DNA from: an uncultured Haloferula sp.
GTDB taxonomy: Bacteria; Verrucomicrobiota; Verrucomicrobiia; Verrucomicrobiales; Akkermansiaceae
Reading direction: 5' to 3'
Length of the DNA stretch: 64,000 nt
Assembly (NCBI GenBank): GCA_965652295.1
Contig: CBFGTS010000004.1
Location: 128,001-192,000 of the forward strand
Position 1 is the stretch's first letter; every line of letters begins with the position of its first letter. The notes below the pieces were generated by a model. That model saw only the letters and a list, made by a program, of their open reading frames with translations, had not been told where the DNA came from and did not search any database. Shown piece after piece: positions 1 to 64,000 of the stretch. Both the position numbers and the translations under genes were made by a program.

Positions 1-1794
1 GATGAAGAAGCAGATGGCCATGCGGTCGAGGAAGGCGATGGAATCCGAATACCACCAGCCGTTCTCAACGAGCCACGGTCCGACGAGCCACTTGAAGGCG
101 GCGTAGGCGATGACGTTGGTCACGATGCCGACGACGCCGAACCAGCGCGGAGTGCGGGGCGAGAAGAAGCCGAAGATGAAGACCGCCAGAATGCCCGGCG
201 AAATGAAGCCCTGGAACTCTTGGATGTAGGCGAAGATCGAGGTGAAGTTGTTCAGCTTCGGTGCGACGAGGGCGGCCAGGAGGACGAAGATCACGACGAA
301 CACGCGACCCATCGAGACCAGCTTCGCCGAGTCCTTGGTGCCTGAGAATTTGGCGTAAAGGTCCATCGTGGCGATGGTCGAGGCGGAGTTGAGCATCGAA
401 GCCAGCGAGCTGATGACCGCTCCGCAGAGGGCGGCGAGAACGAACCACGAGATCAGCGGGTGGGGCTTGATCAGGTTGCGGACCAGAATCGGGAAGGCGG
501 CGTCGTAGTCGTAGCCCTTCAACACGCCGGCCGGGGTCTTTCCGCTCGCTGTGGCGAGATCGTTGATCAAGGCAGCGGTTTCTTCCGGGGTACCGGTAGC
601 CGGGACCGGCTGGTCGGCGGCTGCGGCGTTGTTGGCGAGAACTTCGGCGGCGAGTTCGGGCTGGCGTTCGACGAAGGCGGGCTCAACTTCATAGATGGCG
701 CCCTGTTCGGCGGCGGCCATGACCTTTTCGTTGATCGCCTGGGCACCGGCGTGCAGGTCCCCGGAGAACAGGTTGAAGGCGAGGATACCCGGAATGACCA
801 CGACGAAGGGAATGATCAGCTTGAGGAAGGCGGCGAACACGATGCCCTTCTGGCCTTCGGCGAGCGACTTCGATCCGAGCGTGCGCTGGACGATATACTG
901 GTTGAGGCCCCAGTAGAAAAAGTTGGGAATCCAGAGACCGATGAGCAGCGCGGTCCAAGGAATGTCGGAGTCTTCCTTCGGGCGCACCATGTGCATCTTG
1001 CCGCCGGAGAGGTTGGATCCATTGACGGCTTCGGCCTCGCCGTTCTTGCCGTCGTTCAGAAGCATGAGGCGCTCCCATGCGCCGGCGGTTTCAAGGTCCT
1101 GAACGGTCGCGGTGGAGTTGGCGACCTTGGTTTGGATCAGCTCTTCAGCCGGACGATCGGAGAGGGTCTCGAAGGCGAAATACATCACGACCGCACCGCC
1201 AAGAACGAGGGCGGCACCCCAGATGAGGTCGGTCCAGGCGCAGGCCTTGAGGCCACCCACGAAGACATACACGGCCGCGAAGGCGGCGATCAGCCAGCAC
1301 ATCGCCGTGAGATTGTTGAGGACGGGAACCTCGTGGTAGTACTCCGAGACGAACTTGGCGCCGGAAAAGATCACCGAGGAGGTGGTGACGAACACGAGGG
1401 TGACGATGGCTGGAATGGCCATCGCGAGCCGGGCCACACCGTCGAAGCGATATTCGAGGAACTCGGGAATGGTGTAGAGGCCTGCCTTGAGGAAGCGGGG
1501 GAGGAACCAGAAGGCGACGAAGACGAGCGTCACGGCGGCCATCCATTCGTAGGAGGCGATCGCCATGCCCAGCCAGTTGGCGGAGGAGCCGGACATGCCG
1601 ACGAACTGCTCGGTGGAGATATTGGCGGCAATCAGGGAAAAGCCCACAAGCCACCAGGTGAGGCCGCGGCCGGCGAGGAAGTAACCGGAGGCTCCGGCGT
1701 CCTCGGCGTGGACTTCATCGCGGGCTTTCCAGATGCCTAGCGCGACGACGCCGACGACGGCGACGACAAACAAGATGACTTCAAGGCTGTTCAT
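1..1794 (-). CDS. Sodium:solute symporter (SSS/SLC5 family), probable Na+/glucose-galactose cotransporter; 3' end outside window
   Basis: Not in ORF track because it runs off the edge. Manual translation from ATG at 1794: MNSLEVILFVVAVVGVVALGIWKAR...YFLAGRGLTWWLVGFSLIAANISTEQFVGMSG...IASYEWMAA...YTIPEFLEYRF, typical SSS motifs. Downstream of galM. Confidence 0.93.
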   Translation of the reverse strand, partial: MNSLEVILFVVAVVGVVALGIWKARDEVHAEDAGASGYFLAGRGLTWWLVGFSLIAANISTEQFVGMSGSSANWLGMAIASYEWMAAVTLVFVAFWFLPRFLKAGLYTIPEFLEYRFDGVARLAMAIPAIVTLVFVTTSSVIFSGAKFVSEYYHEVPVLNNLTAMCWLIAAFAAVYVFVGGLKACAWTDLIWGAALVLGGAVVMYFAFETLSDRPAEELIQTKVANSTATVQDLETAGAWERLMLLNDGKNGEAEAVNGSNLSGGKMHMVRPKEDSDIPWTALLIGLWIPNFFYWGLNQYIVQRTLGSKSLAEGQKGIVFAAFLKLIIPFVVVIPGILAFNLFSGDLHAGAQAINEKVMAAAEQGAIYEVEPAFVERQPELAAEVLANNAAAADQPVPATGTPEETAALINDLATASGKTPAGVLKGYDYDAAFPILVRNLIKPHPLISWFVLAALCGAVISSLASMLNSASTIATMDLYAKFSGTKDSAKLVSMGRVFVVIFVLLAALVAPKLNNFTSIFAYIQEFQGFISPGILAVFIFGFFSPRTPRWFGVVGIVTNVIAYAAFKWLVGPWLVENGWWYSDSIAFLDRMAICFFI

Positions 1795-1891
1795 GGGTTT
1801 GGTGGATCAGTTGTTAGCGCGGTATTCAAGGGGGCGTGAAACAGGGCGGCAAGGCCGGAATGCGTGCTCGGGCCCACCCGATGAGAGGGCG

Positions 1892-1924
1892 AAAAAAAGC
1901 CGCCGGGGAGTGGCCCGGCGGCTT
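1892..1924 (-). terminator. Intrinsic terminator after galM
   Basis: AAGCCGCCGGG/CCCGGCGGCTT stem with A7 run on + (U-tail on -). Confidence 0.75.
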
Positions 1925-1939
1925 GGGAAAAGATGGTAA

Positions 1940-3109
1940 TTACTCGGCGGAGAACTTGTGGACCATCACGTGGCGGTAGGTTTCGCCGGGCTTGAGAACA
2001 GCCGAGGGAAACTCGGGCTGGTTGGGGGCGTCCGGGAAGTTCTCGGTTTCCAAGCAAAGCGCGGTGCGGTGCTGGTACTTCACGCCGTCCTTGCCGGTGG
2101 TGGTGCCGTCGAGGAAATTGCCACCGTAGAACTGGATCGCGGGCTGGTTGCTGGTGATTTCCATGACGCGGCCGGACTTGGGATCCTTGAGGCGGGCGGC
2201 GAGGGCGAGGCCGTTGGTGTCGGGCTTGGTGAGGACCCAGCAATGGTCGTAGCCGAGGCCGAGCTTGAGGGCTTCGAAGTCCTGATCGACCCGCTCGCCG
2301 ATGGCGGTCGGTTCGGTGAAGTCCATCGGTGTGCCGGCCACGGGAGCGAGTTCGCCGGTGGGGATCAGGCCGGCATCGGTCGGCAGAAATTTGTCGGCGG
2401 GCAGCATCAGCACGTGGTCGGCGATGGGAGTGTTGGCCTCGCCGGAGAGGTTCCAGTAGCTGTGGTGGACGAGGTTGACGACGGTCGGCTTGTCGGTGGT
2501 GGCGGTGGCCTCCCACTTGAGTTCGTTGGCGTCCGTGAGGGTGTAGGTAATGGTGGCGGTCAGGGTGCCGGGGTAACCTTCCTCACCGTCCTCGGAGATG
2601 TATTCCAAGGTGACGGAGCCGGGGGCCTCGGAGTCCTTGAGCGACCAGAGGCGCTTGTTGAAGCCGACTTCGCCGCCGTGGAGGTGGCAGGGGATGCCGC
2701 CGGGCTCGTTGTTGGTGGCGAGGGTGTATTCCTTGCCATCAAGGGTGAACTTGCCGTGGGCGATGCGGTTGCCAAAGCGTCCGACCGAAGCACCGAAGTA
2801 GGGGTTGTTCTCGCTGTTGTAGCCATCGACGGAGTCGAAGCCGTAGGTCACGTCGGCGAGGTTGCCGTCCTTGTCCGGCACGGTGAGGGAAACCAGGGTG
2901 GCTCCGAAGTCGGAGACCTTCGCGGTCATCCCGGCGGAGTTGGTGAGTGTGTAGAGGTGGGTTTCGCGGCCGTCGGGCAGGGTGCCGAAGGATTCCACCG
3001 GAAGATCGGTGGTGGCGGTCCCGGCTTCGTCGGCCGGAGTGGAGGATTCCTTGCAGGCCGCGAGCGTGGCGACGGCACCGAGGAGCACGAGTTGGTTCAG
3101 GGCTTTCAT
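1940..3109 (-). CDS. galM: Aldose 1-epimerase (galactose mutarotase), lipoprotein
   Basis: YFGASVGRFGNRI, HLHGG, VNLVHHSYWNL, GYDHCW and LCLET motifs. Start moved to MKALNQ; lipobox LAAC. Confidence 0.93.
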   Translation of the reverse strand: MKALNQLVLLGAVATLAACKESSTPADEAGTATTDLPVESFGTLPDGRETHLYTLTNSAGMTAKVSDFGATLVSLTVPDKDGNLADVTYGFDSVDGYNSENNPYFGASVGRFGNRIAHGKFTLDGKEYTLATNNEPGGIPCHLHGGEVGFNKRLWSLKDSEAPGSVTLEYISEDGEEGYPGTLTATITYTLTDANELKWEATATTDKPTVVNLVHHSYWNLSGEANTPIADHVLMLPADKFLPTDAGLIPTGELAPVAGTPMDFTEPTAIGERVDQDFEALKLGLGYDHCWVLTKPDTNGLALAARLKDPKSGRVMEITSNQPAIQFYGGNFLDGTTTGKDGVKYQHRTALCLETENFPDAPNQPEFPSAVLKPGETYRHVMVHKFSAE

Positions 3110-3243
3110 ATAGGGTTGGAAAACGTGGTGCCTCACCGACTACCTCATTCGAAGGAGGGAAGGGAAGGGCTGATTTGGAGATGTCGGACATCGGGCCGAC
3201 TCCGGGCTTTGACGTCGAGGGGTGGGATGCTTGGCTTGGAGTC

Positions 3244-3693
3244 ATGAGCACGTCGAGTGATCTGATGAAAAACCCCGAGGACTGGCTGCGGCGAATCCTG
3301 GTGGAGTCCGGCTGTCAGACGGGCACCTTGCATCGCTCGGCGGACGGCCGGTGGCTGGAGCTGGTGGCGGCGGTCGGGGTGCCGGAGAAATTGCTTCCGG
3401 TGATTTCCCGCATTCCCTTCGGAAAAGGCATCGCGGGTGCCGCGGCGGCGCGCGGCGGTCCGGTGGAGCTGTGCAATCTCCAGCAGGATCTCGGCGGCGT
3501 GGCCAAGGAGGGAGCACGGCAGACGAAGGTCTCGGGCTCGCTGGCGGTGCCGGTTTTTTCCGCGAAGGATGAGCGGGTCATCGGTACGCTGGGGATCGGC
3601 ATGTCCGAGCCTCATGATTTCAGCGAGGAGGAGAAGTCGCGCTTGGCCGACACGGCACGCCGGGTTGCGGAGGTTTGGGAGCAGGACCATTGA
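3244..3693 (+). CDS. GAF domain protein
   Basis: RIPFGKGIAGAAA...SLAVPVF...VIGTLGIG...FSEEE pattern. Start uncertain (3244 or 3266 region). Confidence 0.75.
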   Translation: MSTSSDLMKNPEDWLRRILVESGCQTGTLHRSADGRWLELVAAVGVPEKLLPVISRIPFGKGIAGAAAARGGPVELCNLQQDLGGVAKEGARQTKVSGSLAVPVFSAKDERVIGTLGIGMSEPHDFSEEEKSRLADTARRVAEVWEQDH

Positions 3694-3724
3694 CCGGTCG
3701 CAGAGCGCTGTTAGTTTGAGGGCC

Positions 3725-4192
3725 ATGACACCCGAGGCGGCCGCGAAAAAAATCCTGGATACGATGCTGGGGCATCTGGGGTTTCCCGTGTCCATCGAGT
3801 TGCAGCAGCACGAGGACGGACCGTGTCTGCAGATCCTGACCAGCGAGAGCCGCCACCTGATCGGCAAGGACGGCGGCCGGCTCGACGATCTCCAGTATCT
3901 GGTCAACCGGATCCTGCGGAAACATTTCCCCGACGCGCAGCGGATCAAGGTGGACTGCGAACATTTCCGGGCGATCCAGGAGGACAAGCTGATGGAGGAG
4001 GTGAAAGGCCTCGCCGAGCGGGTGAAGGCGTCCGGCAAGGCTTTGAAAATGCGGCCGTTGAACGCCTATTACCGCCGCCTGGTCCATAATGCCTTGCTCG
4101 ATGAGCCGGAGGTGGAAAGCGTTTCGCCCTCCGGCGACGACCGTTTGAAGCGGATCACCCTGCGTTTGAAATCTCCATCCAAAGACACATGA
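3725..4192 (+). CDS. KH + R3H RNA-binding protein (Jag/KhpB/EloR-like, lacking Jag_N)
   Basis: KH motif LIGKDGGRLDDLQYLVN; R3H motif PLNAYYRRLVHNAL. Confidence 0.88.
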   Translation: MTPEAAAKKILDTMLGHLGFPVSIELQQHEDGPCLQILTSESRHLIGKDGGRLDDLQYLVNRILRKHFPDAQRIKVDCEHFRAIQEDKLMEEVKGLAERVKASGKALKMRPLNAYYRRLVHNALLDEPEVESVSPSGDDRLKRITLRLKSPSKDT

Positions 4193-4653
4193 AGAAGTTC
4201 CTTTTCGACTGCGGCACGCGCGAGATGACCACCTCCGCGGGCCTACTGGTTCTGCGGCTCGGTATCGGCCTGATGATGCTGATCGGCCACGGCTGGGCAA
4301 AAATCGGGATGTTCGAGAAAGCGAAGGACAGTTGGACGGTGCCGGGGGTGCCGCCGCTTTCCTGGATGTCTCCGCCGGTGAGCATGTTGATGACGATCTT
4401 CGCCGAAGTCGGTTGCAGTGCCTTGCTGGTGCTCGGCCTGATGACGCGTCCGGCGGCTTTCGTGCTGGGCTTCGCGATGCTGGTGGCGGCATTCCAGGTC
4501 CACGGGGCCGATCCGTTTTTCATGGCCGGAGGCGCGGCGAAAGAGCCGGCGATCCTGTATTTCCTCCCGTGTCTGGTGCTGGTGTTGGCGGGAGGCGGCC
4601 TCTACTCGGCCGATGCCGCGATTTACCGCGGAAAGAAGCGTCGGTTTTTCTGA
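4189..4653 (+). CDS. DoxX family membrane protein
   Basis: LLVLRLGIG..HGWAK, AEVGCSALLVLGLMTRPAA, GGGLYSAD. Confidence 0.88.
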   Translation: MKKFLFDCGTREMTTSAGLLVLRLGIGLMMLIGHGWAKIGMFEKAKDSWTVPGVPPLSWMSPPVSMLMTIFAEVGCSALLVLGLMTRPAAFVLGFAMLVAAFQVHGADPFFMAGGAAKEPAILYFLPCLVLVLAGGGLYSADAAIYRGKKRRFF

Positions 4654-4662
4654 TCCATCGCG

Positions 4663-5010
4663 ATGGAAACACAGCGACTCGTCTTGCCCGAGGACCTGAA
4701 CCACCTCGGCTTTCTCTTCGGCGGGCGGCTGCTGGCCTGGGTCGATGAGGCGAGCTGGATCGCGGCGAGCCTCGACTATCCGCACTGCCAGTTCGTGACG
4801 ATCGGGATGGACAAGGTGGAGTTCCGGCACGCGGTGCGGCAGGGGACGATTCTTTCGATCGCCTGCGAGCGGGTGAGGGAGGGCAGCACTTCGGTGAGCT
4901 ATGACGTGAAGGTGACGGACCGCCGGCACGACCAGGGTCCGCCGATTTTTACGACGCGGGTGACCTACGTCAGCGTTGACGACGCGGGGCGGAAGCGGGC
5001 GATCCGCTGA
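4663..5010 (+). CDS. Acyl-CoA thioesterase (hotdog fold, YciA-like)
   Basis: VLPEDLNHLGFLFGGRLLAWVDEA motif. Confidence 0.88.
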   Translation: METQRLVLPEDLNHLGFLFGGRLLAWVDEASWIAASLDYPHCQFVTIGMDKVEFRHAVRQGTILSIACERVREGSTSVSYDVKVTDRRHDQGPPIFTTRVTYVSVDDAGRKRAIR

Positions 5011-5015
5011 AGTCG

Positions 5016-6752
5016 TCAGGAAACCGGTTGCTGGTCGAGGAACGACTTGCGGCAGAGTTCGGCGTATTTTCCCTCGCGGGCGAGGAGCTCCTCGTGGGTG
5101 CCCACCTCGATCACGCGGCCGTGTTCGAGGACATAAATGCGGTCGGCGTTCTGGATGGTCGAAAGGCGGTGGGCGATGACGAAGGCGGTGCGGTTCTTCA
5201 TCAGCGCATCAAGCGCGGCTTGGATGTCGTGCTCGGTCTGGGAGTCGACCGCGGCGGTGGCTTCATCAAGGAGGAGGATCGGCGCGTTCTTGAGCAGGGC
5301 GCGGGCGATCGAGAGACGCTGCTTTTCCCCGCCGGAGAGCTTCACGCCGCGCTCGCCGACGTTGGTGTCGAGCTGCTTCGGCAGCGCGCGGACGAAGTCG
5401 GCGGCGTGGGCGGCTTCGAGACACTGCCATACCGCGGCTTCATCGGCATCGCGGCGGCCGAGCATGAGGTTCTCCCGCACGCTGCCGTTGAAGAGGAAGG
5501 GCTCCTGGGTGACGTAGGCGAGGTTTTCGCGTAGCGAGGGCTTGGCCACGGTGGCGATGTCGATGCCATCGATGGTGATGCACCCGGAGGTGACCTCGTA
5601 GAAGCGGTTCAGCAGGGAGAGCACCGTCGATTTTCCCGCACCGGTGGATCCCACCAAGGCGATCGTCTGGCCGGGCAGGGCCTCGATTCCCACCTCGTGG
5701 AGCGTCGGCTGGTCGCCATAGGAAAACGAAACGTCCTCGAAGCGGACCTTCGCCTCGATCGGCTTCGGCAGGGTGGTGCCGTCGGCGGCGTTCGGCTCGT
5801 CCTCCGCATCCATGATCTCGAACACCCGGTCGGCGGCCGCGCGGGAGGAAAAGATGAGCTGGTTGAGCTGGCGGAGCTTCGAGACCGGCTCGTAGAAGAG
5901 GCTGAGGAGGAGGAAGAAGAAGGTGATGTCACCGAGGGTCATCCGCCCTTCAATGATCGCCACCGAGCCGAAACCGAGAACCAGCGCGTAGCCCAGCATG
6001 CTGGCAAAGGACATCGAGGGATTGTAAATGGCCCACCATTTCATCAGCCGCAGGGTCGCGGTCCGGACGCCGTGGGAGAGCTTGTTGAAATTGTCATGCT
6101 CGACGGTCTCGGCGGCGTAGGACTTGATTTGACGGATGCCGGCGATGTTGTCGTGCAGCAGCGAATTCAGCGCGGAGGTGGCGTTCCGCTCCGCCTTGTG
6201 GCGGCTGCGGGCGTCCTTCGAGTAAACCCACGCTCCGGCGATCAGGATCGGGATCGGCAAGGTGGCCCACAGCGCCACCTGCCAGTCCGTCAGGTACATG
6301 ACCACGCCCACCGCGATGAGCTGAATCAGCGCCACGAGCCCGAGTTCGATGCCGTCGATCAGGACCCGTTCCATGGAGGTCACGTCCTCGACCACCCGGG
6401 TCATCACGTCCCCGGTGCGGCGGGTGTCGAACCAGTTCAGCGGCAGCCGCTGGATCTTCCGGTAGAGGTCCGAACGGATGTCGTAGATCACGTTCTGCTC
6501 GAAGTGGTTGTTCACGAAGATTCGGGCGCAGTTCAGGCCGTCCTTGAGGAGGAAACTTGCGAGTCCGAGCAGCACCCACATCAGCAGCTCCCCGTGGCGG
6601 TCGGGATGCGGGAGGATCTCATCGATCACGTGCTGGGTGACGCCCGGGAAAAAAATGACCGAGACGGCCATCAGCGTCGCACAGAAGAATTGCGCGGTCG
6701 CAAGGCCGGGATAGCGCCTCAAATAGGCGAAAACGCGTAGGACCGAGTGCAT
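5016..6752 (-). CDS. ABC exporter, fused permease/ATPase (MsbA-like family)
   Basis: TM domain plus Walker A GSTGAGKS, LSGGEKQR, LLLDEAT and IAHRLSTI. Confidence 0.93.
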   Translation of the reverse strand: MHSVLRVFAYLRRYPGLATAQFFCATLMAVSVIFFPGVTQHVIDEILPHPDRHGELLMWVLLGLASFLLKDGLNCARIFVNNHFEQNVIYDIRSDLYRKIQRLPLNWFDTRRTGDVMTRVVEDVTSMERVLIDGIELGLVALIQLIAVGVVMYLTDWQVALWATLPIPILIAGAWVYSKDARSRHKAERNATSALNSLLHDNIAGIRQIKSYAAETVEHDNFNKLSHGVRTATLRLMKWWAIYNPSMSFASMLGYALVLGFGSVAIIEGRMTLGDITFFFLLLSLFYEPVSKLRQLNQLIFSSRAAADRVFEIMDAEDEPNAADGTTLPKPIEAKVRFEDVSFSYGDQPTLHEVGIEALPGQTIALVGSTGAGKSTVLSLLNRFYEVTSGCITIDGIDIATVAKPSLRENLAYVTQEPFLFNGSVRENLMLGRRDADEAAVWQCLEAAHAADFVRALPKQLDTNVGERGVKLSGGEKQRLSIARALLKNAPILLLDEATAAVDSQTEHDIQAALDALMKNRTAFVIAHRLSTIQNADRIYVLEHGRVIEVGTHEELLAREGKYAELCRKSFLDQQPVS

Positions 6753-6889
6753 AAAAGGCGGTCAGCCATCGTGCCGTCGACGCCCTTTGTAAAGGAACGT
6801 TTGCAATTGCCGCATTTAAGGGTTGCGGGGGGGTAATCCGACTCCCTAACTTCCGGGCCCAAGAAACCCACCTTCCTCCAAAAAATTCC

Positions 6890-7690
6890 ATGGCCAACAT
6901 TTTTGCCATCATCAGTGCGGTGCTTCTCGCCGCTTCCGCCTACGTCGCCTTCAAAAACAAGACCGCCTATCAGAACGAGATCGATCGCCGCCTGAGCGCC
7001 GAGCGAAACCTCGAACAGAATCAGGTGCGTCTGGCCGACCTCCAAGGACAGCGCGATGAAACGATCGCCACCCGCGAGGACGTCGAGTCCCAAACCGAGG
7101 CCCGCCGTGAGGAAGAGGTCACGGTTCAGACGACCAACAACCAGCTGAAGACGGACTTGGGCACCAAGAAGGCGACCTCCGAGGAGAACGCCGAACGGAT
7201 CGCCGAAATCGAGGAGCAGACCCAGGAACTCGGCGAAGTTCAGGAAGTCGCCGGCAAGATCCGCCAGCTCAAGGAGGAGATTTCCGAATTCGAAGACCAG
7301 CGGGCCACCCTTCAAGCGACGCGCGCCAACCTGCTCTCCGAGCGCAACAGCACGCAGGCGGTCATTTCCGACTACAACAAGATCAACCGCGATTACTCGA
7401 ACAAGAACTCGTTCTTCGATTCCGCCAGCATCAGCGCGATCTACGGCCCGTGGGGTTTTGTGACCATCTCCGCCGGCAATGCCGCGGGTGCGGTGGCAGG
7501 CTCGACGCTGGATGTGGTGCGCGATGGCGAGACGATCGCCAAGCTCCGCGTCCGCACCGTGGAAGCCGGCCGCGCTTCCGCCGATGTCATCCCCGGCTCC
7601 GTGGCCGAGGACACCACGCTGATGATCGGTGACACCGTCCGGCCCGCCGCGGGTGGATCGTCCAGCTCCGATGCCACCGAAGGCAACTGA
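6890..7690 (+). CDS. Membrane-anchored coiled-coil protein with C-terminal beta domain
   Basis: N-terminal hydrophobic helix, long E/Q/K-rich heptad region, C-terminal GFVTISAG...GSTLDVVRDG..IAKLRV...GDTV. Confidence 0.8.
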   Translation: MANIFAIISAVLLAASAYVAFKNKTAYQNEIDRRLSAERNLEQNQVRLADLQGQRDETIATREDVESQTEARREEEVTVQTTNNQLKTDLGTKKATSEENAERIAEIEEQTQELGEVQEVAGKIRQLKEEISEFEDQRATLQATRANLLSERNSTQAVISDYNKINRDYSNKNSFFDSASISAIYGPWGFVTISAGNAAGAVAGSTLDVVRDGETIAKLRVRTVEAGRASADVIPGSVAEDTTLMIGDTVRPAAGGSSSSDATEGN

Positions 7691-7725
7691 AGGCCCACCG
7701 GCAAAAACCCCATTTCCCATCACTC

Positions 7726-8541
7726 ATGAAAGCCCTGTTTTACGTTCTCGCCGTCCTCGGCATCGGTGCCGCGGCCTACTTCTCCAGCGTCACCAAGAAA
7801 AATCTGGAGCAACAGATCGCCGTCCATCAGGAAACCGTCTCCAACAACCGACGCGTTTCCGCGAACATTGACAAGACCTCGGCCGAACTTGAGGCGGAAG
7901 AAGGCAGCCTTGGCGCCGCCAACGAAGCCCTCGCCGAAGTCGATGCGAGCATTTCCAAGCTGAAAGCCGACCAAGCAACCATCAAGCGCGAGATCGCCAC
8001 CGTGGAAGGTGAAATCGAGGAGCAGAAGGCGAAATTGGACGAAGCCGAGAAGGCCCGCATCGCCATCCAGGAAGCTCTCAGTGCCGCCGGATTTGAGGGC
8101 GAGGTGACGATGAGCAGCATCCAGGAGAACATCAAATCGCTGACCGATCGTCAGAAGGAACTCGCTGCCGAAGTCGAGGAGCTCACGAGCACCATCGATT
8201 CGACGGAGAAGAGCATCGTTCAGAACCGCGAAGAGATCACCCGCCTGGCGCGCCGCAAGACTCAGCGTGACGCCCGCATCCGCCGCAACGCGATGTCCTC
8301 GGTGATCACCGGAGTCGATCAGAACTACGGTTTCGTGATCATCGGCGCTGGCAGCAACAGCGGCTTCCGGCCCCAGACCCGTCTGCTGGTGACCCGCAAC
8401 GGCCGCCGCATCGCCGAAGTCACTCCTTCGAGCATCGAGGCCTCCCAGACGGTTGCCGAGATCGACTTCGACTCGCTCGCTCCGGGCGTGGTGATCCAAC
8501 CGGGTGACCGGGTGATCCTGGCTGAGCCGGCCACCAACTGA
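7726..8541 (+). CDS. Paralogous membrane-anchored coiled-coil protein
   Basis: Same architecture as 6890-7690; C-terminal GFVIIGAG...LLVTRNG..IAEV...GDRV. Confidence 0.8.
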   Translation: MKALFYVLAVLGIGAAAYFSSVTKKNLEQQIAVHQETVSNNRRVSANIDKTSAELEAEEGSLGAANEALAEVDASISKLKADQATIKREIATVEGEIEEQKAKLDEAEKARIAIQEALSAAGFEGEVTMSSIQENIKSLTDRQKELAAEVEELTSTIDSTEKSIVQNREEITRLARRKTQRDARIRRNAMSSVITGVDQNYGFVIIGAGSNSGFRPQTRLLVTRNGRRIAEVTPSSIEASQTVAEIDFDSLAPGVVIQPGDRVILAEPATN

Positions 8542-8561
8542 GCCCCAAGCTTTCTTTTCCC

Positions 8562-8600
8562 AAAAACCTCCGCGCGCTTGAAACGCACGGAGGTTTTTTT
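8562..8600 (+). terminator. Intrinsic terminator (possibly bidirectional)
   Basis: AAAAACCTCCG...CGGAGGTTTTTTT. Confidence 0.8.
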
Positions 8601-8611
8601 ATGCTCCGGCC

Positions 8612-8800
8612 ATGCGCCTTCTCCCGATCGTCTTGCTCTTCGCCGGATTCGCTCCCTTGGTTTCCTGCACTTCGGATCCGGATCTCGATCCCCAACCGAG
8701 GAAGCCGCCGACGGCCTCCAGCCAGCTTCCGCACAACCGCCCGATCGCAGGGCAGGGTGGCGGTCAAATGAGCGCGCTGCCCAGCCAGCCGCGGCGCTAA
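8612..8800 (+). CDS. Small lipoprotein, 62 aa
   Basis: Signal peptide ending LVSC; Pro-rich mature part. Confidence 0.6.
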   Translation: MRLLPIVLLFAGFAPLVSCTSDPDLDPQPRKPPTASSQLPHNRPIAGQGGGQMSALPSQPRR

Positions 8801-8820
8801 GCCGAACGGGTTCGGCGGGC

Positions 8821-9261
8821 TCAGCGATGGTAGGGCTCGCCCTTCCTCAGGGTGGCCACGCGGTAGATCTGCTCCAACAGGACGACCAGGGCGATCTCAT
8901 GCTGGAGTGTCAGGCTGGAGAGCTGCCAGACCCGGTCGCTGGCCTGCCGCAGGGCGGGGGTGTGGCCATCGGAGGCTCCGATCAGGAATGAGACGTTCTT
9001 GATGTCGCCGCGCTGCTCCCATTGCTCGAAGGCATCCGCCCACTCGCGGGTGGTCAGTGCCTCGCCGCGTTCGTCGAGCGCGATGCGGAGGTGGCCCTCG
9101 CTCTTGGCGAGCAGGTTAGCCGAGACGGCCTCGGAATCGCCTGCCTTGAGGACGACCAGTTCCACGTTGCCGTAGCGGCGGAGGCGTCGGAGGTAGTCCT
9201 CGACGCCACGCTTGGCGTGATCCAAGGCGGGTTTGCCCGCCACCATGATCCGGATGCGCAT
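8821..9261 (-). CDS. rlmH: 23S rRNA (pseudouridine1915-N3)-methyltransferase
   Basis: IALDERG, FLIGASDG, LSSLTLQHEIALVVLLEQIYR, PYHR. Start at MRIRIMVAGK. Confidence 0.93.
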   Translation of the reverse strand: MRIRIMVAGKPALDHAKRGVEDYLRRLRRYGNVELVVLKAGDSEAVSANLLAKSEGHLRIALDERGEALTTREWADAFEQWEQRGDIKNVSFLIGASDGHTPALRQASDRVWQLSSLTLQHEIALVVLLEQIYRVATLRKGEPYHR

Positions 9262-9341
9262 CGCCGTCAGTGAAGGAGGAGTTGCCCGCTCTGGCGAGTC
9301 CGGGCTTGCCGCCGCGAAATCGACGGAGATATTCCACCACC

Positions 9342-9662
9342 ATGAAGCAAACGCTCCCGTTGGTCCTGATTCTCGCCGCTTGTGCCCACCACCAAGCGCA
9401 TACGGAGGAGGCTCATAACCGCAAGGTGATGGCACTGCAGGAGAAGTTCGACCGCTTCGATTACAACGCCAACGGCGAGCTCACCCGCGCCGAGATCGTG
9501 CAGGGAGTGCGGGAATCCGACGTGAGCGGGGTGACGTCCGAGGAGCTGGACCTGCTCATGAAGCACTACGACGTCAACAAGGACGGTGCGATTTCCCGCT
9601 GGGAGACGCAGCGTGCCATCGACACGCCGCTCCCGGAGGAAATTCACGATCACGCTCACTGA
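9342..9662 (+). CDS. EF-hand Ca-binding lipoprotein
   Basis: Lipobox LAAC; two EF-hand loops DYNANGELTRAE and DVNKDGAISRWE. Confidence 0.8.
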   Translation: MKQTLPLVLILAACAHHQAHTEEAHNRKVMALQEKFDRFDYNANGELTRAEIVQGVRESDVSGVTSEELDLLMKHYDVNKDGAISRWETQRAIDTPLPEEIHDHAH

Positions 9663-9676
9663 CCGGCTCGTCCCGG

Positions 9677-11254
9677 TCAGCGGACGCGCTCAAGCAACCA
9701 GGCCAGCAGGCCCTCGACCGGCAGGCGCTCCTGTTCCATGGAGTCGCGGTGGCGCACGGTGACGGTGCCCTTCAGCTCCTCGCCGTTTTCACCGATGGTG
9801 TCGAAATCGACGGTGATGCAGAACGGGGTGCCGATCTCATCCTGGCGACGGTAGCGCCGGCCGACGGCGCCGCCGTCGTCGTAGAAGACGTTCATCCACG
9901 GCTGGAGCGTTTTCTGAATCTCGCGGCAGATGCGGACCTGTTCCTCGTTCTTCTTCAGAAGGGGGAAAATCCCGACCTTGATGGGAGCCATGCGTGGGAC
10001 GAAGCGCAGCACGGTGCGGACGTCCTTCTTGCCTTTGTCGTCGGTGAGTTCCTCTTCGTCAAACGCCTCGCAGATCATGGCGAGCACGGTGCGGTCGCAG
10101 CCGGCGGAGGGCTCGACGACGTGGGGGAGGAAGCGTTCCTTGGTTTCCTCGTCGAAGTATTCAAGCGGCTTTCCGGAGCCTTTCTGATGAACGCCGAGGT
10201 CGTAATCGGTGCGGTAGGCGACGCCTTCCAGTTCCTGGATTCCGAAGGGGAACTCGTATTCGATGTCGTAGGTTTTCTTCGAGTAGAAGGCGCGCTCGCC
10301 GTCGGGGACGTCGAGGATGTGCAGCTTGTCGCGCGGGACGCCGATCTCCTCGTAGAAGTTGAGGCGGGCTTCGAGCCACTCGTCGGTGAGACGCAGGCCG
10401 TCCTCGGGGCGGCAGAAGTATTCGATCTCCATCTGCTCGAACTCGCGGCTACGGAAGGTGTAGTTGCGCGGGTTGATCTCGTTGCGGAACGACTTGCCGA
10501 CCTGGGCGATGCCGAAGGGCAGCTTCACGCGGTTGGAGTCGAGGATGTTCTTGTACTGGGCGAAGATCGACTGGGCGGTTTCCGGGCGGAGATAGGCGAC
10601 CGCGTTCGGGTCGTTTTCGTCGGCCGAGGCCCCCATGGTCGTCTTGAACATGAGGTTGAAATCGCGGGGCTCGGTGAGGAGCGATCCGTTCTCAGGATTG
10701 AAGGAAGTGCTGCCGGTGACGGTCTCCTGGCGGTCTTCGGTGATCTCAAGCTCCTTCGGAGAGACTTTCTTGTCCGGCATGAACTGGGCGTAGTACTGGC
10801 GGGCGACCTTTTTCGCGGAAGCCGGTTCCTTGTCCGGAGCGACCAATACGGCGAAGGGGCGCTCAACGCTCCAGCCGGTTTCGAGCTTGGCTCCGGAAAA
10901 CCAGACGACGGTGCCGTCCTGCGCGGGGATCTGGTCGGCGCGCAGGCGGGATTTGGACAGAAGGCAGTCGCACATCGGATCGCTGAAACCGTCGAGGTGG
11001 CCGGACGATTTGAGGACCTGCTGCATCGTCAGGATCGCGCCATCCATCCCGAGCACGTCATCGCGCTCCTGGACGGTCTTGCGCCACCAATAGTCCTTGA
11101 GGTTGCGCTTCAGCTCGGCACCCAGCGGGCCGTAGTCCCAGCAACCATTCAGCCCTCCGTAGAGTTCGCCGGCTTGGAAAATGAAGCCGCGGCGTTTGCA
11201 GAGGGAGACGATTTTCTCCATGCGGACGGGGTCGGTATGCTCCTTGTTGGCCAT
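9677..11254 (-). CDS. glyQS: Glycine--tRNA ligase (alpha2 type)
   Basis: YLRPETAQ, GKSFRNEI, REFEQME, IQELEG, VVEPSAG and anticodon domain GRRYRRQDEIGTPFC. Start MANKEH. Confidence 0.95.
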   Translation of the reverse strand: MANKEHTDPVRMEKIVSLCKRRGFIFQAGELYGGLNGCWDYGPLGAELKRNLKDYWWRKTVQERDDVLGMDGAILTMQQVLKSSGHLDGFSDPMCDCLLSKSRLRADQIPAQDGTVVWFSGAKLETGWSVERPFAVLVAPDKEPASAKKVARQYYAQFMPDKKVSPKELEITEDRQETVTGSTSFNPENGSLLTEPRDFNLMFKTTMGASADENDPNAVAYLRPETAQSIFAQYKNILDSNRVKLPFGIAQVGKSFRNEINPRNYTFRSREFEQMEIEYFCRPEDGLRLTDEWLEARLNFYEEIGVPRDKLHILDVPDGERAFYSKKTYDIEYEFPFGIQELEGVAYRTDYDLGVHQKGSGKPLEYFDEETKERFLPHVVEPSAGCDRTVLAMICEAFDEEELTDDKGKKDVRTVLRFVPRMAPIKVGIFPLLKKNEEQVRICREIQKTLQPWMNVFYDDGGAVGRRYRRQDEIGTPFCITVDFDTIGENGEELKGTVTVRHRDSMEQERLPVEGLLAWLLERVR

Positions 11255-11417
11255 GATTTGATGCGGAAAACGGTGGGCCGGGAGGAAATCAGTCCGCTTC
11301 GGCCGGGGCAAGGCGCGATTCGTTGGGGAATGGCAGCCGGTGTGTGGCATCCCAGGTGGAAACAACGCCTCGAATTCCCAATCGCCACCCGCACCGGCAC
11401 TGGTGCATGGATGTGGC

Positions 11418-12347
11418 GTGCTTGCCGCATCGCTGCTGACATTGCTGAGTTTCGGGCTCCTGTTTGTGGGAGCGGAATGGTTGGTGAAGGGAGGTGCCGG
11501 AGTGGCGCTGCGTCTCGGGCTGACGGCCTTGGTCGTGGGGCTGACGGTGGTCGCCTACGGAACCTCGTCGCCGGAACTGCTGGTTTCCCTGAAAGCGGCG
11601 TGGGCGGGACAGCCCGGGATCGCGGTGGGGAACGTCGTCGGCTCGAACATCTTCAACATCGCCGTGATCCTCGGGCTGGCGTCGTTGATCCGCCCGGTGC
11701 GGGTCGAGGCGTCGGTGATCCGGCGGGATGCGCCCGTGATGGTCGCGGTGACGCTCGCCGGTATCGCTGCGCTCTGGGATGGAAATGTTTCCCGCTGGGA
11801 AGGAGCGCTGCTGGTCTTGGCGAGCGTGGTTTACACGGTGTGGATCGTGGTGGCGGCGCGAAAGGAGAAGTCTTCCGAGGATGAAGGCTTGAAGCCGCTC
11901 GGGGTGGGGAAGGCGCTTTTCTTCATCATCGCAGGACTGATCGTGCTCGCGCTAGGTTCACGCTTGTTGGTGGACAATGCGGTGGTGATCGCCCGGGGAC
12001 TCGGGGTTTCCGAGGCGGTCATCGGGCTGACGATCATCGCGGCCGGCACGTCCATGCCCGAGTTGGCGACCTCGGCCATCGGCGCATTCCGCGGCCAGTC
12101 GGACATCGCCTTGGGAAATGTGGTGGGCTCGAACATCTTCAACGTTCTTTTCGTGATGGGCCTCGCGGCGGTGGTGCATCCCATCGAGGGAGCGGCGCTC
12201 CGCGGCGTGGATCAGCTCTTCCTGCTGGGGACGGCCGTGCTTCTGGCTCCCCTGATGTGGACCGGGCGGGTGATCGGGCGGCGCGAGGGAGGGATCCTGT
12301 TGGCCTCCTACGCGGCGTACCTCTGGCTGATGTGGCCGAAGGGATAG
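11418..12347 (+). CDS. Calcium/sodium antiporter (CaCA, YrbG-like)
   Basis: Two alpha repeats GTSSPEL/GTSMPEL and GNVVGSNIFN twice. GTG start inferred. Confidence 0.9.
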   Translation: MLAASLLTLLSFGLLFVGAEWLVKGGAGVALRLGLTALVVGLTVVAYGTSSPELLVSLKAAWAGQPGIAVGNVVGSNIFNIAVILGLASLIRPVRVEASVIRRDAPVMVAVTLAGIAALWDGNVSRWEGALLVLASVVYTVWIVVAARKEKSSEDEGLKPLGVGKALFFIIAGLIVLALGSRLLVDNAVVIARGLGVSEAVIGLTIIAAGTSMPELATSAIGAFRGQSDIALGNVVGSNIFNVLFVMGLAAVVHPIEGAALRGVDQLFLLGTAVLLAPLMWTGRVIGRREGGILLASYAAYLWLMWPKG

Positions 12348-12348
12348 C

Positions 12349-12386
12349 AGCCTGTTGAAAAGACCATCCGGGTTTTTCAACAGGCT
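12349..12386. terminator. Inverted repeat between convergent genes (bidirectional terminator-like)
   Basis: Perfect 13-bp IR AGCCTGTTGAAAA / TTTTCAACAGGCT. Confidence 0.65.
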
Positions 12387-14198
12387 TCAAGTGAATGGCC
12401 AGAGAACGGGAATCAGCAGGCAGGCGGTCACCCAGCAAATCCCATTCAAGGGCAGGCCGACGCGCAGGAAATCCGCGAAACGAAAACCGCCGGGACCATA
12501 GACCATCAGGTGCGTCTGGTAGCCCATCGGTAAAGCGAATGCCAGGGAGGAGGCGAGGATCACGCCGATGGCAAAAGGTCGTGTGGCGACGTCCATTTGT
12601 TCGGCGAGAGGAATCACCAGCGGCAGCATCATGACCGCGGTGGCATTGTTTGACAGCACCTCGGTCAGTAGCAGAGTGAGCAGGAAAACTCCCCACAGGA
12701 GAGCATAAGGCAGCATTTCCGGGGAAACGAAGCCGGCCGCCAGCGCGACCAGACCTTTGGCGAGATAGGCTGCGGTGCCGGTGGTTTGCATGGCCATTCC
12801 GAGGCCGAGGAGTCCGTAGAGCATGAACAGCACCTGCCAGTCGATCGCCTGATAGGCCGCCCGAGGGGTGAGCACGCGCGACCAAAGCAGAACCAAAGCG
12901 GCAACGATGGCCGCGAAATGGATGGGCACCGCTGGAACGCCTGGAATCCGGGCATGAAGAAAATCGGAGAGAGTTGCGGTGGCGACCGTGCCGACGAGAG
13001 CAGAGATCGCGAGGACGGCGTGGGATTTCCGCAACGGCGGTCCCGCAGCCGGCGCGTCGGTCAAAACGAAATCATGGCTCGCCTTGAGTTCGTCCAGATT
13101 GAATGCGGGCGTGACCACCAGCAGGCTGTCACCGCTTTCGAGGGTGAGGTTGCCGAGCTGACGGGTGATGTTCTTCCCGCCGCGATGCAGGGCGAGAACC
13201 ACGGCATTGTAGCGTTGTCGAAAGGAGGTTTCGCTGAGTGTTCGACCCAGCAATGACGAATCGTGGCCCAAAACCAGTTCGGTCACGATCCCGTCGATTT
13301 CCGAAATCGGCTCGAGACCCAGAGCGGCCGCGAAGCTTCCTGGATCGGCCTTGGTGCCGTGGAAGGCGAGGAGGAACCGATCGAAGCGTTCGATGACCAG
13401 CTCGTTGAGTTGCTCGGTGAGACGGTGCCCTGCGCGGCGCACTTCGAGGATATGGATACCGGCCTCCGCGGCTGCGAGCGGAGAATCGATCCAACGCATT
13501 CCGACGAGCGGCGAATCGGCCATCACCAGCACATGATGGAGCGGCTTCCTCCGCTGATCTGAAGCGAGTAGGGCGGTGACCGAAGTGCGGGCGGGAATGA
13601 GCTTCGGTCCGAGGACGACCAGATAGGCAATGCCGGCGATGGCGATGGGAATGCCGATCGGAGCCAACTCGAACATCGAAAGGGGCCTTTGTCCCATTTC
13701 CACCAGCACGCCATTGGCGAGGAGGTTGGTCGAGGTGCCGATGAGCGTGCAGCAACCTCCGAGGATCGATGCGTAGGAGAGGGGCATCAGCAGGCGGCCG
13801 GCGGCCATGTCGCGGGAGCGGGCGAACCCGAGGACCACGGGCATGAGGATCGCCACGATGGCCGTGTTGTTCATGAACGCGCTGGCCGAGGCGGAGAGCA
13901 GGGTGATCCCGAGAATCGAGGTCCGCACCCCGCCGGTGAGATGGCGCTTCAGAAAGAGCCCCATCTTGGCGACCGCCCCGGTCTCCTCCAACGCACCGCC
14001 GATCACGAACAGCGCTGCAATCGTGAGCGGGGCCTCGTTTTTGAAGACCTCCGCCATCCGCTCCATGGGCACCAGACCGAGGGCGACGACCAGGCAGAGG
14101 GTCGAGAGCGCGAGAACGTCCGGGGGAGCCCACTCGCGCACGAAGGCGATGAGGACAAGGGTGACGACGCCGAGGGTGAGCGCGATATCGAGGCTCAT
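12387..14198 (-). CDS. SLC13/DASS family permease with TrkA-C domains
   Basis: SAFMNNTAIV, GGCCTLIGTSTNL, TEVLSNNA, PMGYQTHLMVYGPGG; central RCK-C repeats. Confidence 0.9.
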   Translation of the reverse strand: MSLDIALTLGVVTLVLIAFVREWAPPDVLALSTLCLVVALGLVPMERMAEVFKNEAPLTIAALFVIGGALEETGAVAKMGLFLKRHLTGGVRTSILGITLLSASASAFMNNTAIVAILMPVVLGFARSRDMAAGRLLMPLSYASILGGCCTLIGTSTNLLANGVLVEMGQRPLSMFELAPIGIPIAIAGIAYLVVLGPKLIPARTSVTALLASDQRRKPLHHVLVMADSPLVGMRWIDSPLAAAEAGIHILEVRRAGHRLTEQLNELVIERFDRFLLAFHGTKADPGSFAAALGLEPISEIDGIVTELVLGHDSSLLGRTLSETSFRQRYNAVVLALHRGGKNITRQLGNLTLESGDSLLVVTPAFNLDELKASHDFVLTDAPAAGPPLRKSHAVLAISALVGTVATATLSDFLHARIPGVPAVPIHFAAIVAALVLLWSRVLTPRAAYQAIDWQVLFMLYGLLGLGMAMQTTGTAAYLAKGLVALAAGFVSPEMLPYALLWGVFLLTLLLTEVLSNNATAVMMLPLVIPLAEQMDVATRPFAIGVILASSLAFALPMGYQTHLMVYGPGGFRFADFLRVGLPLNGICWVTACLLIPVLWPFT

Positions 14199-14287
14199 GG
14201 ATGCGTCATCCCCGTATCGGAAAACACCGGGCTGGCAAGCGACATCATCGCTTGCGATTCCACCTCGGGAGACCTCAGCATCCGGTC

Positions 14288-14839
14288 ATGCAACGCTGCC
14301 CGTGGGTGCCGGAGGACAAGCCGCTTTACGTTGAGTATCACGACGCCGAATGGGGCGTGCCGTCGCGGGATCCGCGCTATCTTTTCGAAATGATCTGTCT
14401 GGAGGGGGCGCAGGCAGGTCTCTCATGGTGGACGGTGCTTCAGAAGCGCGCGCGCTACCGCGAGGTGTTCCGGAATTTCGAGCCGGAAGCGGTGGCACGG
14501 ATGACCGACCGGCAGCTCGAGAAGCTGGTGGAGGATCCGGGTATCATCCGCCACCGTGGCAAGGTTTTTTCCGTCCGCCAGAACGCCCGTGCGTGGCTGG
14601 AGCTGGACGAGCCCGTCGAGTGGCTGTGGTCGTTTGTGGGCGGAAAGACCATCGTCAACCGTCCGCGGGCGATGGCCGACTACGCGGCCACCACCCCGCA
14701 GTCGGACGCCCTGAGCAAGGCATTGCGGAAGGCGGGGTTCAACTTCGTCGGCTCGACCACGATGCATGCCTTCATGCAAGCCGTCGGGATGGTCAACGAC
14801 CACTCGGCGGACTGTTTCAGGAGAAAGTGCGTCCTATAG
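14288..14839 (+). CDS. tag: DNA-3-methyladenine glycosylase I
   Basis: RCPW...YHDAEWG, LEGAQAGLSW, IIRHRGK, FMQAVGMVNDH..C. Confidence 0.92.
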   Translation: MQRCPWVPEDKPLYVEYHDAEWGVPSRDPRYLFEMICLEGAQAGLSWWTVLQKRARYREVFRNFEPEAVARMTDRQLEKLVEDPGIIRHRGKVFSVRQNARAWLELDEPVEWLWSFVGGKTIVNRPRAMADYAATTPQSDALSKALRKAGFNFVGSTTMHAFMQAVGMVNDHSADCFRRKCVL

Positions 14840-14858
14840 GTCCGATGGGTTCCATTCC

Positions 14859-16274
14859 TCACCACGTGTAGTGCGCGGTATAGGTGATGGTCTTCTCCTC
14901 GTCCGGTTGCAGGGCCACGGTGAACTCGATCGTCTGGGCGTCTTCTTTCACGAACTCCATGGACGGGTTCTCGATCTCCCAGTTCGACCAGCGCCAGAGG
15001 TGCTCGCGGACGATGATGGTTTTCGGTTCCTTCGAGCGATTTTTCACGATGACTTCCACCGACTCGCGGATCCATTCCTGCCGATTCTTGCTCTGAAAGT
15101 CGGTGATCTTCCGCTCGCCGACGAGATCGAAGGCGTTGCCGGTGTAGATGCTCAGGTCCTCGTTGCGCGGTGTGTGGTCGATGTTGTTCTCTCCGACGAA
15201 CTCGAGGTTTCCATCCGCGGAGTCTTCCCGGTAGAAGCGCACTCTTCCGGCGGGAAGAGGAACGCCGAGCCCATTCTGCTCCGTATTACTAAATTCCCAG
15301 TAGATCGCGACGTCCTTCGGGAAGGTTTGCCCCTGGATCGGCTGAGTCTGCACGCCTCCCCGGAAGCGGAACATGGAAGCGGGGTCATAAACGTATTTCT
15401 TCACCGCCGTCACCTCGGGAGAACGGAGGAACTCGACCTGCTTGGTTTCCTTGTCGCGGATCGTGAGTGGACGCGGCAGCGTGTAGAGGTGGAAATCGTC
15501 GAAGGCCTTCTCCTCGACCGTCTCCGCCGCGGGAACGGCTGCCATGTCCAGAAATTGACGTCCCATCGTCTGAACCTGCGGCTCGACGAGGTTCACGTCT
15601 CCCGCCACGAGCTTCACCTTCGCGTCATCGAAGCCGGTGCCGGACTGGTTGCTCACTGTCACCCAGCCGGTCAGTGAAACGGTCTCGCCTTTTTCCGGGG
15701 CGACGAGGTTGTAGTCCGCCTCCCACGAGAAACCGGAAGTTAGATAGGACAGCTGCGCGTCGAAATCCGCCGCGGCAGGCGAGGCGATCTGCCACGTCAG
15801 GGTCGGGCGCAGGATGGAGCCATCGCCTAGTGAGGGAAACAGCGGTTCCCCGGGGAGGGAGAAGATCAGGTTGCCATCGACCTCGATGATCGGCTCGGTC
15901 GGCTGGCCGCCGGGGACGTAGCCGGAACGGACGATTTTTCCATCCACCAGCTCGACGCGGCCGTCCGGGTAGGTGTGGCTGAATTGGATCGCCTTTCCCT
16001 CGAAATGGCTCAGCAGCAGCCAGCGGCTGACAGGGTCATTGCGGTAGCTCTGCACCAGGACCGAAAAGTCATGTTCACCCGCTGGATCGCGCAACACGAC
16101 CGAGTCCGCCTGCACCTGCGCGGTGGCGCGGTCGAAGGACACGGTGGTTTCTCCCGCGGCGAGTTGGAGCGGCAGGGTCTCGCGGACGACGGCGAGGTTC
16201 TGGTTGTAAATCGTGAGGGCCGGTTGTCCGGAAGCGCCGATGGCAAGGGTGGTGAGCAGCAAAGAAGTCTTCAT
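14859..16274 (-). CDS. Secreted DUF4139/DUF4140-type protein
   Basis: Signal peptide, LTIYNQNLAVVRE, LSYLTSGFSWEADY, PLPAGRVRFY, FVGENNIDHTP. Confidence 0.8.
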   Translation of the reverse strand: MKTSLLLTTLAIGASGQPALTIYNQNLAVVRETLPLQLAAGETTVSFDRATAQVQADSVVLRDPAGEHDFSVLVQSYRNDPVSRWLLLSHFEGKAIQFSHTYPDGRVELVDGKIVRSGYVPGGQPTEPIIEVDGNLIFSLPGEPLFPSLGDGSILRPTLTWQIASPAAADFDAQLSYLTSGFSWEADYNLVAPEKGETVSLTGWVTVSNQSGTGFDDAKVKLVAGDVNLVEPQVQTMGRQFLDMAAVPAAETVEEKAFDDFHLYTLPRPLTIRDKETKQVEFLRSPEVTAVKKYVYDPASMFRFRGGVQTQPIQGQTFPKDVAIYWEFSNTEQNGLGVPLPAGRVRFYREDSADGNLEFVGENNIDHTPRNEDLSIYTGNAFDLVGERKITDFQSKNRQEWIRESVEVIVKNRSKEPKTIIVREHLWRWSNWEIENPSMEFVKEDAQTIEFTVALQPDEEKTITYTAHYTW

Positions 16275-16338
16275 GGTCTATCCTGCATTGAAGCGCGGAG
16301 CGGCGATTGTGACAGGGAAAATCCTGTCGACTTCGATT

Positions 16339-17769
16339 TCATAAGATCGGGGCGGCGAGGCGCGCCGCGCGGGCGGCGAGGCGGAACCAGAGCGGGCGCT
16401 CGGAAAAATCGGCGGGCCCGGCCGCGACCGCTTGCTCGAAATCCTTGGCCAGCATTTTCTTCACTTCGGCGACGAATCGCGCGTCGGTGCTCACGGCGGT
16501 CAGCTCGAAATTCAGGCGGAACGAGCGATTGTCGAGATTCGCCGTGCCGATGAACGCGTAGCGGTCGTCCACCAGCATCGCCTTCTGGTGCAGGAAACCA
16601 GCCTGGTAGCGGAGGATGCGGATTCCGTAGGGGATCGTCTCGTCGAAGAACGTGTGCGCGGCCAGCCAGACCATCAGGTGGTCGGCCTTCTCCGGGATGA
16701 GGATGCGAACGTCGACGCCGCGGATGGCGGCCGCCTGGAGCGCGGTCAGCACGCCTTGATCCGGCACGAAATAAGGGGAGGCAATCCAGAGGCGCTCCCG
16801 ACTGCTGTTGGCGGCCTCGGCGACGACCAACTGCCACGAGTCGGCCGGGTCGGCGGGGCCGGTCGGCAGGATGGCCGCGACTTGGTTCGCGGGTTCCTCG
16901 TGCGAGTCCCAATGGAGGTCGGGCCAAGTCGGGGCGACCCAGTTCCAGTCCTCGAGAAACACGAGCTGGATCGCTTGCACGCACGGCCCGCGCAGGCGCA
17001 GGTGGGTGTCCCGCCAGTGGCCGAAGCGCAGGTCGCGGCCGAGGTACTCGTCGCCCACGTTGAGCCCTCCGAGAAACGCCTCTTTGCCATCGGTCACCAC
17101 GGTCTTCCGGTGGTTGCGGAAGTTGATCTGAAGACGCGACCACCAATGCCGGTTGACGCCGAAGGAGCGGCATTCGACTCCGGCATCCGCGAGTTCCGAA
17201 AGGTAGGTCCCGGCCAGTTTGATCGAGCCGAACTCATCGAACAGGAAGTACACCTTCACGCCCGCCCGGGCGCGGGCAATGAGCGCGTCCTTGAAGCGCT
17301 GGCCGATGCGGTCGTTCTTCACGATGAAGAAATTCACCAGGATGTAGCGTCGGGCGGACTCGATCGATTTGAAGATCGCCTCGAAGGTCTGGTCGCCGTC
17401 GATCAGCAGGTGGAGCTGGTTTCCGCGGGTGAACGGCAATCCGCCGAGTTGCGCGGCGGCGCGGCCGAAAGCGTCGTCGGGCTGGAGTTCGAAGTGACGG
17501 AGGCGCCGGTGCATGTCGTCGGCCAGCTTGCGAAGTCCCGCGTCTTCAGCACGACGAGCGCGGACGTAGCCCGCGAATTTCTGCCGCCCGGCGATCCAGT
17601 AGAAGGGGATGGCCACCCACGGCGCGACGATCATGCAGACGATCCAGGCGATCGTGCCCTGGGCCGTGCGACCGCGCATCAGCACGTGGAAAACGTGCAG
17701 CAGGCCGAGCAAGTGCAGGCAGACAAGCCCTGCGGCGAGGAGCGGGGCGGTCCATTCTGGGTGGGTCAC
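16339..17769 (-). CDS. cls: Cardiolipin synthase
   Basis: Two HKD motifs (RNHRKTVVTD, LHQKAMLVD), NLDNRSFRLNFE, N-terminal TM hairpin. Confidence 0.93.
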   Translation of the reverse strand: MTHPEWTAPLLAAGLVCLHLLGLLHVFHVLMRGRTAQGTIAWIVCMIVAPWVAIPFYWIAGRQKFAGYVRARRAEDAGLRKLADDMHRRLRHFELQPDDAFGRAAAQLGGLPFTRGNQLHLLIDGDQTFEAIFKSIESARRYILVNFFIVKNDRIGQRFKDALIARARAGVKVYFLFDEFGSIKLAGTYLSELADAGVECRSFGVNRHWWSRLQINFRNHRKTVVTDGKEAFLGGLNVGDEYLGRDLRFGHWRDTHLRLRGPCVQAIQLVFLEDWNWVAPTWPDLHWDSHEEPANQVAAILPTGPADPADSWQLVVAEAANSSRERLWIASPYFVPDQGVLTALQAAAIRGVDVRILIPEKADHLMVWLAAHTFFDETIPYGIRILRYQAGFLHQKAMLVDDRYAFIGTANLDNRSFRLNFELTAVSTDARFVAEVKKMLAKDFEQAVAAGPADFSERPLWFRLAARAARLAAPIL

Positions 17770-17870
17770 GCACGCAGATTAGCAGGTGCGTTGGCTGGAC
17801 CGCAATGCCCGTCGACGGCGGGTCGGTGGGAAGGGTGGTGAAGAAAGATATAAAAAGATGATTTCCGGTG

Positions 17871-17899
17871 TTGACGATTCGAGGCGGGATAGATAGAGA
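17871..17899 (+). promoter_or_regulatory. Putative sigma70 promoter of the leader/HNH/rtcB operon
   Basis: TTGACG -35 with A-rich upstream tract; -10 at 17-nt spacing (TAGAGA) is weak. Confidence 0.4.
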
Positions 17900-17922
17900 G
17901 TCGCGAACTCAACCGATCAGCC

Positions 17923-18084
17923 ATGCTCACGTATCCATCCGGCATCGACGTCACGCCCCGCGGCCTCCGCGGCGCGCTTCTGGTCGGCTGCATGGCTGGC
18001 AAAGGCCCTTCGGCATTCGAGCGATCCTTCCACGAGGATCCATTGAATCCGAGAAAAACGGAAAGCAGGGAAGGGTCGATATGA
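17923..18084 (+). CDS. Putative leader peptide (53 aa) of an attenuator
   Basis: Below ORF-track cutoff: MLTYPSGIDVTPRGLRGALLVGCMAGKGPSAFERSFHEDPLNPRKTESREGSI*. Its 3' end is complementary to the 5' arm of the downstream terminator. Confidence 0.55.
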   Translation: MLTYPSGIDVTPRGLRGALLVGCMAGKGPSAFERSFHEDPLNPRKTESREGSI

Positions 18085-18118
18085 CGACCCGCAAGTGTCA
18101 CAGGATCAATGTTCCGAC

Positions 18119-18150
18119 GCCCCGCTTTCTCCAGATTGCGGGGCTTTTTT
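18119..18150 (+). terminator. Attenuator terminator in the 5' leader
   Basis: GCCCCGC / GCGGGGC stem followed by T6, ~350 nt upstream of the first structural gene. Confidence 0.75.
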
Positions 18151-18344
18151 GTATTTCTGAATTTCCATCGAAAACGCCGTGCGCGGCGGACGAAATTTCA
18201 CTCCAGCTCATCTCAACGCCAACTCTCGCCCAAGCTCCGGGCCACCGAACCATTCCATCCTTTTCGTATCTTTTCACCGTCCGTGAGACGGCTCCCCTTC
18301 CTTTTGTTTTTTGAAAGATTTACGAGATCTTTAAAAAACATATC

Positions 18345-18416
18345 ACAAGGTCCGGGTGAAGTTTGTCCTGAATGTGTCCTTCTTGTTGCCATAAATGATA
18401 ACCTTCCGGCCTTCGT
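18345..18416 (+). ncRNA. Candidate Y-RNA-like small RNA
   Basis: 5' AAGGUCCGG can pair with 3' CCGGCCUU leaving one bulged C, resembling the Ro60-binding helix; pyrimidine-rich interior. Confidence 0.25.
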
Positions 18417-18496
18417 AAGTTCCTAGCCTCCGGGCGACCGGACGAGGCCGGACTCCGTCCGACATCGCGGGCCGTGCCCCGCAACCTCCACGATCC

Positions 18497-19087
18497 ATGA
18501 CCGACAGCATCCTCCATCGAGCCAGTGTTCTGGTGCTGAACCGCCATTGGATGGCCATCGACGCCATCTCGCCAGCGGGTGCGTTCAATCACCTCGTTTC
18601 CGGTTCCGCCCGTGCGGTGTGGATCGGGGACGGCGCGTTCCAGCCCATGGAATGGCAGGAATGGGCGGCTCTCGAGGTGCCGGAAGGGGTTCTCTCGATC
18701 GGCACCACCAAGGGGCGCATCCGCGTCCCGACGGTGATCCTGCTGAGCCGCTTCGATCGCGTGCCGATGGTGCGTCCGGTCTTCGGATTCCGCGGGATCT
18801 GGGAGCGCGACGGTGGACGGTGCCAGTACACCGGCCGGCACCTGAAGCCCGACGAGGCGAACATCGATCACATCGTCCCGCGCTCGCGGGGTGGTCGCGA
18901 CGAATGGGAGAACTGCGTGCTTTCCGATCGCCGGATCAATACCCGCAAGGGTGCCCGGACGCCGGAAGAAGCGGGACTCCGGCTGCTCACCACGCCAAAG
19001 GCTCCGAAGACCGTCCCCGCCACCCTGCGGATCCGGAATTCGTGGAAGGTCGAGGACTGGAATCACTTCCTCAAGTTCCCGAGCTGA
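18497..19087 (+). CDS. HNH endonuclease (McrA-like family)
   Basis: VLVLN, RVPTVILL, RDGGRCQYTG, NIDHIVPRSRGG..EWEN, N..KG.RTPEEAG. Confidence 0.9.
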   Translation: MTDSILHRASVLVLNRHWMAIDAISPAGAFNHLVSGSARAVWIGDGAFQPMEWQEWAALEVPEGVLSIGTTKGRIRVPTVILLSRFDRVPMVRPVFGFRGIWERDGGRCQYTGRHLKPDEANIDHIVPRSRGGRDEWENCVLSDRRINTRKGARTPEEAGLRLLTTPKAPKTVPATLRIRNSWKVEDWNHFLKFPS

Positions 19088-19225
19088 TCCGGCAATCACG
19101 CGCCTGAACATCGGCGGGTTCTTCGAATCCTGAAGAACCCGGTGGGTCCTCGTCCCAGACGAAATCAGGACCAGTTCCTATTTCCAGCCCCGCGGGCGAA
19201 TGATGCCCGCTCACCTCTATCTGCC

Positions 19226-19804
19226 ATGACCTCTTTATTCACCCAACGTCTCATTCTTCGCCCTCCGAGCATGGAGGACATCGACGACATCGTGCGCCTG
19301 CTGGGAGACCGGCGGGTGGCGGAGATGATGAGCGGTGTGCCCTGGCCGTATGAACGAAAGCACGCCGAGGAGTGGCTTCCCGATGCGATCGCTGCTCATG
19401 AACAGGGCAAGGGCGAGGCCTTCGTCATCGCGCTCCGTGAGACGGGCGAGCTGATGGGAGTCATCGGCCTTCACCCGGATGAAGCCGCTCCCTGGGCGTG
19501 GTTCGGCTACTGGTTGGGCGTGCCTTACTGGGGACGCGGATACATGACCGAGGCGCTGGAGGAAATCCTGCGCTTCGGTTTCGAGGAGCGCGGCTTCAGG
19601 CGATTGGAAGCGTGCCATTTCACCCACAATCCGGCGTCGGGCCGGGTGATGTTGAAAGCGGGGCTGACGCAGGAGGGTGTGCAGAAACTGAGAGTGATGC
19701 GTGCCGGTGAACTCTACGACCGGGCCATCTACGGAATCATCGACGAGGAATGGCGGGCCGCCCGAAAGAGCCCGCAGGAAACGAATGAAACTGCTGAATC
19801 ATGA
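19226..19804 (+). CDS. GNAT acetyltransferase, RimJ/RimL family
   Basis: TQRLILRP, GYWLGVPYWGRGYMTEAL, NPASGRVMLKAG. Start at MTSLF. Confidence 0.9.
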   Translation: MTSLFTQRLILRPPSMEDIDDIVRLLGDRRVAEMMSGVPWPYERKHAEEWLPDAIAAHEQGKGEAFVIALRETGELMGVIGLHPDEAAPWAWFGYWLGVPYWGRGYMTEALEEILRFGFEERGFRRLEACHFTHNPASGRVMLKAGLTQEGVQKLRVMRAGELYDRAIYGIIDEEWRAARKSPQETNETAES

Positions 19805-21311
19805 AGACCTGATCGCGGCCGGATACGAACCCGGGCCGCGGTTCAAGGTGATGTTCGAAAAGCTCGCCGAGTACGAAGCGCGGGGTATCTCGGACAAGAA
19901 ATACGCGCTGAAGCTGCTGAAGCGGGACTTCGGTGCGCCGGAGCCGAAGCGGGTGCTGCGGGGTAGTCCCGCGCCGCTGGCCGAGGCGATCCGGCCGGAA
20001 ACGCAGGACGAGCGCGAGAACGTGGCGGCGGTTCGCCGGCAAATGGAGCAGCTGCTCCGGGTGCCGGTGATCGCACGCGGTGCGGTTATGCCGGACGCCT
20101 GCCCGGCCGGTGCCGGAGTGGCCGTGATCCCGGTTGGCGGGGCGATCGCGGTCGAAGGCGCGATCATTCCCTCGGCCCACTCGGCGGATGTCTGCTGCTC
20201 GATGTCCGCCACTTTCTACGAGGAACGTCGTAGCGTGACGGAGGATCTCGATGCGCTGGTCTCGGCGACGCGTTTCGGGCCGGGGTACCGGGCACCGGAT
20301 GATCTGGTGCATGATCCGGTCCTCGACGAACCGGTGTGGGAAAACCGTTTCCTCAACGGGCTGCGCGAGCGTGCGTCCGCACAACTGGCGGATCAGGGCG
20401 ATGGCAATCACTTCGCCTTCGTGGGCGAGGTGGACGTCACGCCGGAAATGCTCGCCGTGCTGCGGATCGTCGCGCACTCGGAGCTGGCCGGGGCTTTGAA
20501 GGCGAAGCGCTACCGGGTGCTGGTGACTCATCACGGGTCGCGCAGCCTGGGCGCGCACGTTTTCAAGCGCGGTCAGATCGCGGCGGTGAAACACACCGGT
20601 CGGGCCGGTCGCGGCATCCCGGAGGCGGCGGCGTGGCTGGATGCGGATTCGCCCGAGGGACTCGAATACTGGGACGCGCTGCAATACGTCGCCCGCTGGA
20701 CGAAGGCGAACCACCGGGCGGTGCACCGTCGTTTCCTCGAACGGATCGGCGGCGCGGCGGTGGCCGAGGTGGGCAACGAGCACAACTTCGTGTGGCGGCG
20801 CGGTGACCTTTTTCTCCACGGAAAAGGAGCGACTCCCGCGTGGCGCGACGAGCAGGGACGCCCGCAGCTGGGCCTGATTCCCCTGAACATGTCGGAGCCG
20901 GTGTTGCTGGTGCTCGGCTCGGACAATGAGGAGTTCCTGTCCTTCGCGCCGCACGGCGCGGGGCGGAATCTGTCGCGGACCGCGCTGCGCCGGAAGTTCC
21001 CGGACGAAGCGTCGCGGCGCGATGCGATCGCCCGCGGAACCGCCGGTCTCGATGTCCGCTGGTTCTGCGGCAAGCCGGACCTCAGCGAACTGCCGGTGGC
21101 TTACAAGAACGCGGAGAGCGTGAAGGCGCAGATCCGGGAGTTCGGCCTGGCCGAGGTGGTGGCGGAGATCCGTCCGCTCGGTTGTGTGATGGCGGGCGAT
21201 TCCGGTCGCACGTGGCGCGACCGGGAGGAAGAGCTGACGCCGAAGCAGAAGCGCCAGATCCAGCATCGCAAGGACCGGCGGCGGACGAATCAGGAATTGC
21301 GGGAGTGGTGA
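19785..21311 (+). CDS. rtcB: RtcB family RNA ligase
   Basis: MPDAC, PVGG, SADVCCS, GDGNHF, THHGSR, NEHNF, HGKGATPA, PHGAGR, ELPVAYK. Start at MKLLNHEDL overlaps the GNAT 3' end. Confidence 0.9.
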   Translation: MKLLNHEDLIAAGYEPGPRFKVMFEKLAEYEARGISDKKYALKLLKRDFGAPEPKRVLRGSPAPLAEAIRPETQDERENVAAVRRQMEQLLRVPVIARGAVMPDACPAGAGVAVIPVGGAIAVEGAIIPSAHSADVCCSMSATFYEERRSVTEDLDALVSATRFGPGYRAPDDLVHDPVLDEPVWENRFLNGLRERASAQLADQGDGNHFAFVGEVDVTPEMLAVLRIVAHSELAGALKAKRYRVLVTHHGSRSLGAHVFKRGQIAAVKHTGRAGRGIPEAAAWLDADSPEGLEYWDALQYVARWTKANHRAVHRRFLERIGGAAVAEVGNEHNFVWRRGDLFLHGKGATPAWRDEQGRPQLGLIPLNMSEPVLLVLGSDNEEFLSFAPHGAGRNLSRTALRRKFPDEASRRDAIARGTAGLDVRWFCGKPDLSELPVAYKNAESVKAQIREFGLAEVVAEIRPLGCVMAGDSGRTWRDREEELTPKQKRQIQHRKDRRRTNQELREW

Positions 21312-21400
21312 AGAACGGCGTGCCCATCGATGGATGGGCGCGCCGGAATTCTGTCTCGATTGCCGCTTGAGACCGGCGGGTCGGCCCGATGGAATGGGAC

Positions 21401-22678
21401 GTGAAGAAGTTGCTGCATGTGCTTTTGGCGGGAATCGCGATGTTGGGTTCGGCGCGGGGTGAAGAGGGGTTCCGGACCTGGACCAGCTCGGCGGGTACCA
21501 GTCTGGAGGCCCGGGTGGTCTCGGTGGAGGGAGATCGGGTGACGCTGGAGAAGCAGGGAGGTGGTTCCCTCACCGTGAAGCTGGCCCAGCTTTCCCAAGA
21601 CGACCGGAGCTTCCTCGCATCGTGGAAAAAACCGGAGGCTCCGAAGGGCGCGACGACGATCGATGGCATCGCCGCGGAGCCGGGCCGCGTGTCGGGAGAG
21701 ATCCCATGCCAGGCGAAACCGGAGTGGAGCTATCTTGTCTATCTTCCTCAGGAGTTTCACATGGGCCGGAAATGGCCGGTGTGCTTCGTGATGGATGCCG
21801 GCGGAGGCTCGGCAGGATCGCTGAACCGCTACGTCACGGCGGCCGACCGGTTCGGAATCATCATGGTGGTGTCCAAGCAATCCCGAAACGGATTCGATGG
21901 CGCGATCGAGGCGATGGTTTCGATGAACGAGGATGTGCACGCCCGGTTTCCGGTGTGGAAGGACATGGTGTTTTCCTCCGGCATGTCGGGAGGCAGTCGG
22001 CAGGCCTTCCTGTTGTCGGAAAAAGACGACCAGATCGCCGGGGTCCTCGCCTGTGGATCGGGGGGCGGCGTCTATGCCGAGGGCGGGTTCCGTCCGGTGG
22101 ACCTCCGCAAGTCGGTGGTGGTTTGTAGCCTGATGGGCACCAATTGCTTCAACCGCAGCGAGTCGGTGAGATCCCACAAGAGCTTCCCATCGACGTCGCG
22201 ATTGATCTGGTTCGCCGGGAATCATGACTGGGCGTCGAGCGAGTGGATCGTCGAAGGGATGGCGCACGTCTATGGGACGGCGCTCGCGAAATCGCGGGAC
22301 AAGGAGCTGGGCGAGCTGCGCGATGACTTCGCCACGGCATGCTTCGAGTGGGCGAAAGAGCGGCAGGAACAGGCTCCGTGGACGACTTGGATTTGGGCCG
22401 ATTTCCTCAGCGATTTCCCGGCATCGAACGCGGTGCCCGCGGAGGCCAAGGCGTTGGCGGCCGAACTCGCGAAAGATCCCGAGGTGAAACGGGGGCTCGA
22501 AGCGGAAAAGGAGGTTCAAAGTTTCGCCGCGAAGCATTTCCATGCCTTGGGCTCCCAAGCGGACTCGGCGGCCGATGAGGGACGGCAGCGGGCCGCGGAG
22601 AAGGAAGCGGAGAAGTTCGACGGGCTACCTCAGGCCGAGGTGCTCAAACGGATGGGTCAGCCCTCGGTCAAGCCGTGA
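21401..22678 (+). CDS. Secreted SHD1-domain protein with alpha/beta-hydrolase-like domain
   Basis: Signal peptide; FRTWTSSAG.SLEA...LSQDDRSF (SHD1); GMSGG nucleophile elbow. Confidence 0.72.
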   Translation: MKKLLHVLLAGIAMLGSARGEEGFRTWTSSAGTSLEARVVSVEGDRVTLEKQGGGSLTVKLAQLSQDDRSFLASWKKPEAPKGATTIDGIAAEPGRVSGEIPCQAKPEWSYLVYLPQEFHMGRKWPVCFVMDAGGGSAGSLNRYVTAADRFGIIMVVSKQSRNGFDGAIEAMVSMNEDVHARFPVWKDMVFSSGMSGGSRQAFLLSEKDDQIAGVLACGSGGGVYAEGGFRPVDLRKSVVVCSLMGTNCFNRSESVRSHKSFPSTSRLIWFAGNHDWASSEWIVEGMAHVYGTALAKSRDKELGELRDDFATACFEWAKERQEQAPWTTWIWADFLSDFPASNAVPAEAKALAAELAKDPEVKRGLEAEKEVQSFAAKHFHALGSQADSAADEGRQRAAEKEAEKFDGLPQAEVLKRMGQPSVKP

Positions 22679-22722
22679 CGCCGGGTTTGCTCGAAGGCGG
22701 ACGAGCCGCTAGAGCTTCGGCT

Positions 22723-23127
22723 GTGACCCTCGATGTCTCCACGCCCGCGCTGCTCTTTCCGGCGATCAGCCTGCTGTTCCTTTCCTTCACCAACCGGTTC
22801 CTGCATCTCGCGGCGCTGATCCGGCAGCTCCACGCCGATTGGCTGGAGCGGCAGGACGAGACCTTGATGCTCCAGATTTCCAACCTCCGGAAGCGCCTGA
22901 CCTTGATCCGCTGGATGCAATTTCTCGGCGCGGTGAGTCTGTTTCTTTGCGTGATCTCGATGGTCGCCGTGGTGGCCGCGTGGCAATGGCTGGCTGTTCC
23001 GTGTTTCGCGGCGGCGCTGGGATTGATGGGGGCGTCGCTGGCCTGCCTGATGGTCGAGGTCTGGATTTCCGGCGGCGCGCTGCGCATCCTGCTGCGGAAC
23101 CTGGAGGAAAACTGCCGGGGAAACTGA
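22723..23127 (+). CDS. DUF2721-type membrane protein
   Basis: TPALLFPAISLLFLSFTNRFL...QISNLRKRL. Confidence 0.75.
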   Translation: MTLDVSTPALLFPAISLLFLSFTNRFLHLAALIRQLHADWLERQDETLMLQISNLRKRLTLIRWMQFLGAVSLFLCVISMVAVVAAWQWLAVPCFAAALGLMGASLACLMVEVWISGGALRILLRNLEENCRGN

Positions 23128-23131
23128 ACCG

Positions 23132-24211
23132 ATGAAATCCGCCCTTTCCCAGATCCCCGCGGATGTGGTCGCGCTTTGCGACTACGAACGTCTCGCGCCG
23201 GAATTCATTTCCTCCGAGGCCTGGGCTTATCTCTCCGGCGGGGCGGGGGACGAGCATGCCTTGAGGGGAAACCGCGAGGCTTTTCAGCAATGGGTGATCG
23301 AGCCATCGGTGCTGTCGGGCATGACCGGTGCTACGACGGAGATCATACTTGGGGATCTGCGTCTGCCGCACCCTTTGGTGGTCGCGCCGATGGCGGCGCA
23401 CCGGATGTTTCATCCGCAAGGCGAGGTGGCCACGACGCTCGGAGCAGCGGCGATGGGCGCAGGGCTGGTAATGAGCTGTCGTGCCAGTGTGGCGATCGAG
23501 GCGGTGCCGCGGCATCAGGGCGTGCCGCTTTGGTTCCAGCTCTATGTGCGGAAAGACCGGGCATTCATGGAGCGCCTCGTGCGGCGGCTGGAGGCGGCGG
23601 GCTGCGATGGGTTGGTGGTGACCGTGGACGCGCCGGTCAACGGCATCCGCAATCGCGAGCAGCGTGCGGGCTTTCGATTCCCCGCGGAAATCGAGGTGCC
23701 CCATCTCGAGGGTGAGCCGGCGTGGCCGGAGGTGGAGTCGGTTCTGGATCCTGCCTACCTCGCGGAGCTGCCGGGGTGGGAGGATGTGATGTGGTTGAAG
23801 TCCATCACCCGGCTTCCGGTGTGGGTGAAGGGCGTGCTGACGACGGATGATACCCGGCTGGCGGTGAATGCAGGAGTCGATGGCATCGTCGTTTCCAACC
23901 ATGGCGGCCGGACGCTCGACGCGCTGCCGGCTCCGCTGGGGGTGCTGCCTGAAATCGCCACAGCGGTGGAGGGGCGGGTGCCGGTGATTGTCGACGGGGG
24001 GATCCGGCGGGGCACGGATGTGTTCATCGCTCTGGCGCTCGGTGCGGACGCGGTGATGATCGGTCGCCCGGTCCTCCATGGTCTGGCCGTGGCGGGGGCG
24101 GTCGGAGTGGCGCACGTGATGAAGATCCTCCGCCATGAGCTGGAGGTGGCGATGCTGCTGGCGGGGTGCCGGACGGTCGCCGAGGTCCGGGGGAAGGTCC
24201 GGCGGCGATGA
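23132..24211 (+). CDS. FMN-dependent alpha-hydroxy acid oxidase/dehydrogenase
   Basis: WFQLY, VTVDAP, VKG, VSNHGGRTLD, DGGIRRGTD. Confidence 0.92.
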   Translation: MKSALSQIPADVVALCDYERLAPEFISSEAWAYLSGGAGDEHALRGNREAFQQWVIEPSVLSGMTGATTEIILGDLRLPHPLVVAPMAAHRMFHPQGEVATTLGAAAMGAGLVMSCRASVAIEAVPRHQGVPLWFQLYVRKDRAFMERLVRRLEAAGCDGLVVTVDAPVNGIRNREQRAGFRFPAEIEVPHLEGEPAWPEVESVLDPAYLAELPGWEDVMWLKSITRLPVWVKGVLTTDDTRLAVNAGVDGIVVSNHGGRTLDALPAPLGVLPEIATAVEGRVPVIVDGGIRRGTDVFIALALGADAVMIGRPVLHGLAVAGAVGVAHVMKILRHELEVAMLLAGCRTVAEVRGKVRRR

Positions 24212-24238
24212 AGGGTTGATGCGGACGCGGGCCGGGGC

Positions 24239-25615
24239 ATGATCGCCGACGTGGATCTGTTTTCCCCGAAACCCTCGTTCGAGCCGAAGGCGCTGAGCGT
24301 GACCCAGCTGGTGCGCCGGATGAAAAACCTGCTGGAAATCCAGCTCGGCGAGCAATGGGTGGAGGGCGAAGTTTCAAATCTGCGGAAGCAGGGCAGCGGG
24401 CACTGGTACTTCTCGCTGAAGGACGCGAATGCCCAGATTTCCTGTGCGATGTTCGGCGCGATGCGGAAGCCGGGGGCGGAGGCTCTGCAGGACGGGGCCA
24501 AGGTCCGGGTTTTTGCCGAGCCGAGCGTGTATGAGGCCCGCGGGCAGTTGCAGATCATCGTGCAGAAGGTCGAGCGCGCCGGGGTGGGCGACTTGCAGGC
24601 CAGGTTCGAGGCGCTGAAGCAGAAACTGGAAGCGGAGGGTTTGTTCGCCGCGGAACGGAAGAAGCCGCTGCCGGCATTTCCCACGGTGGTCGGCATCGTG
24701 ACTTCCGGGACGGGCGCGGCGATCGAGGATATCCTCCATGTCATGGGGCGCCGCGCGCCATGGGTGAAGCCGGTGCTTTTCCCGGTTCGGGTGCAGGGGA
24801 AGGGAGCGGAGAGGGAGATTGCCGAAGCCATCCGGCGGATGAGCGAGCCGGAGAATTACGGGATTCCCCGTTGCGACGTCTTGATCGTGGGTCGTGGCGG
24901 CGGTTCGCTCGAAGACCTGTGGAATTTCAACGAGGAAGAGGTGGCCCGCGCGATCGCCGCCTGTCCGCTGCCGGTCATTTCGGCGGTCGGGCACGAGATC
25001 GATTTCACCATCTCGGACTTCGTGGCGGATCGTCGTGCGCCGACGCCGAGTGCCGCGGCGGAAATGGCGGTGCCGGACGGTGAGGCTCTTTGCCAGAGGA
25101 TGGAGGTGCTCGGACGGCGGATCCAGCGGCGCGTGTTGGAGCGCTTCGAGCGTCTCGAGCTGGTGCTGGCGAATGCGCGGCGCGGGGTGCTTTCCCGGGG
25201 AGGAGAGCGATTGCTGCGGGAACCGGCGATGAGGATCGATGCGCTGCGGGGGCAACTTGCGGCGTCCGCCGCCAACGCGTGGCGCGGGCAGCGGGCGGAG
25301 GTGCGGTCGCTGGCGATGCGGCTCTCCCTAATGAAGCCGGAGCGTCAGGTGACCCAGCGTCTTGAGCGACTTGCGGCGCTTTCCCGCCAGCTGGAGCGGG
25401 CGGGGAAAGCGGCCCTGGCGGAGAGAGTCGAACGCCTCCAACGTTTGGCCAGCGTGCTCCGGGCCCTCGGGCCCGAATCCGCGTTTGAAAGAGGGTTTTC
25501 CATCACCACCGACGAGGACGGCCGGATCGTCCGATCGATCTCGAAAGTCCGCCCTGGACAAATGATTCAAACGCGCGTTTCTGACGGTATTTTGAAAAGT
25601 CGGATCGAACTATGA
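24239..25615 (+). CDS. xseA: Exodeoxyribonuclease VII large subunit
   Basis: WVEGEVSN, SGHWYFSLKD, RGGGSLEDLW, SAVGHEID, APTPSAAAE. Confidence 0.95.
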   Translation: MIADVDLFSPKPSFEPKALSVTQLVRRMKNLLEIQLGEQWVEGEVSNLRKQGSGHWYFSLKDANAQISCAMFGAMRKPGAEALQDGAKVRVFAEPSVYEARGQLQIIVQKVERAGVGDLQARFEALKQKLEAEGLFAAERKKPLPAFPTVVGIVTSGTGAAIEDILHVMGRRAPWVKPVLFPVRVQGKGAEREIAEAIRRMSEPENYGIPRCDVLIVGRGGGSLEDLWNFNEEEVARAIAACPLPVISAVGHEIDFTISDFVADRRAPTPSAAAEMAVPDGEALCQRMEVLGRRIQRRVLERFERLELVLANARRGVLSRGGERLLREPAMRIDALRGQLAASAANAWRGQRAEVRSLAMRLSLMKPERQVTQRLERLAALSRQLERAGKAALAERVERLQRLASVLRALGPESAFERGFSITTDEDGRIVRSISKVRPGQMIQTRVSDGILKSRIEL

Positions 25616-25618
25616 ACC

Positions 25619-26185
25619 ATGGAAACCCTGCCGCCGGAACTGCTGCTCAGCGCTTATGCTCAGGGGGTTTTCCCGATGGCGGAAGACGGGCAGATCCTGT
25701 GGTTCTCGCCGCAGCAGCGCGGCGTGATCCCCTTGGGGAAAGATTTTCACATCCCTCACGGGCTGAGGCGCACGCTTCGGAAACAACCGTTTGAAATCCG
25801 TTTTGACACGGCGTTTCCCGAGGTCATGGAAGGATGCGCGGACCGGGCGGAGACGTGGATCGACGAGCAGATCAAAGCGAGCTACCGGAGACTCCACGAG
25901 CAGGGGTTCGCCCACTCCGTGGAGTGCTGGGATGAGGAAGGGCTGCAAGGCGGCCTCTACGGGGTGTCGCTCGGCCGTGCGTTCTTCGGCGAGAGCATGT
26001 TTTCGAGGAAGGCCGACGCCTCGAAGGTCGCGCTGGTGCATCTCGTGGAGCGGCTCCGGGAGCGGGATTTCCTGCTGCTGGACACGCAGTGGATGACGCC
26101 GCACCTGCGGACCTTTGGCGGGCACGAAATTTCCCGCGAGGAGTATCTGGTCCGGCTGGCGGAGGCGGTGGATGAATGGCATTGA
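25619..26185 (+). CDS. aat: Leucyl/phenylalanyl-tRNA--protein transferase
   Basis: [39 protein letters not shown]. Confidence 0.94.
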
Positions 26186-26276
26186 TGGGAGGCTTGAGGA
26201 AACTCACCGAACCTCTCGGCTTTGGCCCTTGACCGGTCGGACGGTGCCTTTCAGCGTCGCGCATCTTTTTCGCGAC

Positions 26277-27458
<1,182 letters not shown>

Positions 27459-27479
27459 TGCGCTTACCGGTATCCCGCT

Positions 27480-27881
27480 ATGAAAGGAATCGGCATTGAA
27501 GAAGCGGCATTCACGGGATATCCTGCGACTGACATCGCACGGACACGCAAGTTCTACGGTGAAATCCTCGGCCTGAAGGAAGGTATGGTCTTCGACCACG
27601 AAGGCCAGGTCGGCTGGGTCGAATTCGAGATCCCGGGCGGCCACACGCTCGCGATCGCCCAAGCCAACGATCAATGGCAGCCGAACCCGAATGGCGGTGG
27701 GATCTGCTTTGAAGTTGAAGACCTGGATGCCGCTGTCGCCAGACTCAAAGAGGCGGGAGTGACCGTGGTCCTTCCGATTCAGGATTATCCCATCTGCCGC
27801 ATGTCCCTGATCGCCGATCCCGATGGCAACACGGTGGCGATCCATCAGAAGAAGCCGAATCATCCCGAGTGTTCGCATTGA
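27480..27881 (+). CDS. VOC/glyoxalase family protein
   Basis: KFYGEILGL, ICFEVEDLDA, IADPDGNTV. Confidence 0.85.
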   Translation: MKGIGIEEAAFTGYPATDIARTRKFYGEILGLKEGMVFDHEGQVGWVEFEIPGGHTLAIAQANDQWQPNPNGGGICFEVEDLDAAVARLKEAGVTVVLPIQDYPICRMSLIADPDGNTVAIHQKKPNHPECSH

Positions 27882-27908
27882 TTTCAGATCCATTCCCACA
27901 ATTCCACC

Positions 27909-28805
<897 letters not shown>

Positions 28806-28808
28806 GGG

Positions 28809-29201
28809 TCAAGCTGGGGGAATCCCCCAGCTTTCCCGGAGAGCAACCCGCTCGCTGAAGCCATCGTCGCAGGCGACGAGGTGGAGGTGCTTGTCCTCGA
28901 TCCACCACAGGGCGCGTTGCTTGAAGCGGCGACCGAGGGACAGGGCGGTGGCCAGGTCACAACGGACGGCCCAGCCGGGTTCGGCGTGGGTGGCATCGGC
29001 GGCCATGCAGGTGATCCGCTGGTGGGGGAGGTGCTTTCTTTCCAGGAGACGCCGCAGGCGGTGATCGGCCGCGCGGTTCATGCGCCCGCTCCAGCGCTGG
29101 TCCATGGGGTTCCAGGCGGTGACGATGGCGAACGGTTCCGCCGGCACGGGGCCGGCGGAGGAAAAACGGCAGTCGTAGTAGTCGGCGGGGAAGCGGGGCA
29201 T
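28809..29201 (-). CDS. DUF3293-type protein
   Basis: FAIVTAWNP...N.AAD..L, HAEPGW, LGRRFKQRALWW. Start uncertain (up to 29267). Confidence 0.72.
   Translation of the reverse strand: MPRFPADYYDCRFSSAGPVPAEPFAIVTAWNPMDQRWSGRMNRAADHRLRRLLERKHLPHQRITCMAADATHAEPGWAVRCDLATALSLGRRFKQRALWWIEDKHLHLVACDDGFSERVALRESWGIPPA
28811..28834. terminator. Hairpin after sucD overlapping the end of the convergent gene
   Basis: AAGCTGGGGG-AAT-CCCCCAGCTT perfect stem. Confidence 0.6.
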
Positions 29202-29395
29202 GGCGTCGAAGGGGTCCTCGGGCTGGAGTCGAGAGGTCGGCCGCCACTTGTCAGAAACCATCGGCAAACCAGAGGGGAGCGTGGGGAAAAAATGTCACTC
29301 TTCAAGGGTTTCGGTCGCCGCCGGTGTTCAACTCAACGGAGCGCGAACAACCCGTGAGCTCCGATTCGAACTGACAACAAACCAAACCAAAGACC

Positions 29396-29704
29396 ATGAA
29401 AACCAACCTCCTCACTCTTGCCGTGACCGTGGTCACAGCGATTTCATTCAGCCCTGTTGCGCTCGCCCGTCCGGATTTTCCGGTCCAGCGGAAGACCTCC
29501 GGACCAGCCGCAAGGGGACCTTCCGCCATGCAGAGCGAAGTCTGCAAAGGGAGCGACTGCTGCACCACGAAGACGGTGATCTCCGTGGCGCAAGGTGGCC
29601 GCGGCTCGCACAACTCGTTCAAAAAGGTCCGTCACTGCAAGGAGAGCTGCCTGGTTCCGGCGGAGAACAAGCGCCCTGTTTGCCGCCAGGGACACCGGGC
29701 GTGA
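29396..29704 (+). CDS. Small secreted Cys-rich protein
   Basis: Signal peptide (ALA); six Cys in CKGSDCC, CKESC and C. Confidence 0.65.
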   Translation: MKTNLLTLAVTVVTAISFSPVALARPDFPVQRKTSGPAARGPSAMQSEVCKGSDCCTTKTVISVAQGGRGSHNSFKKVRHCKESCLVPAENKRPVCRQGHRA

Positions 29705-29747
29705 CATCGATCCCGGCAGGCTGCTACCTTGTCGCCATCCAAACACC

Positions 29748-30050
29748 ATGAAGGATTCGGAATTCGATGACCTGTTGAAGACGGCAAAAGGCCCTGTTCT
29801 TTTGCCGTCTTCCTTCCGGCACGGAGTCTGGAGCCGCATCAAAGAGCAGGAATCCGAGGTGCCGAAACGCGCTGCCTGGTTCCAGCCCGTCCTCGGTCTC
29901 TTCCTCCGCCCCTGGGGAGCCGTTGCAGGGATGGCGGCGACGGTCGCCGTGGGGGTGTGGCTGGGTTCTGCTTCCGTTCCTGGCACGGAGGGTTCAAAGC
30001 AAGCGTACGCTGAATCGATCAGCCCCTTCGCCCACCCCCTCGGCAGATGA
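29748..30050 (+). CDS. Small single-TM anti-sigma factor (CnrY-like position)
   Basis: F...VWSRI cytoplasmic part plus one TM helix; precedes the sensor and ECF sigma genes. Confidence 0.6.
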   Translation: MKDSEFDDLLKTAKGPVLLPSSFRHGVWSRIKEQESEVPKRAAWFQPVLGLFLRPWGAVAGMAATVAVGVWLGSASVPGTEGSKQAYAESISPFAHPLGR

Positions 30051-30517
30051 AGAGATACCTGATACTTCTGGCCGTGGCCTTGCTGGCAGGTTCGGTGGCG
30101 TTTTGCGTGACACGTTCCCACAAATTGGCGGAGCGCAAGACGGTGCTGCTGGACGCGATGCCGGAGCTGGCGTGGGTGCGTGAAGAGCTGGAGCTCACGG
30201 ATGATCAGTTTGCGAGGATCGCCGCGCTGCACGCCGCCTATCGACCCACATGTGTGGAAATGTGTCGGCGGATCGCCGACGCCCAGGGGAGGGTCGAGGC
30301 CGCCGCGCGGGGCACGCGGAATATGGTGCCGGAGCTCGAGGTGGCGATTCGCGAGCATGCGGAGATCCACGCGCAGTGTCAGGAGGAGATGCTGAAGCAC
30401 CTTTATGAAACGGCGGCCTTGCTCGAAGAGGAGCAGGCGGACCGCTACTTGGAGACCATGCTGCCTTTCGGCCTGGACTCCACGCCGATTGAAACCGGCG
30501 ACAGGCATTCTCGCTAG
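30047..30517 (+). CDS. Periplasmic heavy-metal sensor (CnrX/NccX/Spy-like)
   Basis: TM anchor; WVREELELTDDQ..I.ALH.AY...CVEMC, CQEEML.HLYE...LL.EEQ..RY. Confidence 0.75.
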   Translation: MKRYLILLAVALLAGSVAFCVTRSHKLAERKTVLLDAMPELAWVREELELTDDQFARIAALHAAYRPTCVEMCRRIADAQGRVEAAARGTRNMVPELEVAIREHAEIHAQCQEEMLKHLYETAALLEEEQADRYLETMLPFGLDSTPIETGDRHSR

Positions 30518-30523
30518 AATGTC

Positions 30524-31099
30524 ATGATGGTGGAATCGTCCGAACCCGAACTGATGAGCCGACTGGCCGCCGGGGATGATCTCGCGCTGAACATCCTGAT
30601 GGATCGCTGGGGGCCGAGAGTGGCCGCGTTCCTTCACAAAATGACCGGTAGCCGGGATACGGCCTTGGATCTTGCGCAGGAGACATTCGTGAAACTCTAT
30701 CAGGCGCGCGACCGGTACCGGCCTAGTGGGTCCTTCAGCACCTATTTGTTCGCGATCGCGTCGAATCTCGCTCGCAATCATGCCCGATGGAGAAACCGGC
30801 ACCCGACCCTTTCCCTTGATGTGGCTTCCGAGGATGGAGGAATCGTCGTAGCGGAAGCGAAGGATCCGGACCAGACACCGGAAGAAGCCGCCCAAACCGC
30901 TGAGAAGATGCGGGCGGTCCACGCCGCGTTCCTCCTGTTGCCGGAAGATCTGCGTGAAGCCATGACCCTGTTTGTTCACGAGGGCATGGCTTACGCCGAA
31001 ATCGCCGCGATCGCCGGATGCTCGCCCAAGGCGGTCGAGACCCGGATTTATCGGGCGAGGCTGATCCTTCGGGAGCAACTCAAGGATCTCACTTCCTGA
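30524..31099 (+). CDS. ECF RNA polymerase sigma factor (CnrH-like)
   Basis: DLAQETFVKLY, FSTYLFAIASN, YAEIA..AGCSPKAVETRIYRAR. Confidence 0.9.
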   Translation: MMVESSEPELMSRLAAGDDLALNILMDRWGPRVAAFLHKMTGSRDTALDLAQETFVKLYQARDRYRPSGSFSTYLFAIASNLARNHARWRNRHPTLSLDVASEDGGIVVAEAKDPDQTPEEAAQTAEKMRAVHAAFLLLPEDLREAMTLFVHEGMAYAEIAAIAGCSPKAVETRIYRARLILREQLKDLTS

Positions 31100-31120
31100 T
31101 ATCTCCGGCACCGGGTGGAT

Positions 31121-33485
<2,365 letters not shown>

Positions 33486-33493
<8 letters not shown>

Positions 33494-33932
33494 GGCAGGG
33501 GTCTCCGGTTGGGTGGTTTTTCGATCCGAGGAATTCGGCGATCGGGCAGCCGTGCAGGGCGCCCTTTCCGTTGCAGCGATCGACCAGTGCCCCGAGCGCT
33601 TGTTCCATCGCTTGCAGGGCCTGGATTTTGCCGCGGATGTGATCGAGCCGTGCCTGGGCGAACGACTTCACCTCGCGCCGCGGAGTCAGAATGCTCCCGG
33701 TGAGCTGCAAGAGCTGCTTGATGTCCTGAAGGCTGAAACCCAGCTCCTGTGAACGGCGGATGAAGTGGAGGCGGGCCAGGTCTTTCTCATCGTAGATTCG
33801 GTAGCCGGATCCATTTCGCTCGGGAGGCGGCAAAAGGCCCTTCTGCTCATAGAACCTGAGGGTCTCCGCACCCACGCCGGCCCTTCTTGCCAGCCTGGAG
33901 CGGGTCCACGTCGAGGGTGCTTGTTCTTTCAT
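33486..33932 (-). CDS. MerR family metal-responsive regulator
   Basis: [28 protein letters not shown]-terminal [12 protein letters not shown]. Confidence 0.92.
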
Positions 33933-33939
33933 CGGTCTC

Positions 33940-33971
33940 ACCCTGCACCCTGTAGCATGATCCAGGGTCAA
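33940..33971 (-). promoter_or_regulatory. MerR-type promoter and operator
   Basis: TTGACC-N20-CAGGGT on the - strand, with 22-bp dyad ACCCTGgA...TaCAGGGT at 33947-33968. Confidence 0.8.
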
Positions 33972-34052
33972 TCGGAAATCATTGGGTGATGAGAATCCGC
34001 ATCCGAGCGGAAGCCTGCTGCGGCCCGGCACCGACGGGCCGCTTGAAGAAAA

Positions 34053-35084
34053 TCAGGCTCGGAGGAACGGTGGCACCGCCACCGAGCCCCCCTTCGCGGG
34101 CGAAATTTCGTCGATGCGTGCGAGGAGGTCCTCGCTGAGTTCGGATGCCTGGAGGGCGGCGAGCGAGTCATCGAGCTGGGCGACGGTGCGGGCACCGATG
34201 AGGGCGGAGACGACGGGCTTTTTCGTCAGCACCCAGCGCAGGGCGAGGTGGTGGAGCGGCATGCCGGCTTCCCGCGCGAGGGCGTCGAGGGCGAGCAGCT
34301 TGTCTTGGGCATCATGGACCTGGCCGGTTTTCAAAAACCCTTCCTCGCGGGCGGCGCGGGAACCGGCGGGGATGCCGTGGATGTATTTGCCGGTGAGCAT
34401 GCCCTGGGCGAGCGGGCTGAAGACGATCGAGCCGATGCCTTTTTCGTCGAGCCAGTCGTGGATGCCTTTGCTTTCCGGCCAACGGTTGAGGATCGAGTAG
34501 GGCGGCTGATAGATAAGGCAGCGCACGCCCATGTCTTTGAGGATGGAAACGGCACGCTTGAGGCGTTTCGGCGGATATTTCGAGAGACCGACGTAGAGCG
34601 CCTTGCCCTGTTGGACGGCGGTGGCGAGGGCCGACATGGTTTCCTCCAGCGGTGTCGCGGGATCCGGGCGGTGGGAATAGAAGATATCGACGTATTCGAG
34701 TCGCAGACGCTTGAGCGATTGGTCGAGCGAGGAGAGGAGGTGCTTGCGCGAGCCCCACTCGCCGTAGGGGCCCTGCCACATATCGTGGCCGGCCTTGGTG
34801 GAGATGATGAGTTCGTCGCGATGGCAGGCAAAGTCCTCGGAAAGATAGCGGCCGACGTTTTCCTCGGCGCTGCCGTAGGGAGGGCCGTAGTTGTTGGCGA
34901 GGTCGAAATGGGTGATGCCGCGGTCGAAAGCGCGGCGGAGGATGGCGCGGGCTTCGTGCTGGTCATCGGTGTGGCCGAAGTTGTGCCAGCAGCCGAGGGA
35001 GATTTCGGGGAGAAGCAGCCCGGACTTGCCGCAACGGCGGTAGGGCATGCGGCCATCGTAGCGGTGGGGATCGGCGGAATACAT
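34053..35084 (-). CDS. Aldo/keto reductase (YghZ/L-glyceraldehyde-3-phosphate reductase-like)
   Basis: GITHFDLANNYGPPYGSAE, IISTKAG, LDQSLKRL.LEYVDIFYSHR, FSPLAQG. Confidence 0.92.
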   Translation of the reverse strand: MYSADPHRYDGRMPYRRCGKSGLLLPEISLGCWHNFGHTDDQHEARAILRRAFDRGITHFDLANNYGPPYGSAEENVGRYLSEDFACHRDELIISTKAGHDMWQGPYGEWGSRKHLLSSLDQSLKRLRLEYVDIFYSHRPDPATPLEETMSALATAVQQGKALYVGLSKYPPKRLKRAVSILKDMGVRCLIYQPPYSILNRWPESKGIHDWLDEKGIGSIVFSPLAQGMLTGKYIHGIPAGSRAAREEGFLKTGQVHDAQDKLLALDALAREAGMPLHHLALRWVLTKKPVVSALIGARTVAQLDDSLAALQASELSEDLLARIDEISPAKGGSVAVPPFLRA

Positions 35085-35096
35085 GGATCGGATAGG

Positions 35097-36347
35097 TTAA
35101 AGCGAGCGCAGCGCGGCGATGCGGACGAGCACCGGCGGGTGGGAGTGATCGAGGAACACCCGCGCCGGATGCGGGGTGAGGTTGGAGAGGTTTTTGACGG
35201 ACAGCTTCTTCAGCGCGGAGATGAGTGACTCGGGCTTTTGGGTCACTTTGGCGGCGTAGGCGTCGGCTTCGAACTCATGCTTGCGCGACCAGACATTGCC
35301 AAACACGCCGAGGATGCGGCTGACGGGGGTGAAAAGGATGGCAAACAGGACGAGACCGACGTGAGGCGAAATCTCCGGCACCATGAAAGCCTCGAACAGT
35401 TCGCGGGCGAAGGCGGAGTCGGGGTCGATGACCTTTCCGAGGAGGAAAAACAGCACGGCGGTCTGGACGATGGCCATGCCGATGCGCTGGACGATGTGGC
35501 GGCACTTGAAGTGGCCGATTTCGTGGGCGAGCACGCCGACGAGTTCATCGGTGCTCTGCTCTTCGACGAGGGTGTCGTAGAGTGCGATCTTCTTGGTTTT
35601 GCCGAAGCCGGTGAAGTAGGCGTTGGCCTTGGTCGAGCGCTTCGAGCCGTCCATGACCGAGATCTCGCCGAGCGGGAAGCCGCACTTCTCGGCCATTTTC
35701 TCGATTTCGGCGCGGGTTTCGCCGTCTTCCATGGGCGTGAATTTGTTGAACAGCGGGAGGATCAGCGAGGGGGCGAGCCAGGTGAGCAGGAGCTGGACGG
35801 TGGTGAAAAGCAGCCAGGCCCAGAGCCAGGCGTTGGGGACGCTGTGGAAGATCCACAGGACGCCGGCGACCAGCGGCAGACCGAGGATGGCGGCGAGCAG
35901 CAGGCCCTTGATCTCATCGGCGACGAAGAGCTTCGGGGTCATGCGGTTGAAGCCGAACCGTTCCTCGATGACGAAGGTCGAGTAGATCGAGAGCGGGAGG
36001 TGGATGAGGTGGTTGCCGAGGAAGAGGAGGCCGAGGAAAAGCATCCCGGCGGGGATGCCATCGCCGAGCCAGCCGCGACAAAGTCCATCGAGCCAGCCGA
36101 AGCCGCCGATGAGCCAGAAGACGATCAGGGAAAAGAGCGAGACGAGTGACTCGATGATGCCGAACCGGGCGTTGACGCGGGTGTATTCGAGGGACTTGGC
36201 GTGCTCGGCGGGGTCGAGGATGCCCTCGAACTCGGCGGGGATCTCCGGCTGGAGGGCGCGGAGGTTGAGCAGGGTGACCACGAAATCGAGGTTCCAGAGG
36301 ACCAGCAGGATGATGAGGATGGCAAGGCCGAGCGCGTTCAATTCCAT
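35097..36347 (-). CDS. M48 family zinc metallopeptidase (Ste24-like)
   Basis: DGSKRSTKANAYFTG, HEIGH, EFEAD, HSHPP. Confidence 0.92.
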   Translation of the reverse strand: MELNALGLAILIILLVLWNLDFVVTLLNLRALQPEIPAEFEGILDPAEHAKSLEYTRVNARFGIIESLVSLFSLIVFWLIGGFGWLDGLCRGWLGDGIPAGMLFLGLLFLGNHLIHLPLSIYSTFVIEERFGFNRMTPKLFVADEIKGLLLAAILGLPLVAGVLWIFHSVPNAWLWAWLLFTTVQLLLTWLAPSLILPLFNKFTPMEDGETRAEIEKMAEKCGFPLGEISVMDGSKRSTKANAYFTGFGKTKKIALYDTLVEEQSTDELVGVLAHEIGHFKCRHIVQRIGMAIVQTAVLFFLLGKVIDPDSAFARELFEAFMVPEISPHVGLVLFAILFTPVSRILGVFGNVWSRKHEFEADAYAAKVTQKPESLISALKKLSVKNLSNLTPHPARVFLDHSHPPVLVRIAALRSL

Positions 36348-36523
36348 GGCGTGCGGGCAGCATGCATTGCGGGCCGCCGGCTGCAAGGGCGGGGAGGGGT
36401 TCCCGGGATTTGGAATCTGGGGCAGCCGGTGGATCGGATCCGTTTCTCCCGAAGTGCCTCTCGGCATCGGGGGGATTGTCCCTTGAGTTTCCCGCGGGGA
36501 AGTCGCAGTTTCCCGGCCTGCCC

Positions 36524-37258
36524 ATGAATCGACCGCTCCTCGCCGTCCTGACCGCCTCCTGTGCCATCGCGTTTTCGCACGCCGCGGAGGTGCCGAAAGT
36601 CCTCAGTGTCCTGCCCGAGGGAAAACTGGTGAAGGGGGCGACGATCGCCGTCGTGCCGCCCAAGGAACTCGATAAATACCTGGAAATCGTCGAGGTCGCG
36701 GCGCGCGAGAATCCGGAGTGGTTCGCCGAGCACTCGAAAAAATCGGCCCCGGGCGTGCCTTTGCCCTACGACGAAAAGCTGGGGCTGACGAAGGAACAGT
36801 ACGACGACTATCTGGCGATCTGGGCGAAGCGCGAATTCCGGGCCGTGGAGCCGATCATCCTCCAGCTCAAGCCGACCGACGACGGAATGTGGAAGATCAC
36901 GACCGCCGGTGGGGCCCATTCGATTTCCACGCTGAAGTATGACCCGAAGAAGGACGTGATCGTTTCGCCCAACGGCGAGATGGAGCGGCTGGAAGATGTG
37001 AAGGCGGAGAAGGATTCGATCCTGGGCGCGTGGGAAGGCCACGAGTGGCGCTTTCAGGAGGAATCGAGCCTGGGCAAGACCAAGGAGAATTTCGCGATCG
37101 GAAAGACCAGCGACGGCGTCTACGGCATGTTGGTTTACCGCATGCAGGAGGTGTCGGCCGAGGGCACGCCGCTCTACGACAACAGCATCGTGATCCGATT
37201 TCCCTTGGGCGATGCGGGGCTCCTCAACGAGGAGGAGCTGCAGAAGCCGGCGCGCTGA
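36524..37258 (+). CDS. Secreted hypothetical protein
   Basis: Signal peptide (SHA); coding-like codon usage; no family recognised. Confidence 0.75.
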   Translation: MNRPLLAVLTASCAIAFSHAAEVPKVLSVLPEGKLVKGATIAVVPPKELDKYLEIVEVAARENPEWFAEHSKKSAPGVPLPYDEKLGLTKEQYDDYLAIWAKREFRAVEPIILQLKPTDDGMWKITTAGGAHSISTLKYDPKKDVIVSPNGEMERLEDVKAEKDSILGAWEGHEWRFQEESSLGKTKENFAIGKTSDGVYGMLVYRMQEVSAEGTPLYDNSIVIRFPLGDAGLLNEEELQKPAR

Positions 37259-37265
37259 TCCGGCG

Positions 37266-37823
37266 ATGAGGATCATCTCTGGAAAGGCGGGTCGGGTGGC
37301 GATCCGGGTGCCCGGCGATGTGGCGCGGCCGACCACGGATTTCGTCCGTCAGGCGGTGTTTTCCATTCTCGGCGAAAAGGTCGAGGGCGCGCGGGTGGCG
37401 GACCTTTTCGCGGGTTCCGGCGCGCTGGGGCTGGAAGCGCTGAGCCGGGGTGCTGCCAGCTGCGAATTCGTGGAGCAGAACCGCAAGGCGACCGGGGTGA
37501 TCCACGCCAATTTGGAGAAGGCTCGGCTCGATGGCGGGCGGGTGACGTCCGGAGACGTCCATGCGTGGGTCAAGCGTGGTTCGGGGAGCTTCGATCTGGT
37601 TTTCGCGGATCCGCCTTATGCAAAGACGAAGCTGGATCGCGATCATCTGGCGGAGTTGTTGGGTTCGCCCGCTGCAGCGGCAATGCTGGCACCGGGGGGC
37701 TATTGGGTGGCCGAGCAGGCGGCCGAGAGCGAACCGCCGCGGGCCGAAGGGCTGCGGTTGCTGGACCGGCGGGTTTACGGCGGCAGCGCCATCCTGCTTT
37801 ACGCTCATCCCGCGGAATCCTAG
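37266..37823 (+). CDS. rsmD: 16S rRNA (guanine966-N2)-methyltransferase
   Basis: MRIISG, RPTTD.VR, DLFAGSGALGLEALSRGA, DPPY. Confidence 0.93.
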   Translation: MRIISGKAGRVAIRVPGDVARPTTDFVRQAVFSILGEKVEGARVADLFAGSGALGLEALSRGAASCEFVEQNRKATGVIHANLEKARLDGGRVTSGDVHAWVKRGSGSFDLVFADPPYAKTKLDRDHLAELLGSPAAAAMLAPGGYWVAEQAAESEPPRAEGLRLLDRRVYGGSAILLYAHPAES

Positions 37824-37835
37824 CTTCGCCATCCG

Positions 37836-39098
37836 ATGGAGGGGCCGCTGATCATCTACCGGTTGCTGTTGCCGGTTTACGTGCTGATGGCAGGACCCGG
37901 CTGGTGGCTGAAAATGGTCCGCCGCGGCGGGTTCCGCAGCGGATTGGGCGAGCGGTTCGGCTTCTATCCGGACGAGCTGGAATACGAGCCTTGCGGCGCG
38001 ACGCATGTCCATGCGGTGAGCGTGGGCGAGGCGCTGCTGGCGCTGAAATTGATCCGCGCATGGCAGGTGAAGGAGCCGGCAAAACGCTTCGTGCTGGCGG
38101 TTGCGACGGCCACGGGAAAGCAGGTCGCGATGGCGAATGCTCCGGAGGGCGTGCGGGTGGTGTATCAGCCGGTGGACTTCCGTTTCCTGGTGCGCCGCTA
38201 TGTCGCGCGCTTCGAACCGGAGCAGATCGTGTTGGTGGAGGGGGAAATGTGGCCGCATCTGTTGCTCGAATGCGCCAGGCGGGACGTGCCGGTCCGGCTT
38301 GTCAACGCGCGGATGTCGCCGCGCTCGCGTCGCCGTTATCGCAAGCTGGCTTTTTGGGTGAGGCCGTTTTTCAGGCATCTCGACCGCGTCGCGGTGCAGG
38401 AGGCGGAGGACGCCGCGATCTGGTCGGAGCTGGGTGTCGCGGCGGACAAGGTGCGGGTGACCGGCAGTTTGAAGTTTGATCCGGGACCGCGACGGGAGAT
38501 CGAGGTGCCGGCGGATTTCCGGGCGATGATCGGGGCGATGGATGAGGGGCGGCCGGTGGTGCTGGCGGCGAGCACCCACGCCGGCGAGGAGGCCTTGCTG
38601 GCGGTGGCGATCGACGAGGCGGGTGGCTTTCCGCTGATCGTGCCCCGCCACGCGGAACGTCGCGCGGAGGTCCGGGAGAGCTTGGAAAAGGCGGGCTTCG
38701 CGGTGGCCTTGAGGTCGGGTTTTTCAGCCCCGGCCGGAGCGCGGAAAGTGCTGGTGGTCGATAGCACCGGCGAGCTGCGCGCGTGGACGGCGGCGGCCGG
38801 CGTGGTGATCATCGGGAAGAGCTTTCTCGCCGAAGGCGGACAGAACCCGGCCGAGGCGATCGAAGCGGGCAAGGCCGTGGTGTTCGGTCCGCACATGGAG
38901 AACTTCGAGCCGCTGGCCACGCGGCTGGAGGAGCGGGGTGGCGCGATGCGGGTCGGGGCGGCGGCGCTTCCGGGTAGCCTGCGGGAGCTTTTGAGAAACC
39001 CGGCGCGGCGCGAGGAAATGGCGGAAGCGGGGCGGGAGGTGCTTTCGCAGCACGAGGGTGCGGTGGCGCGGGTGATCGATCTTCTGGGCGGGCGGTGA
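37836..39098 (+). CDS. waaA: 3-deoxy-D-manno-octulosonic acid transferase
   Basis: HAVSVGE, E.EMWP, VNARMS, GSLKFD, ASTH.GEE, VPRHAER, GGQNP.E. Confidence 0.92.
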   Translation: MEGPLIIYRLLLPVYVLMAGPGWWLKMVRRGGFRSGLGERFGFYPDELEYEPCGATHVHAVSVGEALLALKLIRAWQVKEPAKRFVLAVATATGKQVAMANAPEGVRVVYQPVDFRFLVRRYVARFEPEQIVLVEGEMWPHLLLECARRDVPVRLVNARMSPRSRRRYRKLAFWVRPFFRHLDRVAVQEAEDAAIWSELGVAADKVRVTGSLKFDPGPRREIEVPADFRAMIGAMDEGRPVVLAASTHAGEEALLAVAIDEAGGFPLIVPRHAERRAEVRESLEKAGFAVALRSGFSAPAGARKVLVVDSTGELRAWTAAAGVVIIGKSFLAEGGQNPAEAIEAGKAVVFGPHMENFEPLATRLEERGGAMRVGAAALPGSLRELLRNPARREEMAEAGREVLSQHEGAVARVIDLLGGR

Positions 39099-39205
39099 AG
39101 CCAGACCCTGCCGGAGGTGGGAGGGGCGTTTTTCCTTCCGAGCCCCCCGGAGATTCGTATCACGACGAGTTTGTCATTCCCGGATCGGTCGCTAGAGTCG
39201 CGGGC

Positions 39206-40750
39206 GTGACCGACCCATCCAATGAGCAGGACGACCTGCTGTCGGCGTTCCACCTGGGCCCCTCCTGGGCCCGCGAGAGCGCACCGGTAAAGAAGTACGA
39301 GGATCATCGTGGCGATGACGATCGCCCGCGCCGCGGACGCGGCGGGCCCGGAGGTCCGGGCGGAGGCGGTGGCCGCCGTCAAGGTGGGGGACGCGGGCGG
39401 GATGATCGCCGGGACGACCGTCGTGACGATCGACGGGATGACCGTCGCGGAAAGTTTTCCGGTCGGCGCGACGGTGATCAACGTCGCGAACTCCCCGATC
39501 CGGCGCCGGGCGTGAAGGTCACTCTCCAACCTGCGGCCGAGGCGGCCCACCGGATGGTGAAGGAGATCCAGCACCGGGCGCGGGTCTACTCGCTGTTCGA
39601 CGTTTCGAAGATGTTTCTCAACCATCGCTCCAGCTACCTGCTGGAGGTCGCCATGGACCCGGCGAATCCGCCGATGTTCCGCGGCCTGAAGGACGCCTCG
39701 CTTTTCCTGACGAAGGACGAAGCGGTGGCTCATTTCCTTGCCTCGCCGGTGTTCGGCGAGTGTTACGAGAGCGAGGAGGTCGAAACCGAGGCCCCCGCGG
39801 GGAACTTCCAGGTGGTTGCGAAGTGCGGACTGTCCGGCGAATGGCTCGGCCCGCCGAATTTTCACGCCTATCAAGCGAACCTGCGACGCCTGCATCGCGA
39901 GCGATTTTCCAACATGCCCTTCGATCGCTACGTTTCCAAGGTGCGCACCGAACGGGGCGAGGAGGCGGTGAACGCGTGGCTGGAGAGCATGAAGGTGCGG
40001 ACGCGCTGGCGTCCGAAGGGCGGGGATGACGATTCGTGGACTTTCGAGCGAGCCGAGATGGATCGCGATTTCGTCCAGAACCGTTTCGGGGAATTCTTCG
40101 AGGAAACGCACAAGGCGGAGCTGCCCGGCGATATCGACGCCCGCTCGCTTTCCCTCGGGATTCTCGCCGCGGTGAGAATTGCCGGCAGCCACGCGCGCAA
40201 GCATCCCGCCATGATGATCCCGGCGCTGTGCCGGGCGCTGGAGTCGGATCACCTCGCGATCTTCAAGACCAAAGGCAAACTCTACTGCGGACCGGCTCGA
40301 CCGCATCCGCTGGTGACCTTCGACGACCTTTCGGAGCGTCCCGCGGCGATCGTCCGGTTCCTTGACACGCATCCGGATGCGAAGCTGAAGGAACTCTGGA
40401 AGGAGCTTTTGCCGGAAGGCATCGAGGAACCGCCCAAGGAATGGCTGGTCGACCTCTTCTGGCTGCTTACCCAGGGCCATGTCCTGCTTTTCGACGATGG
40501 AAAATTGGTGCTGCCGAAGCGCAAGCCATCCGCCGCCGCACCCCAGGCCGCATCGCCAAAGGCGAAGAAGAAAAAGAAGAAGCCTGCTGCGAAGAAAGGG
40601 CGCAAGGCGCGCTTCAAGAGCCAGGGCGGACTGGTGCGCGGCATCAGCCGCATGAAGCCCAGCCAGCTCAAGCGCTTGCGCGGGACCGCCCGGCTGTGGG
40701 CCCGTCGCTTGGAGCGGCGCGACAGAATTGCCTCGCTGCAGGACGATTGA
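39206..40750 (+). CDS. Hypothetical protein with RG/RDDR-rich N-terminus and Lys-rich C-terminus
   Basis: Long ORF with coding-like usage. GTG start inferred (ORF extends to 39095). Confidence 0.78.
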   Translation: MTDPSNEQDDLLSAFHLGPSWARESAPVKKYEDHRGDDDRPRRGRGGPGGPGGGGGRRQGGGRGRDDRRDDRRDDRRDDRRGKFSGRRDGDQRRELPDPAPGVKVTLQPAAEAAHRMVKEIQHRARVYSLFDVSKMFLNHRSSYLLEVAMDPANPPMFRGLKDASLFLTKDEAVAHFLASPVFGECYESEEVETEAPAGNFQVVAKCGLSGEWLGPPNFHAYQANLRRLHRERFSNMPFDRYVSKVRTERGEEAVNAWLESMKVRTRWRPKGGDDDSWTFERAEMDRDFVQNRFGEFFEETHKAELPGDIDARSLSLGILAAVRIAGSHARKHPAMMIPALCRALESDHLAIFKTKGKLYCGPARPHPLVTFDDLSERPAAIVRFLDTHPDAKLKELWKELLPEGIEEPPKEWLVDLFWLLTQGHVLLFDDGKLVLPKRKPSAAAPQAASPKAKKKKKKPAAKKGRKARFKSQGGLVRGISRMKPSQLKRLRGTARLWARRLERRDRIASLQDD

Positions 40751-40861
40751 TTTTGCGGTTCATGGAGGGGGTGGGATAGGTGGAAGTGGATTTCCCGGGC
40801 TTGTTGCTCCCGGGTCACGCCGCTAGATCGTCGGCAACCCACTCAACCCACTGCACCACTC

Positions 40862-41725
40862 ATGCCCAATCCCTGGACCGGAACCGGAAATCCCTACACC
40901 CGCGCGGAAGTCATCGAACGCCTTCAGGACACTCTTTCCAAGGGTGAGCCGATCATCGCCGCGGGAGCGGGAACCGGCATCAGCGCCAAATTCATCGAAA
41001 AAGGCGGCGCCGATCTGATCATCATCTACAATTCGGGCCGCTTCCGGATGATGGGCCACGGATCGACCGCAGGCATGATGGCTTACGGCGATGCGAACGC
41101 AATCGCCATGGAAATCGGCGAGTTCGAGGTCCTGCCGGTGGTGGAAGAAATTCCGGTGATCTGTGGGGTCCACGCCACCGATCCGCGCCGCCGGATGTGG
41201 CATTGGTTGCTCAAGGTGAAGGAGATGGGCTTCTCCGGCGTGAACAATTTTCCGACCCACACGATCGTCGACGGGCACTTCCGCGGTGTGCTGGAGGAGA
41301 CGGGAATGAGTGTCGAAAAGGAGTTCGACATGGTCGGCCTGGCGGGCCGCATGGATCTCTTTTCCATCGTCTATGTAGGCTCTCCGGAGGAGGCGAAGCG
41401 GATGGCCGAGAACGGTGCAGACGCGATCATCGCCCATGTCGGGACGACGGTCGGCGGTTCGATCGGGGTGACCGGTGCGGTGGCCACTTGGGAAGATACC
41501 GTCCATCGGACGCAGCAGATCATCGATGCCGCCAAGAGCGTTCGGGATGACATTTTCTACCTTTGCCATGGCGGCCCGATCAACACCCCCGAAGATGTGG
41601 AGCGGATGTTGGCGGCGACCGACTGCGTCGGTTTCGTCGGGGCGTCGAGCCTTGAGCGGATGGGGGTGGAGGAGTCGTTGACGAGTCTGACTCGCGAGTT
41701 CAAATCGGTGTCGCTGAAGCGCTGA
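40862..41725 (+). CDS. TIM-barrel signal transduction / PEP-hydrolase family protein
   Basis: GAGTGISAK, DLIIIYNSGRFRM, AYGDAN, GFSGVNNFPT, LCHGGPI, GASSLER. Confidence 0.9.
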   Translation: MPNPWTGTGNPYTRAEVIERLQDTLSKGEPIIAAGAGTGISAKFIEKGGADLIIIYNSGRFRMMGHGSTAGMMAYGDANAIAMEIGEFEVLPVVEEIPVICGVHATDPRRRMWHWLLKVKEMGFSGVNNFPTHTIVDGHFRGVLEETGMSVEKEFDMVGLAGRMDLFSIVYVGSPEEAKRMAENGADAIIAHVGTTVGGSIGVTGAVATWEDTVHRTQQIIDAAKSVRDDIFYLCHGGPINTPEDVERMLAATDCVGFVGASSLERMGVEESLTSLTREFKSVSLKR

Positions 41726-41729
41726 GGTC

Positions 41730-42929
41730 ATGGCGACGATCGCCGTTTTGGGCACCCTCGACTCCAAGGGGGCGGAGCATGCCTACCTCGCGGAACGGAT
41801 TCGCGAGAGAGGGCACGAGACGCTGCTGATCGATGTCGGCAGTGGAGGCCCCCCCACGGTGGCTCCCGATATTTCCCGCGAGGAAGTGGCCGCGGCCGCG
41901 GGCTTGGATTTGGGCCCGTTGCTGAGCCGCCACGACCGGGGCGAATGCGTGACCGCCATCGCGGCGGCGGCACCCGTGATGATCGCCGGGCTCGTGGGTG
42001 AGGGCCGGATTCACGGCCTGATCTCCGCTGGAGGCGGGGGAGGAACCGCGATCGGAACGGCGGTGATGCGTCAGCTGCCGCTCGGGTTTCCGAAGCTGAT
42101 GGTTTCCACGCTCGCGAGCGGGAACACGTCGCCCTACGTGGGAACGAGCGACTTGGTGATGATGCCCAGCATCGTCGATGTCGCGGGTTTGAATTCCGTT
42201 TCGCGCGGCGTGTTCGCACGGGCCGCGGGGGCGATCTGCGGCATGGTCGAAGCACGGATCGAGTCGGACGAGGCGAAACCGCTCGTGGTTGCGAGCATGT
42301 TCGGCAACACCACCGGGTGCATTGAGGAGGCGAAACGGATCATGGAGGAGGCCGGCTATGAGGTGCTGGTTTTCCACGCGACCGGCACCGGCGGGCGGGC
42401 GATGGAGGCTTTGATCGCAAGCGGCATGGTCGCGGGCGTGCTGGACCTCACCACCACGGAATGGGCTGATGAAATGGTCGGCGGAATCCTGTCGGCGGGT
42501 CCGACACGGCTGGATGCGGCGGCTCAGGCGGGAATCCCCGCGGTGATCGCGCCGGGTTGCCTCGACATGGTGAACTTCGGCGAGCGTTCCAGCGTGCCCG
42601 CGCGGTTCGAGCGGCGGAATTTTTACATTCACAATCCGCAGGTGACCCTGATGCGGACCTCGGTGGAGGAAAGCAGGAGTCTCGGAGAGCTCCTCGCGCG
42701 CAAAGCCAACGCTTACCGTGGCCCGGTGGCGCTGGTCCTGCCGGAGGGCGGATTGAGCGCGATCGGGGAAAAGGGTGGTCCTTTTCACGACGGGCAAGCG
42801 GATCAAGCCCTGTTCGACGCCGTGGAACGAGAGGCGAGGATCGAGGTGAACCGTCGCCCGGAGGCCATCAATGACCCGGGTTTTGCAAAATTTTGTGCCG
42901 AGCGGTTGCTGAGTATGCTCGATCGGTGA
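41730..42929 (+). CDS. Tm-1-like ATP-binding domain protein (UPF0261)
   Basis: GTLDSKG.E, GGGGGT, LPLGFPKLMVST, SMFGNTT, FHATGTGG, DLTTTE, DMVNFG, HNPQVTLMRT. Confidence 0.9.
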   Translation: MATIAVLGTLDSKGAEHAYLAERIRERGHETLLIDVGSGGPPTVAPDISREEVAAAAGLDLGPLLSRHDRGECVTAIAAAAPVMIAGLVGEGRIHGLISAGGGGGTAIGTAVMRQLPLGFPKLMVSTLASGNTSPYVGTSDLVMMPSIVDVAGLNSVSRGVFARAAGAICGMVEARIESDEAKPLVVASMFGNTTGCIEEAKRIMEEAGYEVLVFHATGTGGRAMEALIASGMVAGVLDLTTTEWADEMVGGILSAGPTRLDAAAQAGIPAVIAPGCLDMVNFGERSSVPARFERRNFYIHNPQVTLMRTSVEESRSLGELLARKANAYRGPVALVLPEGGLSAIGEKGGPFHDGQADQALFDAVEREARIEVNRRPEAINDPGFAKFCAERLLSMLDR

Positions 42930-43023
42930 GGCGAATGCGCATTTTTTCGCCCTGCTTCTCCGGACGGGTTCATGCAGAGCCTGATTTTCAAATGGTTGCG
43001 GCTGGTGCTGTTAACCAACCTTG

Positions 43024-43571
43024 ATCAAAGCGAGAACCGGACTTTCGTTTGATGAGAAAAATCTGCTGACTTTGAAAATCGCTCTCGCAAGAGCCGATAG
43101 AAGTCAGGGATGACGAGCTTCACTCCAACCCGGGTCCCGATGAGAGGTGACTTCGATCTGGGGGGAAAGAGCTGCCTTGAGGTTGCACTCGGGTGGAGTG
43201 GGCTCGCGTTCCCTGTTCCGGCTTGCGCCAGGGGCGGGAAAAATCGTTTTACCGAGCTGGTTCTCGAAAGAGAGCCCACGGCCTTGGATGCCACCGTGGA
43301 AACGAAGTCGGGGGACTTTCGTCACGCGGATGAGCCCGCCGTGGGTTTAACGACCGGCATGTTTGTGGACAGCGCCGTGGAGGTTCGGGGGAACCATTCC
43401 GGCGCCGTCCAATCCTTCTCCACAGAGAAGCCCGTCCTGAATTCCTCCTGTGGGACCCGGCTGGGGGGCTGGGCCAGGGAGTGGGCTGCTTAGCGGTGCC
43501 CGCAGGACGGGCAATGAAGATGGGACCGTGCGAATTCGGGGGAAGACGCACGAGTCCCATCTTCCTTTTTT
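43024..43571 (+). ncRNA. Candidate large structured ncRNA of serial hairpins, five with GGGG loops
   Basis: About 11 consecutive stems, a GAAA tetraloop (43259-43276), G-U pairs on the + strand, terminal stem followed by T6; no credible ORF. Confidence 0.7.
43517..43571 (+). terminator. Terminator of the candidate ncRNA, convergent with msrB
   Basis: GAAGATGGGAC...GTCCCATCTTC followed by CTTTTTT. Confidence 0.75.
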
Positions 43572-43601
43572 AAAGGAGACGGCAATGTCCCGGGCGGAGC
43601 C

Positions 43602-44150
43602 TCACTCCTTGGTCGAATCGGCCTTCGGGTCTTCGGCGGGAACGAACTTCAGGACCGTGCCATTGATGCAGTAGCGTTGATCGGTCGGAGTGTCGAAGCC
43701 TTCGCCGGTGAAGACGTGCCCCAAGTGGCCATCACACACAGCACAGAGGACCTCGGTGCGGGCGTAGCCCAGCTTGTAATCGGTGGAGGTCTTCACGTTC
43801 CGGGCGTTGGCGGGATCGTAAAATGACGGCCAGCCACAGCGACTGTCGAATTTCTCCTTGGAGCTGAACAATTCGGCTCCGCAGCCGGCACAGTAGTAGG
43901 TGCCTGCGCCCTGCTCCTTGAATTCCTTGTAAACCGTGCCGCTGGGGGCCTCGGTGGCGGCCTTGCGCAGGATGGCGTATTGCTCGGCGGTGAGCTCCTT
44001 CTTCCACTGCTCGTCGGTTTTTTCGACGGGAGCGGTTGGCTGTGCGGGTGGGGTATCAGAGGTTTCCATGACGGTTGGTTTCGGAGATTCGTCGCCACAC
44101 GCGGTCAGCGGCAGGCAGGCAATGAGAAGGGGGAGGAACGGCAACTTCAT
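43602..44150 (-). CDS. msrB: Peptide-methionine (R)-S-oxide reductase, lipoprotein
   Basis: GTYYCAGC, KFDS.CGWPSF, RTEVLCAVCDGHLGHVF, RYCIN; lipobox LTAC. Confidence 0.94.
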   Translation of the reverse strand: MKLPFLPLLIACLPLTACGDESPKPTVMETSDTPPAQPTAPVEKTDEQWKKELTAEQYAILRKAATEAPSGTVYKEFKEQGAGTYYCAGCGAELFSSKEKFDSRCGWPSFYDPANARNVKTSTDYKLGYARTEVLCAVCDGHLGHVFTGEGFDTPTDQRYCINGTVLKFVPAEDPKADSTKE

Positions 44151-44239
44151 GGGGTCATCATGGAGCTGGTGAGCGGTTCGTGCAAGCGGCCCGCAGTGTT
44201 GGGAATTGCCGGCCGGGTGGGGCGGGCACAGGATCGGGC

Positions 44240-44590
44240 ATGTCCGATTCAATCAAGGAGCTGACCCGCCGGGTGCTGGAGTTTTCAACCGCAAGGGAAT
44301 GGGACGCCTACCATAATCCCAAAGATCTGGCGGTGGCGGTGGCCGCGGAGGCAGGCGAGCTGATGCAGCATTTCGTCTGGCAGCAAGGGGAGCAGATTGA
44401 GCGCCGGGTGGCGGAGCGGCGGGACGAGATCGCCGCGGAAATGGCCGACGTGGCGATTCTCCTGATGGAGATGGCGGAACGTTGCGGCATCGACCTGGCG
44501 GATGCAGTGCGGGCGAAGATCGAACTCAACGAAGGTCGCTATCCGGTGGAGAAATCCCGCGGCAACAATCTCAAGTACAACCAGCTTTAG
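44240..44590 (+). CDS. MazG-like nucleotide pyrophosphohydrolase (dCTPase type)
   Basis: REWDAYHNPKDLA....EAGEL, EMADV, KIELNEGRYP. Confidence 0.9.
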   Translation: MSDSIKELTRRVLEFSTAREWDAYHNPKDLAVAVAAEAGELMQHFVWQQGEQIERRVAERRDEIAAEMADVAILLMEMAERCGIDLADAVRAKIELNEGRYPVEKSRGNNLKYNQL

Positions 44591-44610
44591 CGAAGGCGGG
44601 CACCGTACGC

Positions 44611-44772
44611 AGAAAGACGCGAGTCGGATTCCCCCCGGATTCGCGACTCACGCCTTTTCTGAGCCCGGCTCGGAACTGTGGCTCCGACGAACCGATTTGA
44701 CCTCCCCCCGGAGTCCAAAGCGATCGTCTGGCGGAACTCAGATCCGACGGACATGTGCCGAAGCACGGAGGG
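44611..44772 (-). ncRNA. Candidate small RNA with two GGGG-loop hairpins
   Basis: On the - strand: C(UUCG)G hairpin (44755-44766), GGGG-loop stems around 44704-44709 and 44631-44636, G-U pairs favouring -, upstream TTGCAA-N17-TTTATT. Confidence 0.6.
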
Positions 44773-44942
44773 AATAAAGGCGCGATATTTCGGTTTTGCA
44801 AACTATAAGTGCAAGTGAAGCTGGGGTGGATCTACGTAATGGCGGGGGAGCAGGCGATTTCAGGGGGCGGAGCGGTGCGGGGGAATTTTAGAGAGACAAG
44901 GTTGCGGGGTGGAGGGTTTTACGGGACAAGCACGCAAGCAGC

Positions 44943-46652
44943 ATGACCGAATTGTTGATCGATCCCGCGAGGAAGAGTGGATGTGGGGAACTGAAAAAAC
45001 TTGAGGAAGTGGTGGAGAACGCCGCCGTCCGGCAGCGTTCTCCCATCGACGATCTGCTCGATTCCGGTCTGGTGGACGAGGAGCCTTACATGCGGGAACT
45101 CGCCGGGAGCCTGGGCATGGAGTGGCTGCCGAGCATCACGATGCCGGACGCTCCGCTGCCTTTGCGCGAGGCCTGCGGTCCACGGGTGGCCCTGCGCCAC
45201 CGCTTGTTGCCGGTGGCGATCGTGGGGGACGAGGATCATCCTCGCCTGAAATTGGCGACTTTTGACCCTTTCAATCTCATCGCCCGCCAGGAAGTGGCGC
45301 GGGAAATCGAGATGCCGGTGGAGTGGGTCATGGCCTCGCGCCGCCGTATTCATGAATCCCTGCGCCGTCTCTATGGGGTGGGGGCGGACACTTTCGAGCA
45401 GATCCTCGAAGGCCGGGACATGGATTTCTCCAACCTCGAAGCCACCGACGAGGCGAACGTCATCGATGCCGATGACGATGAGGAAGCCAGCGTGGTCAAA
45501 TTCGTCAATCAGATCATCCGCGAGGCGCTCGATCAGAAGGCCACGGACATCCACGTGGAGCCGCTGGCCGACAACCTGCGGATCCGCTACCGGCTCGACG
45601 GCCGGCTGGTGGAGGTGACCGTGCCGGAGAACATCAAGGCGCTGCAAAGCTCGGTGATCGCGCGTCTGAAGATCATGTCGCGCCTCGACATCGCCGAGCG
45701 TCGGCTGCCGCAGGACGGACGGATCAATCTGGAGTTCCAAGGGCAGACGATCGACGTGCGGGTGGCCACGGTTCCGACGGTGGAGGGGGAGAGCATCTCG
45801 CTCCGTCTTCTCAACCAGCAGAAATTCAACGTCGACCGCCTCGGCATGGAGTCTTTTGTCCGGAAGCGGATCGAAAGCCTGCTCAAGCTGCCGAATGGCA
45901 TCATCCTGATCACCGGGCCGACCGGCTCGGGCAAATCCACGAGCCTCTATTCCTTCCTCAGTGAGATCAACAGCCCGGACCAGCGGATCGTGACCATCGA
46001 GGACCCGGTGGAAAACAAGCTGCCCGGCGTGATGCAGATCGCGGTGAAGTCGGACATCGGCCTGACTTTCGCCGCCGGTCTGCGGTCGATCCTGCGGGCG
46101 GATCCGAACACGGTGATGATCGGGGAAATCCGCGACCTCGAAACCGCGGAGATCGCCATCCGCGCGTCTCTCACCGGTCACCTGGTGTTTTCCACCCTGC
46201 ACACGAACGACGCGCTCGGAGGCATCAGCCGTCTGACGGACATGGGCGTGGAGCCATTCCTCGTCTCCGCCGCGGTGCGGGCCTTCCTGGCGCAGCGGTT
46301 GGTGAGAAAACTCTGCGACCACTGCAAGGTGCCCCGCGAGGTGACCCCGGAGGATCGCAAGGAACTCGGTATCCCGCCGGAGATCCAGGGCCAGGCCTAC
46401 GACTCGGTCGGTTGCGATCGCTGCCGCGACACCGGATTCCTCGGTCGGCTTGCCATCTATGAAGTGGTGGTCATCGGTGGCGTCATGCAGGACCTCATCG
46501 CCCACGGCGCTTCGGCGGCGGACATCCGCAAGCAGGCGGTGAAGGAGGGCTATATCCCGATGCGCGGATACGGCTGGTTCAAGGTCATGCAGGGGCTGAC
46601 CACCATGGAGGAAGTGATTTCCGTGACCTCGACGGACGCCGGCGGAGCCTGA
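44943..46652 (+). CDS. Type II secretion/type IV pilus ATPase (GspE/PilB family)
   Basis: ATDIHVEP, LDIAERRLPQDGRI, GPTGSGKST, TIEDPVE, LRADP...GEIRD, TGHLVFSTLHTN; Cys4 zinc motif. Confidence 0.94.
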   Translation: MTELLIDPARKSGCGELKKLEEVVENAAVRQRSPIDDLLDSGLVDEEPYMRELAGSLGMEWLPSITMPDAPLPLREACGPRVALRHRLLPVAIVGDEDHPRLKLATFDPFNLIARQEVAREIEMPVEWVMASRRRIHESLRRLYGVGADTFEQILEGRDMDFSNLEATDEANVIDADDDEEASVVKFVNQIIREALDQKATDIHVEPLADNLRIRYRLDGRLVEVTVPENIKALQSSVIARLKIMSRLDIAERRLPQDGRINLEFQGQTIDVRVATVPTVEGESISLRLLNQQKFNVDRLGMESFVRKRIESLLKLPNGIILITGPTGSGKSTSLYSFLSEINSPDQRIVTIEDPVENKLPGVMQIAVKSDIGLTFAAGLRSILRADPNTVMIGEIRDLETAEIAIRASLTGHLVFSTLHTNDALGGISRLTDMGVEPFLVSAAVRAFLAQRLVRKLCDHCKVPREVTPEDRKELGIPPEIQGQAYDSVGCDRCRDTGFLGRLAIYEVVVIGGVMQDLIAHGASAADIRKQAVKEGYIPMRGYGWFKVMQGLTTMEEVISVTSTDAGGA

Positions 46653-46666
46653 TTTTCGGAAACGCG

Positions 46667-47962
46667 ATGCCCTCATTCAACTACAAGGCTCTGGGAGCCA
46701 AAGGTGCGATGCAGACCGGTTTGGTCGATGCCGGAGACCGCGGCGAAGCTCTGCGCTTGTTGGAAAAGCGGGGCTTGCAGCCGGTGCGCCTCCAGCAGGT
46801 CACCTCCGAATCCGCCGCGCGGACCAAGGAAAAAGCGGCGAAGAAAGCTCCTCCGAAGCGACCGAAGGCCCAGCCGGGCGCGAAACCGGCGGAGGCCTCC
46901 GACACCACCGGCCAGCTTAAGCTCAAGCGGCAGGACGTGGTGCTTTTCACCGAGGAGCTCTCCGACATGCTCGGTGCCGGGCTCCAACTCGAGCCGGCCC
47001 TGCGTGCGATGGAAGGCCGCCAGGAGCTGGGCTCGCTCAAGGACGTCGCCCAGCGGATCCGCAACGAGGTGCGGGACGGCACGAACTTTTCCGTAGCGTT
47101 GAAACGGGTGAGCCCGAGTTTCGGCCCGCTTTACTGTTCGCTGGCGGCGGCGGGCGAGGCCTCGGGCGCGCTCGATACCATTCTGCGCCGCCAGGCGCAC
47201 TACCTGAAGACACTCGCCGAGCTCCAGGCGCGCTTGATTCTGGCGATGATCTACCCGGCTTTCCTGGTTCTGGCGGGCATCGGGGTTTCGGTGGTCTTTG
47301 TCACCATTCTGATCCCGCAGCTCACCCAACTCATCGAGTCCGCACCCGGCGGCAAGCTGCCGGGGCCGATCCAGTTGATGGTGACGGTCAGCGATCACCT
47401 CGGCCTCTATTGGTATGTCTATCTGATCCTCGCCGTGGCGGCTGGACTGTTTTTCAAAGCGTGGAAGGACAACGACGCGAACCGGCCGACCTGGGATCGG
47501 ATGAAACTGACGCTGCCCCTGGCCGGGCCGGTGATCTCCAGCCGCTTCTACGTTCAGTTCCTGGAAACGATGGCCAATCTGGTGGGCAATGGCCTGCCGC
47601 TTCTGCGGGCCCTGGAGCTTTCCCGCGATGCGACCCAGAACCTCGCGCTGCGCAGCTCGCTGAATGACGTGATCGATCAGGTCGGCGACGGTCGGGCGCT
47701 GTCGAAGGCCATGGTCCGCACCGGAAATTTTCCGCCGCTGCTGATCGACATGGTGGCGGTGGGCGAGCAGACAGGGAAGATCGACCAATCGCTCCGCCGC
47801 GCCGCGGAACGCTACGACCGGGAGCTCAACAAGGACCTCAACCGCATCATGGCGCTGATCATGCCGACCATCCTGATCATCATGGCCTTGATGATCGGCA
47901 CCATGGCTTACCTGATGATCAACGCGATCTTCCAGACCATCCAGAACCTCAGCGGCCGCTGA
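46667..47962 (+). CDS. Type II secretion inner-membrane platform protein (GspF/PilC family)
   Basis: AGEASGAL, AMIYP, FPPLLIDMVAVGEQTG. Confidence 0.93.
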   Translation: MPSFNYKALGAKGAMQTGLVDAGDRGEALRLLEKRGLQPVRLQQVTSESAARTKEKAAKKAPPKRPKAQPGAKPAEASDTTGQLKLKRQDVVLFTEELSDMLGAGLQLEPALRAMEGRQELGSLKDVAQRIRNEVRDGTNFSVALKRVSPSFGPLYCSLAAAGEASGALDTILRRQAHYLKTLAELQARLILAMIYPAFLVLAGIGVSVVFVTILIPQLTQLIESAPGGKLPGPIQLMVTVSDHLGLYWYVYLILAVAAGLFFKAWKDNDANRPTWDRMKLTLPLAGPVISSRFYVQFLETMANLVGNGLPLLRALELSRDATQNLALRSSLNDVIDQVGDGRALSKAMVRTGNFPPLLIDMVAVGEQTGKIDQSLRRAAERYDRELNKDLNRIMALIMPTILIIMALMIGTMAYLMINAIFQTIQNLSGR

Positions 47963-47995
47963 CGTCGCACGCTCGACAAAGCTGGCGGGTTTCTG

Positions 47996-49507
47996 TTGGA
48001 TGCGATCATCCTTGCAAGCTTCCACACACAGGTCGCGTCGGCGATTGGGGCAGCTATCCTGCTTGTGGCGGGACTGTGGTTGGTGGCTCGCTTGATTCTC
48101 AAGCCAGCGGGAAAAAGACCGGGGATGGTGTTCGACTTCGCCGCAGCGGCGATTGCCATCTGGGCCTCGGGAGTATGGTTCTTTCCCGGTCAATCATGAG
48201 TCGGTCACGCCGGTGCGGTGGCTTGGGTCGCAGGGGCGATGCTGGCATGGTCCATCCTCGATCGCCTGATCTTTTCCGCCCATTTCCATAAGAATCGGAA
48301 AGTCCAGGTGCCCGCGATTTTGCGGCAGCTCATCGGCGTGGCGGTGCTGATGGCGGCCATCAGCCTGGTGCTGACACTGGGTTATAAAAAGGAAATCACC
48401 GGCCTGATCGCGACTTCGGGAATCGCGGCGGTGATCGTCGGTTTTGCGATGCAGGACCTGATCTCCAACGTGATCGCCGGTTTCAGCATTCACATGACCC
48501 GCGCCTACAAGGTCGGAGATTGGCTGTTGCTCGACGACGGACGTCGCGCGGAGGTCAGGGAGGTGAACTGGCGTTCGACGCGGCTGATTGACAACGATCA
48601 GGTTTCGTTCGAGCTGCCCAACAACGAGATCGTCAAGGGGCGCATCGTGAATCTCAACCGGCCCAGCGACGAGCATGCGATCCGGATGCGGTTCGGACTC
48701 GACTACGACGTTCCTCCGAGCGTCGCCAAGGCGGCGCTGCTGGAGTCGACGCGCGAGGTGCAGGGCTTGCTGGGGAATCCGGCTCCCAACGTGTTTCTCG
48801 TGGAGTTCGCCGACTCGGCGATCATTTATGAACTCCGGGTCTGGATGCGGCAGGCGCGGCTGTTCAACCAGTGCTGCGACCAGATCCGCACGAACCTCTG
48901 GTATGAACTGAAACGGCGGAACCTGCGCATTCCGTTTCCCATCCGCACGCTGGAAAAACGGACCCCGAACGTCCCGGCGCATCTGGAGAGGGCGCAAGGT
49001 GGGGCCGTGGACACGGTGCGCTCGTCCGGGGTGCTGGCATGCCTGTCCGAGGAACAGGCACGGGAGTTGGTCAGGGCGGGGGAGATCCGACTCCATGGGG
49101 ACGGCGAGGCGATCGTCCGGCGCGACGAGGAAGGCAGCTCGATGTTCGTGGTCCTCGACGGGCGGGTGGCCGTGACCGCCAGGAGCGAGTCCGGCGGGCG
49201 GATCACGCTGGCGCAGCTCGGGGTGGGCGAATGCTTCGGGGAAATGTCGCTGCTCACCGGCGAGAAGCGCTCGGCGACGGTCCGGGCGGAGGGCGACGTG
49301 CTGTTGCTGGCGATCCGCAAGGAGCATCTGGCACCACTCCTCGAGGAGGTCCCCGAGCTGGTCGAACGGATGAGCGAACTTCTGGAACAGCGCCATCTGG
49401 CGACCGTCGAGGCGCAGAAGGGCGGTGCGGCGTGGTCGGGCGCTGACAAGCTGGCCGGCCCGCGGGTCTCGCTGGTGCGGAGAATCCGCTCGTTTTTCGG
49501 AGGCTGA
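47996..49507 (+). pseudogene. MscS mechanosensitive channel with C-terminal cyclic-nucleotide-binding domain, interrupted by in-frame TGA at 48197-48199
   Basis: ORFs 47996-48199 and 48218-49507 share one frame. MscS motifs GFAMQD..SN..AG, YKVGDW, NWRST; cNMP motif FGEMSLLTGEKRSATV. Confidence 0.7.
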
Positions 49508-49512
49508 CGCTC

Positions 49513-50445
49513 TTAGTCGCGGCGCGTCAGTTCGACGAACACGTCTTCCAGAGTTGATTCCTTGCGGAACAGGCTGCGCACCGGCCATCCCTTGCGGACG
49601 GCGAGTTCGTGGATGCGCTCGCGGGCGTCCGTGCCTGAATCGACGAGGACCTCGATGGCGGCCCAGCCGTCTTCGAGGTCGGAGTGGTTGACCCGCTTCA
49701 CGTGGTCGAGTTGCCCGATGGCTTCAGAAATCTCGGTGGCGTCACCGAGCATTTCCACATGGACCTTGCCGGCGGCGCGCATGTTGTCGACCAGGGCTTT
49801 CGGTGTGTCCTGAGCCCGGATCGTGCCGGAATCGATGATGATCACCCGGCCGCAGGTCATCTCCACCTCGCTGAGGATGTGGGTGGAAAGGAGGATCGTG
49901 TGGGTGTCGCCGAGGCGCTTGATGAGTTCACGGATCTGCCGGATCTGGTTCGGATCGAGGCCGTTGGTCGGCTCGTCGAGGATCAGCAACTGCGGATCGT
50001 GGACCAGGGCGTCGGCCAGGCCGACCCGTTGGCGATAGCCCTTGGAGAGGACTTTGATCATCTTGCGGCGGACCGATTCTAGACCGCAGGTTTCGATGAC
50101 GTGATTCACGCGCTGGCGGGTCTCGCGCGGGCTGAGGCCCTTGAGGCGGGCGCGGAATTTGAGGTACTCGCGGACCCGCATGTCATCGTAAAGCGGCACG
50201 TTTTCCGGCATGTAGCCGATCTTGCGGCGGGCGTTGATCGAGTCGCGGAACACGTCGCAGCCGCCGATCTCGATGCTGCCGGAAGTCGGCGGAAGGTAGC
50301 CGGTGAGCATGCGCATGGTGGTCGTCTTGCCGGCACCGTTCGGTCCGAGGAATCCGACGATCTCCCCCTGGCCGACGGAAAAGCTCAGATCGTCCACGGC
50401 CGTGTGGCGCGCGAACCGCTTGGTGAGGTCTCGGACTTCGATCAT
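49513..50445 (-). CDS. ABC-2 type ATP-binding protein (GldA-like)
   Basis: GPNGAGKTT, LSKGYRQRVGLA, ILDEPTNGLDP. Confidence 0.92.
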   Translation of the reverse strand: MIEVRDLTKRFARHTAVDDLSFSVGQGEIVGFLGPNGAGKTTTMRMLTGYLPPTSGSIEIGGCDVFRDSINARRKIGYMPENVPLYDDMRVREYLKFRARLKGLSPRETRQRVNHVIETCGLESVRRKMIKVLSKGYRQRVGLADALVHDPQLLILDEPTNGLDPNQIRQIRELIKRLGDTHTILLSTHILSEVEMTCGRVIIIDSGTIRAQDTPKALVDNMRAAGKVHVEMLGDATEISEAIGQLDHVKRVNHSDLEDGWAAIEVLVDSGTDARERIHELAVRKGWPVRSLFRKESTLEDVFVELTRRD

Positions 50446-50585
50446 GTTGGGAAAGGCTCGATTTCCGCAGCTTTTGAGAGGTGTTCGGTTGACGCTGCGC
50501 GGGAGGCCCCTTACCTAAGCGCTGCGCGGCGGGGGCCAAGCGGGAAATGCAAGTCCCCCGGCCGCGCAAGTCGCATCCGTTGCTC

Positions 50586-53348
50586 ATGAATTCCTCGGTT
50601 TCCGCCCGCCAGAACCTGGCTCTTCTGGAGGAGAAGTACGCCCAGTGGAGCGCAGACCCCCAATCGGTGGAGCCGATGTGGGGAGCGTTTTTCGAAGGTT
50701 TCGAGCTGGGCGTGGCGCAGCCGAAAGAACCCGGGGACGCCGCTTCCCAGGCAGCTTCGCCCTCCGGAACCTCTTCGGATTTCGGCTTCTATGGGAAGGT
50801 TGTCAGCCTCGTCTACAACTACCGGACGCTGGGCCACACGCAGGCGGACATCAATCCGCTGGGCGCCGCCGAGCGCAACCCGCGTCTTTCTCCCGAGCAG
50901 TTTGGCTTCACCGGCGCAGATCTGGATCGCGAGGCCTCGAATCCGTTTTTCCGCAATGGCGAGGCGATGAAGCTGCGCGACATGTTCGCGGCGCTTGAGG
51001 CGACCTACTCGGGCGCGATCGGTTTCGAGTTCATGCACATCCACAACACGGTCGTCCGCCACTGGGTGCGCGAGAAGATCGAGTCGCGGGCGCGTCGTGA
51101 GGAGGACCCGAAGGAACGCCAGGCGCTGGCCTTGCTCTGGCTGCTGGAGTCCGAGTTGTTCGAAAGTTTTCTCGGTAAGAAGTTCCTGGGTGAAAAGCGC
51201 TTCTCGATGGAAGGAGGTGAAGGCGCGATGGTGGTGCTGAACTCGATCCTGCGTGCCTGCCCGTCCGCCGGCGTGCTGGAAATCGAGATGGGCATGGCTC
51301 ACCGCGGCCGGCTCAACGTGCTGGCCAACTTCGTCGCCAAATCGTTGCCGACCATCCTTTACGAATTCACGCCGAACTACGTCCCCGACCTCGTGGCGGG
51401 CGATGGCGATGTGAAATACCACCTGGGCTACGAGAGCGTCCGGGAGCTTCCGGACGGCGAAGTCCGTGTGGCGCTTGCCGCCAACCCGAGTCACCTCGAG
51501 GCGGTCAATCCGGTCGTCGAGGGCAAGACCCGCGCCCGCCAGCGCCAGATCGGCGACGACGGCGTGAAGACCGACCGCAAGCGGGTGCTGCCGATCCTGA
51601 TCCACGGCGACGCCGCCTTCGCCGGCCAGGGCTCGGTGGCCGAGGTGCTGAACCTTTCCCAGCTTCCGGGCTATCGCACGGGCGGGACGATCCACCTGAT
51701 CATCAACAACCAGATCGGCTTCACCACGATGCCGGCCGATGCCCGTTCCTCGTCCTACGCGACGGACGTGGCGAAAATGATCGAGGCCCCGATCCTCCAC
51801 GTGAACGGCGAGGAGCCGATGGAACTCTACTGGGCGGCCCGCTTCGCCTTGGAATTTCGCCAGAAGTTCGGCCGCGACGTGGTGATCGACATGTATTGCT
51901 ACCGCCGCCAGGGGCACAACGAGACCGACCAGGCCGCGTTCACCCAGCCGCACATCTATCGTCAGATCCAGTCGCGCGACCCGATCGGCCAGCTTTACAA
52001 GAACCGCTTGGTCGAGGCCGGCACCCTGACCGCTGAAGAGGCGCAGGCGATCGAGGACGAAATCCAGCAGCGGCTCGATGAAGGCTATGAGAAGATGCGC
52101 GAGCACGAGGCCAAGGGCGACCGCACCGTTTTCTCCGGCTCGACCGCCGTGGCCCAGCCCGCCTACCAACACGCCCCGGTGCCGACCGGGGTGGCGCATG
52201 AGATGATCAACCACGTCGGGCGTGTTCTCACGACCGTGCCGGACGGATTCCATCTTCATCCGACCTTGGCGAAACGTTTCGTCCCACGCCGAATCGAGGG
52301 ACTGGAGAAAGGTTCGCCGATCGACTGGGCTTTCGCCGAGGCACTCGCCTTCGGCACCCTGCTGGTGGAAGGAAATCCCGTTCGTCTTTCCGGTCAGGAT
52401 TGTCGCCGCGGCACCTTCTCGCAGCGCCACGCGGTGTTCTACGATTCCGAAACCCGCGAGCGCTACATCCCGCTCCAGCACCTGTCCGACGACCAAGCGA
52501 AGTTCTGCGTCTACAATTCGCTGCTGTCGGAGTTCGCCGTGCTTGGATTCGATTACGGCTATTCGCTCGGCGCTCCGAACATGCTGACCATGTGGGAAGC
52601 TCAGTTCGGCGATTTCTCGAACGGCGCGCAGGTCATCATCGACCAGTTCATTTCCTCCGCCGAGTCGAAGTGGCAGACGCCGAGCGACATCGTTCTGCTG
52701 CTGCCACATGGCTACGAGGGCATGGGGCCGGAACACTCCAGCGCCCGCTTGGAGCGCTTTCTCCAGCTCTGTGCGGAGAAAAACATGATCGTCGGCAACT
52801 TCACCACGCCCGCGCAGTACTTCCATGCCCTGCGGCGGCAGAAGAAGCGTGAGTTCCGCAAGCCGATGGTGCTGATGACTCCGAAGAGTCTGTTGACCCG
52901 TCCGGAGGCGGTTTCGAAAATCGATGATTTCCTTGAGGGTTCCTGTTTCCAGGAAGTGCTGCCGGACCCGAAGGGCTTCGCCGACAACGCGGCGGTGGAG
53001 CGGATCATCTTCTGCACCGGCAAGCTATTCTACGACCTCGCCGCCCACCGCGAGGAGCAGGAGATCGGCAACGCCGCGCTCCTGCGCATCGAGCAGCTCT
53101 ATCCGTTCCACGATGAAATGGTGGCCGCGCTGGTGAGCCAGTATCCGAACGCGTCCCAGTTCGTCTGGGCGCAGGAAGAGCCGCTCAACATGGGTGCGTG
53201 GTCCTACATTTTCCCGCGTCTCGAAAAGGTGCTCGGCCAGAAAGTCCGCTACGCCGGCCGCGGCCGCGCTTCCAGCCCCGCCACAGGCTCGAAGGCGGTG
53301 CACTACCGTGAGCAGAAGGCGCTCATCGAACAGGCCTACTCCGTTTGA
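50586..53348 (+). CDS. sucA: 2-oxoglutarate dehydrogenase E1
   Basis: [49 protein letters not shown]. Confidence 0.96.
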   Translation: MNSSVSARQNLALLEEKYAQWSADPQSVEPMWGAFFEGFELGVAQPKEPGDAASQAASPSGTSSDFGFYGKVVSLVYNYRTLGHTQADINPLGAAERNPRLSPEQFGFTGADLDREASNPFFRNGEAMKLRDMFAALEATYSGAIGFEFMHIHNTVVRHWVREKIESRARREEDPKERQALALLWLLESELFESFLGKKFLGEKRFSMEGGEGAMVVLNSILRACPSAGVLEIEMGMAHRGRLNVLANFVAKSLPTILYEFTPNYVPDLVAGDGDVKYHLGYESVRELPDGEVRVALAANPSHLEAVNPVVEGKTRARQRQIGDDGVKTDRKRVLPILIHGDAAFAGQGSVAEVLNLSQLPGYRTGGTIHLIINNQIGFTTMPADARSSSYATDVAKMIEAPILHVNGEEPMELYWAARFALEFRQKFGRDVVIDMYCYRRQGHNETDQAAFTQPHIYRQIQSRDPIGQLYKNRLVEAGTLTAEEAQAIEDEIQQRLDEGYEKMREHEAKGDRTVFSGSTAVAQPAYQHAPVPTGVAHEMINHVGRVLTTVPDGFHLHPTLAKRFVPRRIEGLEKGSPIDWAFAEALAFGTLLVEGNPVRLSGQDCRRGTFSQRHAVFYDSETRERYIPLQHLSDDQAKFCVYNSLLSEFAVLGFDYGYSLGAPNMLTMWEAQFGDFSNGAQVIIDQFISSAESKWQTPSDIVLLLPHGYEGMGPEHSSARLERFLQLCAEKNMIVGNFTTPAQYFHALRRQKKREFRKPMVLMTPKSLLTRPEAVSKIDDFLEGSCFQEVLPDPKGFADNAAVERIIFCTGKLFYDLAAHREEQEIGNAALLRIEQLYPFHDEMVAALVSQYPNASQFVWAQEEPLNMGAWSYIFPRLEKVLGQKVRYAGRGRASSPATGSKAVHYREQKALIEQAYSV

Positions 53349-53372
53349 TAATCCTATTTCCCCACTGACCCC

Positions 53373-54779
53373 ATGGCTATCGAAGTGAAAGTTCCGGCCG
53401 CAGGTGAATCGATCACCTCGGCGAGTGTCGCGAACTGGCGGATGAAGGACGGCGATCTCGTCCGGGCCGGCGACGTGCTGGTGACGCTGGAAACCGACAA
53501 GGTTTCCAACGAACTCACCGCCGAGGCCGGCGGTCGGATCCGTATTCTGGCTCAGGAAGGCGACGAGGTGGAGATCGGCAGCGTGATCGCCACGATCGAC
53601 ACCGACGTAGCGGTGCCCGCCGAAGAAGAAAAGGGCGACGGAGGGGGTGAGGCGGCTGCCCGTGAGGACGGGGATGAAGGCAAGGTCGTCTCGATCAAAG
53701 TGCCGGCGGCCGGAGAGTCCATCACATCCGCCAACGTTGCCACCTGGCACAAGCGCAACGGGGAGCAAGTGGCCAAGGGCGAGGTGTTGGTGACTTTGGA
53801 GACGGACAAGGTTTCGAGTGAACTCGAAGCGGAGGTTTCCGGGACTTTGAAGATTCTCGTGGCGCAAGGTGAGGAGGTTTCCATCGGCACCGAGATCGCC
53901 CAGATCACCATCGGTCCCGCTCCGGCGGCGACCGCGCCGAAGGAAGCGTCGAAGCCAGCCGAACCGGCTCCGGCCAAGGCGGAGCCATCGAAGTCAGAAG
54001 CCAAAGCCGCGCCCGCTCCTAAGAAGATCTCCCTCCCTGAAGCACCGGAAAAAAAGGCGGATGCCGCCCCCGTCAACGATGGCCGGACGACGCGCAAAAA
54101 GATGAGCATGCTGCGCCGCAAGATCGCGACGCACTTGGTCAACGCCCAACAGACCGCGGCGATCCTGACGACCTTCAACGAGGTCGACATGTCGCAGGTG
54201 ATGAAGCTGCGCAAAGACGTCCAGGAGAGCTTCGTGGCGAAGCATGGCGTGAAGCTCGGCTTCATGTCCTTTTTCGTGAAAGCCGTCGTGCAGGCCCTCA
54301 AGGACGTGCCACAGGTGAACGCCTCGATCGACGGCACGGACATCATTGAAAACCACTTCTACGACATCGGCGTGGCGATCGGCACCGAGAAGGGGCTGGT
54401 CGTGCCGGTGTTGCGGGATTGCGACAAGAAGAGCTTCGCGGAAATCGAAGCCGATATCATCGGCTATGCGACCAAGGCGCGTGAAGGGAAGCTGCAGCTC
54501 GACGATTTGAAGGGTGCGGTGTTCTCCATTTCGAACGGCGGCACCTACGGTTCCTTGCTGAGCACGCCGATCCTGAGCCCGCCGCAGAGCGGAATCCTCG
54601 GCATGCACGCCATCCAACAACGTCCGGTCGCCATCGACGGCAAGGTGGAGATCCGGCCGATGATGTATCTCGCGTTGAGCTACGATCATCGCCTGGTCGA
54701 CGGCAAGGAGGCGGTCACTTTTCTGATCCGCATCAAGGATTGCGTCGAGAATCCGACGCGTCTGCTGTTGGAGATGTGA
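53373..54779 (+). CDS. sucB: 2-oxoglutarate dehydrogenase E2 with two lipoyl domains
   Basis: Two ETDKV lipoyl motifs; [17 protein letters not shown]. Confidence 0.95.
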
Positions 54780-54786
54780 AGGTTTG

Positions 54787-54931
54787 GGAGTGCTCCGACA
54801 TGTCGGAGCTTTCCCGGACGAGGCGGTCATGGTTCGTGACCGTCACTTCGGAGCCGACATGTCGGCTCCGGGCCAGCTCGTCAGGCGACTCACGACTTCA
54901 ACCCGAAAGCTCCGTCGTGCCGGAGCACTCC
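54787..54931. repeat. REP/REPIN-like element
   Basis: GGAGTGCTCCG...CGGAGCTTTC and inverted GAAAGCTCCG...CGGAGCACTCC, with central palindrome CGGAGCCGACATGTCGGCTCCG; second copy at 60570. Confidence 0.8.
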
Positions 54932-54947
54932 GAAAACGGGGCTTCCG

Positions 54948-55586
54948 CTATTTCTTTGAGGCTTCCGCCTTCGATGCCTTCCTCGCCTCCGCGACGAAAT
55001 GGTTGCACGCCTCGCGGCAGAGCAGGGGGATCGCCGGACGGCCGGTGGCGAGATATCCGGGGAAACGGCTTGCCTCACTTTCCTCAAGTGGAGTGTGGGG
55101 ATCGATTTGCCACAGGATCTTCTTCACACAGCAGTTCGAGGGTCCGCACACTTCTCTAACAAGCTGTTGCGCGCCGGGGGTGCTGAGATTTCGGGCAAAG
55201 CGATACATGCCGGTCTGGCGGTTGAGCTTGTCGCGCAGGTGTTGGACGTCCGCGTCTCCTGATTCGAGCGCAAGCCACACACCAATGGCGGCCGGATAGA
55301 ACAGGTCGAGCGCGGCGCGGAGCTGGTCGGCATCGTCGAGCAGCAACAGCCAGCCCCGCTTCAGGGAAAGCTCGCTTTTGGTGAAGCGGTAGTGGCCGTC
55401 TTCCGCCCAGGTCGAAAGCTCACGGGCGGCGGCGGGACCGGTGTGTTTTTCGAGAAAATCCAGACGTTCGACGTCGTCGAGGTGGCAAAGTGCGTAAGGG
55501 ATGCTGGCGGTGTCGGGAAGGATGGCGATTTCTCCGATCTGGCGGATGCCATCGCGGACGGCCTGGGCGAGCTTTTCGGCGATCAT
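54948..55586 (-). CDS. DR2241-like protein with Cys-rich putative Fe-S C-terminus
   Basis: G.YRF.K....L.RGW, ALDLFYPA, RQTGMY, C....CCVK..LW, LLCREACN. Confidence 0.75.
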   Translation of the reverse strand: MIAEKLAQAVRDGIRQIGEIAILPDTASIPYALCHLDDVERLDFLEKHTGPAAARELSTWAEDGHYRFTKSELSLKRGWLLLLDDADQLRAALDLFYPAAIGVWLALESGDADVQHLRDKLNRQTGMYRFARNLSTPGAQQLVREVCGPSNCCVKKILWQIDPHTPLEESEASRFPGYLATGRPAIPLLCREACNHFVAEARKASKAEASKK

Positions 55587-56398
55587 GGGCGGTGCGTGCG
55601 GTCGAAGTCGGCGATCTGGTCGAGAATCACGTCGGCCATGTGGCACTCGGTACCGATGGCGGACGAGTAGTAAAGGGTCTTGCCGCGGAGCGGGTGGAGA
55701 TTGTGTCGAAAGACTTCGCGCTGGCTGGCGGCGGGCCCGACCTCGGGTTCGATGCCGAGGAGCACGGGGATGTCCTGATAGCTGTGGAGACCGTCGGAGA
55801 TGAAGAACGGCACCACCACCACGTTGGGCGTGGTGGCGAGCTTGTCCCACTCCGCGATGAACGGTTGCTCCTCCATGTAGGCATCGAGCACGGCCGCGTA
55901 ACCGGCTCCCGAAGCCATGATCCGGGCCGCCTGATCCTTGATCGCCTTGGTGGAATTCTGGTTCAGTCCCGTGCCATGGCCGACGATGAACAAGGTCGTG
56001 GTGGAGGGATCGACCTCGGGAGCGACCTCCTTGGCGCGGCGGAGAAGCAGGTCGGTCATCGAATCATGGACGCCGACGGGCAGGGTGTAGTGCCAGGTTT
56101 TCCCGTGGCGGAGGGTGGTGGGGCCATCGAGTTCGAGTTCGCGCGGGATGACATCCTGCGTGAAGTAGCCTTCGCTGATGAAGTCGGGGACGACGTAGAT
56201 CTCGTCGGCATCGACCAGGAACCGTGCCTCGCGCATGGACGGCTCTTCTTTCCAGAAACAGCAGTGGACCTCGCGGAAAAGGCCGCGTCGGCGGAGTTCG
56301 TCGGCGTGATCGAAGTAGGGCGTGGACGAATCCGGATTCTCGGTGGATCCGTGGCCGACGATGAGCAGGGCGCAGTCGGGTTTCGGCGCGATGGGCAT
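55583..56398 (-). CDS. CbiX/SirB family chelatase-like protein
   Basis: Two GHG motifs (IVGHGS, IVGHGT), FWKEEP, VVPFFISDGLHS. Confidence 0.85.
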   Translation of the reverse strand: MPIAPKPDCALLIVGHGSTENPDSSTPYFDHADELRRRGLFREVHCCFWKEEPSMREARFLVDADEIYVVPDFISEGYFTQDVIPRELELDGPTTLRHGKTWHYTLPVGVHDSMTDLLLRRAKEVAPEVDPSTTTLFIVGHGTGLNQNSTKAIKDQAARIMASGAGYAAVLDAYMEEQPFIAEWDKLATTPNVVVVPFFISDGLHSYQDIPVLLGIEPEVGPAASQREVFRHNLHPLRGKTLYYSSAIGTECHMADVILDQIADFDRTHRP

Positions 56399-56480
56399 GC
56401 GCCCAAATTGCGCGGCGGTGCCGGGGATGCAAGCGGATTGAAGGATTGCCGGGGGAGAGCCGCGAGCCGAGGATCGCGGC

Positions 56481-57128
56481 GTGCGCAAGCTGCTGTTGTG
56501 GTGGGACGAAACGCTCCGGGGCGGGCCGGAGAACATGGCGGTGGATGAGTGGCTGCTGAAGTCAGCCCGCGAACCGGTGCTGCGGATCTACGGCTGGCGG
56601 GGCGCGTGGGGAAGCTGCGGGTACTTCGTGCCGGCGGCGGAGACAGCCGCGGCGCTGGGTGGCAGTCCGTGGGTGCGGCGATGGACGGGCGGCGGAATCG
56701 TCGATCACCGCTCCGACTGGACTTACACCCTGGTCATTCCGCACAACGAGCCTCTGGCCGGTGCGCGAGGCGGCGAAAGCTATCGCGTCATCCACCGCGC
56801 GCTCGCCACCGCCTTGGCGGAGTCCGGGGCCCGGCTGGCGGGTGAGCTTCCACCGGCACGCGGCGGGCGGTGTTTCGAGAAGGCGGTCGAGCATGATATC
56901 GTGGACCGGGAGGGTCGGAAGATCGCCGGGGCGGGTCAGAGGCGGACGCTTCAAGGGCTGCTGCACCAGGGTTCCTTGGCGTGGCGACCGGATCGCGCTC
57001 AGGTGGAGTTTTTCGCGGCGAACCTCGCCGCTGGCGTCGAGACGCGGATGCTCGTCCCCGATTCCGCCATGGTGGCGGGAATTATCACCGTGCGGTATGG
57101 TCTTCCTGCTTGGAACGAGCGTCGGTAA
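56481..57128 (+). CDS. Lipoate-protein ligase / octanoyltransferase family (LplA/LipM-like)
   Basis: NMAVDEWLL, LRIYGW, VRRWTGGGIVDH, KIAGAGQRR, LHQGS. Confidence 0.85.
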   Translation: MRKLLLWWDETLRGGPENMAVDEWLLKSAREPVLRIYGWRGAWGSCGYFVPAAETAAALGGSPWVRRWTGGGIVDHRSDWTYTLVIPHNEPLAGARGGESYRVIHRALATALAESGARLAGELPPARGGRCFEKAVEHDIVDREGRKIAGAGQRRTLQGLLHQGSLAWRPDRAQVEFFAANLAAGVETRMLVPDSAMVAGIITVRYGLPAWNERR

Positions 57129-57200
57129 ACGCTATGAACCCATGATTTCTAAAGGGTTGGCCCGGCCCTTGCTAATTTGGAGAACCTCCACGCAAGGCTC

Positions 57201-58631
57201 ATGTTCGAAGGCTACGACCCCGGTCAATTCTACGATGAAATGTTCTCGTCTTCCGACGAGGTCCGAAGGAGTTGTGCGGATGTTCTCGCCAAGTTCGAGA
57301 GGATGTCCGACGAGGATTTCGAGCGTCGCCGCGCTGCCTGTGACGAGCATTTCCTCCGCCAGGGGGTGACCTTCACCGTCTATCACGACGACCGCGGCAC
57401 CGAGCGGATCTTCCCTTTCGACCCCGTGCCCCGGGTGATCCCGGCCGATGAGTGGGAAACGCTCGAGGCGGGCCTCACCCAGCGGATCATCGCGCTGAAC
57501 CTTTTCCTGCACGACATCTACCACGATCAGCAGATCGTTCGCGACGGCCTCGTGCCGCAGTATCACATCGACGGTGCCAAGCATTACCGTTCCGAGTTCC
57601 GGGGCATCGATGTGCCGGGCGACATTTACATCCACATCTGCGGCTCTGATTTGATCCGGGGCGATGACGGCCAATTCTACGTGCTGGAGGATAACGGCCG
57701 CTGCCCCTCCGGCGCGTCCTATCTGTTGGAGAACCGCAACGCGCTCAAGCGGGCTTTTCCCGAGATCTTTTCGGGCTCACGCGTAAGACCGGTGGACGCC
57801 TACCCGGCGGAGGTGCGCAAGATGCTCCACCACGTCTCGCCCCGGCGGGAGGGGGATCCGGTGTGCGTGCTGCTGACCCCCGGTTGCTACAACAGCGCGT
57901 ATTTCGAGCACTGCTATCTGGCGCGCGAGATGGGCATCGAGATTGTGGAAGGGCGCGACCTCGTGGTGATGGATGACTTCGTCTACATGCGCACGACCAA
58001 GGGGCTGGTGCGGGTGGATGTGATCTACCGCCGGATCGACGACGATTTCCTCGATCCCACCGTGTTCCGAAAGGATTCGGCGCTGGGCGTGCCCGGGCTT
58101 ATGCGGGCTTACCGGGCAGGCAACGTCGCGCTGGCCAACGCCGTCGGCACCGGTGTGGCCGACGACAAGGTCATCTACCGCTTCGTGCCGGACATGATCC
58201 GCTACTATCTGGGCCAGGAGCCGATCCTGCCGAACGTGCCCACCTATCTCGCCTCGGAGGAGGAGGACCGGAAATACATCCTCGATCATTTGCCCGAACT
58301 CGTGGTCAAGGCGGCCAACGAGTCCGGCGGATACGGCATGTTGATGGGGCCGGCCGCGACCAAGGCCGAGATCGAGGAGTTCCGGCAACGTATTCTCCAC
58401 GATCCGCGGAACTACATCGCTCAGCCGGTCGTTTCACTTTCGACATGCCCGACCGCAGGCGAAGGGGGCATGGCCGGCCGGCACGTCGATCTGCGACCTT
58501 ACATCGTCTACGGCAAGGATGTGAAAATCGTCCCGGGCGGCCTGACCCGGGTTGCCTTGCGTGAAGGCTCGCTAGTGGTGAACTCCTCGCAGGGCGGGGG
58601 CAGCAAAGACACTTGGGTTCTGAGGGATTGA
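57201..58631 (+). CDS. Circularly permuted type 2 ATP-grasp protein
   Basis: [58 protein letters not shown]. Confidence 0.93.
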
Positions 58632-58634
58632 ACT

Positions 58635-59660
58635 ATGCTATCACGAGTCGCCAACAGCCTGTATTGGATGGTCCGCTATATCGAGCGGGCGGACAACCTG
58701 GCCCGGTTGATCGAGGTCAACGAGCGGGTTTTGCTCGATTTCGGCGTTGATGAGGCAAGCCGGGAGGAGACCTTCTGGCGGCCGATCGTCGCCAGCACCG
58801 GGGACGAGGATCTCTACTTCGAGCTGAATCCCGGCGGGGATGGATCGCGCTCGGTGGTCCATTTCCTGACGTACGACCGGCAGAACCCGAACAGCATTTC
58901 CTCATGCATCGCGCTGGCCCGCGAGAACGCCCGCATGGTGCGTGACCAGCTTTCCGAGGCGCTGTGGGAGGAGATCAACTCCCTCTACCTGTTTGCCAAT
59001 TCCGAGTCGGCGAGGCGGATGTTGGAAAGCGACCGGGCGGACTATTTCAGCGCCATCCGCCGCGGCACGTTCTGCTTCCATGGGATCGCCGCCGGCACCA
59101 CGCCGCGGCGTGAGGCGTGGGCTTTCATGGAGCTCGGCCGCTACCTTGAGCGGGCGGACAAGACGACCCGCTTCCTCGATGTCGCCCATTTCCTCCCCGC
59201 GGAGTACGCCGCTTCGTCCGACCACTGGATCTCCGTCCTCAAGTCCTGTGGCGGCCTTGACGCCTATCGCACGCTCCACCTCGGTCCGGTGGACGGGGAT
59301 GGCGTGGTTGGCTTCATGCTTTTCGAAAGGTCGTTTCCCCGCTCGGTCGCTTTCTGCATCGACCGCGCCGATGAGTGCCTCCACACCATCTCCGGCCGCC
59401 TTCGCGGCGGCTATGGCGATGGGGCCGAGCGCTGCGCCGGCAAGCTTCATGCGGAGCTGTCCTATGGCACGCTGGGTGAGGTCAAGCGGGCCGGGTTGCA
59501 CGCCTATCTCGATCGGCTGCAATCCAGCATCAATGACGTCGGCGGCGAAGTCTTCGAGACCTACGTCTTGCTTCCCGAGCGGATTGACGTGCAACCTTTC
59601 GCCCATGCGTCGTCGGCATCTTCCGCGGCGGCTTGGCAAATGGAACAACAACAACAGTGA
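58635..59660 (+). CDS. Alpha-E domain protein
   Basis: MLSRVANSLYW..RYIERA, ARENAR, LGRYLERADKT.R. Confidence 0.92.
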   Translation: MLSRVANSLYWMVRYIERADNLARLIEVNERVLLDFGVDEASREETFWRPIVASTGDEDLYFELNPGGDGSRSVVHFLTYDRQNPNSISSCIALARENARMVRDQLSEALWEEINSLYLFANSESARRMLESDRADYFSAIRRGTFCFHGIAAGTTPRREAWAFMELGRYLERADKTTRFLDVAHFLPAEYAASSDHWISVLKSCGGLDAYRTLHLGPVDGDGVVGFMLFERSFPRSVAFCIDRADECLHTISGRLRGGYGDGAERCAGKLHAELSYGTLGEVKRAGLHAYLDRLQSSINDVGGEVFETYVLLPERIDVQPFAHASSASSAAAWQMEQQQQ

Positions 59661-59662
59661 CG

Positions 59663-60565
59663 ATGGCCGCGGTGGAGTCCCAGCAGGGAAAGGATCGGGA
59701 GCCGGAAAACCTCCAACAGGGGCCGAAGTTCGATGTCCTCCACAGAACGAGCTTCCTCTATGGGGCACCGGTTCACGACAGCGCGAATTCGCTGCACCTG
59801 GAGCCGCGCACCTTTCCTTTTCAGAAAAGGATCATGGCGACCATCCGCGTGTTGCCGGCGACGCGGCTGCGGAGTTACACGGATCTTTTCGGCAACGTCA
59901 CCCACTACTTCGAGGTGGCGCAGGCGCACGATCGCCTGGAAGTCGAGAGCCGCTTCAGGATCGTCAATCTTCCGCTCAAGGTTCCCGTCGAGGCGCGGGA
60001 GGCGGAAATGGATTTCTACCGGGATGCGGAGGTGAAGGATCGCACCTGGGTCTACCTTCAGGAGAGCCGCTATGTCTCGCGGCATGCGGAGCTGTGGCGG
60101 CAGGCGATCGACCTCACCCGCGACGTGCCGAAGGTCTTCGACCGGGCTTCACGGATCATGGAATGGGTGCATGACAAGTTCACCTACGAGGTGGGTAGTA
60201 CCCATGTGAGCACTCACATCGACGATGCGTTTTCCGGTCGAAAAGGGGTTTGTCAGGATTTCACCCACGTTATGCTCGGCCTGTGTCGGGCGATCGATCT
60301 TCCCGCGCGCTACGCCTCCGGCTATCTCTACAATGGTCCGAGTGACACGTTGGTGGGTGCCCAGGCATCCCACGCCTGGCCGGAGGTCTACCTGCCGCTG
60401 GTCGGCTGGGTCGGTTTTGATCCGACCCACAACTGCCTCGCCGATGAGCGGTTCATCAAGGTGGCGGTGGGGCGCGACTACGACGATGTGGCTCCGATCA
60501 AGGGCTCCTACCGGGGCACGGCGAATTGCCGGCTCTCGGTGACCGTGGAGGTGGAGAAGTTGTGA
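59663..60565 (+). CDS. Transglutaminase-like protein
   Basis: GVCQDFTH, ARYASGY, SHAW.EV, GFDPT, GRDY.DV.P. Confidence 0.92.
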   Translation: MAAVESQQGKDREPENLQQGPKFDVLHRTSFLYGAPVHDSANSLHLEPRTFPFQKRIMATIRVLPATRLRSYTDLFGNVTHYFEVAQAHDRLEVESRFRIVNLPLKVPVEAREAEMDFYRDAEVKDRTWVYLQESRYVSRHAELWRQAIDLTRDVPKVFDRASRIMEWVHDKFTYEVGSTHVSTHIDDAFSGRKGVCQDFTHVMLGLCRAIDLPARYASGYLYNGPSDTLVGAQASHAWPEVYLPLVGWVGFDPTHNCLADERFIKVAVGRDYDDVAPIKGSYRGTANCRLSVTVEVEKL

Positions 60566-60569
60566 TCTT

Positions 60570-60713
60570 GAGTGCTCCGACATGTTGGAGCTTTTCAGGT
60601 GGGAGCGGGAGTTGCCGGACGGGCTGGTTCGGAGCCGACATGTCGGCTTCGGGGGAGGGGCACGATCGGTGAGCGGCCGGGAGGGGAAAGTGGGTGACAT
60701 GTCACCGCAGTCC
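60570..60713. repeat. REP/REPIN-like element, second copy
   Basis: GAGTGCTCCGACATGTTGGAGCTTT, CGGAGCCGACATGTCGGCTTCG and AAAGTGGGTGACATGTCACCGCAGTCC. Confidence 0.75.
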
Positions 60714-60729
60714 CAAGGGAGATCTTCAC

Positions 60730-60763
60730 AAAAAAGCGCCCGACGTGGGACACGCCGGGCGCT
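60730..60763 (-). terminator. Terminator of the Hsp20 operon
   Basis: AGCGCCCG/CGGGCGCT stem with A6 on +. Confidence 0.7.
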
Positions 60764-60782
60764 GGGAAGCTTGCTCTACCTG

Positions 60783-61169
60783 TTACAGGACCTCGATCCG
60801 CTTCGGTTGCGCGGCTTCGACGAGTGGCAGGGACAGCTTGAGGATGCCGTCCGCCAAGGCGGCGGTGAGCTTCGCGGTGTCGAGGTTTTCGGCGATGCGG
60901 AGCTTGAGTCGGTATCCCTCCGGCGCAGCAGGTCCGTGGACGAGCTTGCCGGGATGGTCATCGGCGGGTCGGACGGCTTCGAGGACGAGCTGGGCGCCTT
61001 GGATTTCCAAGGTGAGGCTGTCCTTCTTCACACCGGGGATCACGACCTCGACATCGACGCCGCCCTCGTGTCGACGGGCGCGCCAATGCGGCTGGACGAA
61101 AGTGATCTCGCGGGTGGAGGTCTCAGGAGTGGTCACGTCGGTGGTGGTGTTTTCGCAGCAAGTATTCAT
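60783..61169 (-). CDS. Hsp20/alpha-crystallin family protein
   Basis: VVIPGVKKDSL.LE, A.LADGIL.L.LP, PKRIEV. Confidence 0.85.
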   Translation of the reverse strand: MNTCCENTTTDVTTPETSTREITFVQPHWRARRHEGGVDVEVVIPGVKKDSLTLEIQGAQLVLEAVRPADDHPGKLVHGPAAPEGYRLKLRIAENLDTAKLTAALADGILKLSLPLVEAAQPKRIEVL

Positions 61170-61193
61170 GGATGTGATGTGGATGTTTGAAGG

Positions 61194-61550
61194 TTAGAGG
61201 ATTTCGATGCGGCGGACTTCCTGGCTGGCGTCGGCCTTCGGCAGGCGCACACGCAGGAGACCGTCGGCGAGCCGTGCGCAGACGGCGGTGGCGTCGACTT
61301 GGCGCCCGAGCGGCAAGCGCCGCTGATCGGTCTCGCCGAGATCGAGGACCAGCACGCGGTCGCGGACTTCGAGTTTCACCGCGTCTTTCGCGATGCCGGG
61401 GACGTCCATTTCAACCGTCCAGCCGTTGTCGTCTTCAAACAGACGAAAGGGGCGGTTGGGCGCTTCGAAATGGCGGATGGCTTGATCCACGAACTGGCTG
61501 AGGTCGTCGAACCAGCCGCGGGTGTTCATCAAATGAGGTGCAAGAATCAT
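61194..61550 (-). CDS. Hsp20/alpha-crystallin family protein
   Basis: EMDVPGIAKDAV, VDATAV.ARLADGLL.V.LPK, RRIEI. Confidence 0.85.
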   Translation of the reverse strand: MILAPHLMNTRGWFDDLSQFVDQAIRHFEAPNRPFRLFEDDNGWTVEMDVPGIAKDAVKLEVRDRVLVLDLGETDQRRLPLGRQVDATAVCARLADGLLRVRLPKADASQEVRRIEIL

Positions 61551-61578
61551 GGTGTCTGGAATCAGGTTGCCGTCTTTG

Positions 61579-61595
61579 TTGCAGGCGCGATGCCG
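61579..61595 (-). promoter_or_regulatory. Sigma54 (-24/-12) promoter of the Hsp20 operon
   Basis: - strand cGGcatcgcgcctGCaa (GG-N10-GC), ~30 nt upstream of the ATG. Confidence 0.6.
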
Positions 61596-61771
61596 AATGC
61601 CGTCGAAGGACTCATTCTGTTGAAAACCAATCGATTAGGTTGAGATGGCAAGGTCGCTTGCTTTCAATCTTTCGGAGCAAATTGACGCAAGAGCGTCATC
61701 TTGTCGGGACGGACTGACGCGGTGGGGAGATTCGGCTTCCGGGCGGGCCGGTGGCTGGGTAGGGAAGGGGC

Positions 61772-62242
61772 ATGATCGACATGCTGGTGCGGCTTTACGA
61801 CCTCCCGGATCCCCGGGTGCTCTACGAAAACGTGGAGGCGCAGGGGATCACGGTGCGCCGGGCCCGGGCCTTCGAGCTGCACACGGTGCGCGAGTTCGTG
61901 CGCGGCAATTTTTCCCCGAAATGGGTGAGCGAGGTGGAGGTGGCCATGAGCCGACAGCCGATCACGTGCTTCATCGCGACGCAGGACCAACAGGTCCTGG
62001 GCTTCGTGTGCTATGAGACGACCTCGCGCGGGTTTTTCGGTCCCACCGGCGTGGCCGAGGCGGCACGCGGCACGGGGGTCGGGAAGGCGCTCCTTTTTAA
62101 GGCTCTCGAAGGCCTCCGCGAGCTGGGATACGCCTACGGCATCATCGGCGGTGTGGGCCCGCGGGAATTTTACGAGAAGGCCTGCGGCGCGATCGAGATC
62201 CCCGGCAGCGACCCGGGAACCTACACCGACCTGCTGCCCTGA
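61772..62242 (+). CDS. GNAT family acetyltransferase
   Basis: FFGPTGV..AARG.GVGKALL, FYEK. Confidence 0.85.
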   Translation: MIDMLVRLYDLPDPRVLYENVEAQGITVRRARAFELHTVREFVRGNFSPKWVSEVEVAMSRQPITCFIATQDQQVLGFVCYETTSRGFFGPTGVAEAARGTGVGKALLFKALEGLRELGYAYGIIGGVGPREFYEKACGAIEIPGSDPGTYTDLLP

Positions 62243-62246
62243 TCCG

Positions 62247-62933
62247 ATGGGAAAAGGAACGATTCAGGACCCGGGATACGTCTGCGAGGCCTTTGCCCGC
62301 ATCGCGGACCGCTATGTGACCACCAACCACGTGCTCAGTCTGGGCACGGATATTCTCTGGCGGCGGAAGGTGGCGCGGATGGTGCGGCGCTGGAAACCGG
62401 AGCGCCTGCTGGATGTGGCGAGCGGAACGGGCGATCTGGCACTGGAAATCCAGGACGCGTGTCCGGAGACCGACATCATCGCCAGCGACTTCTGTGCCGA
62501 GATGCTGGCCCACGCCCAGAAGCGGGGGATGGCGAAGACGCTGGTGGCGGATGCGCTGGATCTGCCGTTCGCGGACGGCAGCTTCGACGTGGTGACCGTG
62601 GCCTTCGGTCTGAGAAATATGGCCGACTACGCGGCGGCCCTCCAGGAAATGCGCCGGGTCTTGAAGCCGGGCGGCCATCTGCTGGTGCTGGATTTCTCTC
62701 TGCCGGCAGGGCCGCTGCGGCCGCTCTACCGGTGGTATCTCCACAAGGTGTTGCCGAAGCTGGCCGGCTGGCTGACGCGCCAGAAGGACGCCTACGAGTA
62801 CCTCGGAGGTTCGATCGAGGAATTTCCGATGGGCTCGGGAATGACCGCCCTGATGGAGCGCTGCGGATACCACGAGGCGGAGGCCGTGCCGCTGACCTGC
62901 GGAGTGGCCAGCATCTACACGGCGGAGGCGTAG
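62247..62933 (+). CDS. UbiE/MenG family quinone biosynthesis C-methyltransferase
   Basis: F..IA.RY...NHVLS.G, LDVASGTGD, DALDLPF.DGSFD, AFGLRN, RVLKPGG, AYEYL..SI. Confidence 0.92.
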   Translation: MGKGTIQDPGYVCEAFARIADRYVTTNHVLSLGTDILWRRKVARMVRRWKPERLLDVASGTGDLALEIQDACPETDIIASDFCAEMLAHAQKRGMAKTLVADALDLPFADGSFDVVTVAFGLRNMADYAAALQEMRRVLKPGGHLLVLDFSLPAGPLRPLYRWYLHKVLPKLAGWLTRQKDAYEYLGGSIEEFPMGSGMTALMERCGYHEAEAVPLTCGVASIYTAEA

Positions 62934-63041
62934 GAGGTGGGACGCCCTCGTCCCACAACGGTGGAGCCCTCTCCTCAAAAGATCATCCCCTAACCAATCA
63001 CGCGCTTCCAAGATCGTGGGACGAGGGCGTCCCACCTCCTA
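62931..63041. repeat. REP doublet with perfect 26-bp terminal inverted repeats
   Basis: TAGGAGGTGGGACGCCCTCGTCCCAC (62931-62956) and its reverse complement (63016-63041). Confidence 0.85.
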
Positions 63042-64000
63042 GCCTTCGAAATAGGTATAGCCGCTGAGGTTGGTGCGGAAGAGGTCCATCACCTCGCGCC
63101 GTTCCTTGGGGCTGATGCGGCCCTGGGTCACCGCTTTCTCGGCGAAGCCGCGGAACTTGGTGACGAGTTCCTTCGGATCGTACTCCACGTAGGATAGTAC
63201 GTCGGCCACCGTATCGCCCTCGACTTCGTGGGTGTAGACGGGCTTGCCTTGCTCGAGGTGGACGCCGACGACGTTGGTGTCGCCGAGGAGGTTGTGGAGG
63301 TCGCCGAGGGTTTCCTGATAGGCTCCAACGAGGAAGACGCCGACGTGGTAGGGCTCGTCGGGCTTCAATTCGTGGAGGGGAAGGACTTTCGCCACGTCTT
63401 CGCGGTCGATGAAGCGGTCGATCTTGCCATCGCAGTCGCAGGTGATGTCGGCCAGCACGGCGCGCTGGCGCGGGCGTTCGTCGAGACGGTGGATCGGCAT
63501 CACCGGGAAGAGCTGTTTGATCGCCCAGGAGTCGGGGAGGGATTGGAACAGGCTGAAATTTCCGTAGTAGAAGTCGACGAGGCTGTCGGAAAGCTCGCGC
63601 ATGTCCTCGGGGATGACGTCCAGCTCGTGGAGGAGCTTGGAGATCCTCGTCATGATGTGCCAGAACCACGACTCGGCCAGCCCGCGCTCGCGCAGGGTGG
63701 CATTGCCGTAGAAGAACTGGGCGCGGACCTGGTCACGATAGTAGATGGCGTCGTTGAAGCACTCCTGGAGGTTGCGCTTCGAGAGGTCCTTGTTGACGTG
63801 GATGAGGTTGACGAGGTTCTGCGGTGCGTTTTCCGGCACCGGAGGGGCTTCATCGGTGGTCTGGACGGTGGAGACGTCAAGGATGTTGAAAACCAGCACC
63901 GAATAGTAGGCGACGATCGCGCGGCCGGATTCGGAGATGAGGTTCGGGTGCGGCACGGCGGCCTTGTCGCAGACCTGCATGATGGTTTCGATGACGTCGG
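63039..64000 (-). CDS. speA: Biosynthetic arginine decarboxylase, C-terminal part (start outside window)
   Basis: ISESGRA, NFSLFQSLPD.WAI.QLFP, DITCDCDG, GAYQE.LGDLHNL. Confidence 0.94.
   Translation of the reverse strand, partial: DVIETIMQVCDKAAVPHPNLISESGRAIVAYYSVLVFNILDVSTVQTTDEAPPVPENAPQNLVNLIHVNKDLSKRNLQECFNDAIYYRDQVRAQFFYGNATLRERGLAESWFWHIMTRISKLLHELDVIPEDMRELSDSLVDFYYGNFSLFQSLPDSWAIKQLFPVMPIHRLDERPRQRAVLADITCDCDGKIDRFIDREDVAKVLPLHELKPDEPYHVGVFLVGAYQETLGDLHNLLGDTNVVGVHLEQGKPVYTHEVEGDTVADVLSYVEYDPKELVTKFRGFAEKAVTQGRISPKERREVMDLFRTNLSGYTYFEG

Follow-up and report, generated by a model that had tools for sequence, protein, structure and literature searches.

The window, a stretch of 64,000 nucleotides from the genome of an uncultured Haloferula sp. 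(GenBank assembly GCA_965652295.1), holds a structured RNA in the gap between a UPF0261 (Tm-1-like) gene and msrB. The element was found by blastn to be present in a single copy in its own genome. Features were assigned by single-sequence minimum free energy (MFE) folding, by a consensus fold of homologues and by a full-length consensus of three syntenic orthologs, and are listed below. Positions are those of the window unless prefixed with a contig (C) or locus (L) number.

41730-42929, + strand: UPF0261 (Tm-1-like) gene.
42930-43601: gap holding the RNA, between the UPF0261 gene and msrB.
43050-43070, + strand: A/T-rich stretch, GAGAAAAATCTGCTGAC, upstream of the promoter-like block (by eye, unscored).
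43071-43100, + strand: promoter-like block, with TTTGAAAAT at 43071-43079 (-35-like), 15 nt, and CGATAG at 43095-43100 (-10-like).
43110-43493, + strand: open reading frame (ORF) of 127 codons, ATG 43110-43112, TAG 43491-43493.
43114-43206, + strand: 5' domain, a long-range helix of 43114-43135 with 43187-43206 enclosing G-loop hairpin 1 (covariation).
43146-43176, + strand: G-loop hairpin 1, G run 43160-43165 (consensus fold columns 87-117; helix 4, 89.3% paired).
43212-43238, + strand: TTGC-loop hairpin (MFE; kept in the three-ortholog consensus, columns 153-177).
43263-43272, + strand: small GAAA-loop hairpin (single-sequence MFE only; a gap in one ortholog).
43302-43322, + strand: G-loop hairpin 2, G run 43310-43314 (columns 241-262; in two of three orthologs, lost in L003).
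43366-43411, + strand: G-loop hairpin 3, G run 43387-43391 (columns 312-357, several compensatory pairs).
43416-43429, + strand: small hairpin CTCCACAGAGAA with a CACA loop (columns 361-376, nearly invariant in three orthologs).
43424-43566, + strand: stretch matching short-RNA model R2 (C4:171424-171566, 34.1 bits, E 8.7e-5).
43430-43512, + strand: 3' domain, helix of 43430-43439 with 43503-43512 (MFE and three-ortholog columns 377-457).
43445-43481, + strand: G-loop hairpin 4 inside the 3' domain, G run 43463-43468.
43483-43501, + strand: hairpin inside the 3' domain, with the stop codon in its loop.
43516-43570, + strand: terminator-like hairpin with G loop 5 (G run 43538-43542), then T6 at 43565-43570.
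43602-44252, - strand: msrB.

The + strand was folded to an MFE of -269.4 kcal/mol, against -219.6 +/- 7.2 kcal/mol for shuffled sequences (z -6.93), and 0 of 100 shuffles were as good. Folding of the - strand gave a z of -6.11, so the strand is not given by folding energy alone. All five G runs described in the earlier note (6, 5, 5, 6 and 5 G in order) are present and cap hairpins. Four form GGGG tetraloops in the single-sequence MFE structure, on stems 43307-43309/43314-43316, 43382-43386/43391-43395, 43456-43462/43467-43473 and 43535-43537/43542-43544; the first run takes the form TCT-GGGG-GGA only in the homologue consensus fold, where columns 98-100/105-107 correspond to 43157-43159/43164-43166. 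The small GAAA hairpin and the long terminal hairpin (43516-43564) with its T6 tract, both also described earlier, were found again. The latter, a G+C-rich hairpin running straight into a U tract, has the form of an intrinsic terminator and contains 3 compensatory pairs in the three-ortholog consensus (columns 463-512); a simple terminator scan returned 0 sites because its rule needs a short stem beside a loop of 3-8 nt. A stem had also been drawn at 43024-43053, and a hairpin does occur there, but it lies upstream of the conserved part and is absent from homologues in the alignment. The window RNA is the long form of its family, about 465 nt in length, and occupies roughly 43105-43571 of the + strand. 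A separate hairpin, GGCGAA...TTCGCC at 42930-42951, lies directly behind the UPF0261 stop codon and may be the terminator of that gene.

The window RNA is one member of a family of folded RNAs that had not been catalogued before and is restricted to a single genus of Verrucomicrobia from soil and marine habitats. A covariance model, R1, was built from the first 165 nt of the element (5' domain), the first 50 nt of which are the promoter-like block. Of 35 genomes of the genus, 30 contained R1 matches, which fell at 54 places and mostly numbered 1-3 in each. A family-wide sample gave matches in 13 of 15 genomes of this genus and in 1 of 16 from a second one; none of the 119 genomes sampled from 18 other genera had a match. 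Covariance models were needed because blastn was too insensitive, recovering parts of the long form in 6 of 34 other genomes of the genus (2 in the same gene context, 4 elsewhere) and the short form in 2 of 34. An exact-pattern scan of genome contigs returned 8 loci, 5 of them duplicating loci already collected. The long-form collection comprised 44 copies; carriers are Haloferula/Luteolibacter-type Verrucomicrobiaceae, cultured type strains among them.

Two genomes carry three long-form copies on one strand within ~9 kb (L044:3348-11931 and L045:3354-12840), with genes for a CHAT-TPR protein, an S8 peptidase and a ShlB-type transporter between the tandem copies. The tandem-copy neighbours in genome G004 (CHAT-TPR protein, S8 peptidase, ShlB-type transporter and a TyrRS/TrpRS-type synthetase) suggested no functional link. 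Most long copies (for example L058, L061 and L066) also share GTAGTRTTC just before the penultimate hairpin, an element absent from the window's subfamily. It is kept at the RNA level, because its TAG is a stop codon in many copies and is read in another frame (NVVF) elsewhere.

Covariation was counted in an alignment of 32 sequences of the 5' domain. Taken as counts and not as probabilities, because the model itself guided the alignment of these related sequences, 79.1% of cells were paired compared with 36-47% when partners were slid, both sides had changed at 29 of 30 pairs, 173 cells had changed on both sides compared with 35-70 when slid, and 0 of 500 shuffles reached the observed pairing values. 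The full-length consensus of the three syntenic orthologs contains 154 pairs, of which 34 are compensatory, and takes in G-loop hairpins 1, 3, 4 and 5, the 3' long-range helix and the terminator. G-U pairs are frequent in the 5' domain alignment (pair 114/142, CG 20 and UG 10; pair 64/183, UA 13 and UG 8) and, together with the U tract, favour the + strand, as had been called earlier. On the homologue and covariation check proposed in the earlier note, stems covary and the loop is conserved among homologues. A multivalent regulatory RNA, as suggested there, is a reasonable reading of a conserved structured RNA that carries one loop motif on variable, covarying stems.

The loop motif was analysed in 41 copies, which contain 225 runs of at least 5 G; 152 of these are of exactly 6 G. 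With 620 nt taken per copy, such runs are ~12 times as dense as in the genome at large, where 6332 occur in the 8.74 Mb of both strands. TC or CC precedes 156 of the 225 runs and pairs with the last two G, leaving a GGGG tetraloop closed by C-G. The apex YC-GGGG-GR is kept while the stems vary and covary. Behind the run the next two nucleotides are AA in 59, AT in 28 and AC in 23 of the 225. With a contiguous stem of at least 5 bp required, a test that misses bulged stems and whose score is helped by YC before the run, 108 of the 225 runs cap a stem, and with shuffled 3' flanks the average was 43.9 and the highest value 61; genome-wide the figure is 360 of 6332. The runs fall in different codon phases (LGG, SGD and RGN in the window; PGG, SGG and RRGT elsewhere), so the motif belongs to the RNA level and not the protein level. 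Terminator-like hairpins with a GGGG loop number only 8 of 461, and the locus in this genome that resembles the MISL RNA has mostly GNRA loops and 2 runs of G5 or more. The G loop is no general habit of the RNAs of this clade. YC closure and the strict run length suggest that it is the shaped loop that matters rather than a free seed.

Hairpins of this kind could also be DNA-level palindromes of the REP/BIME type, spread by RAYT transposases and accumulated in the gap. The genome has 12 Y1-transposase matches, three of which were read as stand-alone RAYT-like genes, and many long copies have GTAG just before the long hairpin. However, the REPs beside the three RAYT genes are other hairpins with conserved stems (CCGGTGG...CCACCGG and GCCCCGGAGGGGC), whereas here the stems vary and the loop is fixed. 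Order and place are moreover kept across species with compensatory changes, and the G-U pairs are strand-specific. An origin as mobile palindromes is considered extremely improbable.

Upstream of the RNA lies a block of the form TTGRAAAT-N15/16-CGATWG, common to long and short G-loop RNAs and a few protein genes. The pattern TKGRAAAY-N-CGATWS-N-ATG is present in 43 of the 44 long copies, 36 of which have 15-16 nt as the spacer, and AAAAATTT-type stretches precede the block in other copies much as the A/T-rich stretch does in the window (by eye, unscored). Each long member is made up of the block, an ATG 8-9 nt behind it (measured from the -10-like element, this distance was found in 26 of 43 copies), 4-7 hairpins, and at its end a hairpin that is G-looped too and runs into a U tract.

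Short relatives of ~135-190 nt carry the same block upstream and consist of two G-loop hairpins, the second being the terminator; they are without an ORF. In the window's genome, three of the places that carry the block are short loci of this kind, each with two G loops and no ORF. The short G-loop RNAs were located as follows.

L069:892-1082, - strand: short G-loop RNA.
L070:471-659, + strand: short G-loop RNA.
L071:496-706, + strand: short G-loop RNA.
C11:50953-51086 (L091), window's own genome: short G-loop RNA.
C3:59158-59289 (L093), window's own genome: short G-loop RNA.

Model R2 was built from the transcribed part of short RNAs only, with the promoter block excluded. It matched 23 places in 9 of 35 genomes; the window's genome and G021 have 7 each and G032 has 3. 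One of the matches in the window's genome is 43424-43566, in the 3' domain of the long RNA, and the orthologous place in G021 also matched (37.4 bits). Of the 23 R2 matches, 11 have the block no more than 110 nt upstream, and these 11 are all among the 12 best; the chance expectation is 0.0043 block matches per 115 nt. Because it is shared by the long copies and the separately found short RNAs, the block is read as a putative promoter.

ECF-type promoters have a -35 element with an AAC-like core, a spacer of 16-17 nt and a -10 element with a CGT-like core. Transcription from the block would be by an alternative, ECF-like sigma factor; this part of the reading draws on position and on consensus sequences, and the own-genome search assigned no cognate sigma factor to the block. 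A sigma-28 promoter was considered and set aside, as there was no FliA above the cut-off and no FlhA, and a 285-aa sigma factor was RpoS/group-2-like. A leader hairpin between the promoter boxes was also discarded as weak (best stem mean 4.63, compared with 4.05 with the spacer shuffled).

The block also precedes genes for membrane proteins of 165-168 aa (L036:1501-2053 and L043:1501-2043), which have nothing else in common with the family, and a gene for a 192-aa single-pass protein (L068:1612-2227; C9:10611-11229 in the window's genome), where the block overlaps the 3' end of a preceding 312-aa ORF. The proteins behind other copies of the block matched no Pfam family. Such genes may be further members of a regulon.

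Two other repeats were seen near these loci. The first is a string of G runs (GGCCCCGGTCTCT-G6-AGAGAGCC-G4-CC TTTC-G5...) followed by a conserved tail of ~60 nt. It occurs in 4 copies, at places including L097:130-460 (C13), L070:~710-860 (C21:24010-24150) and C3:58920-59000, each of which adjoins a short G-loop sRNA; if the opposite strand is the one read, its loops would be CCCCCC and so complementary to the G loops. The second is a tandem CCTGCCCTTTC-type repeat at a contig end (L097:1-55, the start of C13).

The gap had been described as holding no credible protein, and this needs qualifying, because the 127-codon ORF at 43110-43493 is selectively kept open across the family; it does so without conservation at the protein level. 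An ORF of 98-143 codons runs from the conserved ATG in 39 of 41 copies, and 43 of 44 retain the ATG itself, its distance from the block being fixed. In codons 2-99 of 32 sequences, stops number 2 in frame 0, 62 in frame 1 and 61 in frame 2. In frame 0, no stop-creating change was seen among 1043 substitutions in 14 disjoint pairs chosen among intact copies, for which 28.3 were expected. At the amino acid level, pN/pS in frame 0 is 0.67-1.31 in 23 pairs, no different from the off-frames, and differences by codon position in 14 pairs are 378/387/397. The neighbouring UPF0261 gene, taken as a control between the same two genomes, gave 50/34/164 and a pN/pS of 0.22. The frame is thus selected to stay open with its amino acids unconstrained, since stops are avoided and yet pN/pS is ~1; constraint is seen instead on the features of the RNA. 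Protein-level conservation of this ORF had been named in the earlier note as grounds for withdrawing the RNA call; the open frame and its ATG are conserved but the amino acids are not, and the RNA call stands because the ORF is conserved as an open frame only.

These data bear on the alternative that the locus is an ordinary small protein gene, encoding a fast-evolving, disordered, Gly/Arg/Ser-rich product of 98-143 aa, with the hairpins as mRNA-stability or regulatory elements. Besides the retained ATG, the open frame and the missing stops, frame 0 has the best codon usage (log-odds -0.03, compared with -0.36 and -0.22 in the off-frames and 0.2-0.27 in real genes) and the highest GC3 (GC3 > GC1 > GC2), and indels between close copies are mostly multiples of 3. 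Frame 0 carries a weak coding signature, which keeps a protein role in play. Against a working protein stand the pN/pS of ~1 and the flat codon positions, and also the compensated frameshifts between L035 and L058 (gaps of 3, 1, 1, 1 and 4) and the lack of a fixed codon phase for the G runs. The hairpins are kept in two copies that have lost the frame, L025 (without the ATG) and L059 (stop after 36 codons), and the short paralogues have no ORF at all. The ORF product matched no Pfam family, and a search of 5.8 billion proteins for relatives (69-223 aa) returned only its own 69-aa fragment, 99% identical. An AlphaFold2 model of the product, made from a shallow alignment of 10 sequences, had a mean pLDDT of 48.6 and a pTM of 0.12 and was without secondary structure. 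An ordinary small protein gene is judged unlikely. The label of non-coding RNA is nevertheless probably wrong for the window RNA: the long forms would begin almost at the AUG (leaderless or nearly so) and be translated, and since the frame is kept open and the amino acids are ignored, translation probably serves the RNA rather than a working protein.

The position of the ATG has also been weighed as a sign of an RNA directed at the ribosome, that is, a leaderless message that would detain or stall 70S ribosomes under stress through its internal G runs, which resemble Shine-Dalgarno sequences, so that translation as such would be its function. The 8-9 nt between the -10-like element and the ATG in 26 of 43 copies and the open, unconstrained frame are in line with this, and GGGGG could pair with CCUCC through one G-U pair. 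The short relatives, however, carry the same loops without an ORF, and the hairpins would hide the G runs from a scanning anti-Shine-Dalgarno sequence; a ribosome-directed function is regarded as very unlikely.

The window was compared with known RNAs using Rfam. No family matched at gathering score anywhere in the window, so that novelty was not removed by this check, which had been proposed earlier. At E values up to 10, the region 42850-43700 gave only chance matches to eukaryotic and archaeal families and none for MISL. The earlier suggestion that the RNA belongs to MISL did not hold: RF03079, a 751-position model, is without a match in the window, and its match in this genome lies on another contig (C14:12554-13447, - strand, equal to L098:1501-2394), with 255.6 bits against a gathering score of 274.6. 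MISL is likewise a large structured RNA of Verrucomicrobia and is found in the same genome, but the MISL locus differs from the G-loop RNA in its mainly GNRA loops and its contig.

CsrB, RsmY and RsmZ are chains of hairpins that present an A(N)GGA loop motif and act as sponges for CsrA. The G-loop RNA is like them in having variable stems, one short G-rich loop motif, a terminator at its end and several paralogues per genome. Unlike them, it has a GGGG loop closed by C-G in place of A(N)GGA and, in its long members, an ORF that looks translated; the Csr/Rsm models of Rfam did not match in the window. S. aureus RNAIII carries C-rich loops and the short conserved hld ORF. The G-loop RNA is of similar length to RNAIII (about 0.5 kb) and likewise combines numerous hairpins, a single recurring loop motif and an internal ORF, but its loops are G-rich, its ORF of 98-143 codons spans nearly the whole RNA and is unconstrained, whereas hld is short and conserved, and there is no Rfam match. 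The G-loop RNA resembles CsrB/RsmZ and RNAIII in design and, by these comparisons, is a member of neither, nor of MISL. A further parallel is with MicA, RybB and MicL, sRNAs that depend on Sigma-E/ECF factors, with ECF promoters such as TGAAAC-N16-CGTA. Here too several sRNAs have one putative promoter of an alternative-sigma type, and TGRAAA-N16-CGAT resembles ECF promoters; the differences are that no Hfq was found and that the common element is the loop motif and not a 5' seed.

Candidate protein partners were sought in the genome, which is 98% complete. CsrA (PF02599) gave 0 matches in its six frames, in a search that detected the controls, and searches for Hfq and ProQ were likewise negative. 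As none of the three classical global RNA-binding proteins was found, a protein partner would have to be a new one.

Taken together, we favour a reading in which the window RNA acts as a multivalent decoy. The element would be transcribed as a + strand RNA, present several G tetraloops and undergo translation as well. The G loops would act in trans by titrating a factor that recognises the closed GGGG apex; a protein is a likelier candidate for this factor than an RNA. Translation may keep the full-length transcript made or stable, or may melt the hairpins and so gate the availability of the loops. A loop of 4 nt is small for a sponge site, and the searches for CsrA, Hfq and ProQ left this reading with no binding partner; its probability is put at roughly 0.4.

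The same loops could instead be the seeds of a base-pairing regulator, directed at C-rich stretches or loops or at the CCUCC anti-Shine-Dalgarno tail of 16S rRNA. Up to six G would be exposed if the two closing pairs opened. G-loop pairing would mirror the C-rich loops used by RNAIII and RsaE of S. aureus. The repetition of one loop motif over many stems, with several in each RNA, fits such a regulator, and so does the finding of no Hfq, ProQ or CsrA, as is the case where strong G-C loop pairing works without a chaperone. The second repeat family on C13, C21 and C3, if read on its other strand, would offer CCCCCC loops as partners. The YC that closes the loop to 4 nt in 156 of 225 runs nonetheless hides two G and makes for poor kissing geometry. 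Pairing specificity would be low because C5+ runs are so common (6332) in a genome of 63.5% G+C, and the 16S 3' end was not found in the assembly by regular expression. Base pairing through the G loops is accordingly the main rival of the decoy reading and is held to be possible, if somewhat unlikely.

The multivalent-decoy reading can be extended to a G-tetraloop regulon under one alternative-sigma promoter, whose leaderless long members would be translation-gated RNA sponges with the passage of the ribosome as their sole 'product'. By melting or protecting the GGGG-capped hairpins, translation would turn the decoy on or off. We consider this extended form rather doubtful.

Public reads were searched for the element. 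Five runs contain 25-38% of the sampled words, and six contigs from four public runs have a depth of 2.4-5.5 and are without information on ends, strand or level. One contig, whose source run was presumed and not known to be RNA, ends at 43571 in loose A-rich sequence, and one low-depth metatranscriptome contig of a relative covers 43269-43615. None of these contigs demonstrates transcription of the element. A literature search found no publication on GGGG-tetraloop or G-rich-loop sRNAs of Verrucomicrobia, or on MISL there. The main text of PMC5737381, whose motif list would be in the supplement, contains 0 occurrences of MISL, Verrucomicrobia or GGGG.

A multi-copy, promoter-linked family with a strict GGGG tetraloop points to a new RNA-recognition system. 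To our knowledge, the regulatory RNAs of Verrucomicrobia are almost unknown. The recognition system would be either a new loop-binding protein or pairing of G loops with C-rich sequence, and the G-loop RNA is a concrete bait for it. Bench experiments on the family are feasible, as it occurs in cultured type strains. The long members provide a clean natural case of a frame held open by selection while its amino acids drift, which bears on the origin of dual-function RNAs and of new genes, and on the question of whether an RNA, and not a protein, can be what translation serves.
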